Assembly: GCA_046563655.1 (NCBI GenBank)
Contig: CM102286.1
Location: 14,384,001-14,448,000, forward strand
Direction: 5' to 3'
Origin: Yuukianura sp. NJ FZ-2021
Lineage: Eukaryota
Length of the DNA: 64,000 bases
Shown here piece after piece: positions 1 through 64,000 of the stretch (within the stretch, counting starts at the first letter, position 1; the number at the start of each line of letters is the position of its first letter). The position numbers were made by a program, and so were the translations under genes. The notes beneath the pieces were generated by a model that made no database searches, was not told the origin of the DNA, and was given only the letters and a program-made list of their open reading frames with translations.

Positions 1-784
1 TACTCCAAGTCCAAATGAACTGGATCGGCATGAAATTGTACGACGACGCATTGCTGCTCTTCTGGATGGATATGCCAAGGCAAAGAAACTGGAGCTAAGC
101 ATTCTGGGTTTAGTGGAAGCTAGTTTTCCAGGTATGCTATTACTAAATTAGTTAAAAATTATGTCGATTAATTTGTTGTGTCATGTTTATAGGCGAGAAG
201 CTTCATATCTTCCTGGACACTTTGGCTCGACAGATCCTTTGCGAAGCTTCTATGCAAAATGGACACCGAATTGCTGCCGTGTTGGTCAGAGCTATGATTA
301 AGCGTGGATCTATTCAGGAATCGGAGGTCAGGAAACAAAATTCTTTGTAATTTGTACCGTTTCGTCCATGAAGTCCGATTTTGAGAGAATTTTTGAAAAA
401 TTTTGATTTTTGTGTTCTGATTATCCAAGGTTTTCGAAACCATATCCAACGGTGTCATCAAGGACTTGGGGAATCTTCTCGTTTTGCCCCAGGTAGAAAC
501 GTTTAGTATTCGAAAATGATCTTGACCTTGACTTTTTTCAATTGTTTCGTATTTAAATCGTTGTTAACTTTCAGGGGACGGGAGAACTCGCTGGATTCTT
601 GACCGACTTGTTCCTGACTGAACCCGACCTCAAATGGCTCCTGACCTTGACAAATAAATTGCCACGTGAAGCTCCCATTTGTACTGAACTGGTTCACGGT
701 GTCGTCGAGAGCTTGAAACTTCGTGTTCCTTTGGCCGAAGTTCAGAATCGCATCCAGAAAACACTGCAACATGGATGGCAATGA
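1..784 (+). CDS. 3' exons of a helical-repeat protein, possibly MA3-domain (eIF4G/PDCD4-like); 5' end lies outside the window
   Basis: Four GT-AG-bounded exons (~1-131, ~193-327, ~430-492, ~575-784) splice in frame: ...RIAAVLVRAMIKRGSIQESE|VFETISNGVIKDLGNLLVLPQ|GTGELAGFLTDLFL...QHGWQ*. This resembles the MA3 pattern only weakly. Confidence 0.5.
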
Positions 785-1280
785 ATGGAATGAGACACTT
801 GACATCGCAAAGGAGTTGATGCTGACACGAACTCCTAGAAAGCACCAGACGGACTTAAGCTTAATCTTAATTATCGTTGTTTTTTGTTAACGTTTTGTTT
901 TAGTTTAAAACTTTGTTATTATTATTCGTTTTACATCAGCTGATTCAGCATCAGCTGTTTACGCACTGACGTATTGCGTTTGTACATTTTTAGCCTTCCG
1001 TCGTGTAAAATAAAAAGTGTCTATTCCGAAAACGTTACAAAAACGATTGATTGTAATGTCTGCTTCCACGCCTGCGTAAATGTGTTCATAACACCGGCCG
1101 GCGTGGCGTGACGTGTCTGTTCCTCCTCCGTCCTCTCGTACTCGTGTGAAAAAATCTCCTTCCCTTGGCTTGGCTTGGCTCATCTCTCTTTCATCTCTCA
1201 GTCTGTTGCTGGATCTTCTGCCGTCCGTTCGTCTGCTGTCAATTGATCTGTCCATACTGAACAAGGTACACTACTTATTT

Positions 1281-1622
1281 CATACTCCGAAACCTCGAGT
1301 TTCCGAGGGGGGTGTCCCGACGGCAAATCAGGGTGGGGGGTGTCCCGTGAGGTACCGATTTTCGTGTTAAAGCACAAAAATGGCTTGAAAACAATGCTCG
1401 CGCCGTAGGCGCGACGAAATGTTGAGTTTTTGGCGCTCAAAATTGGTGAAAAGCCTCGAAATACATTAGAAAAGTAGCCATCGCGACGAAGGCGCGACCG
1501 ATTTTCGTATTTTAGGTCTCTTCGAGAGCGTTCGGACACCCCTGAGAGGCGGGGGGTGTCCCTCGGACCTCCCCTCGAGGGGGGTGTCCCCGAAATACAT
1601 AGACTAGAGGTTTCGGAGTATG
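1281..1622. mobile_element. Non-autonomous DNA transposon (MITE), 342 bp, with 8-bp TSD (hAT/P-type)
   Basis: TIRs CATACTCCGAAACCTC(g)AGT and ACT(a)GAGGTTTCGGAGTATG match 19/20. Perfect TSD ACTTATTT at 1273-1280 and 1623-1630. Internal GGGGGTGTCCC repeats. Confidence 0.9.
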
Positions 1623-1916
1623 ACTTATTTCCTTTTATTGAACGGTTATTAGGGTAAGTGGATTATTAGTTTACGTAGGGAAAGACACGGAAGTTAGTAA
1701 AAACCCCACAATTCGAAGTTGTGACATAATAATGTTCCAGGATTGACGAAAACATTGACATTCGACATGACATGAAGACACGAATTGGTTCTCCTGAGTT
1801 TGTCCATGGCATCATTAGGGAACGGGAAATTACTTTAAGCCTTTTTTTAAAGTTTAAGGTTTGCTAATTGGTTTTGTTTTTGGTCCATACAGGCGTCCCT
1901 AACAGTTTGATACAAG

Positions 1917-2548
1917 ATGACTGACATCACTGGCAAGTATGAACTGGTCAAGAGCGAGAACTTCGACGAGTACATGGCAGAAGTTGGTGAGTACATTTTT
2001 AACAAGGTCAAAAAGTAGACAAGAAGATTCCATGAGACGTTGATTTATTAGTACAAGATGGCCTTTGACTTTTGGATCTTGATTAGGTGTGAATTACTTG
2101 ACGAGGAAGATGGCTGGAGCCCTCAAGCCCACGACGTTCATCTCCAAGGACGGGGACAACATTAACATCAAGACTGTCAGTACTTTCAAGACGACTGAAC
2201 TCAAGTTCAAATTCGGAGAGAAGTTTAATGAGGAAACGGCTGATGGGCGTAAATGCGAAGTAAGGCAGTTCTGTTCCAAATCTTATCACACCGTGTGCCT
2301 TGATCCCCTTTCTCTGACATCTTCTGGAACATGACAACCTGTATCCTGTTTCTGTCTTATCTTATAATGTCTATTTTGTCCATTAGTCTGTCGTCGTCAT
2401 GGAGACTCCCACCAAGATGAAGCACAACCAACTCTGCAATAACCGGGATCTTGTCATGTACCGTGAATTCGACAAAGACGGTATGGTCCTCACCCTGCTC
2501 GCTGGCAAAGTCACTTGCACCCGAGTGTACAAACGAGTTCCAGAGTAA
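1917..2548 (+). CDS. FABP: Fatty acid-binding protein (intracellular lipid-binding protein)
   Basis: Exons 1917-1986, 2087-2259, 2387-2548 give MTDITGKYELVKSENFDEYMAEVG|VNYLTRKMAGALKP...STFKTTELKFKFGEKFNEETADGRKCE|...VTCTRVYKRVPE*. Classic FABP motifs (GKYxLxxSENFDEYM, ETADGRK, terminal RVY). Confidence 0.95.
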
Positions 2549-3253
2549 CTGCTGCTCAATTAACTATAATCTAATTACTTCTGTTGTTAAAATATCCAAC
2601 AACGAATCTCTAGAGCACAGCTTACTATCTTACAACTTGATATTGATGGAATCTCTATTTATTAGTGTGAAATTACGGAACAATTTATTGAAATTATGAA
2701 TCAGAGCTTTTCCAAAAATCTAACTTATTCAAAATTCTGAATAAAAACTTCCATAGTTGTCCAACAATTGTCAATTTTTTTTTGAAAAATGGAAACGACA
2801 GTTTATCTAAACCGGGGTTCCGTTTTTCAAAAAAAAAAAGTTTGGAAAGTTTAGAAAAAGACAGTAACCAGAAGCCGTCTGGTTTCTATCGTTTTCTCGT
2901 ACGGTTTCTGTTTTAGACAAGATTGAGTTGGCCTCAATTCGACCAATTGAGTTTAATTAATCTAAAACGCAATGAATGTGAGAGTGACCTTGGCCATTCA
3001 AGAGGTCATTCTCATCGTTAAGGAAAAATTATTAGTATGTCAAGATAACTGCCGCTGACTTTAGATTAAACTTAACTTTTAAGAGCCTATGGCATGATTA
3101 GACTTGTCATTGTCACTTTGAGGAAAACCATTTGTGCTGATTGTGACACTCGAATTTTATTATGCTCAATTAATAATTTCATGACAGGGAAGTATAACAA
3201 GTGGACTCTTCATAATTTCTTCACAGTAAGAATCCAACTTAAGACCGTAACGA

Positions 3254-3327
3254 AACTATTCTCAAGTGGAATCAGCAAGGAAACCCCCGAAATGGGTTCA
3301 GTCTCCTCACATCATAAAAGAACAGTT
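3254..3327 (-). promoter_or_regulatory. SECIS element, eukaryotic type II, in the SelW 3' UTR
   Basis: Minus strand reads aacuguucuu-uu-AUGAU-gugaggagac-ugAA-ccc-auuuc-ggg-g-guuuccuugc-UGAU-uccacuu-gagaauaguu: 10-bp helix I, UGAN/NGAN core, 10-bp helix II, unpaired AA, ccc/ggg mini-helix. It starts ~78 nt after the stop; AATAAA at 3156-3161 (minus). Confidence 0.92.
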
Positions 3328-3404
3328 AACGTACGACTTAAGTAAGAACTTAAAGTTTAGAATTAATTGAGGCCATTGGACTCTTCCGTTGTGCTGGTGC
3401 TGAT

Positions 3405-4000
3405 TTAGGCTGTTGGGAGGGAAGCGAGGGCTTCCTTGATGTGCTGTTTAATTGCAGCCTTCTTGTCATCGTTATCCACGTAGCCACCACCGTCCTGTAA
3501 ACAAGATTAGTTGATTAGTGTCAATTAGAAAAAGTAAACAAAGGATTGATTGATAACTATGGTGCCATTTGACCTTCTTCGAATGGATAAGTTTCTTTCC
3601 AGCTCCTTCATTGTCTCCTTCCTCAACGATGTACACCTCGAACCAGCCAGTACGCTCCGGAGTCGGTTGTCCCACCTTACAAAACAATAGTAATGAACAA
3701 TATGAACTTAAATGTCACCCGTAGTTGACTTACGATGTCAAGCATCTTGGGGAATTCCTGTTCAAGTTCCTTAGCCTGAAACAGCGAGTTTACATGAAGT
3801 TAAGCCTCTAATCTAATAAACTAATTAACGTCAATCGTAACTTACCAGGGCCTTGAACTTCGAGGCGTACCCTCAGGCTCCGCTGGAAGAGACGAAAAAT
3901 CAATCGTTTTAGCATAATCCAGCTTCGCAGAATTTATCAAAAGAACGCTGGAAACTTACCAGTAGACAATATGGATTCGCAGTTTCTTCGTGGTCTCCAT
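3405..4000 (-). CDS. SELENOW: Selenoprotein W (Rdx family, CxxU motif), five coding exons, Sec UGA at 3873-3875
   Basis: Spliced: METTKKLRIHIVYC|GAUGYASKFKAL|AKELEQEFPKMLDI|VGQPTPERTGWFEVYIVEEGDNEGAGKKLIHSKK|DGGGYVDNDDKKAAIKQHIKEALASLPTA*. Matches vertebrate SelW (YCGAUGY...EFP..LDI.G..TP..TG.FEV...KLIHSKK..GYVD). All introns are GT-AG, and a SECIS lies downstream. Confidence 0.95.
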
Positions 4001-4373
4001 CTCTTTCCGGTGTTCTTTCGATGTTAATTAAAACGAAATTTAGTCGATTAATCGATTCACTTGTTGCAACTGATTGACCTGATTTTGATGTGCGATGCTT
4101 TTATGCGTCTTATCTTCTTCCACGTCGCCGACCACACAACCACAAAAAAAAATTGGCTTGGTTAATTGTTTTTTTGTTGTTTGCCAAAAAAAAACCAGTT
4201 TCCCCGCCGGGGATTCCCCGGCAACACAAACGCGTCGATTTCATGCGTTTTTTTTTCCTTATGAGCACGAAGTTTTCAAAAACCACAAATAATCACTTTT
4301 GATTTGGAATTGAAGCCGCAATAAAAACGTTTATTTGGCAGGTCAAGGTTGTTTGCAACTGAAAAAACGGTGC

Positions 4374-5834
4374 TCAGGTCATACCGAAGATATCATGGTC
4401 AGAATCTTCCAGACTGGGTTTTTTAGCTTGGTGACTAAAGTTAGCGAAATAGCTGAGATTCGGTTCCTGTCCAAGGATCTCGTCCAATGACGGTCTATAT
4501 CGAATGCCCATTCGAAGAGCATGATGTTGGCGTTCTTTTTCGTTTTCTCTGTGATACTTCTCCATGTTGGCTTCATTAAACGCTACATTCCCAATGAACA
4601 GTTCTCCCACTTCGACGAGACGAAACTGCTTCTTGGAACATGGCTTTCTGTACGTCATACAAACCTGGGATAAATATTGGATAATAATTAGTTTTAAATA
4701 CTTACTCAATCAAGCTAAGGAGGTCATTTAATCTACCTGGAGCCAGTAGGAGATACGAATGATGTGAGATCCGCCGAGGGTACTTGGGAGAAGCTTATCC
4801 GGAATCGGTCCGATCGTACCGTTCCAGTTGGAGATCGTGCCAGGATTCACTCCGGGATATACCGTTTCCCAGATACAGTTCTTGAACCATGTCATCTCCC
4901 CATCAGCAGCAAACAGGTGACTCTGACATAAAAAGTTAGTTTAAATCAGTTAAAGTTAGCTTAGCTAGTTGCTGTTAAGTTAATTTTGCGACAAAGATCA
5001 GCTGACCTGAAAAATTCGGAGTTCTACTCCGCTAACTTCCCAGTCCTTTGTAGTGTTCACTAGCTCTCCAGTAAAGTCCACGCTATCCCCGACCACAATA
5101 CCAGTATGCGGAATCTCCAGAACGAAACCAATCATCCCCCGACGTAATCCCAACGTTTTCTTGACTTCCTTAGCGGCAACGACCAATGGCTTCCAAGTAT
5201 CATGGAAGTTGTTCAGGTTTACAGGAGAGGCGACCCGGAAAACAGCTGTTGTGACCTGATCTTTGACTCCTTCACCATAGCCCTTAACTTTTACTTGGAT
5301 TTTGTACTCGATATGACCGTACTTCCCAGAGTACGATGCTGGAAGTACTTTGGGCAAATCAAATGTAAAGGTCATTCTCTGATGATGAGGTCCTGGACTG
5401 AGAATGTGCTGCTTGATTTTCGGTCCGCCAAGGAGGTACTGCCATTCGTCCATAAATACTTCCGTTGCACTGAAGTGGTCAATTGGGTTCACTTTATTGC
5501 GCTTACTTCCAACAAAGTGTCTTTCTGGGGTAAGGAAGGCGACCTTGGCATCTCCGTGGCAGTGGATAATGACTCCTGTCAAATGTCAATTGACACTCAC
5601 TTAACAGCTTTTCTAAAGTTTAATTGAGTAATTGCCTCTTGTTGGTCTTTCAGTCTTGATGTCGAGTATGACGACTCCTGAAATCTTTCCGCCGCTGAAG
5701 AACGGTCCTTGTTGGTCAAGCATTATCACAACGCGAGGATCGTCAGTGGAAGTAGAGTCAGTATTTATGGACACGGTCTTCTTAGTTTTCGAGGGAGATA
5801 AAGTTTTCGACTTGAGCGCAGGTTTGGCTGCCAT
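4374..5834 (-). CDS. Alpha-arrestin (arrestin domain-containing protein), four exons
   Basis: Motifs FFSGGKISGVVIL, FTFDLPKVLPASYSGKYGHIEYKIQVKV, GIVVGDSVDFTGELVN and LLPSTLGGSHIIRISYWLQ correspond to Arrestin_N and Arrestin_C patterns. Confidence 0.85.
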
Positions 5835-6369
5835 ATTCAGCCCGATTTTTCAATAGGTAATTGCAAAGCTAAATCAGATAAGATAACTGTATAAGATGAA
5901 AAACGTTTTTTTTTCGATTTCAAATTCTGGCGGAGAATGCCGTATTTTTGTTTTGTACACAGCAGAATCAAGAAAACGCGCCAAATCACAACGACGCTTG
6001 CTCCCGAGCAACAAACAAGCGCTTTTTCTTCGTTGGCTGACGCGGAGTCTAGTTCTTAAAAAATTCCAGAACTTAGTGAATGAATAGAGAAAGTTAAAGT
6101 ATCAATTAACATTAATATATTATATTATTATTTTAATATATTTCGAAAAGCACTTAAACTATATAAACGTCAAAAACCAATTGGCATCCTGATTAGTGAG
6201 GTGTTGGCCGCGGGATGAAAGGGCGGGAACTTGGAACTTGTTGACATTTACATAGATAACAGCTGTTACGCCACTCCCACTATTTTTTTTATTACATTAC
6301 ATGCGAAATGTTTAGTTTAATATAAATATATTATATTTAATTAAGTAATTATATATTTTTAACACATCA

Positions 6370-7198
6370 ATGGACCAAATGAAATTGGATTTCCTTCCAG
6401 AAGTAGGATCTAGTCAAGAATTACCTGAATTTACGCCACCTCCAAGAGAAAGTACGAATCCAAAATTTATTTTACTAATCAGTGGAAAACGAAAATCTGG
6501 AAAGGACTATGTCGCTGAGCGCATCAGGAAACGGTAAGTAATTGTTGATTTTGTCCATTACTATCTTAATTTCGTTAATTTTTGTATCAATTTCAATTAG
6601 AGTGGAGGAGATAAACATCAGTGTTGCAGTCCTTTGGATGGCAAACCTTGTCAAACAACAATTGGCAGCTATGAATGGTCTCGATTACGAAAAGATGCTG
6701 GGTCCAGGGCCATACAAAGAGCAATATCGTCAAGGACTTGCTGACTTGAGTGTCATAGTTCGACTGAAGAGTATTGGTTACTATCCGAGTCAATGTACTC
6801 GCGAAGACGGTGGTAGTTCACTATTGGCTAGTCATAATTCTTAACGAGCGAACCTAACCGTGATCCATTCCATTTGCATAGTTTCTACAAGAACTGTTTG
6901 GATTTGTCCTGACGTCCGGCACCATCAAGACATCAACTGGTTCCGGAAGTACTACCCAGGCATTGTGAAGCTAGTTCGGATTGAAGCAAGTACGGAAGTT
7001 CGCAAAAGGCGGGGATTTGTGTACGTTGAAGAAATTGACCAAGGACCAACAGAGTGTGAATTGGATGACCAGGATTTCTGGGATCTCGTTATCCAGAACA
7101 ATGGACACGGTGACACCAATTGTGATATCGACAGCTACTTGGAAACAATTATCAATTGGATTAGAGCAGCAATTGCACCGAATCCGGCCGTAACGTGA
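6370..7198 (+). CDS. PMVK: Phosphomevalonate kinase (animal type), three exons
   Basis: LLISGKRKSGKDYVA P-loop, LDYEKMLGPGPYKEQYR and VWICPDVR...VRIEASTEVRKRRGF...PTECELD all match animal PMVK. Confidence 0.9.
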
Positions 7199-7412
7199 CA
7201 ATATAATATAATGCATTTATAATACAAATTCAAAGCAGCTTTTAATAAATAAATATATTTTACACCTCAACGGTTTTATTTTTGACTATTCTGAAGCCAT
7301 GTAGATTTTGACCATTTTCTCTGGAATTGAAGTACGAGTGTAAGTTCCAAGAATTTATTTTATATATAAAAATATGTGAATTATATTATATTTCAATGAT
7401 ATTTTATTTGAA

Positions 7413-7857
7413 TTAGGTTTGTGGCTGTGTGCAGCACTCACTTTGAAATGCTGTGCAGCAACATTGTTCCGGTGGATCGGGAGATCAGAGTCGTTTTCCA
7501 CTTCGCACACCACCACATAGGCCACCACACTCAGGAGGGCAGGATCTCGGGTCTTCGCATGCGAAAGGCGGTGGAAGCTCAATGTTTCTTCCAGCGTCGC
7601 GGCCTTCACCGCTGCTGCGTCCAATGCAAGTACACTTACAAGTTGTCCCGCGTTTAGCCCGATTCAGCAGCCCGTTCAGGTTCAAAGTTCCCACAGATTT
7701 ACTTTCACTGCCGAGAGCTTCGCCATTGACAAAAACATTTAGCGCTACCACTGAAAGTTCAAAAAAAAAACCTAAGCCAAACTTTTTTTAAAAAAATTAA
7801 AAAGGAGTGATACGAACCTCCACTAAAGACGAGCAACAAAATTTCCAAACGAAGCAT
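7413..7857 (-). CDS. Cys-rich secreted prepropeptide, copy 1; in-frame UGA at 7485-7487 truncates it (possible pseudogene or single-peptide variant)
   Basis: Exon 1 MLRLEILLLVFSG; exon 2 VVALNVFVNG...NRAKR-GTTCKCTC...GVRSGKRL*SPDPPEQCCCTAFQSECCTQPQT*. Homology to copies 2-4 continues past the UGA. Confidence 0.75.
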
Positions 7858-8335
7858 GATGGAATCCAAGCAAATGCAGACTGATTCAAAGAAAGTGTGC
7901 CACCGCCGCGGTTTTTATTCCACCAAATCCAGCCATTGTTCCTTACGACACAATTGCAGTGAAAGTCGTTGACCGCCTGGAACAATTATTGCTGTTTAAA
8001 ATTGTCTCGTTGAATCCGTTTTCTAAAAATTTGGAAAGTTTTTATACGACAATGGATAGTACCACTGGAGCTGGATTTTTTTTTCAAATTAGAAACATTT
8101 TATTTCAATGATGCTTTTACAATGATAATAATCAATTTTTTTTTCTTTGAAAAATGAGGCACTATAAAAAATTCAAAAAAATACAGTGAGCGCCGCCCAG
8201 CCCTCCCTCCTGAAACTCATAAATAAACATTAAATATTTATCGAAGTGTCTACTTTTTAGTGGACCTCACTGTATTTTATATACAAAAATATTTGAATTG
8301 ATTATGTTTCAATTACATTTTATTCGAATTGGTGT

Positions 8336-8778
8336 TTATGGTGAGCAGCACTCAATTTGAAACTCTGTGCAACAACATTGTCCGGGTGGATCTGGACATC
8401 CGAATCGTTTTCCGCTGCGCATGACACATTTTCCAGCCTTCTCGCACATATCAGGGCAGGAATTGGGATCGTCACACCACACTGGAAGTACAAAGCCTCC
8501 TCCAACTGGGATTCCACCGCTGTTGACGAAACCGCTGCTCCTTCCAGTGCAAGTACACTTACAAGTTGTCCCGCGTTTTTCACGTTTTAGCAATCCATTC
8601 AAAGCTCCCGCCGATTTACTTCCTTTGTAGAACGGATCTCCATTCACAAAAACACTCAATGCTACCACTACTGAAAGTGCAAAAAATTTTTAAACTAAAT
8701 ACAAAATTTTCAAAATAAAGAAAAAGAGAACGACGTACCTCCGGAAACGACGAGCAACAAAATTTCCAGGCGAATCAT
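8336..8778 (-). CDS. Cys-rich secreted prepropeptide, copy 2
   Basis: Two exons: MIRLEILLLVVSG|VVVALSVFVNG-DPFYKG...KREKR-GTTCKCTC...CVMRSGKRFGCPDPPGQCCCTEFQIECCSP*. Signal peptide, furin site and 13 Cys in the mature region. Confidence 0.85.
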
Positions 8779-9350
8779 GATGGAATCTAAGCGAACCCAC
8801 AATGATTCGAAATTGTACGGCCACAGCGGTTTTTATTCCACCAAATCCAGCCATTGTTCCATACGACACAATTGCAGTGAAAGTCGTTGAGAGCCACGAA
8901 CAATTGCTGTTTAAAATTGTTTCGTTGAATTCGTTTTCTAAAACTTTGGAAGGTCTGGAATCTGACAATAGGTGCCACCGAGTATCCGCAATGTCGCAAA
9001 GTTTTTGAAATTCAAAACATTTTAGTCAATTTCATCGATGCTTTTGTATGATAATTAGGGCTGTTTTTTTTTAATTGGAGAAATTTTTGTAAGGTTTATG
9101 AACTTTTAAAAAAATTGTTGGACTATGATTTTAGGCCTCACAGTTTCTCCAAAAATTTTTTTTCTGGAACAGATAATGCCGAGAATTGTGAAGCAGAATT
9201 TTTTTTCCTCTCGTTTTTTTTGCTCACTTAACAATTTTTGTAAAAACAAAAAGTTGGTATTCTTTTGTTTTATTTATTTTATATAAAAAAAGATTTGAAT
9301 TATATTTAATCTGGATTATATTTTAGTTGAATTAGGTTTAAGCTGTGTGT

Positions 9351-9767
9351 TTATGGTGAGCAGCACTCAATTTGAAATTCTGTGCAACAACATTGTCCTG
9401 GTGGATCTGGACAGCCGAATCGTTTTCCGCTGCGCATAACACATTGGCCAGCAGCTTCACACGCAGGAGAGCAGGAAAACGGATCGTCGCATCCACCGCC
9501 GCCGCCGCCTCCAGCACCGCCGCCGGCACTGCGTCCAGTGCAAGTACACTTACAAGTTGTACCACGTTTTTCACGTTTTAGCAACCCGTTCAAAGCTCCC
9601 GCCGATTTACTTCCTTTGAAGAACGGATCTCCATTCACAAAAACATTTAACGCTACCACTGAAAGTTCAAAAAAATTTTAACCTAAATATAACATTTTCA
9701 AAAAATTATAAATAGAAAGCGACGTACCTCCGAAAACGACTAGCAGCAAAATTTCTAAGCGAAGCAT
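9351..9767 (-). CDS. Cys-rich secreted prepropeptide, copy 3
   Basis: MLRLEILLLVVFG|VVALNVFVNG...KREKR-GTTCKCTCTGRSAGGGAGGGGGGGCDDPFSCSPACEAAGQCVMRSGKRFGCPDPPGQCCCTEFQIECCSP*. Same intron position as the other copies. Confidence 0.85.
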
Positions 9768-10352
9768 GATGGAATCCAAGCAAATCCGAACTGATTTGAA
9801 AGTGGGCGACCACCGCAGTTTTTATTCCACCAAATCCAGGCATTGTTCCATACGACAACAATTGCAGTGAAAGTCGTTGACCTCCAACAACAATTACTTT
9901 TGAAATTGTTTCATTGATATCGTTTTCTAAAAATTTTGAAAGTTTGGAATATGACAATCCATGCCATACTGGACTGAGTATCCTCAATGTCACAAAGTTT
10001 TTAAAATTCAAAACATTTTAGTCAATTTCATTAATCCTTTTATATGATAATTACCGCTGTTTTTTTTTCCAAAAAATTGGAGAAATAGTTGTTATGTTTA
10101 TAAACTTTAAAAAAAATTTTTTTTTTGGAGTATGATTTTAGGCTTCACAGTTTCTCCAAAAATTTTTTTCTTTTGATATTCCGAGAATTGTGAAGTAGAT
10201 TTTTTTTCCTTTGCTTTATTTTCCTCACTGAACAATTTTTGTCAAAAAAAAAAGTTGGAACTCTTTTGTATTATTTATTTTCTATAAAAAATATTGCAAT
10301 TATATTTCATTTCAATTACATTTTATGTGAATTTAACTTTGTTACTCTGTGT

Positions 10353-10804
10353 TTATGGTGAGCAGCACTCAATTTGAAATTCTGTGCAGCAACATTGTCC
10401 TGGTGGATCTGGACATCCGAAACGTTTTCCGCCGCGCATAACACAAAGCCCAGCAGCCTGGCATGCAATAGGGCAAAATTTCGGATCGCTGCATGTAGCT
10501 GGAGTAACATCGCCTCCATCTCCTCCTCCTCCTCCTCCTCCTCCTCCTCCAGCACTTCGTCCAGTGCAAGTACACTTGCAAGTCGTCCCACGTTTCTCAC
10601 GCTTCAGCAACCCGTTCAAAGCTCCCGCCGACCTAGGCTCTTTGACAAACGGATCTTCTCCATTGACAAAAACATTCAACGCTACCACTGAAAGTTTAAA
10701 AAAAAAACTGAGTACAAATTTTTGAAAAAATAGTAACCTAACAACAAAAATATTTTCAAAAACGAACCTCCGCAAACGAGCAACAAAATTTCGAAGCGAA
10801 GCAT
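10353..10804 (-). CDS. Cys-rich secreted prepropeptide, copy 4
   Basis: MLRFEILLLVCG|VVALNVFVNG...KREKR-GTTCKCTCTGRSA(G)10DGGDVTPATCSDPKFCPIACQAAGLCVMRGGKRFGCPDPPGQCCCTEFQIECCSP*. The poly-Gly is encoded by a (GGA)n microsatellite. Confidence 0.85.
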
Positions 10805-11339
10805 GATGGCAGATCGACGCTGATGCGACAGTCTGCTTCCGCAGCGCTTTTTATGTCCTGCGGAATCTGACCTTGCTCTGCATTACACAATTGTTAGAGA
10901 AAGTTGACCTCCAACAACAATTATTGTTTGAAATTGTTTCAATGATTTTGTTCTCTAAAAATTTGGAAAGTTTTTCTACGTCAATGTACCACTGGGGCGA
11001 GTTATACGTCATGCTAGAATTCTTTTAAATTTAAACAATTTTAGTGAGTTTCATTAACTCTTCAGATGATTTTTTTTTCTCGAAAAATGAAATCGTAGTT
11101 AGGTTTATGAACTTTTAAAAATTCGTGGTGTGATTCCAGGATTCAAGTTTTCTCGGAAAAAGTTTTTCTTTCTGAAACGGATTTTCAGAGAATTTGGAAT
11201 TGCGCAGTAGCACTGCAGTTCTTGTTTGTTTTTTCTTTTCTTTGCTTTATTTTCTCCACTTCTGACAGTAGTTTGGACAGTTGACGACCTGAAGTGTGGA
11301 CGTCAAGACGTCAAAAGTTCCGTCCAAAACTTCTGCGTC

Positions 11340-14300
11340 ATGAAAATGTCCATTGGTCAGAATAACGTCTATGTCCATTCCAATCCACCCAAAGGTAAAT
11401 TTGTCAACAAAATTTTATGAAACTAACTAAAAATTAAAAATAATGTAAAAAACAAAAAAAAAATTTAAATTCCAGTTGTAAAAATTCTTGTTCCTTAATT
11501 TCTGAAGCGATTTCGGGGTCTGGAGCAGCGATTCGACAATGGGTGAAGACTGGTGATGTGGAGAAGCTAGAAAAGCTCGTTTTAGAAGGTCAAGGTGCAC
11601 GACTGCTTGGAATGGTCGAATCTTCACAGGATCCAAAGGTCAAGTCATTTCTGAGGTCAATTCCAGGCTACATGGCCAAGGTCGACCTCATTCACGACGC
11701 AGGTATGGCCCAATTTTATGAAATTTTGAAATGTTTGATGAAAAATAAGGGAAATAGCGTTTAACTTTACGAGAATGCTAAGCGTTCTCGCTGGGACGTC
11801 GCCCTGACCAGTTCAACCTTCATTAATCACAACCGGATACATATTTTTTTGAGAACAAAAATTAAAAACGAAATGGTTAATAACACTCTGATATGAAACT
11901 AATGAACTAAGGGCAATTCGTATAAGTCTTTGCTAGGAGTGTATTTCAAAAGCCAAAATTTTTCAAAATTAGTATTAAAACGTGGTTTTTGTTCGTTTTG
12001 TGTAGTAATTCGTGGGTCACTTCGTGAAACACAGACGCTGATTGACAAGAAAAAATTGGCCACTGCTCGAGACGCCGTGGGCCGCGGCGTAGGTCACAAA
12101 GCAGTTATTTACAACAATAAAAGCATTCTGGAGTGGCTGGCCAAAAAACATCCAGAAATTTTTAACCTCAAAGACAATGTAAGTAAAAAGAAATTGCAAA
12201 AAAAAATTACAGAAGAAAACTATTTTTTTTCAAAGCTAAAATTATAAGGTTAAGGTTTTAATGATAAAGTAAAATTAAGTTATCAAACGCCAGAAAAGTA
12301 GGTTTTTCCGGCGGCATATTTTTGAATTTTTTGAAAGTAATGAAACTAGGGCTCCTAAGTTAGCAAAATTTAATTTCTAAATTCCTTGCTTTGCATTTTT
12401 TTTTCGCGAATTTTTTAAATTCGCGATGACTTTGTACACGTCGGATTCCACCAATGAATGTAAAAGTTCGTTGGCGTGATGTTTGGTCATCAAATATTCA
12501 AAGTGCTCCAGAATCCATTTCCAATCATCGATTTTCCTGTCGTTTAATCACAAAGTTCCGAGAACCTGTGCAAAAAAGACGTTTGCAAAAAATATTTGCA
12601 AACAACGTTTGGAAAAGGAAAGCTCCAAGGACAATTTGCTTATTAATGAATCATGGGAACAAAATTGACAAAAATCCAAACTGTCCCCAATCGCTAATGA
12701 ACCTCACGTGGAAAAAAAAATTCCGGGTTAAAAAAATGGAGAAATTGACATTTCGAACTGAAAAAATTGACATTTTTATTTTTAGATTTGGTTAGGTTAT
12801 TAACCTAAACATTATTTATTTATTATTGTTTATTACATATTATATTATTATTATTATATTATGTTTTTGTGTAGGAGGGTCGGACATGTTTGCACTACGC
12901 TGCTGCAAGTCGTGACCCGGATGAAATGTATGACCTCTTGGTCAGCCTGGGGTCAAATCCAGAAATCATTGACATGCACGGACGAAAACCGAACTACTAC
13001 ATAGCACATCCAGAGGAACTGGACATTGAAGGACCCACGACACGATCACTTTCACGTGGAAAACGCAGACGCATCTCACCCATTTCTCCTCCAAAACGGA
13101 AATTCCTTGGTGAGAAATTTCAAAATTTTAAATTTTTTTGAAAAATCAACATTTTACTTATTTTCAAAATCGAACACTGCTTTTATCGTTTCATCGAACA
13201 ACTTAAACCGCGGATGTACATTACATAAATACGGAACGTTCAAGGCAGTTCGCACTGTCCAAAAGGTTTATAAGAGTGCGTGTTATACAAAAGGTGGAAG
13301 AAGGTTCGAAGTTCAGTTCGAACACATGTTCGAATAAGATTTTTGCTCGGTTGTACAAAGTCGAATGTGATGAATGTGATTCTACGCTGCGTTTTATACA
13401 AAACTATTTCCGATATGAGTTTCTATACAATGCACTATACAATGCACCGCACTATACAATGATTTTCTTAATTTTTTTTTCCAAAATCCGTTTCTCACCT
13501 GATTTCAACTCTCATTTGTTTCTCGATTGTTCTCAAATTTTCAAACATGTTGATTAAAAAAAATATCGTTTTTTCAAAAATATTTATAAAAAATTGACTT
13601 TTTTTTTGATAACATAGTTTCTCCACCATCAATTACTCGAGCCCAAATTCGAATTTGGATCCATGAGAAGGATATTCCTAAACTGGAGAAAATCGTTTGG
13701 TCAGGACACGGAGACAAATTGCTGCTGGAAACAACAAACAATGGGAAAGTGCGGAGATTTCTGGAGAATGTGCCTCACCTCCTGTCAAGAATTAAATCGA
13801 TTCATGGAGCTGCAATCAATAATGACTTGGAAGGACTCAAGGTGAGTCACACACTCCTGTCATGTCCTCCTTTTTGAAATTGGCGCCATTCCAAAATGAG
13901 TCCACTCCATGTCTATCCACCTTCTCATTAATTCATTCCCACTCTTTCTGGAGCATCGACCACCAAACACTGAATTCACTACACGAAAAGAAAGCTGGAA
14001 CTGCTTCTACATTTTCTTTCCTAAGAGAAAGTGACACTAATCGATAACTATTTAGTTATCGATTAGTGCAAATATTTGACTATTTGATGTTTATTTTTGA
14101 ATGTCTGAATTGTAACTCTTAGGAAACGAGAACAAAAACAGAGTTGAAGGAAATGTTCAAAGCTAAGGACCTCCATGGACTCACGCCTCTGCACAAAGTA
14201 AGACTTTTTGATGCTCCTATAAAGCGCCCCCGAGGCGCGAAAATGTTCAAACTCATTCAAATTTTATGAAAACAAAGAAAAAAACACAAAGTTAAACAAA

Positions 14301-17300
14301 AATCTATCTTCCTGGAACTGGAAAAAGTTTTGTCTTTCGAACGAATTTCATTTTAAATTTTTTCCATTCTGCTAATTTTTTTCTAATATTAAAATTCGCA
14401 CTATGTTTATATGCGCTTGTGAGGCATGAACAGTGTGAAATTCAAAGGTTTTAAAATATTTAGGAGTTTTTTTTAATAAAAATTTTGAAAACTTTTTTGA
14501 CCTTGATTTTTTGTGTGAAATTTTGAAAAGGCTGCTGGACTTGGAAACCGTGGAATCATAGAATTTCTATTGTACGAAATTCCGGATGCTATTCATGAGC
14601 AAGACAATGACGGGAGAACTCCACTTCACTACGCCGCTCGTGACCCGAATGTCTATGCCTTTCTGGTCAAGGACGGTGCTGACGAAAATGTGATCGATAT
14701 GGTCAGCTTTTTAATTGCTCCATTTTCAAAAAGTCAATAATTTTCTAAAATCAATAGATTTTTAGATAAAGACGGCCATAAACCAAAATTTTGGTCTAAA
14801 TTTTGAATTTTCTTTTTTTTTTTTTCAAAAAATTTCAGAAAGGAAAAACTCCTGCGTACTACCGACAGCATCCGCTGGAACTGGACACACGCCACCTTCG
14901 CAATGTCCCCGATGCTCCACGAGTTTCTGGAGAACTTTCAGGGTGGGACCGAGCCAGCCCCACCCTGGTCGTTGGTGGGAAACGCCGAACTTCGAGTGGA
15001 GAATTTTCAAATGAAGCGACACCTACTGGAAAGTATGAGCTGAACAATGTTGAACTTAGTGCTGGTGACCTGCGTGTGGAAGACATTGACTTTGCTCCGG
15101 CCCCACCCAAGGTCATGTCACGCAACCAATCACGAGAGGAGATGCAAAGTACCGAATCGGTGGCGGGATCCAGGAATGTTTCCCGATCCGGATCCAGAAG
15201 TGACTTGGAGAGGAAGATTTCTCGGAGTTCGTCACGTGGTGGAGACTCCAAATCAGTTTCGCGGGCAAATTCGAAAAATGAATTTGGTGGGGAAGTAGTT
15301 GGTGGGGCTTTGGCGGGAGAAAGTGTGGCTCTGGAGGATGCATTTTTTGATAATCCACCAAACGAAGTTTTTGAAGAGCCAGAACCAATGGAGGAGACGC
15401 TGGAAGAACAAGTTCCGCCGATTGGTTTAGCCGATGGATCGGACGAAGTTTTTGAAAACGAAGCAGAAGCAGGAGAAGAAAATCCGGAGATGCTGGAAAA
15501 CGCTGATGCTGCTGAAGATGAAGTTCGTCCTGACTCGGCAGTTTCAGTTCGGGCAGCAGAAGAAGCCGAAACGCTACAAGAGGAAATTGAGCAGATCGAA
15601 GATGCTGCGGAGGTTACTGACGAAGTACTTGAAGCAGAGGTTATCGAAGCTGAAGAAAATGCTGCAGCAGCAGAAAATGAAGCAGAAGTCGTTGCTGAGA
15701 TGACAGAAAATGAAGTTGCTGAATCGATTGCAGAAACAGAAATTGCAGACACGGAAACTGATGTTGCAGAAAATGTCGCAGAAGTCGAACCAGAAATTGC
15801 AGAAGATGTCGCAGAAGTCGAAGCAGAAATTGCAGAAAATGTCGTAGAAGTCGAAACTGAAGTTGCAGAAAATGTCGTAGAAGTGGAAACTGAAGTCGCA
15901 GAAAATGTCGTATACGTTGAACCTGAAGTTGCAGAAAGTGTTGGAGAAGTCGCAAATGACGTCGAAGCTGAAACTGCAGTAGAAATGGCAGAAGCCGAAA
16001 TCGCTGGAGCAGAAACGGCATTGGCTGAAGTTGAAGCTGACGCTGCACCAATCGCTGATTCCGAAGAAACAGCGAACGATGGAATTGAAGTAATTGTTGG
16101 AAAAATTGAGGAATTGGCTGACGTTGAAGCAGAGGGCAGTGGACCATCACTTATGGATGACCTTGACGCCGAGCCAGAAGAGGTCAAGGGGTCAGAGGTC
16201 AACGACCTCGACGGAGCACTTCTGGATGACGTGGAAATTGCACTTAAGAGAGGGTAATGACCTCAATTGATTCAAAATAAAAATTTTCCCGCCAAAAAAT
16301 CAATTCGATTAATTTTTTTTAACTTAAGTGACATGGAAACCCTCGTGACGACGATGCTGGACGGAAAAGGCGACGAACTTCTGGACAGGACTTCGGACAA
16401 TCCCGCTGTCCAAGAATTCTTGTCACATGTTCCGGGATACTTGGTATGTTTTCAAAATTTTGAAGAAAATTTAAAGTCATTTTTGAAAATTTTGGAAATT
16501 TTAAAAGTTGAAATTTAATTCTGAAAAATTTTAAAGGTGAAAATCCAGAATATTCACGCTGCGGCTAGAAACGGAAATTTGCGTGACCTTCAGACTCTGT
16601 TGGATCGAAAGCGATTGGCTCTCGCACGTGACAAATTGGGGCGTGGCCCACTGCATTTGGCTGTTTTGCACAATCATACAACCGTTGCACGTCATTTGGC
16701 CAGTGCATATCCTCAAGTATGTTTCAAAATTTCAGAAAATTATCATTTTTGAAATTTGGTTTTTTGAAATTTTATTGCTATAGTCCATGAAGTTGTTGGA
16801 CGCCAAAGGCCGGTCACCTCTGCACTATGCTGCGACGTTGCCAGATTCCGGTTCGATGTACAAGTACTTGGTGAACCTTGGAGCCGATCCAAACAACCGC
16901 GACATTGACGACAACACGCCAGGAATTTACTTAAGAAACCGTGACCTCTTGACCCAGAAAGATCTGCTGGACGAAGCCGCTCAGCTTGGAGCTCCCCTCG
17001 AGCCGATATCTCCAGTCCAACGCTGGGAACGCCCCAAAACGCCTTCAGGTGAGTTGACCTTTGACCTCTGTTGACCTTTGACCCAAGTTTTAGAAATCCA
17101 AAAGTACAAAAGCATGTACAAAGGGGTTGAACCACCCAAATGTAGAATCCACTTTGGCAACACTGGAAGCCTTCTACAACACAACTCTCATGAAAAAGGA
17201 GTCTCTGTGGACCAAAGCTTGGAGACGCCTCACGCACCAATCAGAATCGAGCTTCAAATCTCTTGTTAAAAAGTACTTGGACAAACCGACCTTTGACCTC

Positions 17301-20300
17301 ATCAAGTTTCGCGGAATGAGTGACGGCTCGTCACTCCTCGACGTTGTCAAGTTTTATCCGCAGTTTTTTATCATTGCCCCGGGCGAAGAGGCTTATGACG
17401 TGTATCAAGAGCTGTTCGTTCCGGCAATTGTGGACCACAATCGAATCGAGGGATACTTTCTCGGGAAAACGAGCATTTTGGGCGGTAATTTTCAAAAATT
17501 TACAATTTTTTGAAATCTCTAAATTTTGATTTATACATTTTCTGTTTTCTAGATCGGCTGGAAGAGGTGGCAATTCCGCAAGTTGACCCTCCGAGCAAAT
17601 TTGTGACGCAAGTGAGACTTCGCGTTAGTCGAAACATTCAGCCATTTCCGTTTGTACCGCAAATGAAAAAAGAAGATTTAGTCAAAGTTGCAATTTTGCT
17701 AAAAACTGTGAAATTGAATTGGCCTTGTTACGATCTTGAGTCACTCGAGAAAGAAGTTCTGGAAGATCTCAAACAGAGATGCTGGATGCCAGAGGTAAAC
17801 TTTTTTTAAATTCAACGTTAACAAAAGTTTAAAAAAAAAGTTTTTGGAAACACGACTTCGGAAAAGTTTTTTAGTGTTTTTTTTTGGCACCGAAGCTATG
17901 ATCATGATCATCATAAGCCATTCGAATTGTACAAATTTTAATTCTTCTCTTGTTTTTTTTCTTCAAAATTTGAATTTCAGGCGACAAAAATTTCACGTCT
18001 TTGGCCCAAACAGCGTTACTTTGCTTTGAGTGATGACGGGAGTGTTCAAGTGTGGATGAACGCTGAAGATCACTTGGATATCGTCGTGACCTCGAAATAT
18101 GGAAAGCTGTTTCCAATGTTTCAGACGCTGAATGACCTCTACACTCTCTACAACCGAACGTTCAGTTTTTACGAAAATCCGCAATTTGGATTTCTAACTG
18201 TTGACCCCTTCCGGGTCGGAACAGGAATCAAGGTCACTGATCAATTTCAAAATTTTAAAATCTGCAATTTTCGGTAGTATGCCATTTCTCCGAATGAAAT
18301 CCTCCTAAGCGAATTTTTCCGAAACCAATTGCTCCAAAAGATAATTCTCCGAAATCAAGTAAACTTAGCCTCACGTGCTTTCGGAATTTACTTTTCGGAG
18401 CAAATGGGTTCGTGATAACTCATTAGGGGTAATGCGTTTCGGAAGAATTCATTCTGAAAAATGGCATGGAACACCGCACTGCACTTTTCTATCGAAACTG
18501 GAAATTGTGATGATAAAAATTATAATTTTTTTTTAATTTGTTTTCCAGATTACTTTTCGAATTCGCCTGCCTTCGTTGATGCGGGACCAAGCTGAATTGA
18601 GTCGTCTCTGTTCCATTCACAATTTGTCCATTCGTTGGAAACAGAGTCGCATTGAAACCGACGAGATTGACCCCTCTGATTGGATTGAACTTGAAAATAA
18701 CGTGACCTTAGGGAAATCAGAGCTTGACCTTGCCATCGACATGGCCAATTCAATTAATCAATTGATTAAGGCCGAAGAACAGAAAGCTCGGCTCCTTATT
18801 CTTGCAGAAAAAGAAAACAATAAAAAATAGAGATTAAAAACAGCAATTTTGGATTTCTAAAACTAAAAAATCAACTAATCTAAAAAAAAACTTCCAAACT
18901 ATTAACCAAAAAAATTAACTTTTCTTGAAATGTTTTTTTTTTTTGAATTTCAGAAGATCAGAAACGGAATCGGTTTCCCGCCATTTGGTCTGAAGAGGGC
19001 AAGTACTTAGCATCAGTCCTAGGAGATGCCTTGGTCAAGGGCCTTACTGAAGTGAGTCAAGAGCGACCACAGGACCCTGTGGAGTACTTGGCCAACTTTT
19101 TACGCAAGTATCACGGAGACAAGGAAGAAGACGAAGGATTGGTCAAGGACAAGGTTTGTTGACTTTTGATTCGTTTTAACAGGTTGGGTAATACCTCATG
19201 TTTTTTCAATTTTGCAAAAAAAAATCTGTTTGTGTTTTTTCGTGTTTTTTTGTCAACAATAAGTGAGGTAGTACCCAACCTGTTAAAGAAAATTCACTTT
19301 TCGTTGTCCAGGAACCTTGGGTCAAGGACGATGCTTCACCGGTCATGGTTTCTGATCCCTCGACCTTGACCCCCGAGGGGTCAGGGGACCAGCCAATGGG
19401 AGGAGAGGGGGAGGCGGAGGAGTACGGAACAACTCAAGCTTTCCCCACGGAGGCAGATGACCTTGGGTATGAAGGTCACGATGACGATGGCAATGAGTCA
19501 GATGACTCAGAAGAGATGATTCGTCGCCTTGACGACGAGGTGGACGATGCAATTGAAGCTGTGGACAAAGAGGAGCAGGAGGAAGAGGAGCGCCATCTAC
19601 GAGAGCAGCAGCAGATGAGAGACGACAAAGGTCAAAGTGTTTTGCATTTTGCTGCAAGCAGACCTGGCGGAGGTCAAACTATTTTTTCGTTTCTGCAAAA
19701 TCCGGCAGTCAACTTGGCTTGGCGAGACGACAAGCTCAAGACGGCTCGTGACGTGGCAGAAGAGGCGGGGCGAATTGAGAACATCATGAGCATTGACTCC
19801 TTCGTGATTAATTTGGCTACACAAGGTACGACACGAAACTTAATTAGCAGGGTTGCCAAAAATATGCACTAAAAACCCTCGAAATATGGACAAAAAAAAA
19901 GAATGTTTTGAAAAAATTGCCCAAATATTTACACATTTAACATTAAAGGGCATGGGTAAATAAATAAATATTTGGTAACAGAAACATAAATATAAGACTA
20001 AATGTTTTTATTAAGATTACGGGCCCTGGAGACTAAATATGTTTGACATCCCTGCTCATTAGTAGAATTAAGTTAATTTTTGCTAATTTTTTTTTTGGGT
20101 CAAAGGTCAACTTGAGACACTCCAGAAGTTGATGTTGGACGGGTATGACCATTTGACTGATATTTCGGATACATCGAAAGTAAACATTCTTGAACTGACG
20201 ACAATTCAGCCTTCGGTAGCAGCTTTTCTGCGGACAGTGGACGACTTCACGGACAAAATTTTGCGACTTCATAGAGCCATCCGGTTTGGAAATTTTGAAC

Positions 20301-20815
20301 AAGTCAAAGCATATGTCAACTCAGGTGAAACAACTTTCAAGGAAAATTTTAGGTTTCAAAAATTTTGAAATTTTCCAAATTTCTTGAAAATTTTCGAACA
20401 GATCCGAGACTCGCTTCTGCTCTAAGCTTTTATGGAAGAAGTGCTCTGCACGTTGCAGTTTTGGCTGAAGAGCACTCCATAGCTCAACTTTTGGCAAATG
20501 AATTTCCAGAGACGCTGAAACGGGGAGATCACGTGAGTTGGCATAAGTTTATGTCCACTCTGTATTTGCTGACCTTTGACCTTTGATTGACCTTTGACCT
20601 TTGATTGACCTTTGACCTTTCAGTTGGAGAGAATGCCACTGCATTATGCCATGGGCGTAGAAAAAGTGGAGAAGATGACTCGGATCTTAGTGAGAGCCGG
20701 AGCTCGGCGAGTCGTGAAAGACTTGCGCGGTCGTCAGCCGAGTTACTACTTCATAAATCGCGAGGAAATTGCAATTTTGCAAGATCAAGAAGAACAGATG
20801 AAGGAGTCCGCATAA
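11340..20815 (+). CDS. Large multi-exon ankyrin-repeat protein with four repeated helical+ANK modules, an acidic linker, a degenerate arginine-kinase module and a Dpy-30 motif
   Basis: ANK motifs GRTCLHYAAA, GRTPLHYAAR, GRGPLHLAV, GRSPLHYAA, GQSVLHFAA, GRSALHVAV and RMPLHYAM. A recurrent unit (LEKLVLEGQGARLL...VKSFL..IP.Y..K...IH.A) occurs at ~11.5, 13.7, 16.3 and 20.1 kb. The start codon is tentative. Confidence 0.8.
15760..15970 (+). repeat. 33-nt coding tandem repeat (11 aa, VAENVxEVExE) in the acidic linker exon
   Basis: Successive GTTGCAGAAAATGTCGxAGAAGTCGAA-like units; protein reads VAENVAEVEPE IAEDVAEVEAE IAENVVEVETE VAENVVEVETE VAENVVYVEPE. Confidence 0.8.
17146..18830 (+). CDS. Degenerate ATP:guanido phosphotransferase (arginine kinase-like) module, four exons, with its own stop codon
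   Basis: SLVKKYLDKPTFDLIK..SLLDVV, APGEEAYDVYQELFVPAI, VDPPSKFVTQVRLRVSRNI, VWMNAEDHLDI, GFLTVDPFRVGTG and LGKSELDLAIDMANSINQLIKAE parallel arthropod arginine kinase from end to end. Confidence 0.8.
18272..18476. mobile_element. Degenerate foldback/MITE-like inverted repeat in an intron
   Basis: The left arm CGGTAGTATGCCATTTCTCCGAATGAAATCCTCC...AACCAATTGCTCCAAAAGATAATTCTCCGAAA matches, with mismatches, the reverse complement of the right arm TTTCGGAATTTACTTTTCGGAGCAAATGGGTT...GGAAGAATTCATTCTGAAAAATGGCATGGAACACCG. Confidence 0.7.
18954..19153 (+). CDS. Exon encoding a Dpy-30/DYDC-type dimerisation-docking motif (part of the ankyrin gene)
   Basis: EEGKYLASVLGDALVKGLTEVSQERPQDPVEYLANFLRKY fits the Dpy-30 consensus (YL...L..GL.EV...RP.DP.EYLA..L). 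Phase-1 acceptor at 18953. Confidence 0.85.
19848..20054. mobile_element. Possible decayed hAT-type MITE in an intron
   Basis: Ends CAGGGTTGCCAAA and TTTGACATCCCTG form an 11/13 inverted match; flanks TTAATTAG and CTCATTAG match 6/8. Confidence 0.4.
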
Positions 20816-21621
20816 AAATCGTCTTCGAAGACACTTTTTAGTGTCAATTCTTTAGTGGGCTAATTTATTCCAAAGTTTTAGCCTGTTCGTAAAAAAAAAT
20901 ATTCTGTGACAAAAATCGATGCTTTGCCTTAGTTTCAATTAGGTTGACCAATTTGGAAATAACTATTCAGCATAAACCTGCAAGTATTAAATTTCAAACA
21001 ATTTAGGAACTTGGAAAATAAAAATTATTTGAGCCATGACTTGGATTTTGAAAATTTGACATTAAGGAATTATGGAACAAAAATTTTTCAAAAACTAAAT
21101 TTGAATGACATTTATAGCTAATCTATGGTTAGTAACGCTAAAAATTTTTTCTTCTCTCCGCTATCTACCGGGATATTTTCGAACTACTAAAATTCAAATT
21201 TTGGGCGCGGAAAATTAATATTTTGAAAACAAAAATGTAAACAAGGAAAGGAAATAGAAACTGTCAAATTTTTATCTTGTGTCGTTGACCTCTTGACCTT
21301 TGTTCAGCGGGGTTTTGTTGTATTTTTGGTAAGTTGTGTACATATGCTGGAACTGGAATGACGAGATACTTGGACAACTGGATGAAGATTGAAGGGATGG
21401 AACGGTTAGCGAATAAATCTAATCAGAGAACGAATTTGTGTGAGAGACATTTGATTGGCTGTTTTTGTTCATTTTCAGGTGACATACGAGCAGTTGAACT
21501 TGACATACCGGCCTAGCCGTACAGGAAGTCGGATCTGGTTGGAACGTTATCAAATCTGTTGTCTCATTGGTTGTCATTCTGATTTTGAGAAGTACTACGA
21601 AGGTCGTACAGGAGTAGGACG

Positions 21622-23592
21622 ATGCATGTGGAAATACTACTGCTGCTACTGGTCTACTTAATTTCCGATGCACTGGCATCTGGGGACGTGACGGTCAAGG
21701 TCTTCGGAGATGGTGATGCATCTAAAGACGTGTTTCCAGTAGCTTTTACAGACTACGACGGGGATAAACGGACCGACTTAATCGCTCTTACCAAGAATCT
21801 CTCGTCATTTCGTATTTATTTTGGTCATTCAAAGTCACCTTCGCTACGATTTCTACCAGAGTTCCAATGTGATATTGTCCTTAGTCGAAAAAGTCAAAAG
21901 CTACCTCAGATAACTGGAATCAATGTGGCGGATTTCACTGGAGACGGAGTCAACGATATCCTTGTTAGTTACAAATCTGCCGATGATCAAAGGGAACCTC
22001 CAGATACGTTTGTATCCATTTTCAAAGGGGGACTGAACAAATTAACGTGTGAACTACTTCTTCTCAATGGAACTTCCACATCAACTGTTGAAAATACCAG
22101 ACTAATACTCAAAGGGGAACCGCTAATTGTTGATGTCAACGGTGACATGATTGCTGACTTGGTTGGGGAGACGGCCACTAACAAACGGAAGATCTGGACA
22201 TTTCGACATGACGAACAACCTCCCATTGTGACTCCGTTTCAATGCAACGGTGAATGTCCACCTATCAAAACCGGGGGATTTGTTGACATCGATGGTAAAA
22301 CTAAACAACTCATTTCATTCAATCCAAGTGATAAATTGAAACTAAAGTTGAAAATTTTTGTAGGTGACTTTACTCCCGACTTGGTTCTTGTCACTGAATT
22401 GAGTCTGAATGTCACGGCATCCCGACATCGAGTGGACATCTACACCACCGTGATCACGGATCGTGGCCAGGGAAAATTCAAACTTCGTCAGACCATAACC
22501 ATTGACTTTCCAATCGGTCAACTAGGAAGTGCCTTATTTCTGGACTTGGAGCAGTCTGGTCAAGACCACTCAATTATCCTTCCATTCTGTCCAGACAAAT
22601 CCTGCAAAACGGGTGACTTCGCACTCGTGGACGTCAAGACTGGCCAAGTTCGTCAGCTAAACGTTCCATTCCGGGACAATTCTGGCTCCACTTGGTCATT
22701 TCTTCCACCGTCTTTCCAGCCCGCCTATCTACAAACAATCAACGTCCGTGCCGGTGACTATAATTTAGACGGGTATCCAGATCTTATTGCCACTCTTTTC
22801 AAGAAAACTTCATCAGGAACAGAAACCAAGTCAGTTTTGTTCAAGAACGTTCCATGTCAACGTCAAGGTGGCGGTTGCTCCTACCCGCGAACTTTTGAAC
22901 CAAACTTTGCCCTTTTGAATTCCTACTCGGACGTACTGTCTACTGCCTTCTACGACTCTAATGAAAATGGTCTGTTAGACATTATGGGCTTTCGTCGTAC
23001 TTCCAACTCCAGTGGTCAAAATGCAACTTATTCCATCTTTGTCCAAGAGAACTCGCCAGAATATGATGCCTACTTTGTCCGTTGGATTATCATCACTGGC
23101 CTCTGTGACCAGAATTGTCCTGGATACGGTGTGATGCTGCCTGGAGGAACAATGAAGTACAGTACAATGGATGCCAATTACAAAATGCAGTCTAGCAGAG
23201 CTTCCCAAGTATTCAGAACTGGATTTGCTTTGGATCTTCCTGGAAGTTTAATGGGAATTGGCCCTTCAGCTAACTTTATTGACACGATTGTGTTCGGTGG
23301 GACACTGGGCGGTGGGTCAACGTCCAACTACTCCAGAAATCAGATCATACCGAACTCCAATCTGATTGCGATTCCTTGGCGGAGGGATGGAAGTAGCGGG
23401 AAGATCAAGTGGGAGATGAAACAAATTCTGAGGCCTAAAGATGGCGGAATCATGGCCACTTTTCATGTGCTGCTGCTCATTTGCTTCCTGAATGCTTCTT
23501 TAGTGGTGTATCTTCATATGAAAGAGAGGAAGAAGGACAGGATGGAGAGACACAATGATCCAGTGAGCATGAGTGCTCTCACGATGACATAA
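21622..23592 (+). CDS. ITFG1: T-cell immunomodulatory protein / LINKIN (FG-GAP repeat type-I membrane protein)
   Basis: Signal peptide; FG-GAP-like motifs (AFTDYDGDKRTDL, ADFTGDGVNDIL, DVNGDMIADL, GDYNLDGYPDL); YDAYFV and QIIPNSNL; C-terminal TM followed by LHMKERKKD. One 69-nt in-frame intron at 22295-22363. Confidence 0.9.
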   Translation: MHVEILLLLLVYLISDALASGDVTVKVFGDGDASKDVFPVAFTDYDGDKRTDLIALTKNLSSFRIYFGHSKSPSLRFLPEFQCDIVLSRKSQKLPQITGINVADFTGDGVNDILVSYKSADDQREPPDTFVSIFKGGLNKLTCELLLLNGTSTSTVENTRLILKGEPLIVDVNGDMIADLVGETATNKRKIWTFRHDEQPPIVTPFQCNGECPPIKTGGFVDIDGKTKQLISFNPSDKLKLKLKIFVGDFTPDLVLVTELSLNVTASRHRVDIYTTVITDRGQGKFKLRQTITIDFPIGQLGSALFLDLEQSGQDHSIILPFCPDKSCKTGDFALVDVKTGQVRQLNVPFRDNSGSTWSFLPPSFQPAYLQTINVRAGDYNLDGYPDLIATLFKKTSSGTETKSVLFKNVPCQRQGGGCSYPRTFEPNFALLNSYSDVLSTAFYDSNENGLLDIMGFRRTSNSSGQNATYSIFVQENSPEYDAYFVRWIIITGLCDQNCPGYGVMLPGGTMKYSTMDANYKMQSSRASQVFRTGFALDLPGSLMGIGPSANFIDTIVFGGTLGGGSTSNYSRNQIIPNSNLIAIPWRRDGSSGKIKWEMKQILRPKDGGIMATFHVLLLICFLNASLVVYLHMKERKKDRMERHNDPVSMSALTMT

Positions 23593-24993
23593 CAATTCCC
23601 TAGTTATGTCAATTAACTTTAACTCATTTAATTTGCGGTTTTTGAATCTCGTCAAGATGAAATCTCAAAAGTTAACCATTTTAGACCACCCTACTTTACT
23701 TTGGATATTCGCACAAGTTCTGTTCTAGTAACATCCACCGTGATACAGTGAATCTCCTAAACAATTTGAAATTTTGCATTTTTCACGCAATTATAGGAAC
23801 GCCTGTTTACATGTTGGGCATAGTATTTTCTGTATTAATGTAAGTTTAAGTTGTTAAATTTTAATGTCGGTTGGTGCTTTTAGGGTGGCTTTAATTTATT
23901 TCACTTTGTAATTTAGTTGAACAAGAATGCTTCCCATTCTCGCTGGGGCTCCGCCTCACACTCGAGTGTCCTAGATTTTGTGAATTACTCATTTTTTTGC
24001 ACTTAGTAATTAATAATTACTTAATTAATTTAATTTGGACATTTTGGTTGTTGGATTTGGTATTTTCAACACTTGGTTTAAGGAAAAAGTATTACTAAAA
24101 GTTCAAAGTGCACAGGTTAAGTTTAATAACATATCTTAAAATTTAGTATTTGAAACGTAAAAAAAATTATATTGGTAATTGCTAAACTTTTGGTTTTTGT
24201 ACTTTTGAATTCACGGTGTTATTTCTACGTTTTTACACTTTGTTTTTGTTCCGTCCCATAACATTACATACTATATAAGCACTGTTAAAATTGACGAGAA
24301 AATACTCTTCAGGAAAATTGTTAGAGTAATTAGTATATATTTTAAGGACTTTTTAGAACATCAAATGTTCAAACCAAAATTAAAAACTTTTAAAAAGTAA
24401 TTTTGAGAAGTCATCTTGGCAAGGTTGAGCTTTTCTGTTTTGTAGCCGGCGGATTGACAAGTTTAGGAGGTAACTTTTTTTAAAAAGTTTTTTTTGAAGT
24501 TACAAAGAATGTTGACTAATTTTGTATGTTCTTTTTTCAGTTTCAGTGGAGCAAAGATCTCATTTGGAATCGGTGTTTCCTGCAGCGATTCTATGGCTGT
24601 TTCCTTCCGAGTTGCCACCATATGCGAAGAAGACGAAATGAGTGAGTGAGCATTTTGACTAAAATAATGAAAATTGAAATTGTAAGATTTTGAAATCTAT
24701 TTTTAGGGGTCTGGCTGTTTGTGGTGGTGAAGTGATGGTGAGGGAATTTGCATCCGCTTGGAGTTGCCAAAATTCTTGAAAGACGGGAGATTTGGGTCTG
24801 CGGGTGAAGAAGATGTCGGGGGCTGGTTCTGGGCGAGGCAACACCTACCTAAAACTGTTTCTTGTTCGACACAGTGGGTGACATCGTGGACACAGTCATG
24901 GCTGTGCATTCTGGTTTTTAGAAGTGGAGTGGACACCTTGTAGTTACTTCTGGACAAACTCAGAATACTGCTGGTGTGGTGTGTGTCCGTGTC

Positions 24994-45972
<20,979 letters not shown>

Positions 45973-46099
45973 AAGAAGAGTAATGGAATAAAGTCAGAAT
46001 GCAATTATTTTTGATCCCCATGGCTCAATGAAAACCGGGTTTATTTCAAAATACTCTCGAATTCTTCACTTTAGAAAATGGCCCATTTCTTGTTTTAAC

Positions 46100-47570
46100 T
46101 CAATCGACATCATCGTCATCCGTTCTAAATAGTTGAAACAAAAGACAATTAATTAGAACAAACTCGCTCAATACTTGAATTCATCCTGGATCACTCAAGT
46201 ATTTTGAACTTACAGAATCACAGCGCTAACCCAATCCTCGATAAGCTCCGCAGTTTTCGCTAGACCGTCTGGATTCACTTGTTCAAACTTATGAAGTTCC
46301 CGAAGAATCAAGTACACATTGCTGTTTCGCATAATGTCACGACCTTGTTTTGTGCTAGAAAGCTAAAAAAAGAATAGAAGTTTAACATTTTGAAACTGAT
46401 TTGTTGTAAAAAGTAAACTCACGTTGACAATACAGGAAACCAAGTTGAATCTAACTTCTGGATTTGGATCTCTACGTTTATCGGAAGGTAAGTATTGCAG
46501 ATCAATTGGCATTTTTTCGTATTCATCTTCAGTAAATTCTTCACCACCAGCAAGTGGAAGCAGCAGGTACGATAGGAGTTCCATGTCACGGTCCGCTAAA
46601 ATGCTCGGATCATCTAGAAACAGAAATTACTTAGCTTTAACTTCACTTTCAATTAACTTTTCAAAGTTAATTGAAAGTTTAAATCAAGATTTAAGCACTG
46701 AAAATAAAAGATTTAACCATTATTTCTGAATGTTGTTTTCAAGATGTGTGACACCAAGTTCCGCCGCTCGTGATGAAAATTTTCGTTTAGAAATGGAAGT
46801 AACTTGGCGATTAATTTCTCTTCTACTAGTAACCTGGAAATTTCACTAAGTTTTAGTTAAGGACGTTACATTTTATGTACGAGATTCCGAGATAGGCTTA
46901 CTACTTACTGTCCAACGGCTGAAAGCTGGGCCATGTTCGCAATGAACCGGACGAGGTCATCAGCAAGCGGCTCGTTCGGATAGGCACCGATCAATCGAAT
47001 ACTTTGTCCTATAACATCCGGGTATTTACTGAATACAGATTCCGCAACTGTGGAATGCGTAGATAAATTTCTAAGAGTGAGGACACTTTCTTCACGAAAC
47101 TGCTTCCGTTCTGGATCTTCCGAAAACCAGTAGCCAAGCATTTGTTGAACAAACTCCTCATTGTTGACCATCCGAAGACCAATGAACTCCGAATGTCCAG
47201 CGAGATTAGCCAGTCCAGCAAATCCCACCTTCAGCATGCTCGTCCGGTTTTGAAGATCCTCGGCTGCTCCTGCATCGCCAGTATTCAATGTCCGTGGGAT
47301 GTGATACTGGAAAACGTTCATGTAAAATTTGAGGAGACGGTCCAGTTCGTAGTCCACAGAGAGACAATCCTGGAGCTGAGTTGACTTTGGTATTCCATCT
47401 ACAAAGATAATTTTAGCAATTACTCATCATTGTAAGTCTATGCCTAAGGTAATCAAAAGTAATAATACGTTTTTACTGGCAATAACGACAAACCGAAGAC
47501 GAACTTCTTCAGTTTCCGTGTAATCGAAACTGGATGGGTCAGTGAAGGTCAGCCGATATACTCGATCCAT
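46100..47570 (-). CDS. HGH1: HGH1 homolog (eEF2 chaperone, FAM203)
   Basis: C-terminal LLSYLLLPLAGGEEFTEDEYEKMPIDLQYLPSDKRRDPNPEVR...TKQGRDIMRNSNVYLILRELHKFE matches HGH1. The N-terminal ARM-like exons are divergent. Confidence 0.85.
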
Positions 47571-48349
47571 TTAACAGCAAACCATCAAAAATATACAACT
47601 TCAAATTTTTAATTGATTTTACTCTAATCGTCTTTCTTCTGTCACAAAAAATTACTTTTTGCTTTTTCAAAAAGAAAACAAATGCACGTGCTCATCAGTA
47701 CATAAATCTCCCGCCATTTCGTCTCAATGTCTCAAAGTTGCGGAATTACTGCACCGTCAGATTTCATTAGTATAGGTAAGTCATTTCCATAAACAAGATT
47801 TTAAAACTATCTCTGACTGTTGACCTGAAGTGACCTGAACACATGAAGGTCAAAGCGACATAACGCATGACAAAGTAAATGTCGCTTGCTTGTTTATACT
47901 CCGGACCGGAATATCATGGTAAATGTTATATCATCCCTCCTACGCCTCACACATTACAAACATGATTGAAAAGATGGACTTTAATCCAGTTCTGCAGAAT
48001 TCCAATTTATTACCACGTACTTAACTGTCTAAACTAACTAAAATGAATTCATTAAAGTTGAACTTTCGACTCAATTGCAGGCATGTGATTAGCTCTTCTA
48101 AGGCGGATTTGTGTATTGCGAAATCTGCAATGGATTTGGACATGGTTTTAACAAAAACAAAAAGGCACATGATGCCTCTCCAAACAAAAAAGCAACGTTT
48201 CTTTACATGACTCTGGTTTAAGATAAATGCATATAAAAACAGAGTTAGAGCTGAAAAAAATTCTGTATTTAAAGTAAACAGAAGATTAAGTTTCCGTATT
48301 GGCTTTTCTCTGGCAGTTTAGTATCGATTTGGAATTCAAACAAACCAAA

Positions 48350-50733
48350 ATGATGTTGGAAATATTTTTAGGATTTGTAGCTCTAGTTATTTGGTGGTTC
48401 TTACATGACCGATTTGTAACCAGCAAAGATTTGCCGCCGGGTAACTACCGGTTTACGACATTTTTCATTTCTACTCTGAAAAAAAAAAACGATAAAAACG
48501 AATAAGTTTTGTTGCGTCAAAGTTGCTTTAAATTTTGTTTTGTACGAATTTTAGGTCCATTGCGCGTGCCTATTCTTGGAACATGGTCCAGAATTGTGGC
48601 GGGAATGTCCAAGACTCCGGAGATTCCTTACATTGCATTCAAAGAACTTTGTGAACAGTATGGACCGATTGTCGCTATCAAGGGAGGCACTCTTTGGCAA
48701 TGTAAGCTCAATTTCTGGAAAAAACTGTTGAACCGAGTGGGACTCGAACCCATCTCACATCAATCCGGGAAGAGCTCTAACCATTGAGCTATCAGGCTCC
48801 AAGTTTTGTTTGGCAGTGGGAGTGCTGCCAAACGCCAAAGTACACTAAAATTAATTGAAAAACTTTTGTAGTGATTATCGATGATCCAGAATTGATTAGA
48901 GAAATGTTGACGCGGGAAGACTTTTCGGATCGTGGAGAAAATGGTTTCATCTTGGAACGATCTTGGGGCAAACCCATGGGTATGAACTTGTTTTGAAAAT
49001 AAAAATTTTGCAGAGTTATTCAAAATTTGACATTTTGATTATGAAATAATTTTTAGGTGTTCTGTTTGGAAATGGCGAGGGGTGGAAGGAACTGCGTCGA
49101 TTTTCAATTCGGACTCTGCGTGACTTTGGATTTGGAAAGCAAAAAAGCCAGGAAATTCTGATGGCGGAAGAACTGCGTGATTTGCTGGGAAATTTAAACG
49201 AGGCGATTGAGTCGACCAATGGCGTTGTTGCGATGAATCAGTTTTTTACTGTGTCAGTTCTAAATATTTTGTGGAGTTTGGTAGCTGGAATGCGCTTTTC
49301 TCACAATGATCCAAAACTGCAGTCGCTCGTGCGCAGTATGTCGGATTTGATGACAACGATTTCTGCTGGCGGGAATTTGCTCATGGCATTCCCAATTCTG
49401 AGACACGTTTTTGCACTTTTCCCGGGTCCGGGACAAACTAGAAGAAAAAACATTGCTAAACTTCATAATCTGTTTAAGGTAATTTTTCAAATTTTACATT
49501 TAAATCTAAACTTTAGTTTTGAAATTTTGAAAAATAGTCGCTTTTGGACGAGCGTCGTCGACTAGGACATTACAAAGAAGACCAACGTGATTTCGTTGAC
49601 GTTGCGCTGCTTGAAATTGACAAACATGCAAATTCTGCAGACAACACAATTTACAATGGTATGAATCAAAAAATGTTTCAAAAAATTTCAAACAAAATTT
49701 AAAATTGTAAAATTTTGAATTTTAGAGAAACAATTGATGTGTGTACTGTATGATCTATTTATTGCTGGAAGCGAAACGACTGCAAATACATGTGAAGTAT
49801 GTAAAAATGTTAACTTTATTGGATTTTCATTTTATTATATTAAATTTTTTAATTTTTTAATTTTTTAATTAAATATTACATTTTAATTGAAATAGTTTGC
49901 AGTTTTGTACATGATGAATCATCCAGAAGTTCAGAAAAAAGTTCAACAAGAAATTGATTCAGTTGTTGGGCGTAGTCGATTTCCAAATAGTTTGGATAGA
50001 CCTAGGTAATTATAAATAAACTATAATTATAATTAATTGTAATTATAATTAAATGTAATTAAATATAACTATAATTATGAATTTACACAGCATGCCTTAC
50101 ACTGAAGCAACAATTCATGAAATTCAGCGAATGGCCAACGTTGTACCAATGATCGTAAGGTCACCACAAAATGACACCACTTTTCATGGCTATAAAATTT
50201 CAAAGGTATAGTACTGAAAAAAAATTCGAAAAAAGAAGTTTTTTTTAAATTTTACGATCTTTGATTACTAAATATTTTTAATTACAGGAGATGTTCATTG
50301 TTGGAAATTCGCATAGTGCACATATGAATCCAAAAGTTTGGGACAATCCAGAAACGTTTCGGCCTGAGCGATTCTTGGACAGTGACAACAAAATCGTCAA
50401 TACTGACAAACTCTTTGTCTTTGGAACAGGTAATTGACTAAAATTTAAAGTAATTACAAGTTAAATGAACTGAAATTTACAGTAATTACAAACTTTAAAT
50501 GCCTATTTTCGCACACAAGTTGCAAAAACTGACGCTTGTTCTTTTTTGTCGAAGGTCGACGTGTTTGCATTGGGGAATTGATGGCTCGTACAACTTTGTT
50601 CACTTACTTTGCAACAATTATGCAAAACTACACGTTTGAACTTTCACCTTCCCATCCGAAACCATCAATGACTCCACGCTTTGGATTGACCATGTCACCT
50701 CAGCCTTACGTCAGTCTTGTGAAGCCTAGATAA
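48350..50733 (+). CDS. Cytochrome P450, clan 2 (CYP2/CYP15/CYP305-like)
   Basis: N-terminal anchor and PPGP, WKELRRF, I-helix DLFIAGSETTA, ExxR (EIQR), FRPERF and heme motif FGTGRRVCIGE. Confidence 0.92.
48729..48799 (-). mobile_element. tRNA-derived SINE-like element, copy 1 (in a CYP intron)
   Basis: Minus strand GAGCCTGA-TAGCTCAATGGTTAGAGC-TCTTCCCGGATTGATGTGAGATG-GGTTCGAGTCCC-ACTCGGTTCA followed by a T-run: Pol III A and B boxes but no clean anticodon arm. Confidence 0.7.
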
Positions 50734-51325
50734 TACAACTTCAATTACTAATTACAATTTCAATTTAAAGAATTAAACATTAGTTAATTGTTTGATTTTT
50801 AAAGTGTTTTCATTAAATTGTAAATTTGTGGCCGACATAGGGTTTAGCGATCCTTGTTGTATTCGCACGGTGTAGCCACCGTCCGGGTACAACTCCGACA
50901 ATCTTGTCAGGCTACACAATAGTGGCGACATTTGTAGCAGCTCAACCTTAAAAAAACTAAAAGTAATAGTGGCAACATAAGTGGGCACACAGGGTAGCCA
51001 CTCAATGTAACCACAAAGATCTACAATGACGGCTGGTTAAACTTAACTCTAACGAAATTTGTCTTAGAGAGGAGAAAGTTGTAGCTTTTAGCGTACCTTT
51101 CTCCGCACATGTTTCAGATAATCAGCTGTTGACGTCATTGCGGGATGACAGATTTGTGGACTCGTGGACAAGATAGGGTTGTGATTTATGTGTGGTTAAT
51201 TGACTAATTATGCATAGTTAACAGTGGCTTAATCGACTAATAAGTCGGTAAACTTATCAAATGAAGAAGTTCAGATAAGGAATCCAAACGACGTTTAGTA
51301 AACGTTTTGGACTTGGAGTGGAAGT

Positions 51326-52327
51326 ATGGCGGAAAACGATTCGAGAACGAAAAGAATTTCTACGAAGACTGCTGGTCCTAGCCATTTAATTTATTGGGTT
51401 CGCCAGTAAGTTAGCTATAAATATGTTGTGAAGTTGACAACATTAATTGATTGATGGGAAACAAACTAATGGTTGCTGTATTTTATGATTTCAGTGGTGA
51501 AACGATTGGCAACATAGAGAGGATATACCGTGACCCTATGTCAGCTGTCTTGACTGAAAGAGGCCGACACCAAGCTAAGCTCGCTGGCGAAGCTTTGTCT
51601 GATGTCGTATTTACACGGGCATATTCCAGTCACTTGCCAAGGGCCACTGAAACGGCAGAAATCATACTCAAACACTCGAAAAGTCCTGCTGTAGCCTCAG
51701 TTAAGCTTCGCACTGATCCACGTATAAGAGAAAGGGTATAGCATAATCGTCAGAGCTAATATTGGTGTTCGATTAGATTAATTGCGGCTGATATTTTGTA
51801 GGAACATGGCTGCTGGGAAGGAAGAAGTTACGATGAAGCTGCTTTACTACGCGGCAAAGGAATTGACAAGAACCATCCACTGTTTCCGTACGCTAGGTTC
51901 TGTGTAGAAGGTACCGAAAATGTGCTGGACATCATTCAACGTATGGAGTCATTTGTTACGGTAACTCTAAAGTGAATATCCAAGCTAGTTCTGAATCAAA
52001 AGTGATGTACAGTTTGCGTTTTTGCAGGATGTACTTAAGGAGTTGGATGAAAGTTCGAATGATGACGGCGAAGTGGTATTAATCATCTCCCATGGATTTG
52101 TGAGTGACGTGTTTATGACATACCTTGGAATTCCAAATCCTAAATACATTCTTCATAACTATTCTAAGCAATTGACAATTGCTTTGCAAAATTGTGGGTA
52201 TCACATCATGAGTTGGCGGTCCGAGACTGCCGAAAATCATCAGGATCCTGTCATATGCATCAATTTCCTGGAAACTCACAGGGATGAGCACTTATCCAGC
52301 ATAGGGTTTGTGTCCATCCGGCATTAA
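51326..52327 (+). CDS. Histidine phosphatase family protein (PGM/TIGAR-like), four exons
   Basis: YWVRH|GET (RHG motif split by an intron), LTERGRHQA, YSSHLPRATETA, DPRIRER|EHGCWEG and VLIISHG. Confidence 0.88.
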
Positions 52328-52578
52328 AGCTAGTCAACATTGAATCTTAAGTCACAAAATCTAGTTACACTTTTGCTTGCCGAGATTTACAAAATAAAGG
52401 TGGTAGTGATGCCACTTCAACAGAAGAGTCACGTGACCTCACTAATTTAGAGTTGGATACACAAATGTAAAGTTCAAAGTTTGGGATTATGTACAGTTTA
52501 GTTTCTACTTTTTACTAAATTCTGGAAGTTTATTTTCTTATTTAAATCGCTGGATTTGAAAATTTTCAAGGCATTTTC

Positions 52579-54260
52579 ATGACTTCAAAGGCACTACTGA
52601 AATTATTGTCACCTCAAACTTCTGTTCAGTCACCACTGTTACAAAAGTGTACGTTCAATTTTTCATTTTCCAAAAGACTGTGTGAAACTTAATTGTTGTT
52701 CTTAATTTTTTCAGATTGCAGAAAGTATGCAACAAAATGTAGCGATTCCAATAACTCACCTTTAGCCGGAGTTCGCGTCTTGGATTTAAGCAGAATTCTG
52801 GCAGGTCCATTTTGTAAGTTTTTATGAGCACTTTTTAGAATTCGTAATTAATTGGTAACTAATGAATTAACTACAATTAATTGTGTTGATGGCTAAGGTA
52901 CGATGCTACTTGGAGATTTGGGAGCAGAAATTATCAAAGGTACAACAAACGTTATTCAAATATCCTCAATTTTCTCCTGGTTGAAATTTTTGTTAACATG
53001 ATCGTGATTTTTTTTAAGTTGAAAAACCCGGCTCTGGAGATGAAACGAGGAATTGGCTTCCGCCGGAGACATCCGACGGGGTGTCCTGCTACTTTGTGTC
53101 TGTCAATCGAAACAAGCAGAGTGTGGCCATTGACCTCAAGAAGGGCAGTGACCTCATTCGAAAATTAGCAGCTAACTGCGACGTTTTGGTTGAAAACTTC
53201 ATTCCTGGAACGATGGAGAAGTTCGGACTGGGATACGATCAGCTTCAAAAAATTAATCCACGGCTCATCTACTCCTCAATTTCTGGATATGGAACGACAG
53301 GGCCTTATGCTTCAAGGGGTTAGGAGCGGTATCACTTTATAATTCTTCAGAATTCAAAATTTTTCAAAAAATTTGAAAATTCTTTCTAAAATTTGAAAAA
53401 TGTTAATGGTTTCTAGGTGGGTATGATGTGATCGCTGCTTCTATTGGAGGTCTCTTGCACATCACTGGCCCAAGAGACGGAGAACCATGCAAAACGGGTG
53501 TCGCCATGACTGATTTGGCAACTGGTTTGTATTTGCACGGTGCCATCATGGCAGCACTCCTCCAGAGACACGCGGTAAATTTGAAAATTTGAAAATTTTG
53601 AAAATCCAGTTTAACAGCTGATCTGATTTTGACATAAACTTTTAGACACAGAAAGGCCAGAAGATCGACTGCAACTTGCTGTCAACGCAAGTTTCATGTT
53701 TGGCCAACCTCGGATCTAATTACCTCAACGCTGGAAACGAAGCCAAGCGATTAGGAACTGCGCATGAGTCGATCGTTCCATATCAAGCTTTCTTAACTAA
53801 AGATGGACAGTGGATAACCATTGGAGCTGGAAGTGATGACCAGTTTCACAAACTCTGCGATGTCACTGGTCTGTCCCAACTCAAATTGGATCCAAAGTAT
53901 GCCACCAATGCCAGCCGAGTTGAACACCGAACAGAGTTGATTTCCATTTTTAAAAAAGTTATTGAAGAGAAGTCATGTGCCGAGTGGCTCCAGGTTTTCA
54001 AAACTTGCAACTTCCCTTATGGTCCAGTGAACAACCTTGAGCAAGTTTTCAAGGATCCACAAGTACTGCACAGTCAAATTGTGGAAAATGTTGGACCATA
54101 CAGAGTGGTAGGACCTGCCGTTAAATTCAGCGTAGCGGAAAACAAAGTTCGATTCCCTCCGCCACGACTCGGAGAACACACTCGTCCCGTTTTGCAAAAC
54201 GTTCTTGGATTGTCGGACTCTGAAATTAACAAATTGTATCAACATGGAGTAGTTGCGTGA
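52579..54260 (+). CDS. SUGCT: Succinate-hydroxymethylglutarate CoA-transferase (family III CoA-transferase), mitochondrial
   Basis: [81 protein letters not shown] and PPPRLGEHT. Confidence 0.92.
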
Positions 54261-54420
54261 ACTTCCAACACTTTGTGAGAATCTTACGAATTAAATTCCG
54301 CATTATTATACGAACTCAATTTATTTAATAAGAGACTTTTTTTTTGCATAAATGTGAGCTTCAGGGCTCACACGGCTTCAGAGACAAAGAAAAACCGTGG
54401 AGAAAAATTAAAGAACCAAG

Positions 54421-54930
54421 GTGCTTAGTGCTTAGTGCGCAGTGCTTGCGCAGTGCGCAGTACTTGCGCAGTGCGCAGTGCTTGCGCAGTACTTGCGCAG
54501 TGCGCAGTGCTTGCGCAGTACTTGCGCAGTGCGCAGTGCTTGCGCAGTACTTGCGCAGTGCGCAGTGCGCAGTGCTTGCGCAGTGCGCAGTGCTTGCGCA
54601 GTGCGCAGTACTTGCGCAGTGCTTGCGCAGTGCTTGCGCAGTGCTTGCGCAGTACTTGCGCAGTGCGCAGTGCTTGCGCAGTGCGCAGTACTTGCGCAGT
54701 GCGCAGTGCTTGCGCAGTACTTGCGCAGTGCGCAGTGCTTGCGCAGTGCGCAGTGCGCAGTGCTTGCGCAGTACTTGCGCAGTGCGCAGTGCGCAGTGCT
54801 TGCGCAGTACTTGCGCAGTGCGCAGTGCGCAGTGCTTGCGCAGTACTTGCGCAGTGCGCAGTGCTTGCGCAGTGCGCAGTGCTTGCGCAGTGCCTAGTGC
54901 TTGCGCAGTACTTGCGCAGTGCTTGCGCAG
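54421..54930. repeat. GC-rich composite satellite of 7-mer GCGCAGT and 11-mers (G/A)CTTGCGCAGT
   Basis: About 510 bp built only from these units in irregular order, with TGCGCA palindromic cores. Confidence 0.95.
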
Positions 54931-55543
54931 TATATGCACAGCATGGCCGCATTTTGCCCCATTAGTTTCCTATTTTGTTCAGAAATTAATTGAATCATTA
55001 ACTATTTCGTTAATTACTTTAATAAAACACAACAAAAATGGTGTTGTGTTATAGAAAGTTTGAAAACTTTGCCACCTGAAAATAAAAGGAGCATTAAACT
55101 TGTCACATTTTTAATCAACATAATACATTGTTGTTGAAGTATTTAAATGTGGCATGTAAAAATGAGTAATCCGATGATCACGTTCAGGTGAACCGGATTT
55201 ACAAATCCACCGCTCAAGATTATATTATGTATACCGTTCACGGATTAGTGTGATCCTGACCCCCGGATCGGTCTCACCAAATCCTGATCCGTAGGTTACG
55301 GGTGAACCGTCATTATGTATACGGGCAATAAAGGTTACCAGAGAGGCACAGTTACAGTTAGTAGCCGTGTTGCCTGGGTTACTTGATCAGCTGACATCGA
55401 AATATCAACAACAGTGGCGCATTATTTTCTTAGATTTTGTAGTCAGTCGCAGTTAGTTGCAGTCTCGCAGTTAGTTAGTTGCGATTGAGTTGTTCTGTAT
55501 TCCAGTTAAGTCAATTTTCAATCAGATTTGTCTTGTCAGAAGA

Positions 55544-57591
55544 ATGTCATTCTCCGCTAAAGTTGACGAAGGACCGGCCACAGTCACTGATGAAGAAACT
55601 ACGACTGGGCAAGGCGAAGGGCGTACTTCAGTCATAGGGACGTCGCAGCAGGTTGCGAGGACATCCGAAGTACGTCAAGTACCCAACGACACTTACGATG
55701 ATGACGACTTGGATTACGACAGTAGCGACGGTTCGGAGGAGCAGGAGGAAGAGGGTTAGCGAATCTATTTTTTGTCCCAGGATTATTTGACAGTACTTTT
55801 TTGTGTTTTTAGAACACGACATTGACGAGGAGGAGGAGGAAAGTGATGAAGAGGAGGAGGAGGAAGCGGAGGAGGAGGAGGAGCCTGTTCCAGTTGATTT
55901 GGGCAAAACGCAGGAAGAGATAGAGGCTGAACTGGAAGAAATGAAGACAATTCTGATGAATGAGTTCATTACGGCCAAGGGGAAGCTCAAGTACGAACGA
56001 AAACGAAACGCCTACTTCCAGGATCGGATTTACCGGACTTCTGTCCGCAAAGGAATCATCATAGAGTCGGAGTTGGTGGACGAAACGGCCATGATGAAGG
56101 GCAAAAACAAGCGACATTGTCGCGAAGAACGACATGGTACTACTTCGGATGACGAAACGAGTGAACCCGAACAGTTAGTGGATGGTGCTGAGGAAGATGA
56201 AGGTGAAACGAAACACAGACATCGTCATCGTCATCACCACAGACACAAAGAGGAAGAAGAGGCGGGCGGTGGACGACGTGGGTTTATCGGAGAAAAGTTT
56301 GCGAATGAAGCCAAGTACCAGAAACTGTTGCGAAAAATTATGAAACTGCAACGAGCCAAGGCCAACTACGGACTCCAGCACCAGGCAACTCTCGACCTCC
56401 ACTCTGTAAGCCCAACATACAGGAGATTTACTATTTACGACGGTAGAGGTTTACGATTTACAAGTCGTAAATCGTAAATTGTGATTAACTTAACTTTTAT
56501 TGTGTAATTTTGTAGGATAAGTGCAAGGACTGGAGTGAGTTGCATGTCAACTGTATCAACAGTCTGCTGGATGAAGTTCGTTTTCAATCTGAGGTCGCAG
56601 TGGACTCAAAGACTGGAAAACGGATGCCGAAACATGAGACGGAAGAGTACTGTGCCGAAGTATTGCGAATTCACACCAAGTTTTGCGACACGATGCTGCG
56701 GATGTACAAGAGTCGTCGTGGCCTGGAATTTACGCTCAAGCGTCTCAAGGAATCTGAGGTCCAGGAAGGAGAGGAAATTGAGATTCTGGAATTTGAGCAA
56801 TTGAGAGACGAAAACTCGACGTTGAAAGACAAGTTGGGAGATCGCATGAAGGACATTGAAAATATCAAGGCCAAAATTTCATATGCCATCCAGATACTGG
56901 CTCATATTCGCAACAAAATGAGCAACATGTTGGTAAGTGCCTCTCACATGTTGGCATGTTAATTAGTGTCTGACATGTTGGTCTAGACATGTGGAGACGC
57001 TGGTTTAGACATGTGCGGATGTGGATTTATACTTGTGGACATGTTGGTTAGATTGAATTGCCGGTGTCATGTTGATGTTTAATGTTCTGTTTTAATTTTA
57101 CAGGAGAACATTGGTGATGGTGAGGAAGAGCTGGTTCGGATTAATGAAGAAGTGTATGCTGCCAAAGCCAAAACGGAAGAAGTTATGCAAGAATTGAAGC
57201 AGAAGCGACGAGAGGTACGAGAAATTCAATATTCAGAGCAAGTACTGCGTATACTTTGGACAGTATTTGGAAGTCCTTTAAATATTTTTAGGAGCGCGCT
57301 CTGGTCATTGACTCTGGATTGCTGGACAATCCGATTTTGCTGCGTGACTACGAAGAGACACTGGAACGTGTAGCAAACGTTAAGGGCATGAAGAAGACGA
57401 TGGAGCGCAAAGTTGTTGATGGGAATCGTGAGATGGAGGAAATGCGTGACACGACAATTGAACTCAAGAATCATTACCCCGCCCTGTTCGCGGCCACTGG
57501 AGAAGGAGGTGGGGAACAAGCTGGTCGTCGCTTCAAGTGTAACAGTGCACTGCCCTATACTTGCCAACCAGGAGTTTGTACTGATTTTTAA
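55544..57591 (+). CDS. CCDC96: Coiled-coil domain-containing protein 96 / CFAP184-like (DUF4201), with an acidic N-terminus
   Basis: ILEFEQLRDENSTLKDKLGDRMKDIENIKAKISYAIQILAHIRNKM and SGLLDNPILLRDYEET resemble the CCDC96 motifs LIDFEQLKIEN...VQVLTHVKEKL and GLL...LLRDFE. Confidence 0.75.
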
Positions 57592-58082
57592 ACAGCATTA
57601 ACTGAATGAGCGATTGAATAATATGGAATCAGCGTTGGGTGTGACTAATCCAAAGAATCCGCGAGTACAGATTCTTATGAATGCGACTTCCGAAGATTAG
57701 TCGGTCATTCTCACATGCTTTTATGTTGCGGCGGGAAAATTTTATATTCAAACTTTAGTGTATTTTTTGATAGAACATGTTGAAAGGAACAATTAATTGT
57801 AACTAAAATTGTTAATTAATCGCGAATCGCGAAGTAATTACTGATTGTGTAGGACGTTTTGCAATCGTTAGATAATCGCAAGTTGACTATTAGTACTTAC
57901 ATCACTGAGTAGTAGTGCCGTTGGGATTTATCGGCTTTTGGATCTGGAAAACCGTTAAGCTGTTGACAATTTTGGTCATTTTAGCCCGGCAATTGGCCAT
58001 CACTGTCCGTGTCCACTGTAATCAACGCCTAAAGACTAAAGTTTAGTTTAACTCTTTTAGGTAGGTCACACGGTTAGAAGAC

Positions 58083-60866
58083 ATGCCATTTTGCAATGCA
58101 GATTCAATCAACTACTTTATAGAAAAGGCGAGGAGTTGTGCTGACACGAATCCTTACGAGTCCCGGTCATGGCTTCTCACTGCAACGTCCATCGCCCCAA
58201 CAATCTTCCAGATCCAGGTTCGCTTATCTTTGCTTTCCAATGACTAATCAAAATCAAACGTCACGATGTCAATTTTGTGTTGGTTTTTAGTTGGAGGCGT
58301 ATAATTTAGAGAAACGTCTGGAAAACGCAACTGGAGCAGCAACTACCTTTGTTACTTTGTATGTCAACAATCAATATAAGCCGCTCTGATTGATCTCACA
58401 TCTCAAACGGTATAATCTGAATGATAGTGGATTGTATTTTAAAGATTCCGGAAGTTCGTAAACTGCTTGGACGATGAAATTGGAGAGCTAGGAAACGCTG
58501 TTCGGAATCATCACATGAACAAGGGAGCCAAACACACCCCGCAAGAGGACTTTCTACTCCAAGTATTTAATGAACTACCAAAAGGTAATACCACTTAATT
58601 TTAACGAGATTCTGAGGATTCAGAATTTTCAGTGGATTAGTCTGACCTATGATTAACTCTCTGAAAAGTATTTTTGTTTTGGTAGAAATCCAGATGGAAG
58701 TGCTGATGCGGAGGTCTGAACACACAAGTGTCATCTATGAAAAGTGTCAGTTCATGCTGCTGTTGGTGAAGTTGTATCCGGATACAGTAGATACTCAGGG
58801 CGTCGGGGTACGAAGTAGGTTGGCTTGCTTTAGTAAGCCGCCATTAATTCCATCTTTCCAAAGTTTTGTAACACCATTCGTATCTTTTGATTTTTCAGGC
58901 CGATTTACTGTACAATGTCCTTGGATGTGAGTCCGACGTTTTTTCGACGTTTCGGAGTTTACTGGTGAACGAACTTGTGCCGGCAGTGCTCCAGCTGAGT
59001 ACAAATCTCGCTCCGTCCAAGCGCCTCATTGTACTGCTCAATCAGTGTATCGAGTACTTTGCATTGACCGTGGATCCACTGCTGGCTGGACGAAGTGAGG
59101 ACTTCCTGGAGCTTACAGCCAAACGGTAATTGTTCAACTATCTATCCTTACTTTTTGGATTAGTAATTGACGTTTTGACAACGTTTAGATGGGATAAACT
59201 GTTTGGAATTGTGGATCAGATTGGAGTCATCCTATCCTGGACAATTTCTCCTTTTTTCACTGGAGCATCGCAGTCCAGCTCCACTTCAGTTGAAACGACT
59301 CTCCAGTCTTTGCTCATCGCTTACCAGCACAAGGCCCACTACAGTCCCACCGAATTGGCCTATGTCTCGGTAGTGCTCTTTCTCCGTTGCCTGGTTACAG
59401 CTGACCAACTTGCCTCCTACGCTTCATCAAATTTCGGTAAGATCTGATTAATCTGTAACTTTAATTAATCCGTTAAGTAATTAACTAATTAATCCAATTT
59501 TTTCTTCCGTTGTTATCTAGGTGGACCCTCTCGGTTGACTTTAGTAGAAATATTTTATCCAACGAACCCTAGGCAAAGAAATACTTCAGCAGTTGGATCC
59601 TCGTCTTCTATCACTACAGTTTCCCACAACTACAGTGTAGTTCCTGTCCAGACATCCATCAACTCCTACTTTGTCACAGCAGTCAAACTGTGGCAGTTGA
59701 TCAGCAATGGAAATGGACAAGGTGACCTCATTGACAAGGAAGTTCGAACCATCTTTAGTTCACTCCAGCTCAGCTCGTGGCCTGTACTGGACAGATTTCT
59801 AATCGACTTTCGGATTTATACTGGTCAACACACTCCCAGCGACATTCCGCTCATCCAGCATCCACTCAAACTAGCCTCTGTCCTTTGCTCAATGAACAAC
59901 TTCAAGGTCAGATTTAAGGAAATCAAGAGTTGAGTGGCAGCATTGATGTTGAATGTTGGTTGTTTCTGTTTGTAGGGTGCTGGAGTGGCGGTGGTGAAGG
60001 CCTTGGAGTCTTTGCCACTAGCAGACGGAAGTCGAGAGAAATCGGATGGAGCGGGAAGTTCGAGTTGTTGGTCGGAGCGGGAGGACTTGAGTTTTTACAA
60101 CTACGACACTGGAAGGAACAAGACAGACTCAGCCTTGCTCAAGCGTTTTCATTTCATTTCGGAGGATCGTGTGGAATGGATATTCTATGCTGTCAACATT
60201 CTCATCGCATGCTTTCATGTAAGCCTACATACTTGCATAACATACTGGCATACTACATACATAACTTTCTTGCACATTCTTAAATTATGGCTTTGCACAC
60301 AGCCGTTAACGTTTTTGTTGTTTAGGAAAGTCTGTCGTCGGCTTCTGCAAACGAATTGTCCGTGGGTCATCTGCTGACTGTCCTGCAGTTGGAGTGGCCT
60401 TCTGCCCCAGCCGAAGTTGTGATGGACCAGATCGTTGGCCACATCCGCAGCAGAGGTCAGTTTGCATACTTTCCATACTTTGGTGACTTTGTGATTGAGC
60501 CAGACTTCCTCGAGACATTCATGTTCATGGCCAATCAGGAGTCCAAGACTGTCCTCTTGGAACTGTTTACACCCACTGCAGGGAGAGGAAGCGGGTGAGC
60601 ACAATTCAGCGTCTTTTCCTTATGAATATCCTTATAATATTCTGTAGAATAGAATATTTCATGTTTTATAATATTAATATATATTTTTTCCCAGAAGTCG
60701 TCGCATGGGAACGCGTGGAGCGGACAAAGGTGTGAAAAATGACTTGAAGCAAGCGATGGAGAAGCAAATGCGTCGTAACGACGGAACAGTCCGAATGGAA
60801 ACGCTGATCCACAAGTTCCTCGTGACTCACTCGCTTGACCTCATCCACTGTCTCAACACACTCTAA
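58083..60866 (+). CDS. INTS10: Integrator complex subunit 10
   Basis: N-terminus YFIEKAR...PYESRSWLLTATSIAPTIFQIQ|LEAYNLEK; C-terminus GHLLTVLQLEWP...FLETFMF and GTRGADKGVKNDLKQAMEKQMRR. Confidence 0.88.
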
Positions 60867-61115
60867 CATCTGAACCCTCCTATACATTTTTATTTTAGTT
60901 AATTACTTTATTTATTTAATTTTACTTTTAACACTTTTAGCATCTCATTCTTTTTTATAAAGTCAACTTTAGATTTTACACAAAACAGCTTTTTCTCAAA
61001 GTAGATATCTAGGCAAAATTTTCGTAAGCACGTTATTGTCGTTGGTGTCGAATGGCACTGAGCCTCTTATTGGCGATTTGCAGTAACGCAATGAGTTGCG
61101 TACGGTATTTGAGAT

Positions 61116-62460
61116 TCAAAGTTCGGCTCGTTTGGTGGGAATGTTTGGATCATGGTACAAGATATCCTGGTCAGGAGGACATGGCAGAGCATTTCCGAAT
61201 TCAGCATGTCGAGTATCATGTGTCGAACAGTCAATCGGAGTTAGGTTTCTATCCAAACAGAATTCCACTGCGAGGAGATGAATTTCACCCTAAGGTTCAA
61301 ATTACAAGTAATTTGAAACATTTTTCAAAAAAATTTACGTTTTTGAAAAAAATAAGTGATTTGAAACTTACGGTTTTCGTGTGTAGACATTGAACATAAG
61401 GCTGGACACCAAATGCTTGACGAAACGCCCGGTGAATCAGCTCACTCGCGTATCCTTTTCCTTCTTTCTGCTGTGGCGAAATTCCAGCATCTTTTAGAGC
61501 TTTGTACCTAATATACATAACGGAATTAATTAACTGTTCAATTAATTACTCAATTAAGTTGGTTAGAACGTGACAGGTCAATGGTTAGAGCTCTCCCCGG
61601 AATGAAGAGTTGTGGTTTCGAGTCACACTCGGTTCATTATTTTTTCCCACTGGCTTTCTTGGTCTCTCAAGGTTAGCTCTAAGGTGGTCGAGCTCTAAGC
61701 CTCAGAGTCAGCAACACTAAAAGTACTGGGCAGTACTTTGTTGCTGAGCGTCGTGTAACTTACAAATCAAACTTGGCTCTAAACTCCAATCCGGCACTGA
61801 AGTATTTGAGTTCCGTTGAAAATTGGTCCAGTACTTTGGCACAACTGCCATGTTTGATCCACTCGTGACTCCAGAAGTCAGTTGGATCCCGGGTAGCACT
61901 GATTTCGTACCAGTAGAGGTCAAGTTTTGGACGGATGGGGTCAATTAGTTCTTGGTCGAACTGGATCTTCTCACAGCAATTCGGCCCTGAAAAAATGAAA
62001 CAAAGTTGACTAAAACTCAGAATAAGGTGAAATCGGAATTTTATCAAATGTCGTCGACATTTCGTTTTATGAAATTCTAAGTTGTTACCGGAAGTGCCGG
62101 TTTGAGTAGGCCAAATTCCGTGGATGGAAAAAATGCTTGGGTTTTGTTCATAGCGACACTTGGATCCTTGATGACCGTGACCTTCCTTGAAGTCTAAACA
62201 TTCCGCATGACCCCACGTTTGTGTAAATTTGATTTCGTTAAAGTCAGTGTCATGTCCTGCTGTTGGTTCTTCTGCGCAGAATCGCTCGTACAACTCCTCA
62301 GCACCAACATTATACGTCGTACTCCTGTACAGAACACAAAGAACGCTGGGTTTAAACTTGGGAAACTTCTGGCGGGAACTTTAAATTTGAAAAGAAAATT
62401 ATTTAAAACTTACCTTATCGAAAGGAAAATCAAACACAAAATCGATGTTGAAACTCTCAT
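61116..62460 (-). CDS. RNASET2: Ribonuclease T2 family, secreted
   Basis: Signal exon MRVSTSILCLIFLSI; CAS-I FSIHGIWP; CAS-II FWSHEWIKHGSC; C-terminal VQC...VEFCLDRNLTPIDC. Confidence 0.92.
61566..61636 (+). mobile_element. tRNA-derived SINE-like element, copy 2 (in an RNase T2 intron)
   Basis: GAACGTGACAGGTCAATGGTTAGAGCTCTCCCCGGAATGAAGAGTTGTGGTTTCGAGTCACACTCGGTTCA followed by a T-run; clearly homologous to 48729-48799. Confidence 0.7.
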
Positions 62461-63101
62461 GTTCAGAATGTGCAAGTGCTTCGACAAGGTTTCTAAAATT
62501 CTAAAACAAAAAAAGTTTCGACAGATTTTTAAAAAAGTTTCTAAAATTCAAAAAAAGTAAGAAATGCTAAACAAGTTAGTTAGCAAAATTAAATACCGTA
62601 AGTTATGTGATGTGATGAAGGCGTATTAAAAGGTACGCTGTTGTTGTTGTGAGCTGTCCACTTTCTAATATCCTGTCACTGTTTTAGCACAAAAACTGAG
62701 ATTAAAGTGCAAGTTTAAAGAGCCAGGTCCGTCCGGTGGTCCAGCTCCCTGCACTTTATGTATATTTTGGGAATATCATGTTATATCCAGGAACATGGAC
62801 CGGTATGGATACATCTTCTGGTCCCCTATTCTCAAAACCTCCCGTGATGGCTTGTAAACACAAACACAAACACACGTGACTGTGAGAGACAGGTAAAATT
62901 AGCATAGACTATTTTCCGATTACTTTTTAGTACTTTTACTTTAGTACTTTTGCGGTTTTAATTCTAGTTTGCGAAGTTTTAGGCTCTGCCTCTACTGTTT
63001 ATACTTAGAAATTATACTAAATCGTCTAAAATATTTGGTGAATTCGGGAATTCCTCATGCAAAATGCGCTTCCCAAAAAATAGCACTGTAAAAAGTTGAG
63101 C

Positions 63102-64000
63102 TTAAAGGTTAACGTTTCTGGACAGACTTCTATCCCAAGATAAGAACTCCCAATCAGCAGTATCTCCCTCATCGTTTTGGATCATCCTTGCGTTTGGTCT
63201 GGCCGTCCTGCTGCTGTCACTGGCATGCAAGTACAATTCCTCTACAAAATGCTTCAACAAACTCCCATTCCCATCTAGAATCCAAACTTCGTCACACACT
63301 GACACTGGAATTAGAAAACAATCATCCATTACAATTTTAACAATAACTAATTAGTTTAATTAGTAATTAGATTAATTACTCATTGACAGATTACCTGTGA
63401 GTACTTTTGCAGTCCCGGGTATTCGTTTCCAGGAATCTCCAACAAAGTTTGTACTAGAGATTCCGCAACGTCGAAATATTTCTCCCTGCGGTGACAGTGC
63501 CCAAACTGCTGTCTCACTTCAAGTATAATGTTTAAAATTTTGAATTTCAATAATTTTGATTCAAATTTTCGAAATCGAAATCGAATTTTAAAAATCAACT
63601 AGACATTTCATACCTAATTGCCAAGCTCACAGCTTCTACCGATGGAATCAAAACCCAGGAAGTTCCGATTGGTAAATCAGGAAACACTGCTTCTCTGGCG
63701 TAAACACTTCCGCGATTATCCAGTGCAAAAACGATTCTATCAGACGGCCCAACGTAAACCTACACAAAAACGATGAAATGCAATGCGTTACTCTGAATTA
63801 GTAGTTGAAAGAATCCTAATTACTAATTGAAATTGATATGCCACCTTAGTAAATACAGCATCTAATCCATAGTTTGGAGACCCGTCAACCCTGATCCATG
63901 CTGGAGAAATATCAGTTGAGCTAGGTGGATTGAGCGATCCATTCCGAATGTAAACTCCACCACGGTCATCCACACTCCACACGAGTTCAGATCCACATGA
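63102..64000 (-). CDS. TECPR2: 3' exons of tectonin beta-propeller repeat protein 2 (autophagy adaptor); 5' end lies outside the window
   Basis: TECPR blades VWSVDDRGGVYIR, VFALDNRGSVYARE and VWALSPQGEIFRRCGI...GDSWKRIPG; near-terminal acidic LIR-like DTADWEFL. Confidence 0.82.

Follow-up and report, generated by a model that had tools for sequence, protein, structure and literature searches.

A predicted selenocysteine-encoding selenoprotein W-family gene with an in-frame UGA and a type II SECIS element in a springtail-like arthropod genome

The window analysed here, that is, the whole 64,000-nucleotide (64-kb) stretch of DNA, contains on its minus strand a predicted selenoprotein W (SelW)-type gene of five exons, in which a UGA codon occupies the selenocysteine (Sec) position of a CxxU motif and the stop codon is followed by a type II SECIS element. 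All coordinates in the original prediction were reproduced in a base-by-base check, and the features of the gene, in the order of transcription, are given below, with a slash at each exon-intron boundary.

4000..3960, minus strand: exon 1 (coding part), 41 nt; ATG at 4000, 13 codons and 2 nt
3882..3846, minus strand: exon 2, 37 nt, with the TGA at 3875..3873; acceptor ttccag/C, donor CTG/gtaagt
3775..3734, minus strand: exon 3, 42 nt, 14 codons; acceptor tttcag/G, donor ATC/gtaagt
3675..3574, minus strand: exon 4, 102 nt, 34 codons, carrying the acidic EEGDNEG and KLIHSKK
3494..3405, minus strand: exon 5 (coding part), 90 nt; 29 codons and the TAA stop (3407..3405); acceptor ttacag/G
3324..3257, minus strand: type II SECIS element, matching Rfam SECIS_1 (RF00031) and starting 80 nt after the stop
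3161..3156, minus strand: AATAAA motif located by script, a likely polyadenylation signal, 243 nt past the stop and 96 nt past the SECIS element

When the exons were joined by coordinate with a script, the claimed arrangement of five exons parted by GT-AG introns was recovered in full. All four introns (77, 70, 58 and 79 nt) are bounded by GT and AG, three of the four donors conform to the G/GTAAGT consensus, and the joined exons form a 312-nt frame that consists of 103 codons and the TAA stop. The ATG at 4000 is preceded by in-frame stops, and the donor of exon 1 is CTG/gtaagt. The two splice sites that flank exon 4, tgtaag/G as the acceptor of intron 3 and AAG/gtcaaa as the donor of intron 4, are weaker than those of the other exons. 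Exon 1 encodes the first strand, which ends in ..IVY, together with the two leading bases of a Cys codon; exon 2 finishes this codon and continues with G-A-U-G-Y, such that the CxxU redox motif lies across the junction of the two exons. Residues 8-19 of the spliced frame read R-I-H-I-V-Y-C-G-A-U-G-Y, that is, the motif is located near the N-terminus, immediately after a hydrophobic first strand. The only internal TGA of the joined frame, at 3875..3873, is codon 17 and falls within C-G-A-U-G-Y, exactly where the original prediction had placed it in its IVYC-GA-U-GY reading, and exon 5 opens with the residues D-G-G-G-Y-V-D.

The stop-to-stop ORF list shows, of all this, just an 80-codon fragment around exon 4, as had been observed at the outset for the ORF track. 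Both the skipping of exon 2 and the retention of intron 1 were found by script to break the reading frame; any transcript that bypassed the UGA would thus lose the family-specific sequence downstream. A tblastn search with the spliced protein as the query detected no second copy of the gene in the 64-kb window, the best off-target match having an E-value of 0.19.

In a permissive Rfam scan of positions 2500-5000, the element at 3324..3257 was the best match, scoring 32.3 bits against RF00031 (E 6.8e-4), and in a permissive scan of both strands of the entire window (20 matches listed, E<=10), SECIS_1 was matched by this element alone (E 0.017). The gathering-level Rfam scan of the window returned no matches, and the SECIS element is absent at this level because its score is 2.7 bits under the Rfam gathering score of 35. 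The AUGA, the apical AA and the CUGAU all align to conserved positions of the SECIS_1 model. The predicted fold consists of helix I, an internal loop, the AUGA/UGAU quartet, an 11-bp helix II and an unpaired GAA that carries the AA motif, and the apex is formed by a 3-bp mini-stem with a 5-nt loop, which is the type II architecture. The 81-nt stretch that includes the element folds with a free energy of -25.7 kcal/mol (z -3.06), and none of 200 shuffled sequences gave as stable a fold. A strict pattern, which combined ATGA, an 11-nt helix II in which one position at most was left unpaired, AA and NGA, identified a single site on both strands of the window, namely, this same element, with helix II paired at 11 of 11 positions; by comparison, a loose primary-sequence pattern had 146 starts in the window. 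The claim of a canonical, fully paired type II SECIS element past the stop is borne out by these observations, helix II being completely paired and the AUGA, AA and UGAU retained; its position 3' of the stop likewise stands, although the distance is 80 nt, not the approximately 78 nt initially stated.

The coding potential of the joined frame was assessed with a codon table derived from the 2643 codons of nine long ORFs in the window, some of which have homology or domain support. The log-likelihood of codon usage was 44.5 bits for the predicted frame compared to -19.3 and 8.0 bits for the two other frames; on the reverse strand, the joined exons scored at most 8.0 bits, and the concatenated introns -2.0 bits or lower. 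When 2000 pieces of 312 nt were drawn at random from the window, coding sequence included, 0.75% reached 44.5 bits. Exons 3-5, which lie downstream of the UGA, yielded 37.7 bits. Exons 1 and 2 alone gave 6.8, -4.5 and 3.5 bits across the three frames, the signal being weak because these exons are too short by themselves. The exons also differ from the introns in base composition, with GC fractions of 0.51 and 0.33, respectively.

To place the protein in a family, profile and PDB searches were run with contiguous window translations of single-exon pieces as queries. Exon 4 matched the Pfam family Rdx (PF10262) with 15.2 bits and an E-value of 0.026 (cut-off 22.6) and the NCBIfam profile TIGR02174, CXXU_selWTH, with 16.3 bits and an E-value of 0.0087 (cut-off 34.2). 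The former was the sole Pfam match of exon 4, and the latter the sole NCBIfam match. In both alignments, residues 5-34 of exon 4 correspond to profile positions 37-57 of 74, which fits the place of exon 4 in the middle of the spliced protein. Moreover, 30 residues of exon 4 are aligned with 21 profile positions, which implies about 9 extra residues and is consistent with the acidic insertion (EEGDNEG) that had been proposed to precede KKLIHSKK. An Rdx match was seen with none of the five other pieces sent to Pfam and with neither of the two sent to NCBIfam; exon 3 has no family match by itself because it is too short, and none was found for exon 5 alone either. A Pfam match of one short piece to Mnd1, with an E-value of 0.06, was judged spurious.

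The exon 2 query was a 22-residue frame translation in which the TGA was read as U and entered as C. Its sole match among the 177,635 distinct PDB sequences was mouse selenoprotein W (2npb_A), with a weak E-value of 0.95; in this weak alignment, which covers chain residues 9-22 and includes the string S-G-A-C-G-Y, the TGA-derived residue lies opposite the active-site Cys. Exon 4 had no matches in the PDB, and two calbindin chains retrieved with the exon 5 piece (E-values of 1.7 and 3.6) were treated as noise. Searches of large sequence collections with exon 4 were negative throughout: no candidate sharing words with the exon 4 ORF was detected among 5.8 billion word-indexed proteins, there were no matches among 1.84 billion representative proteins, and none of 592 pattern matches in metagenome contigs was confirmed. 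The lack of a database protein for exon 4 is consistent with the suggestion that automatic annotation would truncate or miss the gene. Taken together, the motif, the order of the matched segments and the specificity of the matches provide good support for assigning the predicted protein to the Rdx/SelW family, with profile scores that come from exon 4 and are below the thresholds.

The main rival to a functional gene is a relic. In that case, the lineage would have lost, or would be in the process of losing, Sec decoding, and the UGA of a recently silenced SelW gene would terminate translation after 16 residues. Repeated extinctions of Sec use in arthropods are documented in the sections of two studies that deal with this subject (PMC2500217, PMC5330540), and the score of the SECIS element, slightly under the Rfam gathering threshold, could be taken to point in the same direction. 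However, no decay is seen: all eight splice-site dinucleotides are intact, 86 codons follow the UGA without a stop or a frameshift, the core of the SECIS element is preserved with helix II completely paired (11/11), and the coding signal past the UGA is strong (37.7 bits in exons 3-5). We consider a relic improbable.

Still less probable, indeed highly unlikely in our assessment, is that the UGA is a true stop or that the 5' exons are mis-assigned, such that the locus would encode a truncated Rdx-like product which starts at the Met of exon 3 (..P-K-M-L-D-I..) and has no redox motif, the hairpin being an unrelated structure in the 3' UTR. Such a product would be devoid of the CxxU/CxxC centre that defines the family, whereas exons 1 and 2 supply, with consensus splice sites, exactly the missing strand and C-G-A-U-G-Y, and align with the active site of SelW in the PDB search (E 0.95). 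It is also unlikely that a SECIS-type hairpin with all the conserved motifs is found at the expected place by chance. What speaks for truncation is the in-frame ATG in exon 3, the ORF track, which alone shows the exon 4 fragment only, and the small coding signal that exons 1 and 2 carry alone (6.8 bits). As for a chance coincidence in which there is no gene at all, each single match is indeed sub-threshold and no relatives were found, but independent signals converge on a single strand in a stretch of 750 nt: one frame is kept across four GT-AG introns, codon usage and the exon/intron contrast in GC content agree, the profile matches are specific to the SelW family, and the CxxU motif is accompanied by the single SECIS of the window. 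The probability of such a coincidence appears to be negligible.

The best explanation of the locus, and to us a very probable one, is a functional nuclear gene for an intact, Sec-encoding protein of the selenoprotein W family (Rdx superfamily), 103 residues in length. Every in silico test that was run supports this core of the original prediction, namely, a hidden SelW-type gene whose CxxU motif includes a UGA and whose 3' UTR carries a type II SECIS element. If so, the mRNA would be spliced in vivo from the five short exons, the ribosome would meet the UGA at codon 17, and, about 340 nt further along the mRNA, the type II SECIS element of the 3' UTR would recruit SBP2, eEFSec and Sec-tRNA(Sec), with the insertion of selenocysteine at the UGA in place of termination. 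The product is predicted to be a small protein with a thioredoxin-like fold, in which the C-x-x-U pair would cycle between a selenenylsulfide and the reduced form. SelW proteins are described in the literature as glutathione-dependent antioxidant oxidoreductases, and we infer a redox function for the present protein.

In bacteria, selenoprotein genes lack introns, and the SECIS element is part of the coding region, directly following the UGA. The gene in the window differs from bacterial SelW-like genes on both counts, with its coding region interrupted by four spliceosomal introns and its SECIS element, of the eukaryotic kink-turn type, placed in the 3' UTR. The bacterial SelW-like proteins covered by TIGR02174 are nevertheless similar in that the same profile is matched, below the threshold, by exon 4 and in that the CxxU/CxxC motif is common to both. 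The resemblance to mouse selenoprotein W (2npb) and to vertebrate SELENOW, SELENOW2 and MIEN1 extends to the small single domain, the CxxU motif near the N-terminus and the SECIS element in the 3' UTR; the match to the mouse protein is weak (E 0.95), and exon 4 is about 9 residues longer than the corresponding segment of the Rdx/selWTH profiles.

SelW is described, in the relevant portion of Lobanov et al. (2007, PMC2375036), as one of the most widespread eukaryotic selenoproteins, and a table in Jiang et al. (2012, PMC3473315) covers six non-arthropod animals, with 1-3 SelW genes apiece. The groups SelW1, SelW2 and Rdx12 were defined by Mariotti et al. (2012, PMC3316567), and, according to the part of a 2026 study of vertebrate selenoproteomes that addresses the SELENOW2/MIEN1 group, the invertebrate genes of this group fall in the SELENOW2 branch (PMC13134290), which tempers the original description of the protein as resembling vertebrate-type SelW; SelW is unmentioned in Mariotti et al. 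(2015, PMC4561486). The closest published counterparts, compared by description, are from the centipede Strigamia maritima, for which the main account of the genome reports 20 selenoproteins (Chipman et al. 2014, PMC4244043). Table S26 of that study names SelW2A and SelW2B, which are likewise arthropod genes of the SelW family predicted to contain Sec, and the account of the selenoproteins there likewise reports a SECIS element downstream of each gene; unlike the present case, the centipede belongs to a different subphylum (Myriapoda). In addition, 'selenoprotein W-like' transcripts were reported in a crab transcriptome (PMC9659622). The insect selenoproteomes, which comprise SelH/BthD, SelK and SPS2 in Drosophila and mosquitoes and are empty in several orders, employ the same recoding system. 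SelH itself belongs to the Rdx superfamily, going by the title of Dikiy et al. (2007) as cited in PMC2500217; however, the three selenoproteins that the pertinent passages of PMC2500217 and PMC2375036 enumerate for flies and mosquitoes do not include SelW.

The affinity of the host can be gauged from the neighbouring genes, of which the following were identified.

4998-5585, minus strand: arrestin-domain protein, an ordinary animal gene immediately upstream of the SelW gene
49050-49562, plus strand: CYP2-clan-like P450 exon, an ordinary animal gene
53646-54257, plus strand: C-terminal exon of SUGCT (CoA-transferase family III), identified by homology search
61763-62380, minus strand: RNase T2, an ordinary animal gene

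The SUGCT exon matched 508 proteins at E <= 1e-10 among 1057 candidates. The best matches are to the springtails Orchesella dallaii (62% identity) and O. cincta (60%), followed by crustaceans at 57-58%. From the 120 listed proteins, 40 were hand-picked for taxonomic spread (32 of them named, 8 unnamed) and 80 left out, and a phylogenetic tree was built from these 40 and the window sequence. In this tree, the window sequence is the sister group of the two Orchesella sequences, with support values of 99/95 and long branches, and groups with springtails, not with the sampled insects. Both the matches at 60-62% and this grouping agree with the initial attribution of the DNA to an arthropod. The evidence from this one 204-residue gene supports an arthropod whose closest annotated relatives would be springtails, from which it is deeply diverged. 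The host is probably a member of the springtails or of another hexapod lineage that branched off early. An intronless 656-aa ORF at 21622-23589 (plus strand), resembling FG-GAP/ITFG1 (T-cell immunomodulatory protein), was also observed. Its best relative is just 38% identical, which indicates that the lineage is poorly sampled and makes this ORF uninformative as a taxon marker.

The original prediction had contrasted the presence of SelW with the tiny selenoproteomes of insects. The small size of the latter is well documented: insects have three selenoproteins or none, as stated in the relevant parts of Chapple and Guigo (2008, PMC2500217) and of PMC4244043, and Sec decoding has been lost in several insect orders and in astigmatid mites, according to the passages of PMC2500217 and PMC5330540 on these losses. 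Nevertheless, the element of surprise was overstated: the centipede SelW2A and SelW2B with Sec had been described before, 7 selenoproteins had been listed for the bristletail Machilis hrabei, an early-branching insect, and the comparison with insects is only loosely applicable if the host is a non-insect hexapod. Table 3 of Santesmasses et al. (2017, PMC5330540) gives, besides the 7 selenoproteins of Machilis hrabei, 16 for Daphnia pulex and 17 for Lepeophtheirus salmonis. A literature search for selenoproteins of springtails (Collembola, Folsomia) found no relevant paper in the library consulted; SelW of early-branching hexapods may already be listed in S9 Fig of PMC5330540 or in the chapter 'Selenocysteine Extinctions in Insects' (Mariotti 2016).

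With these reservations, it is conceivable that the gene described here is the first SelW-family gene with Sec to be documented in a non-insect (springtail-like) hexapod, that the selenoproteome of the hexapod ancestor was broader and that the acidic insertion of about 9 residues is lineage-specific, a combination of claims that we regard as somewhat closer to doubtful than to probable. Should this be correct, the hexapod ancestor would have retained a selenoproteome comparable in breadth to that of crustaceans or myriapods, and the reduction to SelH, SelK and SPS2 would have proceeded stepwise inside the insects, not at the move to land. The predicted gene would indicate that UGA is read as selenocysteine in this arthropod lineage and, with regard to the timing of selenoprotein loss in hexapods, would add a data point between the crustaceans (16-17 predicted selenoproteins), the bristletail (7) and flies (3); it would fit, and narrow, the placement of that loss. 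The acidic insertion, being located mid-domain, may alter partner binding. The gene model also corrects the annotation at a locus where standard gene callers would truncate or miss the gene. No new mechanism is involved, and the gene, which can be found with Selenoprofiles, is not very surprising to specialists.

Several other features of the window were observed in passing. No tRNA was found in the 64-kb window; an Rfam tRNA match at 48729-48798 (minus strand), which scores 25.8 bits (gathering score 29) and is not called by ARAGORN, may be a degraded tRNA or a SINE-like fragment. Tandem arrays are present at 31334-31811 (54 nt, 8.9 copies, 96% matches), at 45082-45366 (37 nt, 7.7 copies, 95% matches) and at 54434-54931 (18/29 nt, 17-27 copies), the last of which is the source of spurious sub-threshold Rfam matches to a plant miRNA (MIR898). 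A long series of exons at 27725-44660 (plus strand) encodes one or more giant muscle-type proteins, with a protein kinase domain at 42318-42743 and numerous immunoglobulin domains of the I-set type (e.g. 35855-36694); judging from the domains, this series looks like an obscurin/Unc-89 or a Stretchin-MLCK-like gene. Within it, the ORFs at 28976-30703 contain repeated F-[VI]-P-G-Q motifs and have no Pfam match. Finally, a 485-codon open frame at 14800-16257 (plus strand) has an extremely high content of Glu, Ala and Val and includes, at 15754-15959, 6.2 tandem copies of a 33-nt unit (84% matches) that encode V-A-E-N-V-V-E-V-E-T-E-like units; this frame may represent an elastic or disordered region, perhaps a part of the neighbouring muscle gene.

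Follow-up and report, generated by a model that had tools for sequence, protein, structure and literature searches.

A tandem cluster of four genes in Yuukianura sp. that probably encodes secreted, cysteine-rich two-peptide precursors of an unrecognised family

The window analysed here is a 64,000-nucleotide stretch of Yuukianura sp. NJ FZ-2021 DNA (assembly GCA_046563655.1, contig CM102286.1, positions 14,384,001 to 14,448,000 of the forward strand), and it contains a cluster of four adjacent, intact-looking two-exon genes on the minus strand (Table 1). The four units of about 1 kb have a start-to-start spacing of 914-1026 nt, and the 250 nt upstream of the genes are 73-85% identical between copies, which bears out the initial annotation of duplicated units that include shared upstream sequence. 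In each gene, a first coding exon of 37-40 nt is followed by a GT..AG intron of 67-80 nt in phase 1, and the encoded precursors of copies 1-4 are 101, 124, 115, and 123 residues long, respectively. A TATA-like element and an initiator-like motif, which we take to have their usual promoter meaning, occur with matching spacing in all four copies. Throughout the coding part up to the GKR motif, the copies differ in length by whole codons.

Table 1. Positions of the features of the four gene copies in the window
Copy	Feature	Positions	Strand	Remarks
1	TATA-like ATAAAAA	7912-7918	-	initiator-like TCAG ~30 nt later
1	coding exon 1	7818-7857	-	signal peptide start
1	intron	7751-7817	-	67 nt, GT..TTTCAG, phase 1
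1	coding exon 2	7485-7750	-	up to TGA stop
1	furin-type RAKR	7650-7661	-	
1	peptide A	7500-7649	-	50 aa, 7 Cys
1	GKR	7491-7499	-	
1	in-frame TGA	7485-7487	-	one codon past GKR
1	decayed peptide B region	7413-7490	-	
2	TATA-like element	8830-8836	-	
2	coding exon 1	8739-8778	-	
2	intron	8671-8738	-	68 nt; tandem acceptor, second AG 3 nt on
2	coding exon 2	8336-8670	-	TAA 8336-8338
2	REKR	8573-8584	-	
2	peptide A	8414-8572	-	53 aa
2	GKR	8405-8413	-	
2	peptide B	8339-8404	-	
3	TATA-like element	9819-9825	-	
3	coding exon 1	9728-9767	-	
3	intron	9659-9727	-	69 nt
3	coding exon 2	9351-9658	-	TAA 9351-9353
3	REKR	9564-9575	-	
3	peptide A	9429-9563	-	45 aa
3	GKR	9420-9428	-	
3	peptide B	9354-9419	-	
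4	TATA-like element	10848-10854	-	upstream region most diverged among the four
4	coding exon 1	10768-10804	-	
4	intron	10688-10767	-	80 nt
4	coding exon 2	10353-10687	-	TAA 10353-10355
4	REKR	10590-10601	-	
4	peptide A	10431-10589	-	53 aa
4	linker, pure (GGA)10 run	10521-10550	-	poly-Gly coding
4	GKR	10422-10430	-	
4	peptide B	10356-10421	-	

The precursors are built to a common plan, which in copies 2-4 agrees with the first description. All four start with a hydrophobic, signal-like N-terminus (best 11-residue Kyte-Doolittle mean 2.9-3.35), RAKR or REKR directly precedes the sequence GTTCKCTC that opens peptide A, and peptide A is followed by GKR. The odd number of Cys residues attributed to A is correct: seven were counted in each copy, and A and B together hold 13 within 70-78 residues. 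Each A also carries a CxxxC motif and an invariant Gly two residues ahead of its last Cys. Peptide B has six Cys (C-CCC-CC) and an identical sequence in copies 2-4, as had been claimed, but copy 1 encodes no B. A has a net charge between 0 and +1, and B one of -3. The calculated masses of the linear peptides without modification are 4.1-5.4 kDa for A and 2.36 kDa for B, as against 6.8-8.1 kDa for a chain left uncut. GKR does not match the furin consensus and could be a surface turn. The part of A that had been called a hypervariable loop reads better, from its sequence, as a Gly linker; its decay to poly-Gly is the behaviour of a spacer. Its proposed origin by GGA expansion holds for copy 4, where 10 pure GGA codons are found, but not for copy 3, where the codons are mixed.

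The substitutions that separate the copies point to constraint. Peptide B of copies 2-4 shows no replacement changes and four silent ones (p = 0.001 against neutrality), and on this pattern it is kept by selection, not by recent copying alone. Pooled pN/pS for the alignable blocks outside B is 0.18-0.26 in all six copy pairs. For the alignable part of A in copies 2-4, pN is 0.27-0.34 against a pS of 0.45-0.59, with no sign of positive selection or a replacement excess in this part of the core.

Copy 1 departs from the four two-peptide precursors of the initial annotation, which missed the in-frame TGA one residue beyond GKR; position 7413, where the cluster had been taken to start, is the stop of the decayed frame of this copy. 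Beyond the TGA, that frame has 23 further codons without a stop and retains five Cys, the first Cys of B having been lost and the ancestral stop removed by a short deletion. With changes polarised by majority among the four paralogues only, the 20 codons of the B region of copy 1 carry six replacement changes (including the stop) and two silent ones (p = 0.45 for neutrality), against three replacement and nine silent changes in its conserved non-B blocks, that is, the signal, the pro region, the N-terminus of A, and RSGKR (p = 0.0004). The replacement density is thus 0.122 per site in B and 0.029 in the non-B blocks (Fisher p = 0.03). Had the whole gene died together with B, about 12.7 replacements would be expected in the non-B blocks of copy 1 instead of the three observed (Poisson p = 0.001). 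The contrast in B between copy 1 and copies 2-4 rests on small counts and gives p = 0.03 one-sided and 0.06 two-sided. RSGKR itself, a matter of only five codons, has two silent and no replacement changes, as expected if GKR acts as an amidation signal for A. The spacing of the last Cys of A is altered in copy 1 (x3 versus x5), which would also fit an A that has lost its partner in B. On the strength of these counts, copy 1 has the look of a gene that naturally makes A alone, suggesting that peptide A works on its own, and the loss of B with A and GKR still under constraint lends the two-peptide design independent support in favour of A/B modularity.

From the gene structure, copy number, conserved motifs, and selection pattern we infer the following course of expression, processing, folding, and function. 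The cluster would be a tandem, lineage-restricted family of secreted prepropeptides, from which a signal of 23-24 residues would be removed, probably by a cut after VNG. A furin-type enzyme would cut at RxKR and a prohormone convertase after GKR, whereupon a carboxypeptidase and an amidating enzyme would produce a C-terminally amidated peptide A (45-53 residues before trimming), the other product being a free acidic peptide B of 22 residues. The working product would be A, in which an invariable CKCTC strand at the N-terminus would be followed by a flexible linker, rich in Gly and of little importance in its exact sequence, and by a C-x5-C-x3-C...G-x-C block, probably with three disulfides bracing a short helix and one Cys to spare. 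B may be a strongly conserved but losable companion, acting as a second effector, a folding helper, or a disulfide partner. The most likely role would be that of a non-lytic effector in host defence or at the body surface. We regard the two-module processing as reasonably probable and, if it is granted, a defence role as slightly favoured; the two taken together remain a tentative proposal. Tandem duplication with a variable core is usual for defence peptides, and the tandem copies and variable core of A were counted in favour of this role for that reason. Most antimicrobial peptides, however, are not neutral or acidic as A and B are, which, along with the lack of positive selection in alignable A, speaks against the toxin- or antimicrobial-like family first suggested. 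A kB consensus motif, in the form that we presume for it, is absent upstream of all four copies.

The earlier statement that the framework belongs to no recognised family stands, as Pfam, the PDB, two large protein collections, and the Atlas yielded no recognisable family. Pfam gave no family for the second exons of copies 2 and 3 or for any of the seven mature segments, and word-index protein searches returned 1, 2830, and, for longer proteins, 1 candidates, none of which scored. The single match of a profile search against 1.84 billion representatives is a tandem-repeat protein without the Cys framework, and one Atlas match at 0.75 lay under the usable range and was followed by none in a later search. 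None of 87 pattern matches in metagenome contigs and none of 64 in viral contigs were confirmed, and the metagenome contigs had no exact match to the peptide B pattern. Of 78 candidates in prokaryote genomes, two passed tblastn but were rejected: the first is read antisense to a long gene for a repeat protein, and the second has only the seed word in common. In the Yuukianura genome, protein, pattern, and promoter-DNA searches found no copies beyond the cluster, the promoter-DNA search having recovered three of the cluster's four upstream regions; the codon pattern for CCC-x6-CC had 377 matches and was uninformative, the 100 listed being mostly TGT/TGC-rich simple sequence. No description of the peptide family was found in the literature searched. 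The cluster is a candidate lineage-restricted family, with the Yuukianura genome as the one eukaryotic genome covered.

It is possible but unlikely that the product of the furin cut is a single disulfide domain with no further cleavage, or a pair of chains joined by several disulfides in the manner of insulin, with the end of A and B forming a CART-like or defensin-like core and GKR a basic surface loop. Among PDB entries, CART (1hy9) matches the mature profile best, with an alignment that runs across the GKR junction (E = 0.34; 12 identities in 35 columns, with C-x5-C, R-x-G-x-R-x-G, and C-x2-F-x3-C in common), and CART is the only match of the trimmed profile (E = 0.12), but the latter value was obtained after the query had been trimmed to the matching part and is equalled by an unrelated chain with peptide A. 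CART (PF06373, 1hy9) is not supported, its E-values of 0.12-0.34 being at chance level; PF06373 matched neither the copies nor the genome, in a genome search that had no candidate or positive control. According to PMC13364575, CART has six Cys, bonded I-III, II-V, and IV-VI, and three exons, the third beginning at the first Cys; CART-like sequences are reported there in chordates only, the species rows considered here including no arthropod. Secretion, basic processing sites, and a weak likeness over the end of A and B are shared with CART, but four or five of the six Cys align and never Cys IV, the CxC is missing, at least four Cys are extra (13 in all, not six), and the cluster genes have two exons with the sole intron within the signal peptide, not three. 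One defensin-like module of the same genome aligns across GKR (Smith-Waterman p 0.01-0.03, Cys fixed), but the other two of the three give p 0.1-0.75, and HHalign gives a probability of 1-2%. A first, low-confidence AlphaFold model places strands in the N-terminus of A and in B, as an uncut domain might have; against this, copy 1 remains constrained without B. Granulin, a 12-Cys motif with four CC pairs, resembles the cluster in a C-x5-C-P start, later CC pairs, and similar overall length, but only two of the four vicinal pairs have counterparts and the 12-Cys pattern is lacking. The granulin family (PF00396) is not supported, the resemblance being at chance level: its search matched a granulin of the same genome on a different contig but not the cluster, HHalign gave the comparison a probability of 9% across 2 columns, and p was 0.09-0.33 when the Cys were fixed.

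The same two-peptide processing could instead supply a lineage-specific neuropeptide or paracrine hormone to a receptor, which we consider unlikely. Arthropod prohormones such as inotocin/neurophysin and AKH/APRP commonly consist of a signal, an amidated peptide, GKR, and a Cys-bearing associated peptide, and the cluster agrees with them in part order and processing signals; the neutral charge and invariant B also fit a ligand. Peptide A differs, however, in being 45-53 residues long with seven Cys, in lying behind a propeptide, and in having no sequence likeness to them. A hormone would not usually have four tandem copies that diverge and a linker that is free to vary. The large protein collections gave no relative, whereas the neuropeptide precursors examined in PMC4770511 are nearly all common to non-pterygote hexapods, and none of four motifs occurs in its supplementary text, which at 8,023 characters is too short for the precursor set.

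A secreted structural or cross-linking component, with Cys and Gly linkers forming a disulfide network in cuticle, cement, or an egg or spermatophore coat, is quite unlikely: the odd Cys number, the vicinal CC and CCC, the poly-Gly linker, and the near-neutral charge would suit it, but not the lack of internal repeats, the small size, or the amidation-type GKR retained after the loss of B. The extracellular metal-binding peptide also suggested initially, metallothionein-like with its Cys left reduced, is very unlikely. Its CxCxC, CC, and CCC clusters, 13 Cys, and acidic B are what would be looked for, but the secretory pathway oxidises Cys, no Pfam family matched, and the MRE motif, in the form we assume for it, is absent from the 330 nt upstream of all four copies; route and missing motif both weaken the suggestion. 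Metallothionein is described in PMC5716537 as a small cytosolic Cys-rich protein, which the signal-like N-terminus of all four precursors does not fit. A variant B made by copy 1, with selenocysteine at the TGA or by readthrough of this stop, is scarcely credible: the genome apparently uses selenocysteine (SECIS_1 match at 3257-3324 behind a neighbouring gene, 32.3 bits against a gathering score of 35 bits, E = 0.0014) and the frame beyond the TGA is open, but the Rfam search that detected this control found no SECIS between 3324 and 7600, the sole candidate that a regex search gave behind copy 1 falls within the decayed frame and has a weak fold (-5.3 against -17.4 kcal/mol for the control), and the B region evolves at neutral-like rates.

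Within the preferred two-peptide reading, a further lead concerns the fold of A. The hallmarks of CSab defensins are a Cys-X3-Cys on the helix and a Gly at position -2 relative to the fourth Cys (PMC5234102), with a Cys-X-Cys C-terminal to CxxxC (PMC5234102 and PMC5577568). Disulfides 1-4, 2-5, and 3-6 and antimicrobial activity also mark the class. Arthropod members of this class share with the cluster a signal, a propeptide, and a basic cleavage site, and A resembles them in C-x5-C-x3-C, in a Gly at the second position ahead of the following Cys (G39 and C41, both invariant in the alignment), and in a CxC. The CxC(xC) of A, however, is N-terminal to CxxxC, with a linker of 16-24 residues in between; the CSab order would require the chain to stay uncut and the CCC of B to take part, and copy 1 lacks the CCC. 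Its seven Cys, the lack of a cationic charge, and the second peptide behind it also set A apart, and neither sequence nor profile comparison gives a significant match; the PF01097 profile has eight matches in the genome, none on the contig of the cluster. Compared by pattern alone, xibalbin 4 of a remipede (xCx12Cx3Cx5Cx5Cx5CxCxC, Table 2 in PMC5577568) and copies 2-4 have the spacing C-x3-C-x5-C and a triad CxCxC in common. The sole helix of the mature part lies at the CxxxC of A in both AlphaFold models (pLDDT ~35-55), but these are unusable (mean pLDDT 45.4 and 44.4), and the empty Foldseek and VIA-align searches with the second (44.4) are uninformative about the fold. The set of CxC and CxxxC..GxC motifs, chosen post hoc, arises in 2-4% of shuffles of A. 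That A carries the defensin-type motifs CxxxC, GxC, and CxC in permuted order is a lead only. A doubtful but conceivable extension is that A arose from the CSab core by circular permutation in nature, in which the N-terminal CKCTC strand would replace the CxC strand that follows the helix and reach the helix through the long Gly linker, the old C-terminal strand would have become an amidation and cleavage site from which a novel CCC/CC peptide is released, and the unpaired Cys would join A either with B or with another A.

Taken at sequence level, the cluster probably represents four genes for an unrecognised family of secreted Cys-rich precursors that are cut into two peptides. It offers two Cys frameworks for which no family was found, CxCxC-linker-C-x5-C-x3-C-x5-C and C-x6-CCC-x6-CC, both short enough for synthesis and structure solution, and copy 1, in which B was lost naturally, can serve as a comparison. 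If A is not a permuted defensin, the cluster would be an orphan secreted-peptide array, mainly of concern to arthropod peptide specialists. If it is, its disulfide topology would be new, copy 1 would supply an A-only variant from within the cluster, and A would show a route to new disulfide folds and to a scaffold that tolerates changes in its loop.

The tandem cluster of four duplicated ~1-kb units given in the initial annotation is confirmed; the units lie on the minus strand, and all share one two-exon structure: a short coding exon 1, a phase-1 GT..AG intron of 67–80 nt, and an exon 2 that holds the remaining frame. The cluster is flanked on one side by a phosphomevalonate-kinase-like gene (weak Pfam match) and on the other by a gene on the plus strand that begins near 11.3 kb, and the adjoining genes are of animal type. 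Protein and pattern searches of the genome (98.7 Mb in 22 contigs, with the window on contig C4) found no copies beyond these four, numbered here by rising coordinate.

The frames of copies 1–4 comprise 101, 124, 115, and 123 residues. Each opens with a strongly hydrophobic N-terminal stretch and a propeptide with RAKR or REKR as its last residues, followed by peptide A (45–53 residues, seven cysteines, net charge 0 to +1), whose cysteine spacing is 1,1,(16-24),5,3,5 in copies 2–4 and 1,1,22,5,3,3 in copy 1. Peptide B follows a GKR motif and has six cysteines spaced 6,0,0,6,0 and a net charge of −3. This layout had been ascribed to all four copies; it holds for copies 2–4 but not for copy 1, which encodes no peptide B. 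Directly ahead of the variable loop in peptide A, G-R-S is invariant in all four copies, and could act as a turn or, as a cleavage site with a single Arg, free a short amidated N-terminal piece.

In copy 1, an in-frame TGA falls one residue beyond GKR; past it, peptide B is still recognizable, although its first cysteine is gone and a short deletion has removed the ancestral stop. Because the genome appears to use selenocysteine, a SECIS element was sought behind copy 1. The SECIS_1 match behind a neighboring small gene (E = 0.0014, with 32.3 bits where the gathering score is 35) served as positive control. Neither the Rfam search nor a regex-and-folding scan found such an element behind copy 1, so a selenocysteine reading was not supported, and the TGA is in all likelihood a genuine stop.

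Selection was assessed with small counts, the polarity of changes being taken from the four paralogues. Across the alignable blocks outside B, pooled pN/pS was 0.18–0.26 in all six pairs, the loop and a few codons ahead of RSGKR being left out as unalignable. In copies 2–4, peptide B shows four silent changes and no replacement (p = 0.001), against six replacements and two silent changes on the copy 1 branch (p = 0.45 for neutrality); for B alone, this contrast has a two-sided p of 0.06. On the same branch, the signal, propeptide end, N-terminus of A, and RSGKR together have three replacements and nine silent changes (p = 0.0004). If the gene as a whole had stopped functioning at the onset of B decay, these blocks should carry about 12.7 replacements, against the 3 observed (p = 0.001), which suggests, on small counts, that the A half of copy 1 remained constrained after the loss of B, with the caveat that its last cysteine spacing is altered. 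Copy 1 also retained all seven cysteines of A and GKR, and provides the best evidence for a putative two-peptide design with GKR as an amidation signal.

Selection on the core of peptide A is relaxed rather than positive. The loop had been described as varying freely; it is indeed unalignable, but its decay to poly-Gly in two copies suggests that it serves as a flexible spacer, 12 residues long or more, rather than a recognition loop. GGA expansion, the proposed origin of the poly-Gly, fits one copy, which has a pure (GGA)10 run, but not the other.

No relatives were found in protein collections, Pfam, Atlas, or viral, metagenome, and prokaryote contigs, where a few candidates were inspected and rejected, the only eukaryote genome covered being this one, nor did the literature searched describe the family; the initial failure to recognize it stands. 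Secreted multi-peptide Cys-rich precursors in tandem arrays are, as a general kind, well known. AlphaFold models were unusable, and fold searches with the second of these gave no matches. Comparisons did not support a granulin reading. CART was the best PDB match, with an alignment that spans GKR and is suggestive by eye, but its E-values of 0.12–0.34 are matched by an unrelated chain, and this reading was not supported. As described in PMC13364575 and PMC4195273, CART has six cysteines, one without a counterpart in the precursors, and an exon layout absent here.

Peptide A has three motifs that PMC5234102 names for CSab defensins: CxxxC, Gly before the next Cys, and CxC, the Gly being invariant. 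However, CxC precedes CxxxC in peptide A, whereas according to PMC5577568 it has to come second. The motif set also arises in 2–4% of shuffles, and HHalign sets C-x5-C-x3-C in register with same-genome defensin-like modules at a probability of only 1–2%; one of three such modules scored above shuffles against the precursor and two did not. On these grounds, we do not class peptide A among the defensins; that it has a permuted core of their kind is a tentative, testable idea.

Features in the window and in extracted stretches of the same genome (L005, L053–L055, own coordinates)
Feature	Position	Strand	Remark
SECIS_1 match	3257-3324	-	
In-frame TGA, copy 1	7485-7487	-	
G-R-S, copies 1/2/3/4	7614-7622 / 8537-8545 / 9528-9536 / 10554-10562	-	alignment
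Upstream region, copy 1	7858-8100	-	short motifs common to copies
Upstream region, copy 2	8779-9060	-	short motifs common to copies
Upstream region, copy 3	9768-10050	-	short motifs common to copies
Upstream region, copy 4	10805-11100	-	short motifs common to copies
ATP:guanido phosphotransferase domain, N-terminal (arginine-kinase-like)	17094-17513	+	in apparent large ankyrin-like gene, about 11300-20000
ITFG1-like gene	21589-23592	+	single 667-codon open frame, with a probable short in-frame intron
Large multi-exon gene, Ig-domain and kinase-like	27725-44660	+	presumably obscurin/Unc-89-like; low-complexity tandem repeats at about 31310-31945
Tandem repeat region	54330-55050		several open frames on each strand; probably minisatellite
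Granulin gene	L005:892-1704	-	C3 near 14.35 Mb; apparently few repeats over several exons
Defensin-like frame	L053		
Defensin-like modules	L054:1066-1599, 2646-3073; L055:806-1614	+	C3 near 14.58 Mb; additional Cys giving C-x3-CC; seemingly two tandem types

Ahead of each copy, ATAAAAA is followed 22–30 nt further by TCA(G/T), a combination with four occurrences on the window's minus strand and one, elsewhere, on its plus strand; having been taken from the copies themselves, the pattern indicates conservation, not function. The upstream regions contain AACAAT two to five times per copy on either strand; copies 1–3 have CTTTCACT about 105 nt 5' of the ATG, and AGGTCA is shared by copies 3 and 4. 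These motifs resemble Sox, Blimp-1, and nuclear-receptor sites. Copy 4 is the most diverged upstream (32 private changes, against 6–12 in the others), and may therefore be regulated differently from copies 1–3.

Beyond gene structure, we infer transcription, secretion, cutting, amidation, and role. Each gene would be transcribed from its own promoter and its product secreted, then cut at RxKR and GKR to yield a small acidic B and an A that is amidated, braced by disulfides, and left with one spare cysteine; A would be the indispensable product and B a conserved yet separable companion. The antimicrobial reading in its classical lytic form is disfavored by the neutral charge and the absence of positive selection, with which a hormone or structural role would be compatible. 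A role in defense or at the surface would be the most likely, given that the genes are tandem duplicates, the family is an orphan, and the core varies.
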